Assembly: GCF_902459465.1 (NCBI RefSeq) | Contig: NC_047065.1 | Span: 10,044,001 to 10,108,000, forward strand | Origin: Asterias rubens | Taxonomy: Eukaryota | Length of the DNA: 64,000 nt | Direction: 5' to 3' | Translations under genes and position numbers: made by a program | Part shown: in pieces, positions 1-64,000 of the stretch | Layout of the letters: the number at the start of each line of letters is the position of its first letter | How positions within the stretch are numbered: the first letter of the stretch is position 1 | The notes under the pieces: generated by a model | Seen by the model: the letters and a program-made list of their open reading frames with translations, nothing else | Told to the model about the DNA's origin: nothing | Database searches by the model: none

Positions 1-116
1 GGGAGCTGTTTCTCACAATGGTTTATATATAAACCTCTCCCCATTACTCGTTACCAAGTAAGGTTTTATGGTAATAATTATTTTGAGTAATTACCAATAG
101 TGTCCACTGCCTTTAA
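1..116. mobile_element. TTAA (Kolobok-like) MITE, partial at window edge
   Basis: Ends aattaccaatagtgtccactgcct|TTAA. Confidence 0.85.
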
Positions 117-164
117 AAACTAACTGATGTGCTTATTTGATTTCAAAAAAATCAGTGATTCTGG

Positions 165-819
165 TAGCCTTGCTCAAGGCAGTCGCATTATTCGCTCCGA
201 AAAGACACCGCTGTAAACCCACCCGTATACCGTGCGTGGTGCGTGCGAACACACCGCATGGCCCACCCGTACACACTGTCACATCGTACGACTACTGTGC
301 ACACAAGTCATCCGCACTCGTACCACTAACCGCATGCGGAGGCCGTTAGGCCGACAGCCTTGTCGGGTCTGTAACTTCAGGGTTTAATGTGTTGTATTGG
401 AAAATTTCCACTTGTGGAAAAAAATGGGGGGGCTCTCAGATATGCTAGTATGCAGCCCATGAATATGTATATCTTTCGTCAGACCTATCAGACAACACAG
501 GATGTGAGGCAAATGAATTATTCATTTTGACGTCCAATCACGCACGCCTACCATGCTCGCTGAGCGTCCGTGGTGGTGGTGTGTGAAGACATAACTCGTC
601 TTTCGCGGGCATTATGGTAATGAGCTGACCGTGGGAACTCTTTGCTTATTATAGTAATGAGGTCAGTGGCTTCAACACAGACCCTACAAGGCTGTCGGCC
701 TGACGGCCGACGCATGCGGATAGTGTACGGGGGCATCGTGTCGTGCGATGTTACGCACAGTGAATACGGGTGGGTTTTTATACAGCGACTGTATAATTCG
801 ACTGCCTTGAGCAAGGCTA
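165..819. mobile_element. Non-autonomous TIR element (TAGCC...GGCTA) with 9-bp TSD
   Basis: Long imperfect inverted repeats (tagccttgctcaaggcagtcg / cgactgccttgagcaaggcta); TSD TGATTCTGG at 156-164 and 820-828. Confidence 0.9.
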
Positions 820-867
820 TGATTCTGGTAAATTTATTCACTGCCCTTTGTTAGTTCTATGTCACAG

Positions 868-961
868 TACCCACTGAAATAACTCCTCTGAAATTGTTAC
901 TTGAAGCCATGTTTCACTTCTACATAGCACCAATAGTAAACATACAGGTTCACAAAGAAAT
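868..961 (+). CDS. Internal exon of an unidentified + strand gene (xPTEITPLKLLLEAMFHFYIAPIVNIQVHKEI), phase 1->2
   Basis: Acceptor tatgtcacAG (866-867), donor GTGAG at 962. Open frame; terminal AT joins the first C of the 1585 exon to give ATC (Ile) in frame. Confidence 0.7.
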
Positions 962-1584
962 GTGAGATTTACCATAACTTGTGCATTGCCTCAGTAACAT
1001 TTTGCATATAGCAGTGTACATCTTTCCCGCCATCTTATGATCTTTTTAAAGAGGATTTTGTTTGTATTTAATTTGTTCCTTCTATAATTGTTGACCTTAA
1101 TTACCTTTTTAAAGAAAATAGTTTGTCAGAATTCATTACCTGATTAAACATCACTTGTCAGGCCAGTTGAGAAAAAAAATACATTAGGAGGCAAGACAAG
1201 ATTGAGGGTACTCCTTTTGGAAAAGTGGGTGGGGTTTGTCAAATGATAAACTAGACTAAAAAGTTACCTATACACTGTATATACTGTACTCTGAATGTTA
1301 TAGCAATGCATTCTACTGAAGTCATATTTGATGTTTGTGTTTAGAGTAGGCAATTCCTCATAAAGTATTAGTACTTTAGGTACATGTAAGTGGAGAGTTT
1401 TCATTTTTATGAAATTTGTTTAAAAGTTTTCATGCCTTTAAAACAGCTTATTTTCTGTGGGTGTTTTGTATGGGTACAATTTAAATTTTCAATATAGTTG
1501 TTTGATAAAAGTTTTCTGATTGAACACCTATCTGTGAATGGCCAAACATGGCTAAGTGTTGTTTTCTTTGTTTCTTTTTGGTAG

Positions 1585-1702
1585 CAATTCAACCCAGGAG
1601 TATAAGGATGTAATTATAGAAATAATGAACGTGGTCAAGGACCATAAAGACAAGCTCATACCCGGTGAACCACAGCTCAATATTTGTGATGCTGCAGTAC
1701 AG
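1585..1702 (+). CDS. Penultimate coding exon of the unidentified gene (NSTQEYKDVIIEIMNVVKDHKDKLIPGEPQLNICDAAVQ), phase 2->0
   Basis: Long pyrimidine tract ttttctttgtttctttttggtAG, donor CAG|GTAAAA at 1703; lies within ORF 1556..1759. Confidence 0.8.
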
Positions 1703-3530
1703 GTAAAAACAGTTCTCATTCATCCCTTTGTTATTGTTTATTTTGTCTGCATGTTGTGAATTTGATGGTTTTTAAGCTTGTGACAACTTGATATTTCATT
1801 TATCTTTAAAACAAATCTAATGTAGTAGTACTCGCACAAACTCAAGTGCTACTTTTGTACCGTTTTGATGGTTCTCGAGTACCGGTACTCGCACTCGGAT
1901 AGCAATCTACTCATACTCAAAGTCCATACTTACTATTCAATTGTAAAACGATCTGTACTCTGACTTCGATGTTATGTTATAAAGTACTCTGAGTCTGATC
2001 AAAATACCACTTCTTTTCCACTCTCCTACCTGTATGCGTTATGCAAGGAGTAGAGGCATAAAACTCATTCTAAAATTGAAATTGAAGTCGTCTATGATGT
2101 GTTTAAAACAGACATTAATCGTACATGTAACAAAGCACACTACAGTCAAGGAGTTAGTATAAAAAAAACACTCAATGTTTTTATACCTCATGTTGCAGTA
2201 TTTGTGTAATGAAGTATTAATATTCCTACATGTATACTCATAAATATCCAAGTACTTTAGTACTCGGCTTTTGGACTGGCTATTCGGATATCAGAATACT
2301 TGGACACTTGTACTCATACTCGATGACACATACTTGAGTGAAAATCACTTGACAACACTTGTTTACATTGACCTAAAGCAAGTACATTTAGGTGAACATC
2401 TTTCATCAGATTATAAACATAATTATCTTTAAGCAGGCTTAAATTCTGATTGGTCGGTCCATAGCAACAAGAGTGTCATAAAAGCCTTTATTCATGTTAT
2501 TGCACGGCCCATATCACAACCTGTGTCTTGTGTGTTATATGTCACGTGCCAAGTGTGCTTGAAGATATTCGGCCTCGTTGGATATGGGACACAGAAGCGC
2601 TATATTTTTACGTATTCCACTCGCGCTTGTGTGATAACTTATAATGACATTATAATTTGAATAAATACTAAATAAATGCGTGCTGGGCTTTCATGAATCT
2701 TAATTATTTCCTATTTTGATATACCTGGCCTGAAGTTCTTTACTGACATTGTTCTCTTTGGATCACCTGTCAGCTGGGAGCTGCTGATTCTACTTAATCA
2801 TGAGCAAATATCCTTAGGCTATACATTTATTATATTTCATCTGATAACTTCTTGATTGGCAAGTTTCAAACAAGGTTCTGGCCATCTGCTAGGTAGATCA
2901 AAGGTCATTTGTCGCACAACCTAAACAAAATTAGTAGTCAATATGTGACCCAACTCCTTCATTATGTTTTGCCTTCGCAGAAGTGTTGCACTGTGTACAT
3001 TTATAAAACTGTTTCAAATTCCCCACGTACTTGAACAAACTATTTTTAATGTAGTTTTTTATGATGTGTTGAGTGTCAAAGTGTATGGGATAAGTGCCTT
3101 CAATTTCATTATTTGTAAAGAAAAACCTTCATCAAAAGATTTGTTTTATTTTACTGTTAAATACAACTAATATTATAATGATTTTTTTGTTCAGTGTGTT
3201 TTATAGCTGTATTGAGTTGAACCCTCATAATTTATAAGGCTATATTTCTTGTGTTTCTAACATGGTTTTATTATCACTAGTCTAATAGACAGACCAATCC
3301 AGCTTGGTATGTACATGTACATCCATATGGCTTTTTGTACATGAACATGTATGCATGGGTACTGTATGTTTGTTATTGATTTCTGAATAATGTTTAGTGT
3401 CATTTGTATGTCTACAATGTTTCATGTATTAGTTTCCATCACGCAACTGATAAATCAATGATACTAATAACTATACCAATCAACACATGTCGACTTATTG
3501 TGATGAATTTGCTTTTTCCCGTCTCTTTAG

Positions 3531-3617
3531 AATTGGGCCCCACCAGGATGTGAGAAATTAGGGGATTGTCTCCCAATACCAAAGTCCAATCCTTATAAGT
3601 GTGGATGGCCTCACTAA
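3531..3617 (+). CDS. Last coding exon of the unidentified gene (NWAPPGCEKLGDCLPIPKSNPYKCGWPH*)
   Basis: Strong acceptor gctttttcccgtctctttAG; phase 0 matches the previous exon; TAA at 3615-3617; Cys/Pro/Trp-rich protein-like C-terminus. Confidence 0.75.
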   Translation, partial: NWAPPGCEKLGDCLPIPKSNPYKCGWPH

Positions 3618-3968
3618 GCATTGGATACATCTTGGTAAGCTATCCCATTATAGTGATGTAATTTAATGTCAATTAGCAAAAATAATATTAAATCTCTCAA
3701 AGAGAAGGTTCATGTTTTATAACTGACAATGTCGCTGTGCAAAAAATGAATCATCCACAGAATATTTTATGAGCCAAATTCAAAATTTATTTTACCTCAA
3801 TTTCACAAGTTGGATTTAGAAACATAGGTCAAATTAGAAATTTGCAGGGAAAATTAAAGACAACAATAACTGTGTAAACTGGCTTCCCATTAAGCATCAC
3901 TGCCAGTCAGGTTTAATGTTCATCATATACTCGGGCAAAAACTACACATTATGTACAGGCATAGTGTA

Positions 3969-4317
3969 TTAAAGACACTGGACACTATTGGTAATTGTCA
4001 AAGACCAGTCTTCTCGTATGGTGTATGTCAACATATACATAAAATAACAAACCTGTGAAAATTTGAGCTCAAACAGTCGTAGAAGTTGCGAGATAATAAT
4101 GAAAGAAAAAAACACCCTTGTCACACGAAGTTGTGTGCTTTCAGATGCATGATTTCGAGACCTCAAGTTCTAAATCTGAGGTCTCAAAATCAAATTTGTG
4201 GAAAACTACTTCTGTTTCTCACAATGTTTTGTACTATCAACCTCTCCCCATTACTCATTACCAAGTAAGGTTTTATGATAATAATTATTTTGAGTAATTA
4301 CCAATAGTGTCCACTGT
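3969..4317. mobile_element. TTAA (Kolobok-like) MITE
   Basis: TTAA|AGACACTGGACACTATTGG...CCAATAGTGTCCACTG; shared internal gtgtgctttcagatgc...tttcgagacctc. Confidence 0.85.
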
Positions 4318-5206
4318 CAAATTAGCTTTGACAACTAATTGTCAATATTTATACAGTTAAACCTTCCCTTACCCATCCTATTACTAAAATAAAAATCACA
4401 CATTGATTATAATATGATTATAACATCTACACACTAATTAAAGTCTCATAACTAATCCTCAATCCAAAAAAGGCTCATTAATTATAAAAATCATCAAAGT
4501 CCCGCAAAATCAATTGTACAATGTAGCTACACATCTAAGTGAATCATTGTGTGACGATAGTTCCAAGTATAAATCGCATATTCTTGTCCAAAGGATGTTG
4601 AGGGATCTTAATGCAGTGAAGGATTCCTTATCAAAATACCAGGTCATATATTTTTTTTAGAGGTAACAACATTCTTAGTGTGTTATCTGTATAGTAGTCA
4701 AGGTAGTCCATACAGCAAAAGATGCACTTTATGTAATGTCAGTTTTATTGAAACATGAAACAAAAGAAGACTCTAAAATGAAACACTACTCAGCTAATGT
4801 TCTGAGCACACAGAATACAACCAAATGATTTGTTTTCTCAAACTATTTCTTCATAAGCTTGACTACAGTGTGTAGTAGTATGGGATGGTTGTATAGGTCC
4901 CTTAAAATGGCTGCCATCATTGAGATCAAACAATGAAAGTGTGCAGTTGTATGCGGAACTCTCAGCCAATGCCAGGTCTTCATTGACCTCAGGGTGCTGT
5001 TTAGTTGACATCATATGAAAGGGATCTATTGATTAACAAGTTGCCAAAACGACACACTTTTTGATCTTATTATAAAACTGTACAGTCTTTTGGTTTTACC
5101 ATGAAAGTCAAAAAGTGTATTAAAGTCAAAAAGTGTATTGGAAACAAATTAAAAAGTGTAGCTATATTTTAAGCAATGTTTAACTTAAAACTATAAATGT
5201 CAATAC

Positions 5207-5583
5207 TTAAAGGCAGTGGACACTGTTTGTAATTACTCCAAATAATTTTAGCATAAAGACTTACTTGGTAATGAGTAATGGAGAGCTATTGATAGTATAA
5301 AACACTGTGATAAACGGCTGCCTCTGATATAACAAAGTTTTTGAGAAAGAAGTAATTTTCCACGAATTTGATTTGAGACCTCAGAGTTAGATTTTGAGGT
5401 CTCGAAATCAAGCATCTGAAAGCACACAACTTCGTGTGACAAGTGTTTTTTTTATTTCATTCATATCTCGCAACTTCGATGACCCATTGAGCTCAAATTC
5501 TCACAGGTTTGTTATTGTATGCATGTTGAAAGAGTGGGAAGACTGGCCTTTTTACAATTACCAATAGTGTCCAGTGTCTTTAA
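5207..5583. mobile_element. TTAA (Kolobok-like) MITE, full length
   Basis: TTAA|AGGCAGTGGACAC...GTGTCCAGTGTCT|TTAA. Confidence 0.9.
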
Positions 5584-7050
5584 TGCCAACATTTTAAACG
5601 ACAAAGACAAATAAATAAACAAATTAACCGTAGAGAATTATTATTGTTGGATTGAACAGAGAGAGACAAATTTACCACCCACCTCCGAGTTTACATGTAA
5701 AAATAACAAAATAACAAATCTCACCCAATAATTGCCCAGTCAAGTTCCATTGTGGTTTATTACTTGATATAAAGAAAGGTTGCATCCCCTTACAATGCTG
5801 CTTCCCAAGTTGTGTAATAAACGAATGCAATCTACTGATATATGGTTGTATAGTTGTATGAATTTGACTGATGGCCTTGAACAGGTTATTGACAGAACAG
5901 GGACACTGCAACTACTTGACTTGTCTCGCCTCAAAAAGTTGCGACTTCAACACTAGTCAACCTAGAGGTTCAAATCCCTAAATACCCTAAATATGATTTA
6001 CAATTACCCTAATCCAGTCAGTCTCTTATGTGGTTTGTTACTTGAAATATCATTGTGGAAACTTTTCTTATATTAGTTTATGTTTTATATAAGATAGTTA
6101 TTTAACTACATAGTACTTATTTTCTCTACAGTATTTGTCTTTCCCTATGTTAAACAGCAGCTTCAGAATAATCTCAATGTTTTAACTTTTACCCTTTTTT
6201 GGCCAAACAGACATCGTAGATGCCGATTTATAACCATTTTACAAATTTGCATTTGGTAATAAATAATTCAAGTCAAAAAATGCACCTCTCTGCACGCCTT
6301 TTTCAGCAGAGAGTCAAAAACGGTATTTATTATAATGATCCCTTGGCGTCAGTGGCGATTTTTCCCTAATTTAGTTTGGACACAGTTCTCCAGCTTTGGC
6401 AAACTGAGGGCGCTATTTTCCACATCAAATAGCCGCCAATGACATCACAATTCCTTTGTCACGCGTGTTTGTTTGACCTCACGTTTTTCTGAACTTGAAT
6501 TGGCATGGAGTGTTTCGGAGAAACCATTTTTACCATGTTTTAACGTGAGGTACAAGACTCGTTATATGGTTTTTCTGTTTCCTGTGGACTGCATCTATTA
6601 CATAAAATGTTACAACTATGTATTTCTGAGCATTCTGCGGCCGCTGTTTAACATACTCAAGAGAAGGGATTAAACATGGGTGTTGTTATATGCTATCACT
6701 ATACCTCAAACATAATCGTGACCGAGAGTCGAGTGCTCATTGGTCCAATCATCATCATGTGTCAGGTGTTAATTCTGCTAATTACCAAGCATGCACGCAA
6801 GTATTCATGCAAGTGGTAAATGTGCATCACAAGTAATAGCTCCCCGGGAGCTATTCTACTTGCCATGAGCACTGCCATTGCGCGCAAGACGTCATCCCAG
6901 GGCGCTATTCTCCTTGTCATGCTTTTACAATTAGAGTACTGTTTTGTATACACGCACGAACGCTCTCTTAGCGACATCCAACACATGAACAAAGTTATCA
7001 TGTGAATTTTGTTTCACAGTCATCATTTTCTTTTGCTCAAACCTCATATA

Positions 7051-8863
7051 CAGTGGCGTAACCAGAGGGGGGGGGCAGGGGGGGGGGGGCCGTCGCCCCC
7101 CTCCCCCCGCTCAGAACCCTTGCCCCCCCCCCCCCATATGAAATCAGGGAAAAGTATACTCTTATAGGCCTAATATATAAATCGTTTAAGGCTGCATGAA
7201 ATGCTGCCGTAAAAAGGAAAACTTTTATTCATATCAGTAGGCCCGGTGGACTACTATAACATGAAAAATGCATGGAAACGCGCGCGCGATCGTATTGGCG
7301 GTAAAAATTGTTTGTTGTGGTTTTGTGGTTACGGAGAGTGCAGGATGTGACAAAGTTCTGTTAAAGGCAGTGGACACTATTGGTAATTACTCAAAATCAT
7401 TATTAGCATAAAACATTTCTTGATTACGAGTAATGGGGAGAGGTTGATAGTATAAAACATTGTGAGAAATGGCTCCCTCTGAAGTGACATAGTTTTTCGA
7501 GAAAGAAGTAATTTTCCACGAATTTGATTTTTGAGACCTCAAGTTTAGAATTGGTGGTCTCGAAATCAAGCATCTAAAAGCACACAACTTCGTGTGACAC
7601 GCGTGTTTTTTTCTTGCATAGTTATTTCGCAACTCTGACAACCAAACGAGCTCAAATTTTCACAGGTTTGTTATTTTATGCATATGCTGATATACACCAA
7701 GTGAGAAGACTGGTCTTTGACAATGACCAATAGTGTCCACTGTCTTTAAATACGTTGTGGTCTGAACGCAGACCAATGGCTCCGTTAACACAACTTAGTC
7801 AGATCATGGAGGTAGAACCTCCATGGTCATCTGACCGTGGAGGTAGAAATTTCTACATCTGCACTACAAAGAAATTTACTACAGCAAAATGGCCAGCGAA
7901 AAAGGTTGCTTAGACCATTTCTTCTCCTTTGAAGCAAGCAGTGCAATGGGAGACTTTCTGGGACGATAGAGGGCAGCAGACTTACCGGGTAAATCCATTG
8001 TTCTCAGAATTATGCGCATGTTCAGAACTACGTAAACAATGGAAATTTACCCAATATGTCTGCTGCCGCCTAGCGTTGGAAAGTCTCCTATTGAGAGGTA
8101 TGCCTATTTTAAATATCCGTTTCATAACTAAAATGTGATTATTAAACACCCACATTTCAATCCTGTTTTTTTTTACACTTGTTACAATAGAAGTAAAAAA
8201 AAGAAGAAACATGTTTAGTGTGTGGGTTTCTCAAAAAAAGGAAGGAGGAGGGGCTTTTCATTTTTTATTTCAAGATGGCCGCCATGAATGTCAAATATAA
8301 ATTGTTTTTTTCTGCTGCTGAAATACACAAAACATTAATGAAACAGTTTGGTCAAGGCATTCAGACAAGGCATTCAGATTTTTTTTGTTTTTGCGGAGAT
8401 CATTTAAAATAACCCTTTTTCAAAAAAAAAAAATTTGCATAAAAAAAACTTAAGAAAAAAAAGGAGGTGTCCTGTAAAAAGGAAGCGGGCGGGGACGCTT
8501 AACATTTCTATTTTTATATATTTACTTGGCCTAATAGTATTATGTTTTGGTTATTTACGCACCCACAGAGCCTATTTGAGAATGCCGTGTACAACTCTAA
8601 ATTGGTACTTGGTGATCACAGTTGGAAAGTTTTATCTTATACAAAATGACAAGTTCTCTAAGATTTTGTTGTTTTCGCAATCTTTTGTTACCTGCTGACT
8701 TTGTAGACTGTTTTAGAACTGCATTGGTGTGTATCAACTATATATCAGTTAACATATTTAATGATAATCTTGCACTTCTTTGGCCCCCCCCCCCCCCCCC
8801 CCCCCCAATTTAATCTTTGCCCCCACTTGCCCCACCAAATGAAAATGTCTAGTTACGCCGCTG
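7051..8863. mobile_element. hAT-like non-autonomous DNA transposon
   Basis: TIR CAGTGGCGTAAC / GTTACGCCGCTG; 8-bp TSD CTCATATA at 7043-7050 and 8864-8871; subterminal poly-G/C; contains a nested TTAA MITE. Confidence 0.88.
7361..7749. mobile_element. TTAA (Kolobok-like) MITE nested in the hAT-like element
   Basis: Both TIRs and both TTAA TSDs intact. Confidence 0.9.
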
Positions 8864-8902
8864 CTCATATAACATATAATATATATGAAGTACAGTAAAA
8901 TA

Positions 8903-9050
8903 AATACATGTATAACATGGTTTATTTCTGGTGACTAGTCGATGAGCTCCCCTCGGTATTGGAAGTTGACAAACTGTAGTTCCCTCGGAAAACACCTCGG
9001 GGAGCTTATATCGACCAGTCACCCTCAAACCATGTTATACTTGTATATTA
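8903..9050. mobile_element. Small TIR element
   Basis: tataacatggttt...gtgactagtcga / tcgaccagtcac...aaaccatgttata. Confidence 0.7.
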
Positions 9051-9871
9051 GTTATCACAAAAGCAATAGTGGAACAAGGAAATATTAAGCGTTTTTTCGT
9101 CCCATTTCCAACATGGTGTATGGGACGCAGGCATGCTATATTTTCCCCTATTCCATGACTGTGTGTTAACAAACTTATCTTTGAGTGAACTTGATGGGTA
9201 GCATTAAATGGTCCAATTAGCTGAGTCCGAACAGCTTTAATAGAGCTAAGGTTTGATATTGGCTTTGCAAAATAGGTTGATATCAAACTTGTTAATATGG
9301 CTGGACCCATAGGATTCAAACAATAACAGTTCAAAACCCAACAGTATACTTTTCTTCTAAGGAAGTAGTTTTGTTTTTATAGTAAAACCTAAATGGTACA
9401 CATATCATTATTTAATGTTACTTTACTAATATTTGTATCATAGGATTCTATTTGAAAAATTTTCTTTCAAAATGGAAAGTGTGTTTATTACCTTATTAGT
9501 TAAAAAACATGCTATTTTATATCACATAGTATACCCTTTTGTAATAAAACAATCTCTTTGCATTCAAACTCTAAACCAACCTTTAATAGATTCAAAATGT
9601 ATAATTTTTGTTAATTGTCCTGAAAACATTATTAATATAATAATTTTATCAAAAAACTGATTCCTCTTTATCATAACTATCACTCTTTGGAGGAATTTAA
9701 GGTTCTTTTCTTATTGAAGGTACAATCATGTACGTTTGTATTGGGAAGTTATTATTTGTACATATTATTCACATCTACATGTACATGCTTTGAAGACGTA
9801 TCACACATTAAAATATATAGCACTCATTTCAACAAGTTTTTAATTTGGAGATCATTATGTATTGTAAAGAT

Positions 9872-10205
9872 TTAAAGGAACATTACAGAATTTATTTTGC
9901 TAACAAGACAGTTGCTGGCAGTGTTAGCGCTTTATGTAAAACACCATATACATGAACAAACAAACCTGTAGAAGTTTAAGATCGATCAGCCATCTGGTCA
10001 CGAGAAAATAGTGAAAAACTTATTACACATTTTGCATGACATCGATTAATTTTTTTTTTAAATAAAATGCTCACTGAGCGATAAACTCCACAAGGGAAAT
10101 TAGTTTTGTTTATTTCTTTGTCATCAACATTAGACCGAGTAAGTTTTATGTTAATCTGTGATCTTAGACGATTTTTTTCTTACAATATCTGTAATGCTCC
10201 TTTAA
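9872..10205. mobile_element. TTAA MITE, different family
   Basis: TTAA|AGGAACATTACAGA...TCTGTAATGCTCCT|TTAA. Confidence 0.85.
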
Positions 10206-10602
10206 CCAAGAACAAGCCCAAGTCATTTACTCTGGCTGAGGTAATGAGCAAATGTCTTGTTCTCCAGTAATTCCACCCCACAAATCTACTCCATGGAATG
10301 CAGATGAGAAATTAAGTCACTTATAAAGATCATTTCTACTTCCCATCTTACATAATAAATTTGGATACAGCATTGTTCTTTGGAAGTTTATATTTATCAT
10401 TCAATCTCTCTGATCTTTAATAATAGCTAACCCAAGGTCATTGCTTAATTTAACCATCCTTTCACAGTCTTTGAGCACCATGTTGGAATGATGCATGCAC
10501 CAAAACGTTATTATACCAGCCACTGGTGTGTTGGGCTCATTCATTCTTGTTCCATGCAAGACAGACATCGTAAAAACATTAGCATGAGTCCAGGAGCCAC
10601 TG

Positions 10603-11123
10603 TCAAAAGTGAATTTGGATTTCTTTATTTGGATGAAGAGGCTGTGCAGCACTTCTCCTGAATGACTCGTTGTACTGGTTAGCACGTACCCAAGGGGAAT
10701 CAGGATCCACATAAGGTCTCTGCTGCCGGGGTTCAAATCCTAGCTCACTGTCCATGATTTTCTCATATTCCTTCATCTGGTTATTAGTCATTGGAAAGTC
10801 ATGGCTAGAGGTGGAAACCCCTGGCCCCCCAGTATTGTTGTTTGTGCGTGTAGATGGAAACTGACTGTACTGTGTGTTATATTTGTCCCCTAGTGAGTTC
10901 ATTTCATGAGACTCTTGGTTCTCTTTATCCATCATGAGCTGCACCTGCTGGTTCATCATTCTCCTCTTAGATGCCATTGTCTTAGCTTTCTCTCTTGTCC
11001 TTAGACATGAATGTCTGCATGTTACACAGGTTGTTATGACGGTTACAGATACAATAATTCCCATGGTAACAGCCAACACTATATCAACTTTACCATCCAT
11101 CCAGCCAGTCTGGTCTTTAACTT
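10603..11123 (-). CDS. Neto: Neto exon 7: transmembrane helix and cytoplasmic tail ending EIQIHF*
   Basis: Acceptor tgatatttcAG; TM IVLAVTMGIIVSVTVITTCVTC followed by a basic stretch; TGA at 10603-10605. The seven exons total 1503 nt (divisible by 3). Confidence 0.9.
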
Positions 11124-11869
11124 CTGAAATATCATAAAAGCACATGAACTTTTCAATAGGTTTTAGCATTGTATGACCAACCTTGTGCACTGTGATGCAA
11201 CCTTCCCTTGCCAATTGTTTGGACGAATGAGCCATAACAATTGCTTTGGGAATGACGCTGAGAATCAGCATAGAAAGTCAATGTACACCGTCCTATATTT
11301 AGTTCCATATATGACAGTCCAATTGCGGCAGTAAATACATTGCAAACTAAAGGATGATACGTGACATTTGCTCCACCAATCGTGAATAAGGATCTATGTG
11401 TGACTTTTATAAAACCTATCAACTTTGCAGTGTAACATGATAACCTTTGTTTGCAACTCTGCACAGTCTACCCGCAGTACACTCAATATAATAAGTCTCT
11501 TTTGTTATCTGCGCGAGTTAGCGTGATTTTTCATGCGTGACCTCGGTTTGAATACTAATTAGTCCAAAGGGCTTCTGAAATTCAGTCTTTTTCAGCCTTA
11601 TCTGAAAAGTATTGACATAAATAATGTAGAAGTACACTGAAATGAAGAGCATATCTGTCGTGTTGTATGAAAAAAACTTGCTGCAACTCAAATTTTAAAA
11701 AGAGAAATTTGAACGTAAAAAATGGCTTCCAAAATAAAGAAAACAAGTCACATATCTATAGGGCGCCGTTTATGACTTTATTACGACACCAATGTATATA
11801 GAATGACACCAATATATATGGAATGAAACCAATATATATAGAACGAAATAAATATAATGAATAGGGTAG

Positions 11870-11913
11870 ATGGCCTTAGCTTTTGATCCAATCCGGACCT
11901 TCTTCAGAGGCAT
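11870..11913 (-). ncRNA. Minimal type I hammerhead ribozyme of the PLE terminal repeat (G12A, probably inactive)
   Basis: Minus strand ATGCCT-CTGAAGA-A-GGTCC ggatt GGATC-AAAA-GC-TA|AGGC: stem I GCCT/AGGC, CUGANGA core, stem II, GAAA changed to AAAA, palindromic stem III. Confidence 0.8.
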
Positions 11914-12480
11914 AAAACAAGTACAAACAAATACATATCCATTTATAGAAAAAGAGAGGGGGAAAGGGATTAAGGAAAGGATCCAGAAAGAAGCGGGAAA
12001 ATAACAGCCAATCAAAGTTTCTATTTCAGAGACAATTTTGGTGGCTATGAACCAATAGGAGTGAAGTGGCGAGGACAAAGGATGTTTAGAATGAAAGGAT
12101 GGGTTAATGGACCATAAAAGTGGTAAATGTATTGTTCGACAACAATGCAGGGAGACATGAAAGGGTAGGATTAGAGAGCAAGTTGCATCATGATGCAACT
12201 AACAATGGTCAATTAATAAGAATAGCAAGATCAAAGGTATGATGATTTTAAAAATAGGTATGTGGGACCTGTGGAAAAATAGGGGGGCGGGGTTACTTAC
12301 ATCAGATAGTTACAGTGATGAATTGATAAAAACAACTTTAAACTAGATTAATTTATACTTTATGTACAGAATATATACAGCAATAAGTTCTTAGGCAGAA
12401 GTGAAGTGGAGGGTAATGAGAAGTTATTTAACACCAGTGTTTATAAGTAGGATTTGAAACTTCGCATGGTGGAAGTAAGA

Positions 12481-12615
12481 TATAGAAAAGTTTGCGGTAA
12501 CACCATGTAATAACAATCTCTAAATGAGTTGGGGTGGTTCCAACGGTTCTTTTCAGAACCACCCCAACTCATTTAGAGATTGTTATTACATGGTGTTACC
12601 GCAAACTTTTCTATA
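12481..12615. repeat. Perfect 60-bp inverted repeat (15-nt loop) inserted at the PLE ORF end
   Basis: 12481-12540 is the exact reverse complement of 12556-12615; flanked by duplicated ACCAGTGTTTAT (12433-12444 and 12615-12626). Confidence 0.92.
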
Positions 12616-14454
12616 CCAGTGTTTATGTTGAGTCCAAAGGGTTTGACTGTCTTGAGTTGGTGGATCCAGTGTGATTTTCTACTCTTGCGATGTGTCATCA
12701 CCATTGCAAGCTTCAATCACCAGAAGTTCAACATCAATGACACTATGATTGGGGCTGTTGAAGTGGATAGAGACTGGGTACGGTTTCTTAGTCTTTATGG
12801 AAGAGACATGATTCGCTAAGCGAAGACTAAGTTTGGTCTTAGTCTCTCCCACATATTGTAGCCCACATCTCTTACATGATATTACATAGACTACATTAGA
12901 CGTGCTGCATTCAGAGTCGGTCTTGATGTTGTATGAAGAGCCAGTGGTATGACTCTTCACCTTAAGTGAGGGCTTAATGTGCAGACACGTTTTGCATTTG
13001 GAACGGGTACATTTGTGACAGCCCAGTATATCTGTCGGGGGTTGTGTTTGGACTATACCTGGGGGAAGTTTGGCCCTGACTAGTATGTCACCAAGGTTCT
13101 TAGGGCGGCGGAATGCAACCATGGGAACCTCAGGGATTGCTGAGTGTAACCTGCTGGAGGAGTGAAGTATAGGCATGTTATTATTGAGAATTGAGGGAAG
13201 TTTGGGTAATTTGGGGTGGAAGGTGGTGACCAAAGCAACTCTATTGGTAGGAGCTTTTTTAGCTCCTGTGTTAGTCAACAGAGTATGACGAGGTACGTTG
13301 AGAGCCCTGTTGATAGCAAGTTGGACCCTACGTTCGCTGTGTCCCCTAGATACAAGGTGTTTCCTTAGCTCTGATGAGCGCCTCTTGTACAGATACGCCT
13401 GATACGTAAGGCCTGACTGTAAGCAATTGCCTTCTTACAGTGACTAGGGTGACAGCTATTGGAGAGAAGGTACTGGTGGGTGTCGGTGGGTATACTGTAA
13501 ACATCTGTGACAAGGCCATTAGGAGACTTGGTTATTGTCACATCTAGAAAGTTCACACTGGTGAGAGATTGTTCGGTACTGAACTTTATGGTGGGGTGAA
13601 ATGAGTTGATATGGTCAATAAACTCATCCAAGCTGTCTTGGTCACCACACCAGATGGAGAAAATATCATCAATAAATCTCCACCAAACTAGTGGTCGGTT
13701 AGGGGCGGAGGACAGGAGTCTGTCCTCCAACTGAGACATGAATAGGTTGGCATATGAGGGTGCCATTTTGGTACCCATGGCAGTACCCTGTACCTGTAGA
13801 AAATGCCTGTCAGAAAATGTGAAATATTCTTCATTAGAATGTGGCTCATGAGTTCCTTAATATGACTCACTGAGGGGCGGGACTGATTACTAGCATTGAG
13901 GGCAGAGACACATGCACTCATGCCTTCATGATGGGGTATGTTAGTATACAGTGATGAAACATCAAAAGTAACCAAAATAGCAGAGTCGGGTACTTGGTGC
14001 TTGACCTTATCTAGTTTGTGGAGAAAGTCTTTGGTATCCTTGATGAAGGAAGGAATACGGCAGACTATAAGGGTTTGAGGAAGCTATCTACAAACTCAGA
14101 AATGCGCTCTGTGGGGCTACCATTCCCAGATACAATAGGTCTCCCCGGGTTATTGGGCTTGTGTATCTTAGGTAGAAGGTAGAACCTTGCTGTACGGGGG
14201 TCATGTGGGAGGAGATAGTTAAATGTATCTTTCTCGATACCATTGGCGTTATAAATCCTAACCAGGGTGTCACTGATATCTTGGGAGAAAGATTCAGTGG
14301 GATCAGAAGCACATTCAATGTAATGATCAGTGTTACTGAGCTGTCTAAGGCCCTCAGCAATGTAGCCATGTGTGTTCATGACTACAACTGCGGACCCCTT
14401 GTCAGCCCGTTTAATCACTATGTCTGGTGATTGGTAGTCTTTGTTCAGGACTCT

Positions 14455-14681
14455 CCTGGATTTGTAACAAGAAAGCGCGCTATCACCCCCAACGCGCTAT
14501 CAACCATATCAAACATAATGCGCGTGCGTAGGTTTCCCGGCCGCGCGCCCCTTTTTTTGGGGGGGGGGGAGATTTAACGAATGTGCCAAGACTCTCCTGT
14601 GATAGCGGTTCTCGGGTGATAGCGGTTCGTGGTTGATAGCGCGTTGGGGGTGATAGCGCGCCCTGTTGTGACAAATCCAGG
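14455..14681. mobile_element. MITE (CCTGGATTTG...CAAATCCAGG) inserted in the PLE ORF
   Basis: ~50-bp TIR including gcgcgctatcacccccaacgcgctatcaacc; target duplication GGTGATTGG at 14426-14434 and 14680-14688. Removing the insertion restores LRQSPDIVIKRADKG. Confidence 0.88.
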
Positions 14682-16611
14682 TGATTGGCGGAGTTGTGTC
14701 AGGGCGTGACGCTCATCTTGGGGGAGGTTATTGGGAGTAGGGGTACTGGGGGCATTAAGAACCTCGGAGTTAACCGAATTGATGTATGTCTATAGAGACA
14801 CATCTCGGTTCTTAGGGGGTACCCAAGTACTCTTTTCCCTGAAGCGGTTGCGGGGAATAGGTTGGGTCTCCACAGATGACTCGTCATCCATGGAGGGCTC
14901 TACATGAAAGTATTCACGTAGGCATAACCTACAATTGAATTGGGCCATGTCCTATTGGAAAAGAAGTTTGTTAGGTTCTCTGGGTGTGGGGCAAAACTTA
15001 AGACCCCTTGAGAGGAGTTTAACCTGTGGGTCAGTAAGGACCATGTCAGACAGGTTAACTACAGTATTGGTCTCTGGCGACCTAACAGTAGGAGGAGCAA
15101 TGGTGGCTCTCTTACTGTGGAAACGTCTATGGGTGTGTTTCTTATGGTTAGCCTGGACATTCATACGTTTCTTGTTCTGTGTGTCCATTAGGGTGGACCT
15201 TAAGTGTTTGACGTTACTTAGTATGGTATCTTGTAACTGTTCAAACCCTTCAATAGAACATGACTCCTGGAGTTGAGACTCAGTGTCTGTTATCTCAAGC
15301 AACTGGTTATCAATGAATTGTTGGCATTGATTTTCCAGCAACTTGATCAAACGGAAAGACGTATTAGTGAGTGTCTTGTTCCATTTCTTCAAAAAGGGTG
15401 GGACAAGGTCCCCAAAGGAAGGGGTACACTTGATCTGTAGGCTTTTGGGAATGATACGGGACAAATGATAAAAACGGTAGTTATCAAGATGTGACATGTA
15501 ACGGGTGTTCTTTTCCTTAAGTTTACGAAGCTTGCGGATAATGCACTTGGTGTCGGGAGCAAGTGCCATAGTGGATGGGGAAATACAGTCAAGGGGAAAT
15601 ATGTATAGGACGAAATAAAAAATATATAGAACGAAATATGAAATATATAGAACAAAAATAAATATATAGAACGAAAATAAATATAGAGAATGAAGTAAAA
15701 AACATATAGAACAAAAATAAATATATAGAACAAAAAATATATAGAACCTAACAAAAATATATAGAACGAAATAAAATATATATAGAATAAAATAAAGTAT
15801 AATTATATAGTATGACAAAATATTATAGAACAAAATACATATATACATATAACCAAATAAAAAATATATAGAACAAAACAGTAATATATGGAACGAAACA
15901 TTAAATAGAACGAAGCGCCCCCTTCGACGAATAAGGGCCAGGCCGCACAGTGCGGCCTCTTCGTTCTATATATTTTTGTTTCATTCATTTCTGTTCCGCG
16001 CTATTAGCGTAGGTGCATGAACATTAGCATAATAGCAGGAAGCGCCGCCCGCGGGACGGACCAGTATTTTAGACTTGAAATCAAGTCGTTAGACAACAGA
16101 GTCGTCGTGCACACTTCCTTACTGCTGATGATAAACGTTTAATTATCGATCGCTGTTATAAGGAGGGCTACACGACTGGACATAATAACTCAAAATGTTC
16201 AATGATCTTAGATTATCACACAGCCATAGACAATTTTCCCAATTTGGAGGAACAAACTGCAACTTAAATTCAGGCTGGTTTATGACGATTCAGTTCCAAG
16301 TGCAGCTGAAAGAAACATTTATTACAAAAATAATTGCAGATATGGGAGTGTTTTTTGAACATTGCCCTAACAAATTCACGGCTATTTCGGCCCGACGATT
16401 TACTATTTCGACCGCGGGTGATTTATTGTCGTTTTTAAAACGAAATACGTTAATGTTTTGTTGTTGCTGTTCACGGGTTCAAGTCAAGAGAGGGCGCTGT
16501 AACCAAACCCTATTTTCATAGTGCCCGCCCGCCCGCCCACAAAAAACGCGCGCACGATCACGACTAGATCTAGTTCATGACCATGTTTCACTGAGCCAGC
16601 CAGAATACAGA

Positions 16612-16833
16612 ACGTTTCAAGATACGCAGCGTTGCTTACGTTTCAAGATATGCAGCTACGTTTACGTTTCAAGATACGCAGCTACGCTTACGTTTCAAGA
16701 TACGCAGCGTTGCTTACGTTTCAAGATATGCAGCTACGTTTACGTTTCAAGATACGCAGCTACGCTTACGCTTCAAGATACGCAGCGTCGCTTACGTTTC
16801 AAGATATGCAGCTACGCTTACGTTTCAAGATAC
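16612..16833 (+). repeat. 26-bp minisatellite with 78-bp higher-order (ABC) periodicity
   Basis: 8.5 monomers acgtttcaagata(c/t)gcagc...; order A B C A B C A' B'. Confidence 0.9.
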
Positions 16834-17953
16834 ACTTCTCATGGGCACTTTCGAATCCTTCTAAATTCCCTCCCCTTCCCCAAGATGCTTTAAAAAATTC
16901 GTTCACATACCAGGGCCCACCAGTTTTATCTGTTGAGCAGAAAATACTGCTTAAAAAAATTTCTTTACTAGCCAAAGTTTTTGGTATTGGCACCAGCCAC
17001 AAGTCCAAACATTTCAATTTTAAGTACTTTTTGATATTCAACCTCTAGTCTTGATGACCCATACTTAAATTTTTAATCATAACGTGCACTACCTTGTTTT
17101 GCAACACATTCCAATCATCCTCGCCTGACACACTACAGAATTCATCCCCCTCTAGCCACCCTTACCTTTAGCATAATCGATTCTCCTTCCTTTGTTTCAA
17201 GTTACCATATTATATCTTTTAATAATAACCTTTTGTACTATTAGTGCTATTATTTGTTTTTATGCTGATTGGTGTTGTAGTTGAAGAAAATACTTGTTTT
17301 TTTTTAGAGTCTCAGAGAAGTTCTTCTTGCACCACTTTTGTTATAAATAGGCTATCAATGAACATTGCATAAAAATATTTCAACCCCGGCGGCGTAATTT
17401 ACTTCATAATATCAGCAATGCCTGCTTCTCAAGGTGTTATGGCTTTTGATTTGTAATCTGTTAAAAAAAAAACATTGGCACCGTGTTCTTGGTTTATTTG
17501 TAGTCATGGCTTAGTATTTATAGTTTTGATCTTGAATTTTGCTGGCTGAAGTGAGTTCCCCTAGTGCTAGTTACATAATACTCTGAAAGTTGGATTCCTG
17601 TTTTCTTATAACGTATGCTGCATGCCGTGGTGACCGAAACAAAAGAAGGAAGAGTTCTGAAACTCAGCAATCCAAGCTGATGCATGCATCCCCCTTTTTT
17701 CTCTATATTATTGTTTGGTAATTTCACTTCAAACCAGCCTGAATGTAGTCTTATCCCTTTAGTTTGTTTCCCAAAATTGGGAAAAATTCTCTGTGGCTGT
17801 GTGGTTATCGATAAGGTCATTGATTTTTTTAAGTTAACATGTCCAGTCGTGTAGCCATCCTTGTGCACGACGACTCTGTTATCTAACGACTTGATTTCAA
17901 GTCTAGCATACTGGTCTGTCGCGCGGGCGGCGCTTCCTGCTATTTATGCTTAT

Positions 17954-18070
17954 GTTCGTGCTACTAAAGTACTATGCTAATGTTCGTGCTACTAAAGTAC
18001 TATGCTAATGTTCGTGCTACTAAAGTACTATGCTAATGTCGTGCCGTGCAGCTATGCTAATGTTTGTGCT
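17954..18070 (+). repeat. 28-bp tandem repeat (tgttcgtgctactaaagtactatgctaa), degenerate, in the right foldback arm
   Basis: 2-3 near-exact copies plus degenerate tails. Confidence 0.75.
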
Positions 18071-18791
18071 ATTACGCTAATGTTGTACAACCCCTGGCCC
18101 TTATTCGTCGAAGGGGGCGCTTCGTTCTATTTATTTATGTTTCGTCCCATATATTTCTGTTTTGTTCTATATTATTTTTATATTGTTATTTCGTTATATT
18201 TCATTCTATATATATTTTATTTCACTCTATTATATATTTTTGTTACGTTCTATATATTTCTTTTTCGTTCTATATATTTATTTTCGTTCTATATATTTTT
18301 TATTTCGTTCTCAATATTTTTATTTCATTCTATATATATTTTATTTCGTTCTATATGTTTATTTTCATTCTATATATTTATTTTCGTTCTATATATTTCA
18401 TATTTCGTTCTATATATTTTTTGTTTCGTCCTATATATATTTATTTCGTTCTATATATATTGGTTTCATTCCATATATATTGGTGTCATTCTATAAACAT
18501 TGGTGTCGTAATAAAGTCATAAACGGCGCGGCGCCCCATACATATCCCTGCAGATAAATAACAAAGGAGATTAGTGTACTGCGGGTAGACTGTGCAGATT
18601 GGTGTATAAGCTTGGGTGAACAATTTGATGTTTGTTAAAATGAGTCTTGTTTCATTACTGCAAGCACAAAACCAATCGGAAACAGGGGTCTTCCATTTTG
18701 AATCTAATAAAGAGCCCAAACACAAGCTTTACGGCACAGACAGTTCATTGCATTGATGAGGGTGCAGTCATCCTTTAAGTCTAGCACTTAC

Positions 18792-18914
18792 CACACATTG
18801 AAGCTTCTTCATCAAAACCATAACTCCAGCAGTTCTCTCTGCCATTGCATACAAGAGACTTGTTTAAACACATGTATGGTCCACATGGGAATACAATGTT
18901 TTCATCACAAGGTC
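18792..18914 (-). CDS. Neto: Neto exon 6: LDLa module (RPCDENIVFPCGPYMCLNKSLVCNGRENCWSYGFDEEASMC)
   Basis: Six-Cys LDL-receptor class A pattern with CNG..NC...DE; AG/GTAAGT boundaries; phase 1-1. Confidence 0.93.
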
Positions 18915-19313
18915 CTGTGAATAGATCAGATTGAAAATCCATGAGCTCATTTCACTTTATTCAATGACTTTTTAAAACAAAGATCTCCATAATCACATGG
19001 ATCTCCATATTCTGAGACTATTCATTATCAATTTTTAAGCTGCAAAATTATTGATTAATTTTGTTTTATCACACTTTACACTACAGTGGCAATGGCAGAG
19101 AAACTAAACATTGCGCCTAAAGTTAACAAAATAGTTAAGATCTTTAATTGATGGTTTGATTTTCACTTTTGACTTTATCAATACAGGAGTTCCCATGATC
19201 TAACTATATAGACTCTTATTTTATTCAAGTATGATTGCAAATGTTTATCTCAAATTTGACAAATTTCAGTTATTTGATTCAACTGATTTAAAACTCAAAT
19301 CAGGTAAACTTAC

Positions 19314-19542
19314 TGTCTGTATATGCTGTAAACATCATGTTCACATTGTTGTATGAACTTTGGTTGGATGCCACAAAACGAACGAACATACGATTGCTGA
19401 TTGTCATTGCTGCGGGCGCTGTTGTACTGCAATACTCGCCTATCAACCACTCTTCGGCACTATACATGTCATAAATCATGATGCGGTTTTTCATACATTC
19501 ATTTTTGTTGTTTAGTTCGAATTTATCAAATTTTATCAATAT
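19314..19542 (-). CDS. Neto: Neto exon 5: CUB2 core (ILIKFDKFELNNKNECMKNRIMIYDMYSAEEWLIGEYCST...MMFTAYTD)
   Basis: Acceptor tttcttcaacAG, donor A|GTAAGT, phase 0->1; CUB Cys3 and Cys4 present. Confidence 0.92.
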
Positions 19543-20582
19543 CTGTTGAAGAAAAGAAAAAAGTACATTAATCTTTGAACATAATTGTAGAAGTGCTCTG
19601 CCCCCTTTCAATGAACAGTGTACCTTATCAAGAGAACAAATAACCTTTGTTTGAAGGCAGTATTTCTTATGCACTTTGCCTGTGACGTCACTTCTGCACC
19701 ATCCTAGTATAGTTATAGATAGCTGAATAAGGATTCCACCATTGAAGATTGAAGATTGAAGTAGACAAGTTGTTGAAAACCAGTGTTCTCACTTGTTGTA
19801 GAGAGAGGTTGCGTGACCCCGCAAAAAGTTCGTTGTGCGCGCTGGCGGCCATGTTGAGTGGTAACGCGTCGTCTGCTCGCAACAGCAGACGCACGTTTGT
19901 AACCGAGAAAGTTGGTTTTTCTCTGATAGACAAATATTTTGTGAAGGTCTGGTCGACTGGTCTCCAAACATTGAACTATTCTCAGCAGTGTCGTAGCCAG
20001 ATGTTATTAAATACCGTTACTCTGAGCGCATTTAAGTCCATTGATGCACCAAATTCGATGGGTGACGGAGGTAAAGGTGCACATCGAGGAAAATTTGCTC
20101 GTGAAAGTAATCAAACTTAGCAGTTTTACTGTTGAGGCCGCACTTATTGCGAAACATTATTTATTTTGTATGGACGTGCACATGGCTACCAACTACCTAC
20201 CACATCACGGTACCACCACTGTAGAAAACAAATTATTTTTGTTAAAATCGGCACTCTGGGATTTTAGATAAATGTTTTCGGCAATGGTGGTGCGGTATTT
20301 GGCTGGCCTCATCGGCACTCTGGTATATTTTAGATTCAACTATCTGAAGAGGGCGATTCACGTTGACAAAATGTCTTGGCATAGATTTGATTTATTTTGA
20401 GATGGTTTATTAATAATACAACAAAAATATTCTCGGCCAGAGGCCGAAAAACATTTTGTACATATCATGTACACATTTAAAAACTTCCAATATACAAAAG
20501 ACAAGATTGAAGAAAGCAAAGATGTCTTAAGCAAGTCAAAATTAAGTTTAAGAGAGTGAAATTAGAGAGAAAACAACGATAC

Positions 20583-20950
20583 AGGCAGTGGACACTATTG
20601 GTAATTACTCAAAATAATTATTACCATAAAACCTTACTTGGTAACAAGTAATGGGGAGCCGTTGATAGTATAAAACATTGTGAGAAACGGCTCCCTCTGA
20701 AGTAACGTAATTTTCGAGAAGTAATTTTTCACGAATTTGATTTCGAGAATTCAGATTTAGTATTTGAGGTCTCGAAATCAAGCATCTGAAAGCACACAAC
20801 TTGTTTCTTTATTGCTACCTCGCAACTTCGACGACCAATAAATTGAGCGCAACTTTTCACAGGTTTATTTTCAGCATAAAAAATATGTTGAGATACACCA
20901 AGTGAGAAGATTGGTCTTTGACAGTTACCAATAGTGTCCAGTGTCTTGAA
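20583..20950. mobile_element. TTAA (Kolobok-like) MITE
   Basis: AGGCAGTGGACACTATTGG...CCAATAGTGTCCAGTGTCT. Confidence 0.85.
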
Positions 20951-21011
20951 CACATAAATATTTGGGACTGGAATGGAAGTTCAAAACTTAAGTGTCATCT
21001 CAAAAGACTCT

Positions 21012-21401
21012 TTAAAGACAGTGGACACTACTATTGGTAGTTGTCAAAAATTAGTCTTCACAGTTGGTGTATCTCAACATATGCATAAACAAAACAACAA
21101 ACTTGTGAAAATTTTAGCTCAATCGGATGCGAAGCTGCGAGATATTAATGAAAGAAAAAACACCCTTGTCACACACAGATACGTGCGTTCGGATGCTTGA
21201 TTTCGAGACCTCAACTCTAAATCTGAGGTCTCGAAATCAAATTTATGGAAAATTACTTCATTCTCGAAAACTACATTACTTCAGAGGAGCCGTTTTTCAC
21301 AATGTTTTGAACTATCAACCTCTCCCCATTACTCGTTACCAAGTAAGGTTTTATGCTGATAATTATTTTGAGTAGATACCAATAGTGTCCACTCCCTTTA
21401 A
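21012..21401. mobile_element. TTAA (Kolobok-like) MITE, opposite orientation, ~35 bp from the Neto exon 4 donor
   Basis: TTAA at both ends; family internal sequence. Confidence 0.85.
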
Positions 21402-21435
21402 AAGGTTGACTGAATTTCAATTCTATGTTGTTTAC

Positions 21436-21569
21436 CTTTGACACATCTTCCACATCTATCTGCCATGTGCAGTCTATTGGAGCATGTGGATCTGTGTGAC
21501 GAATAAGATCTCTAGCTTCCTTGACTGAAAACGCTCCATCATACAAATTAGCAATATGGAAGAAACATT
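21436..21569 (-). CDS. Neto: Neto exon 4: start of CUB2 (ECFFHIANLYDGAFSVKEARDLIRHTDPHAPIDCTWQIDVEDVSK)
   Basis: Acceptor tttgtcccacAG, donor AAG|GTAAAC, phase 1->0; the IDCTW motif corresponds to the CUB DCxW motif. Confidence 0.9.
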
Positions 21570-21582
21570 CTGTGGGACAAAT

Positions 21583-22230
21583 GAGCAATGTGTAAGAAAC
21601 ATTCTCTAATACAACATTGAGCAATATGTAAGAAACATTCTCTAATATAACATTGAGCAATATGTAAGAAACTTTCTCTAATACAACATTGAGCAATATG
21701 TAAGAAACATTCTCTAATACAACATTGAGCATTATGTAAGAAACGTTCTCTAATACAACATTGAGCAATATGTAAGAAACATTCTCTAATATAACATTGA
21801 GCAATGTGTAAGAAACATTCTCTAATATAACATTGAGCAATATGTAAGAAACATTCTCTAATACAACATTGAGCAATATGTAAGAAACATTCTCTAATAC
21901 AACATTGAGCAATATGTAAGAAACATTCTCTAATACAACATTGAGCAATATGTAAGAAACATTCTCTAATACAACATTGAGCAATATGTAAGAAACATTC
22001 TCTAATATAACATTGAGCAATATGTAAGAAACATTCTCTAATACAACATTGAGCAATATGTAAGAAACATTCTCTAATATAACATTGAGCAATATGTAAG
22101 AAACATTCTCTAATACAACATTTAGCAATATGTAAGAAACATTCTCTAATACAACATTGAGCAATATGTAAGAAACGTTCTCTAATACAAAATTGAGCAA
22201 TATGTAAGAAACATTCTCTAATACAACATT
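21583..22230 (-). repeat. 18 x 36-bp minisatellite abutting the Neto exon 4 acceptor
   Basis: Unit gagcaatatgtaagaaacattctctaatacaacatt; (22231-21583)/36 = 18; degenerate copies extend to ~22310. Confidence 0.97.
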
Positions 22231-22325
22231 GAGCAATGTTGCAGAAACATGTTTCAATTGAAATGAGCAGTATTGCAGAAACATACAGAAACAAATGAGC
22301 AATATGGAAGGTTCTGTGTTTTAAT

Positions 22326-23843
22326 TAACGTCCGTCGATATATCGAAAATACTCAAAAACTCGATATTTTTTTGACATCGAAATCGCCGATGTCACTTTT
22401 ATAATCATATCGTAATATCGGATTTTCGATATATATCGAAAAATTTCGATATTTTGAAAATTTCGATGTTCCTAAATGATATCGAAAATACCAAAAGAGT
22501 GTCCGATTATTTAAAAGAAATCTGTGTTTGAAAAGCCGTCGTCGTTATGTAGTTTCATCATTTTGAGTTGCCCTATTAAATAAAATACGTTTTACAAGCA
22601 AGTATGTCTGCATGTTCTTTGTGTTTTCGCCATCAGCCGCCGGCCCGCCGCAGAAGTTCACGACCCCGCGGCGAGCGCACTGTAAAACCTCAAAAGAAAC
22701 CGCCGCTGCTGCCCCAGCCTATCGGCTGTTTAAGATGCAACTTCCCATTGTGCATGTGATCAAAATCAATGCGTCTTCATCACAGCATTATTGACTTTGC
22801 AAAAATACCCCGCAAAAACTTCCCCGAATCAACAAGACAAACAAAACAAGGAAGAAAACAATCTTACAATAATCTTTCTATCAATCCATGGTATCGTAAT
22901 GGCGTCATTTTGGTCAAATAAAGCCTACACGTTGTGTTGTTTTCGGTGAACAAGCTAACATTTCCGAGGAACTATATGCTTCGCAGACCACGCTGTCGGC
23001 GGCTATTGCGTGCGTACCAGCGAAGACTATGCTGTTGTACGGTTTAAGCGTGCACACCAGCGTGTATGGTTATTGCAATTCGGGGGGAAAACCCGTTTGC
23101 CCAAGCATGCGCAGACACATGCAGTCTTTGGTCAAGGCGGTATCGCGTGATGCACTGCGTTATTTCGACAATAGAGGGCGTTCTAGCATTCAATGTTTCT
23201 TGCCTTGGTTATAGAATGCAAAGTAAAAAGACTACGAGCCTTTATTGGAGACTATGTGACTGCATGCTGCGTGCGTTGTATATTGTGATCGCTGAGTGGT
23301 AGGTCTGTGTTTTGCGGGACTTTCTAGTGATTTTTTTTCGACGATTATCTCAACCATTTTCAACCGTAAAGGTAGTCCGCGCACCCGTCGGACAACTTGA
23401 TTGACACTTCTACGTCAATGCATCGGCAACTGACACCTAAATGTCGGCGAGTCACGCAGCTCACAAAGGCTCTGTGTCATTTTGAGACGGCCAATCATGG
23501 CCAATCACGAATCGAGAATTGTGGTGAGCGTTCACCAATTGGCCAAGCCAGCGGTAGCGGCGATCATACTTTGTTGTAAAACCAGAAATAATCGGGGCGG
23601 GACTACGCAATCTGAAATTGTTTGGACTACAAACAAGTTCGGGGGATCAGACAAAAACAAGTTGAAATGTAACCCTATTAAACTGTCAGTCTATGGTATA
23701 AATATTTCTACCTCCATGAGTATACCAAGTGCTGTTTTTAGGCTTCCATCTTGCGCGCGGGAAATACTCGATATATCGAGTATACTCGATATTAAATTTT
23801 CGATATATCGATAATGGGAAAAAACCGACATCGACGGACGTTA
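22326..23843. mobile_element. hAT-like non-autonomous DNA transposon
   Basis: TIR TAACGTCCGTCGAT / ATCGACGGACGTTA; 8-bp TSD GTTTTAAT at 22318-22325 and 23844-23851; many subterminal CGATA/TATCG motifs; no transposase seen. Confidence 0.88.
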
Positions 23844-24746
23844 GTTTTAATCATGACAATATGGACCGGAGCTCAAAGAAAAAAAACTTGTAATAACTTT
23901 AAGAGCACTGTAGAATCCCTTGAGCAAAAGTTTTTATATTTTGAATATATAAACATGTAAATGAATATCAAGGACAGTAGATTTCTGAAATGTCAAGTCA
24001 TAATAACCTGCATGTAAGAATGGTTGTCAAGTTGGTACATCAATCTTAAATTAATGGCTGTATAATTCTTTCAACATTTCTAACAATCTCGAATGCTAAA
24101 TTCCTTGGTTTTATGATTCAATGAATTCTGGATCGGGCAAAACCGATGCAATAAAAACAGCGACAAACCAGCCATTTATAGGAAGTGCAAGAAGGTGCAC
24201 TATGGATAGCACTTGAGTCAAAGACTCTTTCAGTGCCATTTTTTTTTATAAGCTAAATTTACGTGAATGAAAAAAGAAAAGAAAACAAACCTGAATGCAT
24301 AAAATAGTTTTAAAAACATTGAAACTATTTACAATTACCGATGTTATATTTTACTCTGGTAATATCTCAAAGGTTCAGATTTTAAATTGGGATATCAGAC
24401 AGGGGGGATGGCATTTGTCAATGTTCTTTTCAAATTGTTGATGATTCTTAAAAAATCAAAAGCGACATTTTTGGAAACGTGGATATTTAAAGAAAGGGAC
24501 AACAAAATTTGTTTCCCTGAAATAATTTTGTTATTCATTATTCAGTAATTTTCTCCAGTCAAAATGTATGCTGCCTATAAAATTTCCAAATATTTGAGCA
24601 AATAGGACTTCGGCTTACATCATGTCTAAGATTCATTTGTTCCAAAATAAGGGCTTGACTGAAACAGCCAATTTTGTGTCGTTTTTTTGTAACTTTTTAA
24701 CAAAAATTTGAATCTTCAATTGAAACTAAAAACCAACTTTTGCTTT

Positions 24747-25133
24747 ATAAAGGCAGTGGACTATTGGTTATTACTCCAAATAATTATTAGCTTAAAACCT
24801 TTCTTGGTGACGAGTAATGGGGAGAGGTTGATAGTATAAAACATTGTGAGAAACGGCTCTCTCTGAAGTGTCATAGTTTTTGAGAAAGAAGTAATTTCCA
24901 CGAATTTGATTTCATGACCTCAGATTAAGAACTTGAATTCTCGAAATCAACCATCTAAACGCACATAAATTCGTGTGACAAAGGTGTTTTTTCTTTCATT
25001 ACTATCTCGCAACTTCGATGACCAATTGAGCTCAAATTTTCACAGGTTTGTTATTTTATGCATATGTTGAGATACACCAACTGTGAATGCTAGTCTTTGA
25101 CAATTACCAATATAAGTGTCCACTGCCTTTTAA
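24747..25133. mobile_element. TTAA (Kolobok-like) MITE
   Basis: Family TIRs and internal sequence. Confidence 0.85.
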
Positions 25134-25325
25134 CGGTTGGCAACCCCAGTCCATGACAGGGAGATGATAGAAAGGGAGATCTAGTTCCATTGATACGATC
25201 AGCAAGGTCGATGCTTACCTTCAGGTCGAGGTGTCTCGGTTGGTGGAGCTGATGGATAACAAACAGAACAGTCAGTTATACGTATTTTAATAGAAATATG
25301 TGTAGTTATAATAAAGTGTTTTTTT

Positions 25326-25600
25326 TTAAGACACTGGACACTTTTTTAGTAATTGTCAAAGACCAGTATTCTCACTTGGTGTAATCCCAACATATGCAGG
25401 AAATAACAAACTTAACAACAAATTTGGAACAAATTTTCGTCAAAGTTGCGAGAGAATAATGGAAGAACTTGTCACACAGAGTTGTGTGCTTTCAGATGCT
25501 TGATTTCGGGACCTCAAAATCTAATTCTGGAAAATTTAAATTCATGGAAAATTTCTTCTTTCTCGAAAACTATTTACTTAAGAGCGGTCTCTGCATGGAC
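25326..25600. mobile_element. Truncated TTAA MITE
   Basis: ttaagacactggacac end plus decayed internal sequence. Confidence 0.7.
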
Positions 25601-27369
25601 TCCTTCCCGTAAAGGTTTCGTGATCAACTACACAAAGTGTCTACCCTTTTATTGCAATTTTTAAATGTCGTAATTATATACACATAGTAATTTGTTGTTT
25701 ATTAATTCCCCCTCTTGTAAAAAAAAAAAAAACCTTTGAAACACAACCCTTTTCCCCTTATAAATATGTTGTATGCATTAATGCACAGTAGATACCGCAC
25801 TGGAAAAAAAAGGGGGGGGGGTGCAGGAAACAACAAACATTTCTTAACCGTTTTGGTGATGTCTTTTTCCCTGGTGTAAAAAGGGCATTTTGAAAGAGTA
25901 TAATACTGACTACTGTGTTGCATATTTCTTCAAACTCTGATGCGATGCGGGTATCCGTTTTTATCGGAGTACAATAATATCCAGATCCAGATCCAGAACT
26001 GATATGTCTTGTAACAAAATTAAATTAGGCCTATCTTTGCCCAAATAAAAAAAACGCCTAAGTTCTACAGTTCAAATTTAAAAGGTGTTTTTGTTCTTTT
26101 GTTTCAATCATCGATTTGATATCTGTTATTGGCCTTTAGATTGCACCACATTGCATAGACCCCATGCCGTAAATGCATTGCGCTCTCCCCTGCAGTGCAT
26201 GCTCCATCCTTGACAGATTTGACCACCACAAGTGTGAAAGACGCAGAAACTGCACAGTATAACGGTCTCCCGTGTTAAAGTTTTTTGAGATAATTTTAGT
26301 ATTCACTTTCTGTTTAGTTGTATATTTAATTAGTATGCATAATGTTGCCATACCATACATGTATATTGCCAGGAAGACAGTCCTCAACTCGCCTTGTCCA
26401 TGTATTCGTGTACAAATCATAGCACTGCCCAAACCTAAAGCCATGGCGGCGCAGCCACAGCCCCACAGACCAATCAACCCCTTCCCCATGGTTTATTTTA
26501 TTATTTTTTAAACGTGTTCCCAAAAGTGGTCATTTTCGTACTTCTCAACATATCATGGATACGAGGTTGCAGACCAGTGTGCAGCTCTTGCGGGGTTGAA
26601 ACAACATAACGGCTCTATCGCAACTATCGCGAGACTGCTGTATGCTCTCCGCGAGATTTCTGTACACGACGAAACTGCTCTTATAGGCCCTGTTTGATAA
26701 CAAGGCTTCGGCTTTGGATTCGGCTTCAGGATCCGTCCTCTCGTCTGAAGCCCTGAGAACGTACACAAAGCACGCGCAATTATTGTCAAAACAACCGCGG
26801 GGCCAAGCTAGCCTAAGCCGAATCTGGAGCCGCAGCCTAACATTCGAAAAGGGGCCATAGTCATGAGAGCAGCATTCTCGCGCGCACTGTTTAGCGAGAT
26901 AGTTCTAGGAGAGCCGTTTCATTATCACGGCAACAGCCATCAACGACCTGTCCACAAAGTACCAAGAAGACGGAGAAACACTACGTGACACCAATGGACT
27001 TCCGTAGTAGCAACAAGATCACTGTATAGCTCTTTGAATTTGGCAATGTACGGATAACATTTCATGATGAATTCATGTACCCCCCCCCCACCCCCTAAAA
27101 AACATGAATTATTGAATAAATAATTTTTGGGTAAAATACGCAGTTCAAAGTCACTCGTTTTTTCCTCGGTAATTATTGATCAGGAGCCGCGGCCGTCCGA
27201 AGTCATTACCTAAATAGGCAGTTACTTTCAAACTCTGGCGTTGCAATTGCGAGCACCTTTTCTTTGTTTTGGGGTTGTTTGTGTAACAGAAAGAAGAATC
27301 AGGTTCGGGTTTTTGTGGACTTAGTTTTGGATATTCAAGTTATAATTATTATATTTGTATATTTATTAC

Positions 27370-27618
27370 CTGGGATGAATCGAAAATATGCCTCAAATCC
27401 AGTATACTCCAGGTCTTCATCAGCTACGAACAAAATCCAGAGGTAGCGGCTGGTGGTGGTGAAATTAATGGGTGCTTTGTCCCCGCAATATTTGCCAATT
27501 AATGGCGAGAAGCCGTACCTTCCATCTCGAACCTCAAGGTAGTCGTACACACACTCATCATGATACTCAATCTCGAAATCAGCATTGAAGGTTACCTCAA
27601 CTACCTCGTTCTCTCCCG
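27370..27618 (-). CDS. Neto: Neto exon 3: CUB1 core (AGENEVVEVTFNADFEIEYHDECVYDYLEVRDGRYGFSPLIGKYCG...LEYTGFEAYFRFIP)
   Basis: The DYLEVRDGxxGFSPLIGKYCG motif is characteristic of Neto CUB1; AG/GT boundaries; phase 1-1; 249 nt. Confidence 0.95.
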
Positions 27619-28218
27619 CTAAAATGCAATCAAAATACCGTTATAGATAATCAGGGGGGTGATTGTAAAAAGATCTTTATCTGTCAAAGTGATTTAATAT
27701 ATGCAATATAATGCATGGTCTTGATGAGTTTATGCATTTTGTTCGCTGCAACTCCACAGACATCCTTTGCCAATTTGTCATTGAGCGAAATCGTGCTCTT
27801 GGTATGCAAAGGAATATAACTAATTGAATGATCGGTATTTATAAGACCATGTGTTTTTATTACTCTATCAACTTCATGGCTGACAGGTGTGGGAGTCTTT
27901 TTGAGTGGAACTGACAAGACTTAAGACGTTATAAGAAGGTTATTTAGTTTGATATGCAAACACATATCGAAAGAGCCATAACATTGTTTCTAGAAAAGAA
28001 ATGGAAAAATTCCTACAATTTTGTACAATAAGGGATATTGTTTTACTGAACAACCACCAAGGAATTATTTTGAACGATAAATCGATTCGAAGAAAGAAAG
28101 AAAGGTGTTGAAAAAGTGTGGAACAGCTACCTCCATTTTATACAACCGTGGTAAGTTTCTTATGTAAGCCTATATAAGCATATTGTACGACGTATATCGG
28201 TTGTCAATTCAAATACTC

Positions 28219-28545
28219 AACATATGCATGAAATAACAAACCTGTGAAAATTTGAGCTCAATTGGTCATCAAAGTTGCGAGATAATAATGAAAGAAACAA
28301 AACACCCTTGTCACACGAAGTTGTGTGCGTTTGGATGGTTGATTTCGAGACCTCAAGTTCTAAATCTGAGGTCTCGAAGTCAAGTTCGTGGAGAATTACT
28401 TCTTTCTCGAAAACTGTGGCACTTCAGAGGGAACCGTTTCTCACAATGTTTTATACCATCAACCTCTCCCCATTACTCGTCACCAAGAAAGGTTGTATGC
28501 TAGTAATTCTTTTGAGTAACTACCAATGGTGTCCACTGCCTTTAA
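28219..28545. mobile_element. TTAA MITE missing one end
   Basis: Internal family sequence; ends gtgtccactgcct|TTAA. Confidence 0.8.
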
Positions 28546-28864
28546 ACGGGTTTGGAGTAAGACCAGTATTCGGAGAAAGTGATTTTTCAACTGCAACCAC
28601 CTCGTTGGCATTTTTTCAGAAACTGCCACTACCCCCTACTACACTACCTCCCGCCCCACCCCGCTGATAATGGCCAATTATGTACAAAACCCCATTACAA
28701 ATTGTTTAGCTTCTTCTCGTAGAGCATGATGGAGGTCGTTCCTCTTCAAACTGTCTAAGAAGTTTGCGTTTATCATTAAAGATGCTATGTCAGATTTTTT
28801 GCCGATTTGACCCAAACATGTTTATTTAAACTTCAATAGGTATTTTGATGGGGGTCGAGAAAGA

Positions 28865-29142
28865 AGGCTCAATCGGTCATCGGAGTCGGAAGAAAATAAC
28901 GGGAAAACTCACTCTTGTTTTTGCACGTTTCGCCGTGTCATGACATGTGTTTACTATAAATCCGTAATTCTCGATTTCGAGAGTTGATAATTGTTTCAAT
29001 GTTTTCTTAAAAAGTAAAGCATTTCATGGAATAATATTTCATGGGAAGTCTTTTACCATTACCTTCTGTAAACCCTGCAAGTTACTTGTAAATCTGTGAG
29101 CTTTTATTTTGTTTCTGTTCCGAAAGGGTATAATGGCTTTAA
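28865..29142. mobile_element. Partial TTAA element of a related family
   Basis: ggctcaatcggtcatcggagtcgg...ccgaaagggtataatggct|TTAA; shares the gctcaat(c/t)ggtcatc core with the main family. Confidence 0.65.
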
Positions 29143-29857
29143 AGGGAGGGTACCTATGACCTTAAACACTATACTCATAACTACTAGAAAGAATTCACTT
29201 CATGGAAAGAGAGTTATTCAAAAACATTTTAATCTGAGTAACGTTTCTGCATAAAGCGTTTCTTTTTTATTGCCTATTCAAACTACGGATTAGTCTTCCT
29301 CCGTGGACCAAACCGCTCCAGATTTTTACCAATGTCTCAAAACGGTACCAGCTTTTGAATTCCACTGGTCGGATCAACCATACCCCCCCCCTACCTACAA
29401 TCATGATCAAAGTAATCGAACCATTCCAAACATTTCTTTGCCTTTAACTCATCGCCTTTCTGCTGAAATGAAAGATTTCGATTTTGACGATCATGACAAA
29501 AATGGTCGGTGAAAGGCATGCATGCCTCCATATAAGGTCGTGTAGTCTCATATACACGCAGACTATAATTATAACAGCTGATTTGCGTCAGGAATCATTT
29601 TGTGGATTTCATTCAAAGTCGTACGTTAGAGATTCTTTTGCAACGGCATAAAAAAGCAATGATCAACGATCTAAGCTTATTTTAAACTTTGCAGTTTGCG
29701 GAGTGAAGTTTGCGGTTGAATTATTATAAGCAGCTCTCATAAATAAACACCCAAGTAGGCTGAGGTGTAAAAAAAATTACGATACGGTCATACTCTGTTC
29801 CTAAGGGAATATTATTCAGATCAGTTTTTTTCCAAATATTACTTTCCCGGACTTTAC

Positions 29858-30025
29858 CTTCAAAAAAATACTGGATTTCGAGTGAAGCCGGGTAGACAGC
29901 AGGGTAGTAGAAACTATTGAAGTAGAATTCATCTTGTGGTGTGTCAGTATCAAACAACCACTCATACTGTGTTGCAGACTTATACGTATTTGGCTCAGGG
30001 AAGATCACCCGGGGACCATCATCAG
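29858..30025 (-). CDS. Neto: Neto exon 2: N-terminal part of CUB1 (ADDGPRVIFPEP...EFYFNSFYYPAVYPASLEIQYFFE)
   Basis: Acceptor ttgttgctttcAG, donor G|GTAAAG, phase 1-1, 168 nt. The FNSFYYPAVYP motif corresponds to the CUB FTSPNYPxxYP motif. Confidence 0.85.
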
Positions 30026-30964
30026 CTGAAAGCAACAAGCAAAACAACAGTCTACGGTCAATTTGTAACAATGGGTTGGGACAATGAAAATTGGGCTTAA
30101 AAAATTGTTTTTCATTTTTTTTTTTTATTATTGTCATGAATGTTTGATTTAGTATTTTTGATTTGATATAATAAATGAACTAGATAACCATGCAAAAAGC
30201 TTGCGGGATAACATGTGTAGCCTAAATCTTGTCTGGGCCGAGCGTTGGTTCAAGAGCCGATGTGATATCGACGTTTCGAACACTCTTCTCAGAGATGAGA
30301 AGACAGCAGACTTTGGCAACCGTTCGAAACGTCGAAATGTCGATGATCCTCTTTCTGAGCTAACACTTGTACCGCATACCGGCACGTATACATTAAAGAG
30401 TAAATAAGTTGGTGGTTCAGCAAGCCCTCCAAAAAAAAATAACCCTTATCACATGGTTCTCTATCACGCATGAAATTATCACAATTATTTCGAATATTTA
30501 AAAAGATTCTGTTTGTTAAAATAAAAACACAACGCTAGATTAGTAAACACTATATTATAAGAAGTGGGAAAAAGTGTCAAACGGGTCGACTTACAATGTT
30601 AAATCAAATAAATAAAAGAGCCACATGATGTAGCTGGGGACGGTTCAACATTCTGGCTCAACCAAGAGCTATCAGCAACAACTTATGCCAACCAAAGGTA
30701 GCACCAAGAACCCACAAGTTGCGCTGGCAATGTAACGGAAACTTGGATCGATTACACAAAGAGTTACGATTGATCAGATTAAGCTCTGTATCGATCTTAA
30801 TTGCTAAGCAAAGTGTGATATCACAATCACTATGGTAATACTGACAACCCGTCTCAAGATGAATCTTGCTTTGTGAAATCGGCCCCTGACGTTATAACCA
30901 GGGATAAGAAAGCCCTGTAGAACGTCAGACTCCGTACATGCAGTGGTAAACGGAGACTGACGCC

Positions 30965-31141
30965 ATAGACCTTTACCACGGTGTGGTTATCTTGATTTAA
31001 CTCCAATCCAGCTCATTGTATAACCCAAACTGAGGCTGGACGAATCAATAGTCTGGTGCCAAGCAATGATTGTTAGCATTGATTACTGTTATGGAAACAG
31101 GGAGACATGACAAAGGTGGTGACAGCGTGATAAAGGTCTAT
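30965..31141. mobile_element. Small TIR element
   Basis: atagacctttaccacg / cgtgataaaggtctat. Confidence 0.7.
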
Positions 31142-31145
31142 AACT

Positions 31146-31312
31146 GGCAGTCAGGGTGACTCAGTGGATTTTTTTCTCAATGCCTTTCACCTCTGTTGGC
31201 CCCGGTTATAGCCCAGACCTGAGCATTGCATGGATTGGGTTTTCTAGTCCCTGAACGCGTGGGTTTTCCCTGTAGGGGTTCGCCTCTCCACGTCTAAAAC
31301 TAAAACGTCTTT
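31146..31312 (+). mobile_element. Decayed tRNA-derived SINE
   Basis: A-box-like ggtgactcagtgg, degenerate B box (ccggttatagccc), then a non-tRNA tail (tggattgggttt..gtgggttttccc..tctaaaact). Confidence 0.55.
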
Positions 31313-31459
31313 ATTGTCTTCACAACAACAAGTTTGTGATGTGTTTCCATAATAGGACAAGTGTGGCTGTAGAATTCAGATTCAGAAAACCATGCAGCGC
31401 TATCCAAGGAACCACGGCCTCATTTCTTAACACAAGAATTAGGTAAAGTGACCACTCAC

Positions 31460-31538
31460 CCCCATCCTGACCACAGCAACCAAGGATAATCACCAGGAGT
31501 AGCACTGCAAAGATATCAAAAGAGGGAAAACAAATCAT
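31460..31538 (-). CDS. Neto: Neto coding exon 1: signal peptide MICFPSFDIFAVLLLVIILGCCGQDG
   Basis: ATG at 31538, hydrophobic core, donor G|GTGAGT; phase 1 G + CT of the next exon gives Ala in frame. Confidence 0.75.
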
Positions 31539-32411
31539 CTGATTTTAAATATTTATCATCTTTCAATATGCCTTGATGTACAGAGCTAGCTCTTTATAGG
31601 CCTTTTTTAGTAGAATAAACACTGTATGGTTTGGGTGTACAACAGAATTACCCATAAACCAAATTCTTTTGTTGTTGAATGTATTCATCATAAACTCAAA
31701 ACTGCTTATAATAATATGGACTATCTCGCGCCAATGTAGAGTGATTGAACGCTCCACAAACTGTCAGAGTATGCGCAAGTCATACACAACCTCTTGTTAT
31801 TGTCATAAATATGCAAATAATAAAATTTCGAAATTATTCCTTTAAATGAAGCCCCCCCCCCCCAGCTTTCACAAAATTTCATTAGACACCTAAACTTGTA
31901 TCTTCACCGATTATGTATAACGTGTTTGTTTTAGTTTTTTAGGGTGCTTTTACTGTTGGCACACAACTGCAATATTATTGTTTCAGGCAAAAACAACAGC
32001 ATAATGTTGTATTGTATCTACAGTATCACAAAAATGTGAAGTGTGGGCTTGAGAGTAAAAAAGATCTGGCTTGAACACGCCCACACAGTCATTTTGTGTT
32101 TTCAGTTTTAGAGAAAACATGATTTTTCTTTAGTACAGAACAGAGAATGTCAATAGAGTGTGTGTTGGTAATTGTGGGCTTACAGAGGGGTCCTTATTGG
32201 GTCTTTTACACACTGGAACATGGGACACCACAACGGAACTCTTTGAAAAGGGAAAAATTGAACCGCAATGACACCACCAACGGACCCAGTTGGTTGTACC
32301 GTCTCTTTTTGTGCACACCTTTTTGAGACTAATGGTAAAACAAAACGTGGATTACAAAAAAAACTCCAAGGCGGAGTTCTAAAGACCGGGGTGCTTCAAA
32401 AGGAAATGTGT

Positions 32412-32681
32412 GCACAAAGTCTATTCAATACCTAACTCAAGCTTATCATTGCACGGGCACAAAGTCTATACGATACCTAACTCAAGCTTATCATTGCACG
32501 GGCACAAAGTCTATACGATACCTAACTCAAGCTTATCATTGCACGGGCACAAAGTCTATACGATACCTAACTCAAGCTTATCATTGCACGGACACAAAGT
32601 CTATACGATACCTAAATCAAGCTTATCATTGCACGGGCACAAAGTCTATACGATACCTAACTCAAGCTTATCATTGCACGG
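32412..32681 (+). repeat. 6 x 45-bp minisatellite
   Basis: Unit gcacaaagtctatacgatacctaactcaagcttatcattgcacgg, near-identical copies. Confidence 0.95.
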
Positions 32682-33321
32682 GCAGCATTCGTTCGCTCAT
32701 GGCATGTCGCATGGCACATCGTAATGTTAATCATGTTTAATAACCAAAGATCTTATTGTTTATGCTTTGATGGTAAATCCCGTCTACTCGTTGATAATCT
32801 GTTTGGATAGATCTAGGCGAGAGAACAATTTTATTTGCATTCATTTTGAAAGCAAGACCAACACGCTTTAGATCTCAGTCTTTGTTTGTACTATGAGTAA
32901 CCAGTTGTTCGAATAGTAGGTCTACCGGTAGATAAAAATGTATCACACAATTCCATGTTATAATGGAATAACCATTGATATTACATGTCACATGCAATTT
33001 TTAACATAAGAAACGTTGTCTTACCCCCATATTTTATTATTTATTATATTTCAATAATAAGTTCCTGTTATTTTTTTATTTCATTACCTTCAGCATAATT
33101 TTGTTGTAAGCGCAGATTACACTCGCTGTTTATACTCAAAGCTACAGAAATTGGCGTGTTACCCAAAGTTGATACACAACAATAATTTGTATCCTGGAGT
33201 TAAAAAAAGAAAATTGCTCGAAGAAGTCAGTACCCAGTTGAACCAATATTAAGCGGGGTCCTTAGAAGCGAATTTTCTTTGATATCTACCTCCATGATAT
33301 AATCATGAATTTAGTTATCAA

Positions 33322-33519
33322 AGGCAAATTTTTGTTGACTGGTGTTCATACTCGTCCCTAAGAAAATATTTATATTAAAAGTACAAACAAACTGTAATTA
33401 AAACATGTGATTTCAACAGTAAACAGGCAAATTTTTGTTGACTTGTGTACATAATCGTACATACGAAAATATGTACATTAAAAGTACAAACAAACTGTAA
33501 TTAAAACATGTGATTTCAA
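33322..33519 (+). repeat. ~103-bp tandem duplication
   Basis: aggcaaatttttgttgact...aaaagtacaaacaaactgtaattaaaacatgtgatttcaa occurs at 33322 and 33425. Confidence 0.85.
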
Positions 33520-35067
33520 ATGTATACAGTTTCAATTTAACACAAACTTCCACGAAAGCAAAGTATATGGATTCTTGTCGTCTATTAAAAAATATCGGAC
33601 ATGATGTGGACATAATGTGTACTAGCGGGATGCCGCTTTGCGCGGCACCCCGCTAGATGAGGAGGATTCTAGTATACAAATGTTGTAAAAGGTAATGTGG
33701 GGGCAAGGGAGGTATTCTTACAGGTAATAATCATTTCGTAGGATTGGAGAAGAAATTGTATTTATGATCGGTATGGAAATTTGTCATTAATGTTGTATTT
33801 TGATAAAAACTAATTGTTGAGCGCGCACAACTTAGTTGTGAAACGTCGCGACGCGTCGCCTCCTCTCCTCACCTTCTCTCTTGCGTTCTCCAACTAAAGG
33901 AATTGGTGTTTGTTTCTGGAATTGAGCTTTAATATTGGGGATGGGTGTACTTGGCAATGATGGTACTTGGCATGATATGTAGGGTATTTCGTAATATTTT
34001 AGTGTTGATCTTTTACGCATAGTTTTAATTCAATCGGCTTTTGTCATTGTGTCAATTTTATCCACTGCACTGAGTATTTCCCAGCTAAGATGACTGTAAG
34101 GGTAATAACGCTTAGACGACTAAAAATATAGCACGTACACTGCTCCAATGACACACTTGTGACTCATCCTGAGTCCCGCCCAAACTGCTTTCATTATAGT
34201 TACGAACTTTGTGAAACATTTGCCTTGTTATTTTGAGGGTCTGTACGTCCAGTTTTGGTTAATTTATATGAAGATGGGCCAATCGGACAATGTATAACAC
34301 GCTGAATGTGGAATCAGCAGTGGTATTTGGTTCCCTTAGCAACAAATCCATAGTCACCGATAGCCACGGATTTGAGTGGTCTAAGTCTGGTCTCCCCCCT
34401 CAACAATTATAACCGCTGCTAATAGTAATAGCAGAGGAGAAATCCGACTGAAAAGGCTTGTATGAAAGTGGTATACCCTCTTTTAAAACAAACTCACAAT
34501 CACAGCCACTAATAGCCGCGGAGTTTATCTGACTGAAAAGGAAGCTTCGAAGAAGTTCTGGTATACAACAGATACAAAAAAAAACGTGTCAGTTGGTATG
34601 GACTTTAACGACAAAGTCAATTTCTGCAAAATTGTATTGAAAATAAAAATATTTAATGATTGGTTGCTATAACTGTTGAATGATTTTTGCTTTGTTTCCA
34701 ATGAGGTGTACACGATTTTAGAATCTAAGGCCCCATTCATCGTGATTTATTGAGCGTACGTCCAACGACGCAAACAAAGTTGTCTGAGCACCAAATAAAG
34801 CGAGTTTTCGGAACATGCTGTGCAACATCGTATCTACTGTTTTTACCACCGCTTTTGGGAGTAACAGAGCGTCGGCCTCATTAATTTTTAGTTTATTCTC
34901 ATATCAATTAATTCTCATGTAAACTTTCTGGTGAACATCCGCCGGGGCGCGCCCCGCGTGACGAAGTCCCCTGATAAAACATCCAATTATATATGTTATC
35001 ATAATTATCTGTGGAACCCTAGACGAACTAAAATAATAGAAACGGTAATTTTATTGGTCTTTAATAA

Positions 35068-35200
35068 CTACTCCTACATTCTCTCACTTAATTCACTTTC
35101 AGAAAACATTTGCCTAGTTATTTTGAGGGTTTGTATGCCAGCTACCCCTACATCCTCTCACTTAATTCACTTTCAGAAAACATTTGCCTTTTTGTTTTAA
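35068..35200 (+). repeat. ~74-bp tandem duplication
   Basis: ctctcacttaattcactttcagaaaacatttgcct occurs twice. Confidence 0.85.
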
Positions 35201-35899
35201 GGGTTTGTAGGTCAGTTTGGTTAATTTCGTATGGAGAAATTCGTAAAAAGTACCCAATGCAGCTGCACATGAGGGCTCTTTCGATAACAAAACCCGACGG
35301 TTGGCAAAATCTACATCCTGAGTCCTGACCAAACTGCGTTCTAACAATTTTGTTGCTTCAGAACTTTGAATGGAATGTTCGTTTACAGCTTCAAAACAGC
35401 CGTTGATGTTTCACAAAGTTCGTAACTATGAAAGCTTACTATTCTTAAACGGTGATTTCATGTACTCTTTTGTAGGTTTAACTGGCAAAACCTATACAAT
35501 GTATATGAAAAGAATCAGTAATGTATTTACTTTCTTTTTGAAAATGTTTCAACTTTTGCGTGTGTACGTTCTGTGTGTGGGGGATGACATGGACTGTACC
35601 ACTAATGGTGCAGAGTTAAATGGAACAAATAAAGTTTCACAACAATGGGTTGCTGATGTTTGATGCGTTTAAAAAATGCTGGAAAGTTGGGTAGGCCTAC
35701 ATGAGTGACTTAATTGTAATAAACACATATGTAACAGATGCATGTATTAAAGCCTAATGTTTTTTATTTAACACGCGAAATTAAACCCCCTTGTACAAAA
35801 TGGTTTATACACAATGCCATTTACCCCTCTGCGAAACATCAATGAGTCACTCTGGAATGTTAATGGGAGTCCAAGGTTGCCACCCACTTCAAACCTAAA

Positions 35900-36052
35900 G
35901 AGGTGGCTCTGTGTGCAGCCTACAGCTCCCCCCCCCCTTAGACCAACAGGTGGCCCATATCAAAACCAGACAACCACAGAGGTGACTCTGTGTGCAGCCA
36001 ACGGCTTCCCCCTTCGACCAACAGGTGGCCCATATCAAAACCAGACAACCAC
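35900..36052 (+). repeat. ~80-bp tandem duplication
   Basis: gaccaacaggtggcccatatcaaaaccagacaaccaca occurs twice, as does gaggtg(g/a)ctctgtgtgcagcc. Confidence 0.85.
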
Positions 36053-38703
36053 ACATGTAAGGAGATATCGCTCGTGACTCCAGCCAATCAGACAACTCGT
36101 AAGAGGGAGTTCGGTTCAGGGTTTTGTAGACTTGCAACCCGACGTCTGTAACGACACAACCGTGTTGGATTCCACAAGGATGCCATGCCACTGGACCTTC
36201 TAATTTTCAATCCAAGATGGCGCGGGTTACGCTTTTAATAGTATAGATGTAGTATAGATGTAAGTATGCCTGTCTAGTGATTGTGTGCGAACATAAGTAA
36301 TACAACTGATTTACTACGTGAAAAGAAAGATAAACCGTTTAGTCTTTGTTTTTGAACACCGGTACGTTGGTCCAACTGTGTCCCACGTCTATGAGCAAAA
36401 CATACGTTGGGCCGATTTGATTGGTCAGCATTGGTGGCCAGAGCGTATGTTAGAAGTGGGCTGTCGTCATGACCATAACTTGGGCTTTATTTGACTGTAC
36501 TCAGATTTGACTGTAACAAAATAATTTATTGTGCATACAAAATTGTGGAGCGGTGGCCAGTGTGTTATACGTCTGCAAGGGGGTCAACGCTGCTGGTGGT
36601 CGGTGAGGTCACGTGCGCGTTTTTTATGCACAGATTTTGTCCACGGAGCTAATGCACTGCTTCACAGTGTGACGTCATATGCAATGGATCAATATATTGA
36701 CCCCTTGAACTGACGTCATATGTCGCCTATAAAAAGTGCATGCGGGAACAATGACATCCAAAATGGCGACAAAGAATATTTGGATGATGACGTCATACTC
36801 ATATGACGAGAATTTGGTCACTACGCACCAATGTTGTCTCATATTGGCAGTTAGACCCAATAATAACTAGTGCACACAAGCAATGTTTATTTTACTTGTT
36901 TCATGGGAAGGGTCATACGAGATTTGCTAATTACATTCACGCGTACATGCATGGACTACTTCGCAAACATATTTTACGCGCAAAATATCCGCACAATGAG
37001 GTACAAGCTATAGCATTTTACGGTTATCTAACGTGTGCGTAAAACGTTTCTGCAAAGTCCCTCCGTTAAAGTGCAAGATTCGCGCGCACCGGAACGAGAA
37101 AACAGGTCAAACGAAGAACATGTCCTATCAAATGATCGTCTAAAGTTATATTTATGACAAAATGTGAACAATAAAAATACTCATTATGTTTTATAAAAAT
37201 TAGTTTCTAGCTTTTATATTATACTTAAATAATTTGTTACTTATTATTGAAAATGTTAATTCTGGGAGAATGATGTTTACCTAGTCTGAACGTTATGGAA
37301 AGCCCTTTGGAGTTTAGCGATAATAGACGCAGGAACTGCACGGTAAGGTCCCTAGATGTGTTACATCGGCAAGGTATTTCGACAGAATTTCAGTTTTTAC
37401 TTTCTGTTTAGTTTCACATAATTTTGCCTTATGCTGTTCTGTCAGGAAAAGTCTGCAAATCATTGAGGAAGACATTTGCATTTGCCTCGCGTAGAAAACA
37501 TTGCGCTGCCGCGACCTAGCAATCCACAGGCAGCGTGTGCCACTTATGGTGCGCTTGGAACGGTCTACAAGTTTCGTGATCGCGGAGGTTGGCACGAATT
37601 CTATTTTTGTGTGTGCAAGAAACCAGAAGCTGAGGTTAATTTAAATTCTCGTTTTTAATTGTTTTACTTTCATATAGTTTATCGCTTAGTACGAAGTAAA
37701 ATAATTTTCGAAATAAAATCTCACATTTATTGTGCAAACATGGCACCAGGCTATTTTTTTTCATCCAACCTCAGTTTGGTTACAATGAGTTAGAATAAAG
37801 TAAAATCAAGATGGCCACACCGTGATGGTCTAGTATATAGCAAAGGAATGGTAAAATATCCACAACCTTAAATAGGGAGATCATTGACGTTATCTGTCCC
37901 TAAATTAAACATGCCTCCGGCATTAGCCCATGTGTGAAAAATCTCCTCGATTAATGTATTGTATCATAGAGCAGAACACGTTTGTTTTTCAGTATTCCCG
38001 CACGCATTAAGTTAATTAGAAATCAGGAAACGAGCAGGTGTCGATTTCTGTCTTCCTGAATCTCAACTCGATACAAACACAAAAAATTACATTATTTTCA
38101 AAGCATAAAATATTCTATAAAAAATGGTTACTGAGAGATGTCCGAGAGGAAAATAAACAGTTGTGTTGAGTTGAGCGGCATCCCCACAGGACTTCCTTAA
38201 TTAAGCTGAAGGTATGCTAGGATACACAGTGCCATTTGAGCTTACGGCAGCATCTCGCGTCCTCAAGATGTCAGGTGATAAGTAGAGACTTTGTGGCATG
38301 ACATACAAGATTCATTGGGACATCATGCCAAGAGTAATTATTATTGTCTGTTCAATAAACTCCGAGATTGTATCGTATCAGAGGCCTTCTGTATTAATAA
38401 CTAATCTATTCGGATAGTTATTCAGTTCAAGCCTGTAGCATAAAACAGTGTCAAACTTAATTAATGGCATAATGATGTCTAATTCACGCATAATAATGGT
38501 TAAGTCACGCTATATGAGCTCAATAATTTGACCTTGCTGATAAAGGTCCGTTTGCTACTTTAAGAATGACGAATTTATTACCACAGTCCATGTTGGTAAC
38601 TGGTGTCGATATTTTGAGGATTTGCGGCATATTATGATCTCTTCTCCTTTTATCACAGTGAACCTTGGTGGTCTTGTGGTTGAGCTATCTGCTCACTAGA
38701 ATG

Positions 38704-38841
38704 TAGTCTTGGTGCAAGACGTTTCTCGTTTCCCTTTCACGCGCACCGCGGCCAATTCACCGACAGCGCGCGCACCGACTCACCTGACTTTGGCCGCGGT
38801 GTGCGTGAAAAGCAAACGAGAAACGTCTTGCACCAAGACTA
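38704..38841. mobile_element. 138-bp MITE (TAGTC...GACTA) with 9-bp TSD
   Basis: TIR tagtcttggtgcaagacgtttctcgttt is perfect; TSD ACTAGAATG at 38695-38703 and 38842-38850. Confidence 0.92.
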
Positions 38842-41800
38842 ACTAGAATGTGGATGATCGTGAGTTTCATCAAACCACACCCAAGCAGCACCTGTGATTC
38901 TTCGTGAATGTACATATATACAGTGTCAACACTGCATCAATGAGATACCACCACAAATTTACTAAACGGAAATGATATTGGTATTACTCAACGTAATGAT
39001 AGAGGTGGGAGACTTGGGGCATAAATATACTGTGGCCTGTTCGAAACCACGGCTTGGGTTCAGGCTTGGGCTCACTCATTAAGATTGATAACTTGGACGG
39101 TGTGTAAGCCGGGACCTTCCTAAGCCTAAACCTTGTTTTGTCTTGGTATATTGTGTAAACAGGGTAAAACATTCTCAATCACGACTATAAGTTTGAACGT
39201 GCTCGTCAAATTTACAGATGGTACCCGTGCCCTGCCATTTACAAGGTCGCAGCTCGAATCCCACCTGAACGGAGCATGTATAGATAGGGTTTTGCACGTC
39301 ATTCGACTCGAGGCTTTCAGTCCCCCCTATAACGCGAGTTTCCCATGCTTTGGGGGTTTCATCTAAGACTGAAGAAAACAAATCGACGTCTTCTGCTACC
39401 GGTATCTTTAGGTCTTTTGGTTTCAACACATAAGTCTTAATGACATAAACCTAGGACTCCACACGGCCATGGCGTTCCACTTCAACTTTCACTTTCATTT
39501 GTACATCATTATGGTGCAATTGCAATAATGTTAAATGTCAAGTGACCGAACGTAGGCCCAAATGGTAGAGCCAAGGTAAGAGATCGTTCTCAATATTACA
39601 TTAACATTGCTGATGATTTTGAAGGCAACTTTCGCTGCTTCTGCCCACGATGAAAATTTCGATTTTTTTCCCAAGACACCACATTAATGTAATCTCATTT
39701 AAACTAATACCAAAGCTTCTTTCCATGTGTGAGCAAAACTTCCTGTGTCTTCCAAGGTTTATTTTCTGCCAATACCTTGAGTATACGTCGAAGATTATAA
39801 ACTAATTTTCTCTTCTCGAAATTAAATGTTTGCTTTTCTTTTTGGCTATTTTAAAATTATTTCAGTGATACCTCAAAAGAATGTTGACATCATAGCCGAA
39901 TCACAAAATCAAGTGAGATAAAGAAGCCTCTTTCAACGCGTCTCCACATGAGACTGTAGACAGTTGATTAGATGTAATTAACTTAGTGAGTTGCCGGCTG
40001 TCCTTTTCATTCTCCTCCTACATAGTCAAAATGGCGCATCAATCAATCATCAAAGAGCCAGCAGACTCTCGCAATCGTTATAAGCCACTCATCAAGCACG
40101 GATATAGGTACCAAGGTAATCATTCATTAGTCTTGGATTTATTTAGGAAATAACGTGACTGTGACTAATCTTCAACTGTAGCATTCCTCACCATCAGTGC
40201 TAGCAAATTAACCTCCCGCTTTCTATCATTAATACAATCAATTATTAAGCTGTTTAGAGGAAGACCGGAATAATTAAATGATAAATCACAGAGAGGTGTT
40301 TGAACACTAGCGTTTGTTTCCTCCGAACAGATCAATGGGCGTTGGTGGTAATAGCTGAAAATTGAACGTCTGATACAGCGTTCTTTTATTTCGACGGACC
40401 CCCCCCCTGTAATAAGCCTCGTTAAAATGATACCCTTATAGAGAAAGTAACGTACCAGTAACGCTCATAGGAAGCACACGAGACAACAGAAGCCTCGAAA
40501 ACACATTGAAAAGTGGAAAGACAAATATATTAAAAACAAATTATCAAAGCTGTTTTTATTATGATTCCTAAGAATATCTAGACCCCCTGTTTAAAAAACC
40601 CAACGCCAATTGCCAGCTAGCAGGGCCCCGTGCTACGCAAAGAACCTGTTTTCTCTTAAGCAATCAAGCTGGCTCAAAAGGTTTTTTTCAGGGCGATGTG
40701 TTTTATTTTAATTAACCAATTAATCTTATTGTGCTGATGATTTGATGAGTTATAATTTCAGTGTTTGACACTAATTTTGGTGTCCACGTTTTGACGCATG
40801 CGTTTGCAGTTTCAACGCGCCAAAAGTCACACAACGCATGCAACCCATTTATAGAATATATTCTATATCTATGATGCAACCTAATAAAATCGCGTTCAAT
40901 AAAAGTGATGAGCTTTGAGCTTGAATGGACCTAAATTATTTTACTATAATTAATGATAGAGATAGACGGAAAGGGTGTATGTGTTTTAACAGAAACTTAG
41001 CGTGCAAAATCTGTATAATATAGTCGCATTATGCACGCTGTTGAAAATGTGGCTGCGTACATTTTAAGCAAACGTGAACGTGAACGTTAACCTATTCATC
41101 GACTTAGTTAATACTTTAATCATGGAGGTACCTCCATCCTTTAATTGAAAAGGGGGTTTCTGAGTTGAAAGGAACTTCCTGTAAAAACCAATGATTCGTG
41201 CTCGCATTTCAACTTATTTAAATTGATTGCGCGGTTTAGCATACATAATTTGGTTCTCACTCAATCATCTTGACAGGTGCGGTGTTAGGTGGTAAGCTGC
41301 AACAATAAGCAGGCTTTCAACGTTTTTTCTAAGATATCATATGTCTCGGTTGTTAACATACGGTTCCCTCCCATGCTCGGATCAAGTTATTCCTTTAAAA
41401 TAAATAGACAGATAATGAGCTATAATAGTTGTTCCAACTTGTCTGTCAAGAGATCTAGACCATGATATTTTCTCATCATAGCCATTGACCCTTAACTTCA
41501 TCAAAGGAAACTGTCTTTGCAGTCCTCCATAATGTTCACTTCAAATGACACAGAACAAATTCATGTACCACGGGAAATCGAACCTCGTAGGGCCTATAAA
41601 CAACGCAAAGCTATAAATCAATTACAGACAAAGAGACTTTCGTCAGTAAAGGAAACTGAATATTATTCTAAACATTGAATATAGTGTGCTGATTAGCATA
41701 CCCTCCATGATCTCGTTATATCGAATAGTGTAAATGGCGCCCTTTGCATGGTTCGTATTTGGGGGAAGGGGGAAAGGATTCAGATCATCTTGACCGTGTT

Positions 41801-42770
41801 GTCTGCACTTTGAATAAGGAGTAGAGTGTAATACGAGCTTTATCATTCTACTACACGAGCTTATTGTATACGATCAATGCAGCGTCTGATGGGAACGAAT
41901 CAATGAGGATGTGAAGTGCTGCTCAGCTGCTTAGAAGACCAATCGTCAATCACTATCTATTGAATATTTTTACACAAAATAGTCAGAGTGCTTCAAATCA
42001 CATTAAACGTGGAATTAAGCAATTGAGGCGCCTATACTTCTTTGTATAAAATCCCCTAGTCTTGAATCAACTATTAGACGACGTCCCAGGTGAGGAGCAA
42101 GTGCAATTGCTTTCTCATATCAGGGATGAACATCGGAATAAAGTACGTGCGTGTTTTTGGTCCATGTTTAGGGTTATAAGTTCGTTTTTACGAAAGCCCG
42201 TTGATTTGTTTGCAAGTATTTTAATCGTCTTGTATTGGGAAGTCTATTAGTTAGCGTAATATTGTTTCTTTGATGTAATGTCTTGTTTGGGGAAGTCTAT
42301 AGATAGAGCGAATCTTGATAAGATTTGCTTTAATAGACGCCAACAAAACTACTCATTTTGTACTTGCAAAAAAGCTATTTCGATGGCACTAACGGGCTTT
42401 CGTGAATTTGCAATTTGTTTCTTTAAAATAATTTAAGATTGCGAGGTTCCACATTAAAGGTCGGCTTCCCCACACTGTGCTGTTGTGCGCCTAAGTGATG
42501 TTGGGTCAGATGGCTTAAATGCGCCAAATAATGATGGATACTTCCGTCTTTTAGTTGGGATTCTCCGACATCGCTGCGAGTTCATCCAGTCTATCAGACT
42601 AACAAACTGAGCAAATTTCATTAAGAAAGGTGTCTACGTTTTCGAGCAGACCGAGAGGAAACCGGTTTTTATAATTTACTTCAGACGGACTTTTCCTCTT
42701 GACGATTGGTATTAAATAAATGCGGTTAAAGTGCTAATCGCTTGAAAATCATAATAATGTTATCATGATA

Positions 42771-42952
42771 ACGGCAGTGGACACTATTGGTTATTACTCA
42801 AATTAATTATCAGCATAAAACCTCACTTGGTAACGAGTAACGGGGAGAGGTTGATAGTATAAAACATTGTGAGAAACGGCTCCCTCTAAAGTGACGTAGG
42901 TTTCGAGAAAGAAGTAATTTTCCACGAATTTGATTTCGAGACCTCAAGTTTA
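42771..42952. mobile_element. Truncated TTAA MITE between 60-bp direct repeats
   Basis: ggcagtggacactattgg...gagacctcaagtttaga, then breaks off. Confidence 0.8.
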
Positions 42953-43597
42953 GACTTTTCCTCTTGACAATTGGTATTAAATAAATGCGGTTAAAGTGCT
43001 AATCGCTTGAAAGTCGACATTTAATGTCATTTTAAGACTATTAAACATATTTGGTTGAGTTGAGCATAAGTAAGAAGTTCCAAATGTTGTATCATAGAAA
43101 TAATGACATTAGCTATAAAGCATTATGAAAATAATGTCAACATCAAAGTAATAAATTGGAAAAGCGTCGAGAGTTAACTAATTGTTAACATTTGTTTTGG
43201 CCTACATAGACATAACAACAAACTTCCAGCAATTAGAAAAGTTGGCATCCAATGTGACAATCATATTTAAAGCTGTATAAAGACATGAAGGGAAGGTATA
43301 AGTTTGGTTATCAATCTTAATATTTACAATACAAACGTACTTGGTTTAAAGTACAGCCGCTTGCGCGTCAGTGTACAAAGCATTTTTAGAATCATTTCAC
43401 TTTATATCATTTCAGATATAAGTTTTATCTCCCAAAGTTTGCATCTGTACATAAACGTCTTTAAGATTGTGTATTTCAATTAACCGATTCTTCTTCCCTT
43501 ACGTGGACAAAATCACTCCGGGTTTTCTACCACCTGAACACCAATGTGTTAGCATAACAAATTACCTGTATAAGCAATTAATGGAGATAAACCATTA

Positions 43598-43899
43598 CAA
43601 GAAACGACTCCCTCTGAAGTGACGCAGTTTTCGAGAAAGAAATAATTTTCACTAACAAGATAATTGAATTTGATTTCGGACCTCAGAATTAGATTTTGAG
43701 GTCCCGATATCAAGCATCTGAAAGCAAATCAACTTCGTGTGGCAAGGGTGTTTTTTCTTACATTATTATCTCGCAATTTCTACGACCAATAGTGCGTTAA
43801 AATTTTCACAGGTTTTTTATTTTGTGCAATATTATGTTGAGATACATCAAGTGGGAAGAATGGTCTTTGACAATTTACCAAAGGTGTCCGGTGTCTTAA
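43598..43899. mobile_element. Decayed TTAA MITE
   Basis: Family internal sequence; ends gtgtccggtgtc|TTAA. Confidence 0.75.
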
Positions 43900-44016
43900 A
43901 ATTGAAATTTGTATAGGTTATGTTTTTTGTATAACAGTACCTTTACATGACTGTATTGATAAAATACAGAATCAAAACAACCGGACGGTTCCAAAAACAG
44001 AAGGTATACTTTCCCT

Positions 44017-44787
44017 TTAAAGGCAGTGAACACTATTCGTAATTATTACTCAAAATAATTATCAGCATAAATTATCACTTGGTAACGAGTAAAGGGGAGA
44101 GGTTGATAAGTAAGTTTGAAACATTGTGAGAAACGGCTCCCTCTGAAGTGACGTAGTTGTCGAGAAAGAAGTCATTTTCCACGAATTTGATTTCGATACC
44201 TCAAGTTTAGAATTTGAGGTCTCGAAATCAAGCATCAGAAAGCACACAACTTGTGTGACAAAGGTGTTTTTTCTTTCATAGTTATCTCGCAACTCCGACG
44301 ACCAATCGAGCTCAAATCAGGTTTGTTATTTTATGCATAACGTAGAGATACACCAAGTGAGAAGACTGGTCTTTGACATTTACAAATAGTGTCCAGTGTC
44401 TTTAAAGGCAGTGGACACTATTGGTAATTACTCAAAAGAATTATTAGCATAAAACCTTACTTGGTGACGAGTATAGGGGATAGGTTGATGGTATAAAACA
44501 TTGTGAGAAACGGCTCCCTCTGAAGTGCCATAGTTTTCGAGAAAGAAGTAATTTTCCAAGAATTTAATTTCGAGACCTCAGATTTAGAACTTGAGGTCTC
44601 GAAATCAACCATCTAAACGCACACAACTTCGTGTGACAAGGGTTATTTTTCTTTCATTATTATCTCGCAACTTTGATGACCGATTGAGCTAAAATTTTCA
44701 CAGGTTTGTTATTTTATGCATATGTTAAGATACACCAACTGTGAAGGCTGGTCTTTGACAATGACCAATAGTGTCCAGTGCCTTTAA
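44017..44787. mobile_element. Two head-to-tail TTAA MITEs sharing the TTAA at 44402-44405
   Basis: gtgtccagtgtct|TTAA|aggcagtggacac junction. Confidence 0.9.
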
Positions 44788-45659
44788 AGGCAGCAGCTCT
44801 TCCGTGAATGAGTAACATGCATATTGAATTTTTGAATTTTTGATAAAGCAGAAGAAAAGACAAATGCAGTGATATTAGCGATGTGTTATTTTGCGACGGT
44901 CTTTGTGCAGTTTACACGAATGTTGTTTGGCATCGCAGTAAGCCTAATGAGAAAAGGAGATCCGGTGCATATCATTAATATACAGCGAGGTCTATACGAA
45001 TTAAGCATCTATTGCGTTAATGCCAGGGTGTGGACCGAATTCACCGTATAATGAGATCATGTTGATTACAGGTGCATTGTCAAGCATTGAATAGCTTATA
45101 TTATACAGACACCATTACTGCTCCCTATAGTTCACATTAGACGCTTATCGTATTATAGAGGTGGATTAAATATCCGCTGACGGTTGCAGTAGTTCAAGAA
45201 AAAAACAGTGAATTTTCAGCCCGTAGTCTGTGCTTTTTCTGAGAAGGCACATGATCACAGTAATGTATACTATTGGGTATAGGTGTTTTATAGGCAACTT
45301 CAATTCATTCTCTGATTTGCAATGTGAAATTTACGTCTGCGTATATTAAGTAAGTTTTCAAAATGCTATTAAATTGCGTTCGATTTTATAGTTCGAAGTT
45401 ATTTTATAACGATGCTATAAGTAAAGCAAAAGGTTGTTAATGAAGAACCTTTTGTTTTTAAAGCAATGACCATCGTGCAACTAGGACCTATGCATGTAAT
45501 TGATAAGTCATCAATGTTTACATGGGAACAATATTGAATTGCATTTTTTGTTTATATTCGCCGAATTCCATTCATTAAAACATGAATCCAACTGGTTTCT
45601 GACCACCTAGCACATTCAGCTGAATATTGAAATGCTAATATATTAATAGTATTTGCTTT

Positions 45660-45755
45660 TATCCATAACACACCGATAGGTGCAAATAACTACAAGTACT
45701 TCCCTTCATCCTGTGGCATAATTTCACGGACTCGGGTGTGATTCGAACCCTCCTT
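45660..45755 (-). mobile_element. SINE-like fragment
   Basis: Minus strand ggaGGGTTCGAATCacacccgag (B-box-like). Confidence 0.4.
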
Positions 45756-46424
45756 CGGGCGGGTACATCGTTGAGTTAATGAGCCATACGTGGGCGTGAC
45801 GTCACTGGCAGCGTGTAACAATTTATATGTATATCCTGTATAATTTGTGTTTATTACCCCACGAAAAAATATATTTATTTGTTTATCTGCCCAACAAAAT
45901 CTAAAGCAACTGCCTGTATATTATAAACCCCCTATAATAAACACACATTACCTGAACATATTCTGGGAACGAGGAATGCATGCAGTTCCAAACCTGCATA
46001 ATTGTCCCCAAACAGTGAGGCAAAGTTTTAAGATGCGTGACGCAGAAGAGGCCATTATAACCCTGTGTTTAATTGAATGTTAACAATGAGTGACATTCCA
46101 AAGTTAATTAACCATCAGAAAAAAAATACTAAATTTACAATTGAATCGTCGCTAAACCATAAAAGTAACCTGAATATAAAAGGACATGTAATTAAATCTG
46201 ATGATAAGGCGCATTGTTAAATGGATCTTATTGTCTCACTGTTTTATTATCGACTTTAGCCTTGGAACAAACAGGACCGGTATTGCTGCACCTAAAAATA
46301 CCGCTTTCTGATAAATGTATTGAAAACAGCATATTACATAAAAAATGTTTCAAAATATATTATCTATACAAATTGCATTGCATGGCGCTGCCATACACAT
46401 AAAAACAAGCGAAACAGTTCATGC

Positions 46425-46802
46425 TTAAAGGGAGGGTACACGTTTGGTAATTGTCAAAGACCAGTGTTCTCACTTGGTGTATCCATACATAACCATATAA
46501 AGTAACAAGCCTGTGAAAATATGGGCTCAATTGGTCATCGAAGTTGCAAGAAAATGATGAAAGAAAAACACCCTTGTTGAACGGAATTGTGTGCTTTCAG
46601 ATAGGAATAAAAGACTTCTAGCTAGAAGTCTTTTATTATTTTTAGTGAGAAATTACCTCTTTCTCAAAAACTAAGTTACTTCAGAGGGAGTCGTTTCCCA
46701 CAATGTTTTATACTATCAACAGCTCCCCAATGCTCGTTACCAAGTCAGTTTTTAAGTGAATATTTGTTTTGAGTAATTACCAAACGTGTACATTCCCTTT
46801 AA
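46425..46802. mobile_element. TTAA MITE subfamily with variant TIRs
   Basis: TTAA|AGGGAGGGTACACGTTTGGTAATT...AATTACCAAACGTGTACATTCCCT|TTAA. Confidence 0.88.
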
Positions 46803-49800
46803 GTCATAATATGGAAGTCATTTGAATTTGGTTATTCCAAGGTGTAGTTTTAAGTTCGTTCAAGTCAACAAAATGCAAATGGAAAAACATTGATGAGGTG
46901 AAGTGTTAGTACAAAAATAGGGTTACTTTGTGCAAATGTTTTTATCAATATTTGTGTACAGTATTATTGAAAATGCTTGTCCTCGCCTGTGTATTAGAAT
47001 ATTAAGTGTATGTTAAGTCTGCATTCACAGTCTATCAGTTTGTGTGTATTTCCATATGGACGGGCTTGTAATAATACTAGACATAAACACAGTGTTACTG
47101 GTATACCTCTCGTTACTCTAATCCAACCGAGCACGTGTTCTGACAGCTTCAAGTTCCACTGATACAGTTCTATTTAGATTGACAATGTCCCAGCCAGCAT
47201 GTTCTCTCATTAACGATATATGCGATGCGTGCACTTAAGTGAAAATGTCAGTTGCGCAGACGAGGTCATTGTCGCCCATATTCACCCAATGGAAATATAT
47301 ATATATATGTATCATGATTGGAGAATTATACTCACAAATGAGTTCATTATAATAAAGGAAAATATGCCAAACGGTTGTTTACTAAACCCCCCATACCGCA
47401 CTGATTGACAAGATAACCATTCTATTGTAGTTTCATTTATATGCAAATATTGCAAACATTGTCACAGTATTTGTTTATTACAGGGCATACATCATTGACA
47501 CTTATGTACTAATGTGGTTTTCGCATGACCAAGTAGTTAGTTCAAATAAGAGATGGTTGAGAAGTTGCGCTAAAAAGATATCCCTTAATTGGTCCATGTG
47601 GCAACCTTCAAATCGACACAACAATATATTTTGCGGAGAGGAATATACCAGCTCAACAGCTGCTATTTCAGGATGGCTCAGAAAATGTGTTAATTAGTAC
47701 GTTTGTATTTACTATGCATTCATACACGGGTAGCCCCCCTTACCTATACGTGTTTTCCATCGGTCTAACAACCCGTGGATTGGTGACATTAGGTCTGATA
47801 ATAGCGAATTTTGCAAAATGAGTTCGCACTCTCGGTTTTTAAATGTGTGCAAAATAGGCATGTTGCTTGATATGCTTTTTATGTATCAATTTTTTATATT
47901 TTTGCTGCTCCTTGCACTTGCCTATATACTTAAAATGGTTATTTTTCTTCTATGTGGCTTTTAACTATTGTTTCTGCATTTCGTGCTATCTTTTCGCAAG
48001 TGTTATTTCGCGTTTGAGGTGTCTTGAGGCCTATCATGAAGGCGCTATATCGGCCCCTAAATACTTTGTTATCATTATTATTTGAGAACCAATCATAAGC
48101 AGGGGACTACAGTCATGAGCAATACACACTAATACGTTTTAAATGTTACTCATTTTGCTCGGCAGCGTCTTTCTGCGTTAATCAGATTTATTATTATGGC
48201 ACACCGATTTTGAAAAACCAATAATAATGATCAACGCATATACTTTATATCAGTAAAAATGCAGCAAGATACCAGTCACACGTGACATTGTGATTTGACT
48301 AGCCATACCTTATTCTTGTCAGCAAATTGTTGTTGGTATGTTTAATGTGCAGCTCTTTGGAATTGAGCTGTGTGACATAATTAATTAACCGTTTGTTGCT
48401 TTATACAGGATAGGCCTATACATCAATCATAACGTGTTTAGCCATGAAAGTTGGTTTCGGACAACTGGTCAAAGCACTTTAAAAGATAACGGCACTGTAT
48501 AGTACTTCGCTTCAACCCATGATTGGCTTGACTTGATAGACATTTATAACAATTTTAAAATATTATGAATATTTTTAGAGTAAGCTTAGTGTTTGTCGTC
48601 CTGTACACATGAACAGACTCAAATGTTGCCGTTCGGACTGCAATGTACGATCTGACAGTTAAAGCTGACTTAAAGAATTGATTTATCTCGTGCAGCGTAT
48701 CACGTCACATGAAATAAGATATTATCCTTCGACTCTGTGTGCTCTCAGTTTGTGTCTTCAAGTCTTCCATAGCCTAGATATGCACCGGTACTATTTCATC
48801 ATTAGTCATGCTTTTCCAGGGACGGGTTTAAGGATATTTGGTTTCAAATTACTTACTTTAATCGTCCTCTCCGAAATATACAAAGCTTTCAATTTTGATG
48901 ACTTTGAAGTGAAACTTCATTGTCACGTGCCCATCGGCATAAGAACCGGAAAACAATTTATATTATTTGACCAATTATTCTCGTCTGTGTTTGTTTCTTC
49001 TAATAAGTTGTACTCAGTTTAACGGTCATTTCTCTATATGGTTTGGCAACTTGCAAGATGTTACACTGAATACTAATTTGGGACAGTCTGATTAGAATGG
49101 CTCACTTACCTTTTTTCACACGATGGATAAGACGAATGGCTAAAGAGTCGCTGTTGGACATGTTGATTGAATGTCTGACACAGTTTAACAACATCGCTAA
49201 CCAACGGTAAGTTCACGACTGCAGTTTATACTTCGACATGCACCGCCGGTCATGCACACACCAAGCTAGTGGCTTTACAGGCAACTAAAATAGGTCATGT
49301 AGGTTGGAGATGGAGCCCACAAAATCACCCTCTTCCAGTTGAAATGAAGAGAAACATAGACGTGTAGAAACTATAGATGTAAAGCGAGCAGGCAGCGTAT
49401 GGAACCTTACCCCTTGAGTCGTTACCTCAAACCCTCTCATCAATATTGCCTTTCAACAAACTCCTTTACTTCATCCATTCCCAATTGAAGAATTTCATTA
49501 GACCTGCTGCAAATGAGACTTGCAAAACTGGCTTCCAAGTAGTTTCATGTACACAACCAGGGCGACGTAAAGCCAGAGTGAGACAGAGTAGTGGTAATTA
49601 TAGTGGCTCTACTGCATTCCTAATGACAGGCTGCAATGAGACAGCCGGCAAGTTCATTTGACTGCCATGTCGACCTGCACGTGTGCTATGAATATGCCGG
49701 CCCCTGCCCTATAGCTCGCAATGGTACATGGGTAAAAACAATTGATTCCTCCGTCATGGTGGCTGACGTAAAACGTCAGTTTCATTCATGTGTGGATTGA

Positions 49801-52315
49801 ACATGATGGGAATGTATGCTAATTAGAATCAATCGATGATAATAATGTGTCCCTTAAATATTTAAAGAATTTTCAATTACGATTTGTTTATTTCTGTGCA
49901 GGGCAGAGGCTGCTGATAATCACAGGCATCTTTCTCGTTAATACTAACCCTTCGGATGACTAATTCACTTTAGAGTAAATAATGTAATACAAATCTATAC
50001 AAAGCTGGCATTACAATCAAACCAGAAAAAAAGTAGTTAAAATGCTTCCTGTGTTAAGTGACTCAAACCGCCATTAAATGTTATTCCATGATTTTGTTTT
50101 ACCTACTACAAATTAATAACCCTCATACATTAATATCCTTCCAAAATATAATTACTTTTGATTGTCAAATTTGAATTTTTAAACAATACATATAAAAGTA
50201 TCATTAAAAAACACACAATAACCTCATGATTCAATCTCATCTTCAAATTCACCCTTCTCCAATTTAAATATAAACACTATTTAGTATTTGTCAACTGTCA
50301 TGTGACCCATGTTCAATATGGTCCACATTGAACACCTATACAATGACTACTCCAGCCCTTTCGATTGCCGCTTTTTATCCAAAAGGATCCCTAAACGCAC
50401 CTGCTTCAAAATACACTAAATAAAGCGGCTTCTCCACGCTGGATCAGAGTCTGGTGTCAGTATCAAGACAACATACTTCCTCTGGTCATAATGAAAGAAA
50501 GATTCCCAAATGAAAACTAACTGTCATTCTATGTCGCAACGAGACCTCTCCTCAATGATACCTGTTTTTGGTTGTAACCTTGCTATCTATTTGCCTGTGA
50601 GCCCGGTCATCTACTGTGTGCATCGTAACAAGTCAAACTGAACCCTTAGGCTTAGACACTTGATGATGCTGAGTGCCACTCGCTCCCCAAGAGTAAGCGA
50701 TATTGATTTACGGATTGGACTCTTGTTTCCAATCCGAGGGTGATGTTCTATCCGTAGTTTTCAATCAGCGATCTATTCGCCAGGAGATATGTTTTTATGT
50801 GGGAGCCTTTTTGGAGGGAGTCACGTTGTGTTTAGTAGACTGCCTCCAGACTTAAGACTCGGTCGGTACATCGTTACATCTACCGATACAAGATTGTATT
50901 CTAGCTCTCGAGGATGTAAAGTGAGGTAGTCGGACTCCAATGATCATTTCAGTTAGGAATCGGATTCTGATATTTGAAACTCCACTTACTTATTCGCTTC
51001 GATCCGCATAAACGTATATGAGAAAGGTCCGTGTCGACACGACATGGCTGAACCAACAATACTAAATTTATGTTTATTACTCTGTGTGAAACATTGTGCA
51101 ACATTATGAAGTTTTGATACGACTGTGGAATATATCAAGCAATGCTGTGTCTGAATGTAGCATTAGATATTCCAGTCAGGTTTCAGCATAATCAAAGGGT
51201 TTGGAATTGGTGTTTTTTTACATGCGTTTCCAAACGTAATCACTTCACAATTCCTAAACAGGACATCAATCAATCTCCATTTAAATTCACCACGGATGTC
51301 TTCATTCCAAATTTAAATGATTGAGTTAATCAATCTTGTTAAGCCACTTGTATTATAGATTATCTGTTGGGTTTCATTTTAACCCTAACAGGTCGGGCTT
51401 TAATTCAAACTGAGATTACCGCGCGCACTGGACCCGGTGCCCTTGACATTCACGGCAGGTTTTCGAAAAACTTTCCTAAAAGTAAAAATTCCTTTAACCC
51501 AAATCTACTTTGCAAACGCCCCCCCCCCAAAAAAAAAAGAGAAAAAAAGTAATAATAAAATAAAATAAAAATAAAATAATAATAATAATTAATTAAAGAC
51601 CATCACGTAGTTTCAGCAGAGGGTGATAGGGGTAAATGTGTGTAAAATTAATTGGCAATTTTGTTTCCTCCATATTTCCGTAACTTTAGGCCCACCACTT
51701 TTGTTTTAAATGCAGACAAGTATTCAGTCATGACACAAGAAGTATAATATGGAGGAAATTTTCTAAGGTCACCGTGTGGCTCTTTATCTCAAAATATAAC
51801 GAACAAACAAAAATGCAACGGCTTTTTAAAAATTCTTATAATGAACTACTGATTGTCACGCAGTATTAATATTTTCACTTTATCGGGGACAAAATAAAAA
51901 TAACAAACAGTGTGCATTTTAAGTGTAAATAAATATACACAAAGTTCGCTTACCGAGGAAAATACAACCATGGAGGTAGGATTCTGCCTTGGTAATCGTA
52001 GATCTTTCTAACTTTATTATTAATATTTAGTTTCATTATTAAAAAGTTATGAACAAAACTGTAGGGAGATTACGAGGAGGAGTTCAGAGCATGATATTGA
52101 ATCACGTGAATCTCTATAGAGAGAGGCCTCAAGCATATAGGTCAACCTTTGTCTATCTTCACCTTTCACATTATTCATATGCAGACGATCGCAAGTGCAG
52201 CCAAACGTCACCTCGGACCAAACAAAACACAGATATAGAAAGCTTACGTCACTGCATCTAATGAAATGATTGTATCCATGAAATCACTAGTGCTGAAAAG
52301 CAAGTACCTGTCAAT

Positions 52316-52476
52316 GGGTGCATTCGTTTAGCCATAGAGGAAGGGTTTAGCTTCCCTGGGTGGACCCCGGAGTGTGGCGGGTTTTTAACACGTAGGTAAT
52401 TATCTTCTCACGTTCGTCCTAAAAAAAAAAACGCCACACACCGGGGTCGACCCAGGGAAGCTAAACGAACGCACCC
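52316..52476. mobile_element. MITE with GGG...CCC termini (PIF/Harbinger-like)
   Basis: gggtgcattcgtttagc..ttccctgggt.gacccc / ggggtcgacccagggaagctaaacgaacgcaccc; TSD not clear. Confidence 0.7.
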
Positions 52477-52974
52477 TTTATTTATCCTTACAGGGGCCCA
52501 GTCTTATTCCCATAGCCTTTGACTGATATGCATGTAAACGATATTTTCACCTTAGGGGGCGCTCTGACTACACAATGATGATTAATGAAGATAACGTTTG
52601 TCTCCGCAATGAACCAGACACGCAGTATCGACGGTTGTGTTCTGCTGGAAATCACTCAATTACATTAGTCATGAACCGTAGAACTGTCTATTATTTTATT
52701 TTCTTCAGACAGGTTTTTATATTTGATATATTAACAATATCAACTGAATTATCTTTTTGTTTATTTATTTGTTTATTTTTATTTAATTTGTATTTACTAT
52801 GAAACGGCTTTGGGGTTTAACAGGGTGCTGTGACGCAATCAACCGAGCAACCTATATGCTTTGTCGGGGTGCCAGACAGAATCAAATCAATCTGTAACTG
52901 CCAAAACCTGAGATCACCTTGAGGGGTTGCGATTATTTCAAATATCAAGTAGGTTAAATAAGCTTAAGTTTAAT

Positions 52975-53035
52975 TTTTAGTTGAACAAGGACAAATAGCT
53001 GGATTTGAACCTGCGACCTCCGGATTAGGTGATCC
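52975..53035 (-). mobile_element. SINE fragment with Pol III B box
   Basis: Minus strand ccggaggtcgcaGGTTCAAATCCagct; no cloverleaf. Confidence 0.45.
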
Positions 53036-53627
53036 CTTTCCTGCCGCTTTCCATACAAGTTGTATGGACTCATCACATTTATCATGTAGTTTGAATTTTG
53101 AATTATTGTTCATGTGGGTTCGCTTACTGAACCCGTTTCGTCATTGGTGTGTCAACTTGCAAACCACGTTTAAGGGCTTTAACATCTCGTTTTCGTTTAG
53201 CTTTTCTTTCTTTTTTCTTCACTGAGAGTCCCAAATTCAATGTCAATCAGTTTCCCATTCTGTTGACCCATCAAACACGCACATTGTTAAACCATCAACC
53301 CAATTCAATAATACAGTAATATTTAATGTTGACGAGGTGCTGAATAACACTGCATGGGTCATCTTGGGTTCAAGTTTGACACGAAGATGCATCGAGGAGA
53401 TATTTCCTTGAGCGTTGGTGTGGTGGTTTTGCTATTAACCTCGATAACTTAATAGAATAGCTGAACAGATTTACTTTCCCCCTAAGCTTTAGCCTTGGTG
53501 AGTTCCACAGTGATCCTTTACATCTAGATGTACTTTCTGTGTTACTGTTTGTTGTAGATACCAACCAAGACCTGGGTTCATCTTCCATTTTCTTACGTGA
53601 GAGCTTTTGATAAATTATTATGCAAAC

Positions 53628-53837
53628 TTGTGAGAAACGGCTCCCTCTGAAGTAACGTAGTTTATGTCTCGAAATCAAGCACACAACCTGTGCGACATGG
53701 GTGTTCTTCTTCTATTCGCAACTTCGACGACCAATTGAGTTCAAATATGCACAGGTTTGTTATATTATACATATGTTGAGATACACCAAGTGATAAGTCT
53801 GGTCTTTGACAATACAACAATTTTCCAGTACCTTTAA
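53628..53837. mobile_element. Internally deleted TTAA MITE
   Basis: gtgagaaacggctccctctgaag joined to gtctcgaaatcaagc. Confidence 0.7.
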
Positions 53838-54151
53838 GCCTTCAAAGCCAATTATTCTTCAACGTTGCCGCAGCAGCCAACGACAATAGCCGTAGCCGAG
53901 ATTGCTTTATTTTGCAAAGTTTGCACAGAAACACTCGAAACTTATCGTTGACTGATGTCCTGATTCTGTCAATCAATTACTTTTGCGTTCTCAACTAAGT
54001 TCTCAGTCAATTTCTTAAGTTGGTTTCTTCAAGTGTTTACGTCGCACCCGACGCTTCTATCCAACTACATGTTTCTAGAAGGGACTCAGTGTGCTGCAAC
54101 AAAAGGGTTGGACTGTTTCTGTCCGCGAGGATAAAGAAAGGTGTCGTTATT

Positions 54152-54540
54152 TTAAAGACAGTGGACACTATTGGTAATTGTCAAAGACTATAGTCTTCAC
54201 AGTTGGTGTATCTCAACATATGCATGAGATAACAAACCTGTGGAAATTTGAGCTTAATCCGTCGTCAATGAGTTGCGAGATAATGATGAAAGAAAAACAC
54301 CCTTGTCATACAAAGTTGTGTGCTTTCTGATGCTTGATTTCGAGACCTCAAATTCAAAACTTGAGGTCTCGAAATCAAATTCGTGGAAAATTACTTCTTT
54401 CTCGAAAACTACGTCACTCCAGAAGGAGCTGTTTCTCTCAATGTTGTATACTATCAAATCAACCTCTCCCCATAACTCGTAATCAAGAAAGTTTTTTAGG
54501 ATAATTATTTTGAGTACCAATAATTACCAATAGTGTCCTT
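54152..54540. mobile_element. TTAA MITE
   Basis: TTAA|AGACAGTGGACAC...ccaatagtgtcc. Confidence 0.85.
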
Positions 54541-54845
54541 TTTTTTACAAAGATTTCATTTGATCTATTGATTTCATTGTTTTTTATTGGTCCGAGATTT
54601 GTCAGCTGCATGTTAGGCGGACGTCTGCATGCAGCGTGCTCAATGTTTGTACAATATATGCAAGTCATGTTGTTTTATACACAAGTTCGAAGGATTTGAC
54701 TGCGAATCTCCTTTTGAAATAAATGCAAGGTCAAAGGTGACATTTGGACGGGAATTGATGTAGGATTGAGGATAATATCGTACATAAAAATTGACGAAAC
54801 TCGAACACTGATGTTCCAGCTACGAAAGTATTAGCCTGAACACCG

Positions 54846-55227
54846 TTAAAGGCAGTGGACACTATTGGTAATTACTCAAAATTATTGGCATAAACCTTTC
54901 TTGGTGACGAGTAATGGGGATAGGTTGATGGTATAAAACATTGTGAGAAACGGCTCCCTCTGAAGTGCCATAGTTTTCGAGAAAGAAGTAATTTTCCACG
55001 AATTTGATTTCAAGACCTCAGATTTAGACTTTGAGGTCTCGTAATCAACCATCTAAACGCACACAACTTCGTGTGACAAGGGTTATTTTTCTTTTATTAT
55101 TATCTCGCAACTTTGATGACCGATTGAGCTCAAATTTTCACAGGTTTGTTATTTTATGCATATGTTGAGATACACCAACTGTCAAGGCTAGTCTTTGACA
55201 ATAACCAATAGTGTCCACTGCCTTTAA
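54846..55227. mobile_element. TTAA MITE, full length
   Basis: Both TIRs and both TTAA sites intact; very similar to copy 44402-44787. Confidence 0.9.
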
Positions 55228-56659
55228 AGCGCTTTATAAATGCGATTAAGTTATGTTAAGTTATCAGTAAAAACCGGTTGACCGAGTAAAGCGAGATTTG
55301 AGGTACAGCAAGCACTTGAGGGCGCTCGACATACCGCACCGCAACCTTTTTTTGCCTTGCGTTATTGGGTAAAAGGGAATCTATTGGAGTAGCCATAGTG
55401 ATCGTGTCCAAAGATTATATAGCGCCGCAAGGTGCAAGATGCGGAACTCGGGCTGGAATGTGAAATCCAACTGGACGCCATTTCGGCAAGTAACTATTTT
55501 GATACAACAATAGACCTTTGCAGATCAGTGTAGACAATGACCATTCCTATCGATGGGAAACAAAACATTCACTTGCTGAAATGGCGCCCATGCGTGTTTC
55601 ACGTTCCAACAATAGATAAAGCTTCAGTTCGGCATCTTGCGCCTTGCGGCGCTCTAAAATCTTTGATCGTGTCCTATAGTAAGGAGTGAATCCATTTATA
55701 TTCCCCGTCTAAGTTGGATAATATGAACCATGAGGGAGTTGTTTTAGCTCCCATTGCAACCATAAGACGCAAAATGGATGCTTCAACGTGTACATAAACA
55801 CCGGACACTTTATTATTGAGTCCAATTAGTGGGAGCCACCAACACTCGCCAAACACGGCTCTCTCCTCCATGCGGCACGCAGGTCCAGTTACCTTAACAC
55901 TATATCACTTCGTTAAGGTGCCGATTAGTCCCTGTTTTGACTTCACAAAGTCGGCACCATCCCCAAAGAGGATGTTATATGTCGTGAACAAAACAAAAAC
56001 ACTTAAGAAGCCTAAAATTAAAAAATTGTAGCCTTTGAGAAATACAAACATTTAAAGTAATTGTAATGTTTTGCGTCGTAGGTTCCAATACAGTTTGAAA
56101 CAGCAAATTCAAACGTGACTGATGTTGGCTGAATACAATCAGAAATAATTAAGGTCAAGGGTCACCGTGACCTTGTTGTACCAGTGTATTTAACAATAAA
56201 TATACGTAATTTTACAATTCTTGATAAGAATGCTGTACACAAAGAAAACAAATCCGCATGATCAAATTAATAAGGTATCCGCAAAAAGGTCGTTTATGAA
56301 TCCTTTGTATTCATATCTTATACCGAATCGGCAAAACATTTTAACAAGAGCTATAATAAAATAGACAACATCGGATGTTGTCTATTTTAAATTATAGTTC
56401 TTATTAAAATGTTTTGTCGACGCGAAAGCCATTGTGTGTGCTTTGCATACTGATAGCACGAGTACTGCGTTAATACCGATGCGAGTGTGGTCAACCGATA
56501 TGTGTTTGCAAAATTCTCCATGACGTGCGTTTTCTAGTCAATAATTGTACTTTACTCGCTAAGAATAAGGAAAATGGAACAAATAGACTATATTGTTTTG
56601 AGTCTCGCGATAATTTCTGTTCAACGGTTCACTAAATGCCAAGAGATATCGGCAATTTG

Positions 56660-56937
56660 CAACACTAAAGACATTACGCATAAAATAACAAACATGTGAA
56701 AGTTTGGGCTCAATTGGTCATCTAAATTTGCATGAGAATAATGAAAGACAAAACACCCTTGTTGCACAACTTTGTATGCTTTCAGATGCATAATAAACGG
56801 CTTCAGCTGAAGTCTTTTATTATATTTGAGTGAAAAGTTAACGTTTTTTCAAAAACAGCTCTCCATTGCTCGTTACCAAGTAAGTTTTATGCTAACAATT
56901 ATGTTGAGTAATTGCCAAGAGTGTCCATTGCCTTTAA
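56660..56937. mobile_element. Decayed TTAA MITE
   Basis: Internal family sequence; ends gtgtccattgcct|TTAA. Confidence 0.7.
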
Positions 56938-58472
56938 ACGACAGTTTCGTTTTAAAAGCTTGAAACAACCTTGCGCTTTATCTCATTAAAAAAACTCGTA
57001 CAAAATGCGGGTTTGTCAAAAATGAATCCCGAAACTTTAAATCGTGATGAATACAAGTAAATAGCAATCATGAAGAATAGTCTCTTTCAACACGTCTTAA
57101 TGGAATCCAAGAAGAGGAGACTATATAGTCAGTCGTGCCTTGGTAATGATACGGTGCAGACGAGCATGTAATATACTAACGGGACAGAACCTTTTACGGT
57201 GAAATCAATAAAGCACCGTAGGGTTACCCGACAGTCCGGATGCAGCTGGGGGGGGGGGGGTACTGAAGTCACATGGTATACATGCACACTGTTCTCAGCA
57301 ATTCATGCACATATCCTGCATTGGTCACTGTAAAAAAAATTTTTAGATATCTGCTAACATGTCAAGATGATAAATTTGATTCAAAAGTGTTGTTTTTTGT
57401 TAACCAGAGGTAAAAACAATTTAAACAACTGTAGGTTATTTCTATGATTTACAACATCACGATAGCTAAAATTTGATTGGAAACTGTATTGATTTGGTGG
57501 GAAAGAATTTGATTTTTCAAGTAAACACTTTGGATTTTCTTGACCTTGCTCTATGATTGTACCAACGGATACACGAATTGTCTAGCGGTATCTGCCCATT
57601 CGCTCACTTTCCATGAGATGAGATGCTGTAGTCTAACAGGATTTTGTTTAGATAATAAAACAAAGAATATAAGAAATCAACAAATTAAATATATAATGTT
57701 GCTAGTGGGGTTAAGTAGTAGTAACGAAATTAATCCTTAAAAAGGCATCTGCATTACGAAATCACTGTCGAGGTGGTATTTAATGTGTGTTTTTTCTATC
57801 TAAATCGATTGGAAAAGGGAATCCTTCATAAAATACAAAAGGACATTTTTTTCAAGATTGCAGTTCTAAAAACTAAAAACGGTGGTGACCCAGTGTCGTG
57901 GGTTGGCCGGGTGCATTTTGTTCCCGTGTGACACGGGAATTACTGAGTAATGTATTAACAATGTCTATATTCATCGATCTAAGAGTACAACGCACAAATA
58001 AATACTGTAAGTTTCAAAGACAGCAGCGAAAACACCAAAATATTGCTCACACAGCCTGCGTGTTATCGCGCACTGTTTTATGCGATCTTTTTTACTATCT
58101 GATAGTTAAAACTATAAAATACATTTGCAGGTAAGGCTTTAAACGAATACTTATATTATTACTGTTGTAAAGGGCATCAAGCAATCTAACGACTCAGTTT
58201 ACAAGGTTACATGGAGAGGCAAGTGCCGAGAGTTGTGTAGGGAACGTTACGGTGGTTGAATGGGTCCCGCGCGCGTCGGATCAAGTGCCTCTCGGTTAAC
58301 GTTAACGTGCATATTATACACCTACAATCCAGGCCAAAATGCTTGGGCCACCCATTCTTAACGTTACATAAGAACATTTTCTGTATACTTCCCACTGACA
58401 ATAATCATTCCCTCCCCGTCCCCCGTCACCCATCCCCGTCCCCCCCCCCCCCGCTCAATGTTGACTGCAACG

Positions 58473-58921
58473 TAGCCTTTAGTCAAGGCGCACGCGGCAC
58501 ACCGAATGGCACGCACAACCCCCAAAAAATGTAACGCACGAAAAAAGACTATCACCGCGAGCGGCGAAGCCGCGAAGCGCCTTTACCAACTCGTTTTGGG
58601 GGCCTCATTTGCCAACGATTTTGGTGGGAGAAAATGTAATGCATAATGAATTAGCGTGGTGAGTTGCTGGCCAATAAGAAGCCACAATTACTTGCATGAC
58701 GTCAAGCAAGTTCGTTCGATGCAAATTCGATGCAAATTCGTTACATTTTCTCCCACCAAAATCGTTGGCAAATGTAAAGAAAAACATAAGGCCCCCAAAA
58801 CGAGTTGGTAAAGGCGCTCTTCGCGGCTTCGCCGCTCGCGGTGATAGTCTTTTTTCGTGCGTTCCATTTTTGGGGCTGTGCGTGCTATCCGGTGTGCCGC
58901 GTGCGCCTTGACTAAAGGCTA
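58473..58921. mobile_element. 449-bp near-palindromic MITE (TAGCC...GGCTA) with 9-bp TSD
   Basis: TIR tagcctttagtcaaggcgcacgcggcacacc; TSD ACTGCAACG / ACTGGAACG (1 mismatch). Confidence 0.9.
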
Positions 58922-60031
58922 ACTGGAACGCAGATGACCGGCAATATTGGGACCAACATTAAAGGGGGCAGTGGGCCCAACGAGATATGGCCGGGATTGT
59001 AGGCCCTTTGCTGTTTGTCATTCAGTGGCAGTGAATTACATGCTAGAATCAGAATTGAACTTCAACTACACCTTGCTTTATGGTTACATGTACATGTATT
59101 TCGTTTCATTACAATGTTATGTTCTTGTTGATGGAAATGACCTAAAGAAAGTCAATTGCAATCCTAATACAATGCTCACATTGGCGATACAAAGTGTACT
59201 TTGTAAAACTCATTACAGCATTCTAGTCACTTCCACTAGTAGTATAGACGATGTGACCTGTGACATCACATGATGACAAGAGCCACTGAGCCTGGACTTC
59301 CTGCAGACATGATTTTTACACAGCTAAATGAAAGAAATAATAAAATCTTATATTATATGGAGATTGCAATGTCCAATTTTAACCAAATTTTAATATGATG
59401 AAAGGGAGCACATCTCAAAACTTGAGCAGCTTTTACTTTCATAACTCTTGGTTTTATGTGGAAATTCTGACACAAAATGTAAACTTTCCCATAGGACCAG
59501 TGTAGTATCTTGCCTGCCAGAATACTGAAATAATTTACAAGGTCACACTATTTGTAAACAAGGTTCACATGGTCTATAATGAGGAACAAACGCTATCTGA
59601 AGCTTCTTGACAGACATGTACTTCAAAGCTAATTTCCTTGCTTTGACTTATTGTGGGCATCAAGTTGTTAACATGACTTCTTAATAAGTGTGATCAGTTG
59701 ATGATGGGATTTGAATGAATGTTTTCCTCAAATAAACAGTGTTGGACACTACTCAAGTAGCATTTCAAGTTTGCTGATCAAATGACAACGGTGTTTGCAT
59801 TTACAGACCTGATGCTTGGTGCATTATTTATGCATATTTCATGGAATGCCTACGGCATGACCTATAGCTCATATTCCATCTCCTAATAGTGAATCCCACC
59901 ATGTTAATTTTTCCAAAATTAAAGGCAGACAACATACCAGCATAAACTAGAGACCTCTCAAACAGTAGTGTTCATTATGATGTGTTTGTGTGAAGTGTAG
60001 TAAAACTGTTTCAATATTTTACCTTTAACCC

Positions 60032-60445
60032 TTAAAGACAATGGACTCTATGTTTAATTGTCAAAGACCAGTCTTCTCACTTGGTGTATCTCAACATATA
60101 CATATTTTTAAAAGACTGTGAAAATTTATATATAGATATAATAGATATAACATAATACAATGATCAACACAAGTATCACTCGAAATTGCGTGGTTTTCCT
60201 TTTACTTCGTCGACAAATACACTGGTCGGCCATTTATGGGAGTCAAATTTTTGATTCCCATAAATGGCTGACCGCGTTATTTCGCAAAGTAAAAGGAAAA
60301 CCACACAATTTCGTGGCAAACTTGTGTGGATCATTGTATTCTACTTTTAAAACCTCTTTCTCTAGCCATGCATTTTATAACAAACGGTTACAAAACGCTT
60401 TTCAAAGACCAACTCGACCGATCCAAGGCAACGTGTTCCTTTAAG
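60032..60445. mobile_element. Chimeric TTAA MITE remnants: main-family end joined to a palindromic family ending gcaacgtgttcct|TTAA
   Basis: Internal hairpin 60156-60337 (ggtcggccatttatgggagtcaaa / tttgattcccataaatggctgacc). Confidence 0.75.
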
Positions 60446-60774
60446 CTTACCATTCCGTCGGATTGCAATTTTCGATCAGAGAAAATAACCGTTATTTTGG
60501 AAAAATGAAACTTGAACACCTTGTTGTTTATTTCTTGAATTGGAACAAACAGAATGATGATGACTTTCTAACCAGAGTTCATTCACTGATAAAGGGCATT
60601 CATCAAATATTGTAATAATTACAATAAGATATCGCTGTGTTGTGATTATTCGAATACCGCCATGGAAATTATTTTCTTTCAAGGAGTAGGTCTCTTTACA
60701 ATTGGAATAAACTATGCAGACAGAGTGTTGAATGTTGTGACGTCGTCATCAATGATCTCACACTCAGACAATTT

Positions 60775-60989
60775 CCAGGTCAGCATTGACCTGGTTCCGG
60801 GTCCTGGTGGGTCCGATACATTTCCTGGTCAGTTTGACTCGGAATCTGTGTCCAAATGACCCAGAGATGGGTCAAACTGACGTAGAATTCGATTTGAAAT
60901 CCCATGTTAACACCACTTTCTGGATTAATCTGACCAAGAAAAAGGTCAGACCTTCGCGGACCCGGAATCCGAGTCAATTCTGATCCAGG
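60775..60989. mobile_element. Diverged MITE with ~70-bp imperfect TIRs, bounded by CCAGG on both sides
   Basis: ggtcagcattgacctggttccgggtcc..ggtcag matches the reverse complement of 60930-60989. Confidence 0.6.
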
Positions 60990-63821
60990 CGTTTCTAAAG
61001 TGCACCGTTGTTCCTATCAATGTTTAAGAAAAACCTCAAAGAACTAATTTTAGTGCCACTTGATGTACATGCCAAATGTACAGTATATTGCACCCGTACA
61101 TAGGTGACATTTCGGGGTCACCTTCATATATTGTACGATGGTGGATTGTGTGATGAATGGCGGTTATCTTGGGAGGAAACGTGCGTAGCTAGTTGCCTTC
61201 CAGGACATAACCAGTTTAATTTAGGTTGTGGTGGGCATGGACGCATTGAGACTCCCTGTCAAGTTTATCAACCCACAACGAACACAAAAGTAAAATGACG
61301 AATGATCAAGAAATACAATAGCGACAAGGCTAATAAATGAATAGAACTAGTGCTCCAAGGCTTTACTTGACTCAGTTCTTATGCAGATTTAACTTAACTC
61401 AGCCGCAAAACGCAATATCTGACGAGGTTGACATGGCTTAGCCTTGACTTCGACCTAATGGACGTGACTCGACTCGGAGCACAATATTTGTCTCATGTCA
61501 GATAAGACTAAAACGTAGATTTGACTGTTTAGTGACTCAAAACGTATTACGGATAAGGCTGGAAGCGGACGTTACACATAATGGGCTTGATTGATCAGCC
61601 AGAAGACAATATTGAATAGGCCAAGTGGGTCGTAAAAAACACGACTGAGACGACTACAGGTAACAGAATGTTCGGCCGTGTTCGAAACTCTAACTATGGA
61701 CTTGGGCTTGGTCTGGGCTATTGTTTTGGTTCCGTCAATGAATTAGAATGCATGTGGGCAATTCCACGGTCAGTCGCATTACACTTTTCAGTGTCATTTC
61801 TCGATCTTGGTGCTAGAAGTTCTATGTGAGATATTCTTTCCACTAAGTTTATAGACTGATTTGTACTTGACACCCAAGACTTTGAATTGATAATATTAGA
61901 AATGTTGTGGGCGTTGTACTCTGGATGTTATAACGTTGTAAATAGCGGTCAGTCGCATTTCACAAAAAGGACATGGTAAAAAAAAACTTGTCACAATTCA
62001 AAAATGTCCAATATCAAAAAGCTTGCGTAAGTGTTACTATTATGTAACACCCAACTCTTATACATGAGTATCCAACAGGATACTTATAAATGGTCAGCAA
62101 CTTGAACTTTTAGGTATACATGGCCAAACCATGGTCAGTCACAATATTACGGTCAGTCGCATTACAGTTTTCCAGACAATATAGCCACGCCTACATGGAG
62201 CCCAAGCTGAGTTCTCATTTGAAAAAATTAGGTTAATTCCTTGTCAACAACTAAAATTAAATTGGTTTTATATGTTAGCTATAACGTCGAGTTTAGTAGT
62301 TCTAATCGTCTACCGCATTCAAAATGGTGACGCGGGAGAGTCAATAGTAATGTTTTTTTATGATGTCAACTCGACATATATAACGTTCACCATTTTAATC
62401 GTTGCGTCCATCGTTTACAGTGACTGGCGTTCAACGTCTTGTTTTAAAAATCAATTATAGTTTAATTCTGAAATCTATAGATTATGTTTGTTACAGTGTA
62501 GATCTACATCCTTTCCCAGAATACAAAAGCATTGTACATAGGTATTCTCCTCCAAAAGAGCACGCCCGGCTAAAAAAAAAATATTAAATTGACAAGGCAA
62601 GAGCGCGACGTCTGTAACCACCTCGTGCAACAGCCCGTTCTACACAACAGTGTCGAACCTAAATCAAAGTTTCGCGCTAAACGTCGATCTTTTGTCGAAT
62701 TTTTTACGAAAAATTTGTTCCAGTCCGACACGCCAATCAACCAAACAACTTTCTAGCCAGAAGTATAATGTAACACTTCAGACTTAATTTTCTTTGAAAG
62801 CAATTAAGGGCACGTGTTGAAATATTCCATATATTAGAAAAACACACAAATTTAATCTGAGTATAAAGTGTAAACAAACAGTGCATAGCAATCATTTCTT
62901 GTGCCAGGTTTTATTAATGACATATCTATAGGGTTTTAATAAATGTACTAGTCAATAAACCAATGTTGCTTTAAACGATTCCGTTGACGTTCTTGAAAAA
63001 TAAACCAAGACAGAACCGCCGTGCCTGGAATTCCAGTAGTCTCAAGAGTCATTTCGATATGTTGGTATGTACAATATGCAAGCAACAGCCGCTAGGAGGA
63101 GTGTCAAGGAGGTATTAACTCACTATATGTTGTTTAATGAGATGTGGATTGATTGAGCTCCCATCTCATGCTTTTATAATTACGACTAAATGCTCACTGA
63201 TGAGTTTATCGAGCTAAGTTTTCTTTAATTCCAACCTCTACCCCAGACACAACCTCTACACAAGACTCGTTTGAAAGAGAGAGAGAGGGAGAGCGCAAGT
63301 CTCAGTGAACTTTTTAGTAGATTTCTTATAATAGGCCCTACATCAGCTACGGAGTGTACTCCACGCCACTCAGTTTATCTGGAAAATCAAATGTTTGACT
63401 TGTGGAAGTTGATATAAAATAATGCAGATACTCAAGGCTGTATTGAATACACATTGTTGAATAGTGGAATGTGTACGTGGGACACGTTTGGTGATTATCA
63501 AGGGAGAAAATAACAATATAATATTCAGAAGCTAAAACTTGATATAAATTGCTGGTATACTCGTTGTCGTGGCTATATTTCTTCACAGAAAACAACACAA
63601 ACTCACATAGTGTTCAAGCAGTGCTTCATGGTAAAACTGTTCACATATAAAAAATATATATATGATATTACTACCGGGAGTTTTATTTGTGTGAAACCTG
63701 AACGAGTTGCGATCGGTTTAACCACAGACTTTGAAGTGATGCCCTTAAAACATTCCCTGGGCACTTTTGAACCTAGTTAATATATTTGGCATTGGTCAAG
63801 CGTCTTTTAAATAAAGATCCC

Positions 63822-63920
63822 TTAAAGACACTGGACACCTTCGGTAATTGTCAAAGACCACGATTCTCACTTGATGTATCTCAACATATGCATACAATAA
63901 CAAATCTGTGAAAGTTTGGA
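63822..63920. mobile_element. TTAA MITE end fragment
   Basis: TTAA|AGACACTGGACACCTTCGGTAATTGTCAAAGACC. Confidence 0.75.
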
Positions 63921-64000
63921 CTTGTTGCTTTTTATCAAAATATAAGGTAAACAAAGTATCCAATCAACAATTATTTTGATTAATTTAATTATAATACCGT

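What the first reader, a model, noticed from the sequence alone, without database searches (positions are those of the whole stretch)
11870..11913. Hammerhead ribozyme on the Neto pre-mRNA strand with a single catalytic knockout
Seen on the minus strand: GCCT-CUGAAGA-A-GGUCC/GGAUC(stem II)-AAAA-GC-UA|AGGC, a complete minimal type I hammerhead ending ~20 nt inside the PLE 3' end. The invariant GAAA reads AAAA (position 11884), the change expected from CpG decay of CGAAA. Established: Penelope-like elements carry such minimal hammerheads with a palindromic stem III, and G12 is the catalytic general base. The PLE is in the same orientation as Neto, so an active copy would cut Neto intron 6 co-transcriptionally. 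Inference: inactivation may have been needed for the insertion to be tolerated.
Basis: partly seen in the sequence, partly recalled or inferred. Interest (0 to 1): 0.72.

Follow-up and report, generated by a model that had tools for sequence, protein, structure and literature searches.

The report
Decayed Penelope hammerhead in starfish Neto intron
The motif is a real but mutated copy of the small self-cutting RNA motif found at the tail of Penelope-like jumping genes; its one core change looks like ordinary decay at a mutation-prone CpG, not a change the host gene needed.

Summary
On the minus strand at 11913..11870 lies a complete minimal type-I hammerhead (stem I, CUGAAGA, bulged A, 5-bp stem II, palindromic AGCU stem III, cleavage site UA|A). 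It reads AAAA where GAAA is expected (A12 = 11884).

It sits 22 nt from the 3' end of a full-length Penelope-like element (11855-15602). That element is young, has broken reading frames, and belongs to a family of more than 790 copies. It lies in sense in the intron between the LDLa and transmembrane exons of a Neto-like gene.

Sibling copies carry CGAAA: 29 of 29 fetched, and 411 of 412 otherwise identical 34-mers.

The selective reading is not supported:
- G12 lies in a CpG and is the most often mutated G of the motif in an older subfamily (about 15% G-to-A against 1-5% at other Gs).
- The other decay product of that CpG (C-to-T on the ribozyme strand, C11.1 to U) also occurs.
- The window copy differs from its siblings at 12 of 584 tail positions, so a core hit has about a 0.2 chance.
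- A same-family copy with an intact core sits in sense in a TRAF7-like intron.
- Lone minimal hammerheads show no detectable cleavage in vitro.
- RNA reads show no ends piling up at the cleavage site.

The scan has already reported Penelope hammerheads in this genome many times. This is a known kind.

The parts
11870..11913 (-). Minimal type-I hammerhead motif: stem I 5' strand 11913-11908, CUGAAGA 11907-11901, unpaired A 11900, stem II 11899-11895 / 11889-11885 with loop 11894-11890, A12-A13-A14 11884-11882, palindromic AGCU 11881-11878, A17 11877, stem I 3' strand 11876-11870
   Evidence: Sequence read; pattern match; descriptor scan; monomer fold gives stems I and II
11884..11884 (-). A where the general base G12 is expected. 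It is private to this copy among near-identical siblings and lies in the CpG formed by C11.1 and G12
   Evidence: (1 of 412); effect of G12A from PMC2553840
11876..11877 (-). Predicted cleavage site, between A17 (11877) and A1.1 (11876)
   Evidence: Position follows from the core alignment. No excess of read ends here (table 6)
11855..11875 (-). Rest of the element tail past the cleavage site, ending in CATTA. Beyond it the siblings diverge into (TA)n or other A+T-rich target sequence
   Evidence: Alignment of 30 copies by eye
11855..15602 (-). Full-length Penelope-like element copy (about 3.57 kb plus a 171-bp nested insert) with its reading frame in at least four overlapping pieces
   Evidence: 3' end. 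The 5' end is shared by more than 25 copies at query position 149, which is window 15602. ORF pieces
12682..13434 (-). ORF piece carrying the C-terminal GIY-YIG endonuclease domain
   Evidence: Pfam PF01541, 23.4-23.9 bits against a cut-off of 22.6
13368..14083 (-). Two overlapping ORF pieces in different frames carrying reverse-transcriptase motifs
   Evidence: Pfam RVT_1 E 2.2e-05 and 0.014, both below the gathering score
12445..12615 (.). Nested 171-bp foldback insert, absent from sibling copies and flanked by an 11-bp duplication (CCAGTGTTTAT). It is a perfect 60-nt inverted repeat around a histone-type stem-loop
   Evidence: (I9); Rfam RF00032 at 12540-12586 on the + strand, 35.6 bits; reads that skip 12432-12615
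11768..11854 (.). 20-nt-period A+T-rich minisatellite flanking the element. The same repeat continues at 15603-15900, so it is the insertion target
   Evidence: the repeat finder families D3 and D5
18784..18951 (-). Host exon region coding the LDLa domain of the Neto-like gene, upstream of the intron
   Evidence: Pfam Ldl_recept_a E 0.005; best solved-structure hit NETO2 7f56_E residues 294-329
19303..19788 (-). Open frame containing the host exon for the second CUB domain
   Evidence: Pfam CUB E 7.5e-10; NETO2 7f56_E residues 218-294, E 3e-08
10606..11277 (-). Open frame containing the host exon for the transmembrane segment and cytoplasmic tail, downstream of the intron
   Evidence: Hydrophobic segment followed by a basic stretch in the translation; only weak membrane-protein Pfam hits; a 1167-nt contig of run X1 covers 10500-11124 without differences

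Best explanation
This is the standard 3'-terminal minimal hammerhead motif of a canonical Penelope-like retrotransposon (reverse transcriptase followed by a GIY-YIG endonuclease). The copy is a full-length but coding-dead insertion in an A+T-rich minisatellite, inside the intron between the LDLa and transmembrane exons of a starfish Neto-like gene, in sense. After insertion the copy drifted neutrally. One of its roughly 12 changes in the last 584 nt is a G-to-A transition at the CpG formed by C11.1 and G12, which replaces the general base and should reduce any cleavage by at least 500-fold. Shown here: the motif, the family state, that the change is private, the CpG excess, the gene orientation, and an intact sense-intronic sibling. 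Inferred: that the change came after insertion, that methyl-cytosine deamination caused it, and that it has no effect on Neto. The last point rests on the observation that a lone minimal hammerhead without helix III needs a second copy to fold and barely cleaves even then.
For: Motif and coordinates. Element identity: GIY-YIG and RT pieces, shared 5' end, shared 3' end followed by (TA)n, variable 5' truncation. Family state: 29 of 29 siblings have CGAAA. The 34-mer with N at G12 gives 412 hits and the A form gives only the window. Mutation load: 12 differences from the sibling majority in 584 nt, including 1 of 5 CpGs lost. That gives a 0.17-0.20 chance of hitting one of 9-11 essential core bases. 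CpG hot spot: genome-wide the 19-mer has 748 G12 and 44 A12 copies. Of 20 A12 copies fetched, 19 lie in an older subfamily with loop GGTTT or further diverged loops. In the first 100 rows of that subfamily G12-to-A occurs 15 times, against 1, 4, 5, 5 and 3 at five non-CpG Gs (Fisher P 6e-05). The same CpG reads CA 13 times and TG 5 times, a non-significant difference. Tolerance of intact copies: a same-family copy with an intact core lies on the + strand at C4:4208894. It sits between RING and zf-TRAF exons upstream and a WD40 exon downstream, all on the + strand. Activity: a single minimal hammerhead showed no detectable self-cleavage, and dimers showed low cleavage (PMC4209133). The AGCU/AGCU trans helix is worth only about -4.5 kcal/mol. 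At about 200-fold read depth per orientation, no pile-up of read ends occurs at the cleavage site. An intron cut by a slow hammerhead is still spliced (PMC2995048).
Against: No reads cover the unique flank 11760-11843, so this locus's own pre-mRNA was not observed and the base call at 11884 has no independent read support. The raw-read RNA runs carry a different species label (organism B) from the best DNA holders. The CA versus TG count leans towards the inactivating product (13:5), though not significantly. Only one intact sense-intronic sibling was verified here; others are unverified notes. No cleavage assay exists for this family. Among near-identical young copies G12A is rare (1 of 412), so the hit is not a frequent event at that age.
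Confidence: 0.8

Rival explanations
1. Selected inactivation. An intact sense-strand hammerhead would cut the Neto pre-mRNA, so only a haplotype with the G12A knockout could persist or spread.
For: The element is in sense in the intron. The change hits the single most damaging purine (PMC2553840). It is unique among 412 near-identical copies. The CA:TG ratio at this CpG is 13:5 in the older subfamily. A 2026 preprint reports depletion of hammerhead-bearing retrozymes from introns in Xenopus.
Against: An intact-core copy of the same family sits in sense in a TRAF7-like intron. First-stage notes list several more, which I did not verify. Single minimal hammerheads do not detectably cleave. Reads show no ends at the cleavage site. 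Introns cut by slow hammerheads still splice. The neutral chance of a core hit is about 0.2. The CA:TG asymmetry is not significant. The Xenopus depletion is not orientation- or activity-specific.
Confidence: 0.06
2. Inherited state. The copy was made from a source element that already carried A12, or the tail was converted from an A12 copy of the older subfamily, so the change predates the insertion.
For: 44 copies in the genome carry CAAAA. In vitro, hammerhead-dead Penelope RNA still inserts (PMC11167929), so an A12 source could transpose.
Against: The window copy has the young-subfamily states (loop GGATT, tail CCCTATTCATT). Of 20 other A12 copies, 19 carry the older loop GGTTT or further diverged loops, and many carry CCCTACTCATT. 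No other near-identical copy shares A12. The A12 copies of the older subfamily are about 14% of it and are scattered, as expected for recurrent decay.
Confidence: 0.06
3. Assembly or polishing error. The true base at 11884 is G and the copy is intact.
For: No laid read links 11884 to the unique flank. The family has hundreds of near-identical copies, which can confuse polishing.
Against: Confusion with other copies would be expected to pull the base towards the majority G, not away from it. The copy carries about 11 other differences from the sibling majority in the same 584 nt. A minority of reads and contigs do show the A state.
Confidence: 0.03

Closest known systems
Minimal hammerhead ribozymes of metazoan Penelope-like elements (Cervera and de la Pena 2014, PMC4209133)
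   Same: [quoted passage not shown]
   Different: Helix II here is 5-6 bp rather than 7-8 bp. Helix I can extend to 6 bp with one bulged C. This particular copy has A12. No cleavage data exist for this family.
Canonical endonuclease-positive Penelope-like elements (Penelope/Poseidon, Neptune, Nematis clades; Craig et al. 2021, PMC8557442; PAc, PMC11167929)
   Same: Reverse transcriptase followed by a C-terminal GIY-YIG domain, about 3.6 kb long, a hammerhead near the 3' end, insertion into (TA)n and A+T-rich repeats, frequent 5' truncation, and some tandem or inverted arrangements elsewhere in the genome.
   Different: The window copy is a solo insertion with no upstream pseudo-LTR, so it has only one hammerhead. 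The clade was not determined. The reading frame is broken.
Intronic hammerheads and experimental intron-embedded hammerheads (Dye et al. 2006 and Fong et al. 2009, as summarised in PMC2995048)
   Same: A hammerhead on the sense strand of an intron of a protein-coding gene.
   Different: Those are complete, monomer-active ribozymes. This one lacks helix III, carries A12, and shows no sign of conservation for a host function.
G12A hammerhead mutant used in crystallography (Chi et al. 2008, PMC2553840)
   Same: The identical substitution of the general base.
   Different: That mutant was engineered in a full-length satellite-virus hammerhead. This one is a natural decay product in a minimal motif.

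Membership tests
Hammerhead ribozyme, minimal Penelope-like-element type | 5' core box C3-U4-G5-A6-N7-G8-A9 | tested here: met
   CUGAAGA at 11907-11901
Hammerhead ribozyme, minimal Penelope-like-element type | 3' core box G12-A13-A14 followed by A15.1 | tested here: not met
   The window copy reads AAAA (A12 at 11884). The family state GAAA is present in 29 of 29 siblings and 411 of 412 34-mers. The copy is therefore a mutated member, not an intact one.
Hammerhead ribozyme, minimal Penelope-like-element type | Cleavage triplet with U16.1 and H17 (not G) | tested here: met
   U 11878, A 11877
Hammerhead ribozyme, minimal Penelope-like-element type | Helices I and II flanking the core, with an unpaired base at the 5' end of helix II | tested here: met
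   The minimum-free-energy monomer fold forms GCCU/AGGC and GGUCC/GGAUC, -11.6 kcal/mol for the window copy and -12.6 for a sibling. The unpaired A is at 11900. The feature is described in PMC4209133.
Hammerhead ribozyme, minimal Penelope-like-element type | No helix III hairpin, only a short palindrome able to form helix III between two copies | tested here: met
   AGCU at 11881-11878. Duplex energy is about -4.5 kcal/mol. The nested folding model cannot score the true dimer.
Hammerhead ribozyme, minimal Penelope-like-element type | Match to a curated covariance model (Rfam hammerhead families) | tested here: not met
   No hammerhead hit at the gathering score or at E up to 10, for the window copy or for an intact sibling. 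The models require helix III, so this is uninformative for the minimal type.
Hammerhead ribozyme, minimal Penelope-like-element type | Self-cleavage | not testable with these tools
   The only indirect evidence is that read ends do not pile up at the cleavage site at about 200-fold depth per orientation.
Penelope-like element, endonuclease-positive | Reverse transcriptase followed by a C-terminal GIY-YIG endonuclease on one strand | tested here: met
   GIY-YIG is above the Pfam cut-off at 12682-13434. RVT_1 pieces at 13368-14083 are below the gathering score (E 2.2e-05). Both are on the minus strand in that order.
Penelope-like element, endonuclease-positive | Hammerhead motif in the terminal region near the 3' end | tested here: met
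   The cleavage site is 22 nt from the conserved 3' end.
Penelope-like element, endonuclease-positive | Pseudo-LTR or partial tandem arrangement | tested here: not met
   No direct repeat of the tail is present at the 5' end of the window copy. Pairs of motifs 2-4.5 kb apart elsewhere suggest tandems in other loci. This arrangement is frequent in such elements but not obligatory.
Penelope-like element, endonuclease-positive | Insertion preference for (TA)n or microsatellites, with variable 5' truncation | tested here: met
   Sibling flanks start with (TA)n or A+T-rich sequence. Homology starts at many different points in different copies.
Neto (neuropilin and tolloid-like) gene | CUB domain, then LDLa, then a transmembrane segment, in that order on one strand | tested here: met
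   The order on the minus strand is CUB 19303-19788, LDLa 18784-18951, transmembrane exon 10606-11277. The best solved-structure hit for both domains is NETO2, colinear at residues 218-294 and 294-329. The first CUB domain and the exon numbering were not checked.

The most novel reading that the evidence does not exclude
Ribozyme-dead copies are preferentially retained in sense introns. On this reading the G12A in the Neto intron was favoured because even weak or protein-assisted cleavage by an intact Penelope hammerhead harms the host transcript. A milder and better-supported version is that hammerheads whose helix II closes with the usual G10.1-C11.1 pair place the general base in a CpG. In genomes with gene-body methylation that would make genomic hammerheads self-limiting, and intronic copies would lose activity first for purely mutational reasons.
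Probability: 0.06. Interest if true: 0.6.

Novelty: new member of a known kind. Interest (0 to 1): 0.17.

Why it matters
As it stands this is an ordinary case: one more decayed copy of a known ribozyme-bearing retrotransposon. The scan has already reported Penelope hammerheads in this genome many times. Two by-products are of modest use.

First, the family gives a clean internal control for asking whether hammerhead activity is selected against in genes. The CpG at C11.1-G12 yields one strongly inactivating product (G12A) and one that keeps a G-U closing pair and is probably milder (C11.1U). Their ratio across sense-intronic, antisense-intronic and intergenic copies separates mutation from selection.

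Second, every one of the 790-plus copies keeps both sides of the scissile bond plus a 22-nt tail. The RNA that was reverse-transcribed was therefore uncut at this site. That agrees with in vitro work showing cleavage is dispensable for Penelope insertion.

Tried and rejected
- Rfam at the gathering score and at E up to 10 gave no hammerhead family for the window copy or an intact sibling. I rejected this as evidence either way because the models need helix III.
- Cofolding of two copies predicted a domain-swapped pairing of the quasi-palindromic helix II region, not the helix III dimer. The true dimer crosses helix I and cannot be scored by a nested model, so the energy argument is limited to the 4-bp AGCU duplex.
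- Locus-specific expression could not be assessed. No read covers the unique flank 11760-11843, so nothing can be said about this copy's own transcript.
- I looked for a transposing A12 subfamily. The older GGTTT-loop subfamily is mostly G12 (about 83%), so A12 there is recurrent decay and not a founder state.
- I looked at tandem arrays as a setting for dimeric cleavage. The 66-nt array at C5:213677-214225 begins at CUGA and lacks the 5' strand of helix I, so its units are not complete hammerheads. The pair 165 nt apart on C2 is not a tandem repeat by TRF.
- The raw count of 207 single-mismatch 34-mers is inflated by the GGTTT-loop subfamily, which differs at one position. I did not use it as a per-site rate.
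Majority states were used only to count differences.

Full report
**1. What is in the sequence.**
Read on the minus strand, 11913..11870 spells:
- AUGCCU
- CUGAAGA
- an unpaired A
- GGUCC, loop GGAUU, GGAUC
- AAAA
- GC, UA
- AGGCCAU

In hammerhead numbering this maps as follows:
- helix I 5' strand: 11913-11908
- C3 to A9: 11907-11901
- an extra unpaired A: 11900
- helix II: 11899-11895 paired with 11889-11885
- position 12: 11884
- A13, A14: 11883-11882
- A15.1-G-C-U16.1: 11881-11878
- A17: 11877
- helix I 3' strand: from 11876

The only departure from the invariant core is A instead of G at position 12.

A relaxed minimal-hammerhead descriptor that I ran on both strands of the whole window finds this site and no other. 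It finds 0.05 sites per dinucleotide-preserving shuffle. An exact search allowing three mismatches finds one site, with none in shuffles.

Rfam reports no hammerhead family at the gathering score, nor at E up to 10 on a 401-nt slice. It is equally silent on an intact sibling copy. The curated models require a helix III hairpin that this type lacks, so their silence carries no weight.

**2. The element that carries it.**
Upstream on the same strand lie open-frame pieces with a GIY-YIG endonuclease domain (12682-13434, above the Pfam cut-off). Further upstream are reverse-transcriptase motifs (13368-14083, below the gathering score). This order, reverse transcriptase then C-terminal GIY-YIG, is that of canonical endonuclease-positive Penelope-like elements.

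The last 340 nt match at least 40 other places in the 417.6-Mb assembly at 98-99% identity, out of 1,370 first-look candidates. All copies end in ...CCCTATTCATTA and then diverge, most often into (TA)n. Their 5' ends differ, as expected for truncated reverse transcripts. More than 25 copies share a 5' terminus that corresponds to window 15602.

The window copy is therefore full length, 11855-15602. It lies in a 20-nt-period A+T-rich minisatellite that continues on both sides. Its coding region falls into at least four overlapping frames, so it is dead as an autonomous element. It also carries a 171-bp nested insert (12445-12615) that the siblings lack.

The literature describes exactly this kind of motif:
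- They lie near the 3' end and the elements prefer (TA)n targets (PMC8557442).

**3. The family state at position 12.**
All 29 sibling copies fetched read CGAAA. A 34-mer covering G5 to helix I, with N at position 12, occurs 412 times with no hit for the reversed control. The version with A occurs once, in the window.

The change is private to this copy among near-identical copies.

With a shorter 19-mer anchor the genome holds 748 copies with G12 and 44 with A12. I fetched 20 of the A12 copies. Nineteen carry the older loop GGTTT or further diverged loops instead of GGATT, and many read CCCTACTCATT in the tail. This older subfamily has 241 copies by a 23-mer anchor. In its first 100 rows position 12 reads G 83, A 14, C 2, T 1. 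A12 is thus a recurrent decay state, not a founder state.

**4. Mutation or selection.**
Position 12 follows C11.1, so it is the G of a CpG.

In the older subfamily I left six G positions free in one pattern and tallied the first 100 rows. G-to-A occurred 15 times at G12. At the five non-CpG Gs it occurred 1, 4, 5, 5 and 3 times. The excess is significant (Fisher P 6e-05; binomial 1e-04). G12 is therefore the most mutable G of the motif, which is the opposite of what constraint would give and what CpG decay predicts.

The same CpG also yields the mirror product, C11.1 to U. Of 100 rows, 13 read CA, 5 TG and 1 TA. The lean towards the inactivating product is not significant, and two of the CA copies are one duplicated locus. 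Among the youngest copies the counts are 1 CA and 3 TG.

The window copy itself differs from the majority state of 17 siblings at 12 of 584 tail positions. Nine of these are private at the 80% level and only one is at a CpG; it has lost 1 of 5 CpGs. With that load, the chance that at least one change falls on one of the 9-11 essential core bases is 0.17-0.20. In the 30-copy sample a second copy (L024) has G8-to-A. No special explanation is needed.

**5. The host gene.**
On the minus strand there is:
- a CUB domain at 19303-19788 (Pfam E 7.5e-10)
- an LDLa domain at 18784-18951 (weak in Pfam)
- an open frame at 10606-11277 with a hydrophobic segment followed by a basic stretch

The best solved-structure hit of both extracellular pieces is NETO2, colinear at residues 218-294 and 294-329. 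The element therefore lies in sense in the intron between the LDLa and transmembrane exons of a Neto-like gene. I did not check the intron number.

**6. Would an intact copy cut the pre-mRNA?**
Four lines of evidence argue against the premise.

(a) Published assays found no detectable self-cleavage for a single minimal Penelope hammerhead and only low activity for dimers and trimers (PMC4209133). In the anole element the hammerhead needed the element's protein to cleave. Hammerhead-dead RNA inserted normally, and public RNA-seq showed no ends at the site (PMC11167929).

(b) Here the monomer fold forms helices I and II. Helix III can form only between two RNAs, through AGCU/AGCU, worth about -4.5 kcal/mol. 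The window holds no second copy.

(c) I laid three raw-read RNA runs and one contig set on 10500-13000.
- The tail of the family is covered about 200-fold in each orientation.
- Reads cross the cleavage site, and no place passes the tool's criterion for many molecules beginning or ending there.
- At 11884 about 80% of reads (97% of contig depth in run X1) show the G12 state. These reads come from other copies.
- The unique flank 11760-11843 has zero depth, so nothing is known about this locus's own RNA.
- The raw-read runs carry a different species label from the best DNA holders.

(d) Even a cleaving hammerhead need not harm the gene. Introns cut by a slow hammerhead are spliced with similar efficiency, and only fast ribozymes abort processing (Dye 2006 and Fong 2009, as summarised in PMC2995048).

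**7. A direct counter-example.**
I followed an unverified first-stage note and fetched C4:4189000-4218999. A 5'-truncated copy of the same family lies on the + strand with CUGAAGA-A-GGUCC-GGAUG-GGAUC-GAAA-GCUA|AGGCC. Its core is intact and it has one loop change.

On the + strand, upstream of it, are a RING finger (E 2.4e-09) and a TRAF-type zinc finger (E 6.6e-06). Downstream is a WD40 repeat (E 1e-07). This is the order found in TRAF7.

So a core-intact copy is tolerated in sense in an intron of another conserved gene. Other first-stage notes claim further cases, which I did not check.

A 2026 preprint reports that hammerhead-bearing retrozymes are under-represented in Xenopus introns. This fits general selection against genic insertions but does not address orientation or ribozyme activity.

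**8. Verdict.**
The causal inference is not supported. The simplest account is neutral decay of a dead insertion at the motif's own CpG.

One point follows from the copies themselves. All of them retain both sides of the scissile bond and the 22-nt tail beyond it. The template RNA was therefore uncut at this site when it was reverse-transcribed.

Remaining alternatives:
- selected inactivation, about 0.06
- an inherited A12 state, about 0.06
- an assembly error, about 0.03

The scan has already described Penelope-type hammerheads on other DNA of this genome many times (79 notes).

**9. Limits.**
- No gene annotation was available, so the proposed enrichment test could not be run.
- Tallies from pattern searches rest on the first 100 listed rows.
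Majority states were used only for counting.

Noticed in passing
window 12445-12615: A 171-bp insert nested in the Penelope-like element's 3' untranslated region, absent from all siblings and flanked by an 11-bp duplication (CCAGTGTTTAT). It is a perfect 60-nt inverted repeat centred on a histone-type 3' stem-loop (Rfam RF00032, 12540-12586 on the + strand, 35.6 bits, so antisense to the element). Reads pile up here at 300-780-fold per orientation. Loose read ends just before 12540 end in ...CTGATCGAAACGTCGAG..., which looks like the 3' half of another hammerhead. This matches the 'hammerhead plus histone stem-loop' retroposon reported by earlier notes of this scan.
   Followed up: partly
G000:C5:213677-214225 (L058:878-1426): 8.3 tandem copies (99% alike) of a 66-nt unit made of this family's tail, from CUGAAGA to CATTA plus 13 nt. 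The units lack the 5' strand of helix I, so they are probably not complete ribozymes. It is a local amplification of the element tail.
   Followed up: partly
Genome-wide: An older subfamily of the same element (loop GGTTT, tail CCCTACTCATT, 241 copies by anchor) has lost the C11.1-G12 CpG in about 19% of copies (CA 13, TG 5, TA 1 of 100). Position 12 is its most mutated G. In the RNA runs labelled organism B, about 60% of reads carry this loop variant.
   Followed up: yes
window 15902-18133: Just upstream of the Penelope-like element in the same intron there are nested inverted repeats: 41 nt at 100% (15902-15942 and 18093-18133), 83 nt at 94% (16031-16113 and 17862-17944), and 51 nt at 84%. 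They are flanked by inverted copies of the 20-nt minisatellite. This looks like a roughly 2.2-kb element with terminal inverted repeats, or a foldback.
   Followed up: no
window 16586-16871 and 17945-18091: Two further minisatellites with 26-nt and 28-nt periods lie inside that inverted-repeat-bounded segment.
   Followed up: no
G000:C4:4208800-4208960 (L032:9800-9960): A 5'-truncated copy of the same family with an intact hammerhead core lies in sense between the zinc-finger and coiled-coil/WD40 exons of a TRAF7-like gene. It is followed by a (TA)n run.
   Followed up: yes
window 11508-11759: The intronic stretch next to the minisatellite is covered 5-50-fold by RNA reads with several fixed differences from the window. 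It is probably another dispersed repeat, not the Neto pre-mRNA.
   Followed up: no

What the first reader, a model, noticed from the sequence alone, without database searches (positions are those of the whole stretch)
21546..22310. Minisatellite of 18 in-frame copies of the Neto exon 4 splice acceptor: a possible repeat-length-tunable CUB1-CUB2 linker
Seen: the minus-strand unit (..TGTTGTATTAG|AGAATGTTTCTTACATATTGCTCAA) is a copy of the exon's own 5' end (CAG|AATGTTTCTTCCATATTGCTAATTTGTAT). Each unit has a branch-point-like CTTAC ~24 nt before a TAG. Every TAG lies exactly 36n nt upstream of the true acceptor, and that frame is stop-free (ORF 21271..22302). Use of any TAG would therefore add n x 12 aa (ENVSYILLNVVL; each unit has an N-V-S glycosylation sequon) between CUB1 and CUB2 without breaking the protein. 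The neighbouring GAG acceptors (+2 nt) instead hit a stop at 21548-21550. Inference: this is either a VNTR-encoded set of alternative acceptors giving variable-length linkers, or a decoy array that must be suppressed. The pyrimidine tracts in the units are weak, so usage may be low.
Basis: partly seen in the sequence, partly recalled or inferred. Interest (0 to 1): 0.8.

Follow-up and report, generated by a model that had tools for sequence, protein, structure and literature searches.

The report
Silent splice-acceptor minisatellite in starfish Neto
An intron of the common starfish's Neto-like gene holds about 19 tandem 36-base copies of the gene's own intron/exon junction, but the few transcripts available use only the true splice site. 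It is therefore a new example of the known "mirage" minisatellites, not a demonstrated tunable protein linker.

Summary
A 36-bp minisatellite (TRF 21541-22237, 19.5 copies, 94% match) lies directly upstream of the first CUB2 exon (21436-21569, minus strand) of the Asterias rubens NETO2-like gene. It is unique in the 417.6-Mb genome. Eighteen TAG pseudo-acceptors lie exactly 36n nt upstream of the true CAG, and that frame is open.

The "tunable linker" reading is not supported.
- RefSeq models in A. rubens and A. amurensis use the true acceptor, and no protein in the database carries the repeat peptide spliced to upstream exons.
- An own-species transcript contig stops aligning exactly at 21569, and no assembled RNA covers the array.
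- The open frame is expected by chance. Variants run 9 nonsynonymous to 2 synonymous, and the peptide is strongly hydrophobic.

The array is orthologous in A. amurensis (24.6 copies) and absent in Patiria, so it arose from a 34-nt junction duplication in the Asterias lineage.

It matches the "mirage" minisatellites of amphioxus and mirrors the donor-side arrays of F7 and IFI6. This scan also noted arrays of the same kind at MRPS18A, ACSS2, grin1 and HIAT1 in this genome; I did not check those. Rare or tissue-specific use of the pseudo-sites remains untested.

The parts
21436..21569 (-). First CUB2 exon of the NETO2-like gene, in phase 1.
   Evidence: tblastn of P0001 on the window; sequence; an X16 transcript contig covers 21455-21569 and stops aligning at 21569.
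21570..21605 (-). Unit 1, the proximal unit. It carries the authentic branch-point-like CTTAC, the TTTGTCCCAC tract and the true CAG acceptor. It differs from the consensus at 9 of 36 positions, all but one in its 3' part.
   Evidence: Unit map; the orthologous unit in A. amurensis differs from it at only one position.
21606..22217 (-). Units 2-18: 17 near-consensus 36-bp units (0-2 mismatches). Each ends in TTAGAG, that is, a TAG pseudo-acceptor in frame plus a GAG out of frame.
22218..22253 (-). Unit 19, the distal unit, divergent in its 5' half (6 mismatches). It ends in the 18th TAG.
   Evidence: the same variant unit closes the array in A. amurensis (unit 24).
22254..22290 (-). Degenerate older unit or units (ATGTTTCTGCAATACTGCTCATTTCAATTGA-like).
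22291..22318 (-). Distal pseudo-junction: CACAG followed by AA and CTTCCATATTGCTCATTTGT. This is a relic copy of the authentic acceptor plus exon start, with 19 of 20 bases matching the exon over the 20-mer.
   Evidence: also present in A. amurensis.
25219..25248 (-). 30-nt microexon (phase 1 to phase 1) encoding APPTETPRPE. It is the real, conserved CUB1-CUB2 linker, and its donor at 25218 is the one spliced to 21569.
   Evidence: P0001 sequence; DNA with cag|...|gtaagc; tblastn; the linker is conserved in Patiria and Acanthaster.
27371..27620 (-). It ends ..RFIP plus G, in phase 1.

Best explanation
This is a lineage-specific intronic 'mirage' minisatellite in the Asterias rubens NETO2-like gene.

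Origin. A 34-nt segment spanning the 3' splice site (CCCACAG) and the first 27 nt of the CUB2 exon was tandemly duplicated in an ancestor of Asterias, after the split from Patiria. The upstream copies became intronic. One derived 36-nt variant was then amplified by unequal exchange or slippage to 19.5 copies in A. rubens and 24.6 in A. amurensis. The interior of the array turns over in concert while its edges stay fixed.

Splicing. In the amplified unit the acceptor homologue has decayed from CCCACAG to ATTAGAG: the C-rich tract is lost and CAG has become GAG. A TAG 2 nt upstream arose as a by-product. The spliceosome uses only the exon-proximal, intact site. The branch point must lie in the last 34 nt, probably the CTTAC at -24, because that stretch is the only AG-free zone.

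Consequence. The array contributes no protein sequence. Its open frame follows from a period divisible by 3 and a unit that happens to lack stops in 2 of 3 frames.

Shown: anatomy, uniqueness, orthology and copy-number difference, derivation from the exon, use of the canonical site in gene models and in one transcript contig, and lack of coding constraint.

Inferred: the duplication and expansion mechanism, the reason the true site wins, and neutrality.
For: - Array anatomy and uniqueness.
- The exon start is ancestral. ECFFH is conserved in Patiria, Acanthaster and, more loosely, Amphiura. The Patiria junction ..ttacag|AGTGCTTCTTCCAT has no tandem repeat upstream.
- The distal flank keeps a relic CACAG plus exon-start copy, and the proximal spacing is 34 nt.
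- The A. amurensis locus L012 has the orthologous array with the same consensus, the same end units, 23 TAG sites against 18, and species-specific interior variants.
- RefSeq proteins of both species read RFIP-APPTETPRPE-ECFFH with no repeat insert, and the 90% cluster holds no insert isoform.
- X16, own species, covers exons only and has zero depth on the unique intron stretches. One of its contigs aligns to 21455-21569, stops exactly at the true acceptor with 29 further letters that do not match the array, and shows zero depth across 21655-22254.
- A protein search with units plus exon found only a genomic DNA contig.
- Eleven variant types split 9 nonsynonymous to 2 synonymous, against a neutral expectation of 75% nonsynonymous. 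Only 6 of 108 possible substitutions make a stop, so about 0.6 stops are expected among 11 variant types.
- The unit peptide has GRAVY +1.32; the real linker has -1.75.
- Precedents in which such arrays leave splicing undisturbed: PMC3087553, PMC3902484, PMC1557585.
Against: - RNA evidence is thin. It rests on one low-depth (3.8) contig from a run whose RNA label is a guess. The letters of its 29-nt overhang could not be read.
- The two raw-read RNA runs, from a relative, had no reads on the gene's exons, so rare junctions were never tested.
- By crude pyrimidine count the TAG pseudo-sites (12/20) are barely weaker than the true site (14/20) and equal to one genuine acceptor of this gene. Each has a correctly spaced branch-point-like motif, so they look competent.
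- The TAG frame is open in both species.
- Neutrality is inferred, not measured. No within-species length data were obtained.
Confidence: 0.8

Rival explanations
1. The array is a functional set of alternative 3' splice sites. Use of the n-th TAG inserts n x 12 aa (ENVSYILLNVVL, with an N-V-S sequon) between the linker microexon and CUB2. That would give Neto isoforms whose length depends on repeat number.
For: - Eighteen TAGs (23 in A. amurensis) lie exactly in frame, and the frame is open in both species.
- Each has a CTTAC about 24 nt upstream.
- Its pyrimidine content (12/20) falls within the range of the gene's real acceptors.
- In-frame products would escape NMD.
- There is a donor-side precedent: the IFI6 6-16 minisatellite, where the two proximal pseudo-sites are used (PMC1557585).
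Against: - No gene model, cluster member or assembled contig shows it.
- Variants look unconstrained and include L>P.
- The peptide is as hydrophobic as a membrane segment, which is implausible as an extracellular inter-CUB linker.
- A conserved Pro-rich linker exon already exists.
- An open frame is expected by chance.
- The array is absent in Patiria, where the protein is otherwise conserved.
Confidence: 0.04
2. The array is never spliced into mRNA but acts in cis on splicing or expression. It would be a sink of decoy branch-point/U2AF sites, or of other RNA-binding-protein motifs, that slows or tunes recognition of the CUB2 exon in a length-dependent way. Human intronic VNTRs next to exons, such as ABCA7, behave like this.
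For: - The pseudo-sites look nearly competent and sit within 36-650 nt of the true site.
- The array has been retained, with an identical consensus, in two species.
- VNTR length affects splicing of flanking exons in ABCA7 (PMC5954066).
- Tandem repeats are widely associated with splicing variation (PMC10078293, listed, not read).
Against: - No data here show any effect.
- Models in both species give the same exon structure despite a 5-unit difference.
- An identical consensus is what concerted evolution gives without selection.
- The amphioxus mirages are reported not to interfere with splicing. In F7, only the authentic donor is used physiologically and the pseudo-sites do not compete with it.
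Confidence: 0.13
3. The array is an assembly artefact, or its length is an artefact.
For: An ENA metagenome contig of A. rubens DNA (L015) shows only 4 units. DNA runs hold at most 0.43 of the sampled words of the stretch.
Against: Two independent chromosome-scale assemblies of two species carry it with the same flanks. Contigs of a relative's DNA run cover the exon, unit 1 and array words. L015 is a k141 short-read contig, so the short array is more likely a collapse than a real allele.
Confidence: 0.01

Closest known systems
'Mirage' minisatellites of amphioxus (Adh3, globins BflGb6 and BflGb9, troponin C, PGBD5). Sources: Ebner et al. 2010, PMC3087553; Pavelitz et al. 2013, PMC3902484; the term comes from Canestro et al. 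2002, as cited there.
   Same: - Both are tandem duplications of an intron/exon boundary, with the authentic junction as the terminal unit.
- BflGb6 duplicates the 3' end of an intron plus the 5' part of the exon, as here.
- Many units keep AG/GT signals, yet regular splicing is not disturbed.
- Length is unstable, evolution inside the cluster is concerted, and the cluster edges are excluded from homogenisation.
   Different: - This one is in an echinoderm, not a cephalochordate.
- The unit is 36 bp, within the Adh3 range of 10-72 bp but shorter than the 150-160 bp globin units.
- Copy number is higher (19-25).
- Length difference is shown only between species here, not between haplotypes or somatic cells.
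- The pseudo-acceptors have diverged from the true one (ATTAGAG against CCCACAG).
Donor-side exon-boundary minisatellites of human genes: F7 IVS7 (37 bp x 5-9), IFI6/6-16 (25 pseudo-donors), CBS IVS13, LMNB2 and PDGF intron 4 (Borensztajn et al. 2006, PMC1557585). ABCA7 intron 18 VNTR (PMC5954066).
   Same: Both are minisatellites whose end unit spans an exon boundary, so the splice site is reiterated in the intron. In F7, LMNB2 and PDGF only the authentic, exon-proximal site is used. A period near 36-37 bp is shared with F7.
   Different: - Those arrays reiterate 5' splice sites downstream of the exon. This one reiterates a 3' splice site, with a branch-point-like motif, upstream of it.
- In F7 the pseudo-sites are identical to the true site and selection is by 5'-to-3' scanning. 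Here the copies are degenerate, and no scanning experiment exists.
- In IFI6 and CBS two pseudo-sites are used. Here none was seen.
NAGNAG and other short-range tandem acceptors
   Same: Both have closely spaced alternative AGs created by local duplication. In-frame use would add residues without a frameshift.
   Different: The TAG and GAG here are 2 nt apart, not 3, so they are not NAGNAG. The in-frame series has a 36-nt step, and each site has its own branch-point-like motif. No use was observed.

Membership tests
Mirage minisatellite (tandem duplication of an intron/exon boundary) | Head-to-tail tandem array of minisatellite-size units | tested here: met
   TRF: period 36, 19.5 copies, 94% matches, 0% indels; 17 matches against 0 expected.
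Mirage minisatellite (tandem duplication of an intron/exon boundary) | The unit is a copy of the gene's own splice site plus adjoining exon sequence, and the authentic junction is the terminal unit | tested here: met
   - Unit 1 contains the true CAG and runs into the exon.
- The unit matches the exon's first ~27 nt.
- The distal relic keeps CACAG plus exon start.
- The exon start is ancestral, since it is present in Patiria without an array.
Mirage minisatellite (tandem duplication of an intron/exon boundary) | Length instability (copy number differs between alleles, individuals or lineages) | tested here: inconclusive
   Between species the feature is met: 19.5 copies in A. rubens against 24.6 in A. 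amurensis. Within the species it was not tested. The 4-unit contig L015 is probably an assembly collapse.
Mirage minisatellite (tandem duplication of an intron/exon boundary) | Concerted evolution inside the array, with edge units excluded from homogenisation | tested here: met
   The proximal unit 1 and the distal variant unit are shared by both species. Interior variants are species-specific: G30A x5 in A. rubens, A15T x7 and T18A x6 in A. amurensis.
Mirage minisatellite (tandem duplication of an intron/exon boundary) | Regular splicing is not disturbed and only the authentic site appears in mRNA | tested here: inconclusive
   RefSeq models of two species and one own-species contig use 21569, and no array sequence appears in assembled RNA. 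Depth was low, and the raw reads did not cover the gene.
Minisatellite providing alternative splice sites (IFI6 6-16 type) | Pseudo-sites of the array are used in transcripts, giving in-frame length isoforms | tested here: not met
   No such isoform was found in the protein collection, its 90% cluster or the transcript contigs. This negative is weak for rare isoforms.
Coding tandem repeat (VNTR inside an exon) | The repeat lies within the mature coding sequence and evolves under coding constraint | tested here: not met
   The array is intronic in the models of both species. Variants split 9 nonsynonymous to 2 synonymous against a neutral 77:25, and the open frame is expected by chance.
Dispersed repeat or transposon-borne satellite | The unit recurs at other loci of the genome | tested here: not met
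   All 17 pattern matches at 3 mismatches or fewer, and the only BLAST match, lie at this locus.

The most novel reading that the evidence does not exclude
In some tissue or stage, for example neurons, the exon-proximal TAG pseudo-acceptors are used at a low level. That would give Neto isoforms with one or a few 12-aa hydrophobic, N-glycosylatable inserts between the linker microexon and CUB2, and the available repertoire would differ between species and alleles.

A wider version: acceptor-boundary minisatellites are recurrent in this starfish genome. The scan's unchecked notes also list MRPS18A, ACSS2, grin1 and HIAT1. As in amphioxus, this would point to a splice-site-linked mutational process that seeds new exons or introns.
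Probability: 0.05. Interest if true: 0.65.

Novelty: new member of a known kind. Interest (0 to 1): 0.3.

Why it matters
In itself it is a curiosity. It is a clean, datable example (absent in Patiria, present with different length in two Asterias species) of a minisatellite born from a 3' splice site. That extends the "mirage" class from amphioxus to echinoderms.

It is a natural test-bed for 3' splice-site choice. Between 18 and 23 near-competent branch-point plus AG modules are ignored in favour of the exon-proximal one. This is the acceptor-side mirror of the F7 IVS7 model used to study 5' splice-site scanning.

If several such arrays really exist in this genome, as the scan's unchecked notes suggest, the mechanism that seeds them at acceptors would deserve study, as would their proposed role in gaining introns and exons.

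For annotation, it warns that the 349-codon open frame here is not coding. It also shows that the real CUB1-CUB2 linker is a 30-nt microexon that is easily missed.

Tried and rejected
- The raw RNA reads of two 2026 runs (X37, X38, a relative of the window's species) gave no reads on either exon. The direct test for rare junctions therefore failed, and only one read-laying run was allowed. One read pair per run fell inside the array, which is too few to interpret.
- The 29 overhanging letters of the X16 contig could not be displayed. Their identity with the microexon is inferred only from length and from the failure to match unit 1.
- The word shares of DNA runs (0.29-0.43) could reflect array polymorphism, but they cannot be interpreted for a tandem repeat.
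- P0002 matched only the transposon-derived part of the open frame downstream of the exon and is irrelevant.
- P0005 and P0006 are the next exon, not the array.
- P0014/L015 is a genomic contig with 4 units, probably collapsed. It is not a spliced product, because it runs on into the downstream intron.
- The genomic loci of P0004 and of the Acanthaster protein P0008 were not on record. The age of the array within Forcipulatida could therefore not be narrowed.
- MaxEnt-type splice scoring was not available. With only 8 acceptors in the gene I used pyrimidine counts alone.
- I found no published acceptor-side case outside amphioxus in two literature searches. One search failed on syntax. Canestro et al. 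2002 is not held.
- I considered and dropped three readings: a transposon-internal satellite (the unit is unique to this locus), a gene on the plus strand (none), and a coding repeat (see the membership test).

Full report
**What is there.**
- On the minus strand the window carries a Neto-like gene with the architecture CUB-CUB-LDLa-TM. Its exons match the RefSeq protein "neuropilin and tolloid-like protein 2 [Asterias rubens]" (P0001, XP_033626898.1) at 93-100% identity.
- The genome has 417.6 Mb in 150 contigs, and the window is C4:10044001-10108000.
- Directly upstream of the exon that starts CUB2 (21436-21569), Tandem Repeats Finder reports one array at 21541-22237: period 36, 19.5 copies, 94% matches, no indels.
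- Seventeen units match the consensus within 3 mismatches, against none in 100 shuffles.
- A BLAST search and a 3-mismatch pattern search of the whole genome find the unit only here. It is therefore not a dispersed or transposon-borne satellite.

- Listing every AG upstream of the exon gives 18 TAG sites at exactly 36n nt (n = 1-18) from the true CAG| at 21569. Each is followed 2 nt later by a GAG.
- TAG, rather than the homologous GAG, is in register because the last unit is 34 nt from the exon, not 36.
- The intron is phase 1. A TAG site would therefore read (G)AG AAT GTT.. = ENVSYILLNVVL per unit. That frame is open over 21274-22320, 349 codons.
- The GAG frame ends at TAA 21548-21550.
- CTTAC lies about 24 nt before each TAG.
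- All of this is confirmed.

- The RefSeq proteins of A. rubens and A. amurensis read ..RFIP-APPTETPRPE-ECFFHIAN...
- The ten extra residues come from a 30-nt microexon at 25219-25248, flanked by cag| and |gtaagc.
- The donor spliced to 21569 is therefore 25218, not 27370, and the CUB2 exon is the sixth coding exon.
- A Pro-rich AP....P.P(E/Q) linker is conserved in Patiria and Acanthaster. The gene thus already has a dedicated CUB1-CUB2 linker.
- The phase is unchanged, so the frame logic survives.

**Origin.**
- The exon start is ancestral. ECFFH is conserved in Patiria and Acanthaster, and as ECHF in the brittle star Amphiura.
- The Patiria junction reads ttacag|AGTGCTTCTTCCAT with no tandem repeat in the intron.
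- In A. rubens the far end of the array keeps a relic CACAG, then AA, then CTTCCATATTGCTCATTTGT. This matches the real junction (CACAG|AATGTTTCTTCCATATTGCTAATTTGT) apart from a small deletion.
- Unit 1 plus the exon show the primordial 34-nt period.
- The first event was therefore a tandem duplication of about 34 nt spanning the acceptor and the first 27 exon bases. A 36-nt derivative was amplified later.
- In that derivative the acceptor homologue is ATTAGAG instead of CCCACAG. The C-rich tract is lost and CAG has become GAG. The in-frame TAG is a side product 2 nt upstream.

**Comparison with A. amurensis.**
- The locus L012, fetched through protein P0003, has the orthologous array with identical flanks and an identical 36-nt consensus. 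It has 24.6 copies, that is, 23 TAG sites.
- The proximal unit 1 and the distal variant unit are shared.
- The interior differs: G30A in five A. rubens units, A15T in seven and T18A in six A. amurensis units.
- This is the usual picture of minisatellite turnover with fixed edges.
- Contigs of a DNA run of a relative (X9) also cover the exon, the acceptor, unit 1 and array words.

**Is it used?**
- The only read-laying run gave three results.
  - Run X16, own species, has zero depth on the unique intron stretches and depth on the exons, so it behaves as RNA. One 343-nt contig aligns to 21455-21569, stops exactly at the true acceptor, and carries 29 more letters that do not match unit 1.
  - X16 has zero depth over 21655-22254.
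  - The two raw-read RNA runs, from a relative, have no reads on either exon. Rare junctions could therefore not be tested.
- The protein collection holds no isoform with the repeat peptide.
  - A search with the 349-aa frame found only P0001, through the exon, and an irrelevant transposon match.
  - The 90% cluster of P0001 contains only insert-free proteins.
  - A search with five units plus the exon found only P0014. That is a genomic contig which runs on into the downstream intron and holds 4 units, most likely a short-read collapse.

**Is the open frame meaningful?**
- Two of the unit's three frames lack stops, and the period is divisible by 3.
- Only 6 of 108 single substitutions in the unit create a stop. 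The roughly 11 variant types seen in the two species would thus give about 0.6 stops by chance.
- The variants split 9 nonsynonymous (including L>P and N>K, the latter removing the sequon) to 2 synonymous. The neutral expectation is 77:25.
- The unit peptide has GRAVY +1.32, like a membrane segment. The real linker has -1.75.
- Nothing indicates coding constraint.

**Why the true site wins (inferred).**
- By pyrimidine count in -23..-4 the TAG pseudo-sites (12/20) are only slightly weaker than the true site (14/20). They equal one genuine acceptor of this gene, so they are plausible decoys.
- The true site keeps TTTGTCCCAC and CAG. It is preceded by the only AG-free stretch (34 nt), which holds a CTTAC at -24. 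It is also the site nearest the exon's donor, which exon definition favours. These points follow from established knowledge of 3' splice-site recognition and were not tested here.

**What is known.**
- Minisatellites whose end unit spans an exon boundary are described on the donor side in human F7 IVS7, IFI6 (6-16), CBS, LMNB2 and PDGF. Use is restricted to the authentic site or the most proximal sites (PMC1557585). ABCA7 is another donor-side case (PMC5954066).
[quoted passage not shown] They show length instability, concerted evolution with fixed edges, and no disturbance of splicing (PMC3087553, PMC3902484).
Further unchecked notes describe arrays of the same kind at grin1, ACSS2 and HIAT1 in this genome.
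- The present array meets the anatomical and evolutionary features of a mirage. The splicing feature is met as far as the thin RNA data go.

**Verdict.**
- The tunable-linker interpretation is not supported.
- It is a new member of a known kind, of modest interest. It could serve as a natural model for 3' splice-site choice, and possibly as one instance of a recurrent phenomenon in this genome.

Noticed in passing
window 25219-25248 (minus): A 30-nt phase-1 microexon encodes APPTETPRPE, the Pro-rich CUB1-CUB2 linker. It lies in a short unique stretch between SINE-like repeats, and the linker is conserved in Patiria and Acanthaster. It is easy to miss when reading ORFs by eye.
   Followed up: yes
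window 22326-23843: A 1,518-bp insertion is present in A. rubens and absent at the orthologous site of A. amurensis. It has 14-nt perfect terminal inverted repeats (TAACGTCCGTCGAT) and an 8-bp target duplication (ATTAAAAC), so it looks like a non-autonomous hAT-type element. It is multi-copy and transcribed in the RNA runs. It inserted right at the distal edge of the array: its 8-bp target duplication overlaps the first base of the relic acceptor CACAG.
   Followed up: partly
window 24655-25654 and 21010-21415, 20580-20950, many others: A very abundant SINE/MITE-like repeat with the motif AAAGGCACTGGACAC and palindromic ATTTCGAGACCTCA..TGAGGTCTCGAAAT ends. It reaches depths of 10^5-10^6 in contigs of both RNA and DNA runs, and many reads join opposite strands. 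It gives spurious ORFs such as ..FETSNSKLEVSKSNSWK...
   Followed up: no
window 12680-15270 (minus): Open frames of a reverse-transcriptase-bearing retroelement lie inside the large intron before the last Neto exon. They are followed at 14955-15965 and 17996-18554 by low-complexity TTT/TAT-rich tandem repeats that are open in several frames.
   Followed up: no
L015 (ENA metagenome contig ERZ1764473 k141_17918998): An A. rubens genomic contig in a metagenome assembly carries the same locus with only 4 repeat units. This is either a short-read collapse or a short allele, and the tools here could not tell which.
   Followed up: partly
window 21855-22054, RNA runs X37/X38: One read pair per run, with the first mate on the minus strand, maps inside the array although the gene's exons have no reads. 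This may be background pre-mRNA, DNA carry-over or antisense transcription. There are too few reads to interpret.
   Followed up: no
window 11870-11913: An earlier scan note (s1-150532) reports a hammerhead-ribozyme-like motif on the Neto pre-mRNA strand in the last intron. I did not examine it.
   Followed up: no
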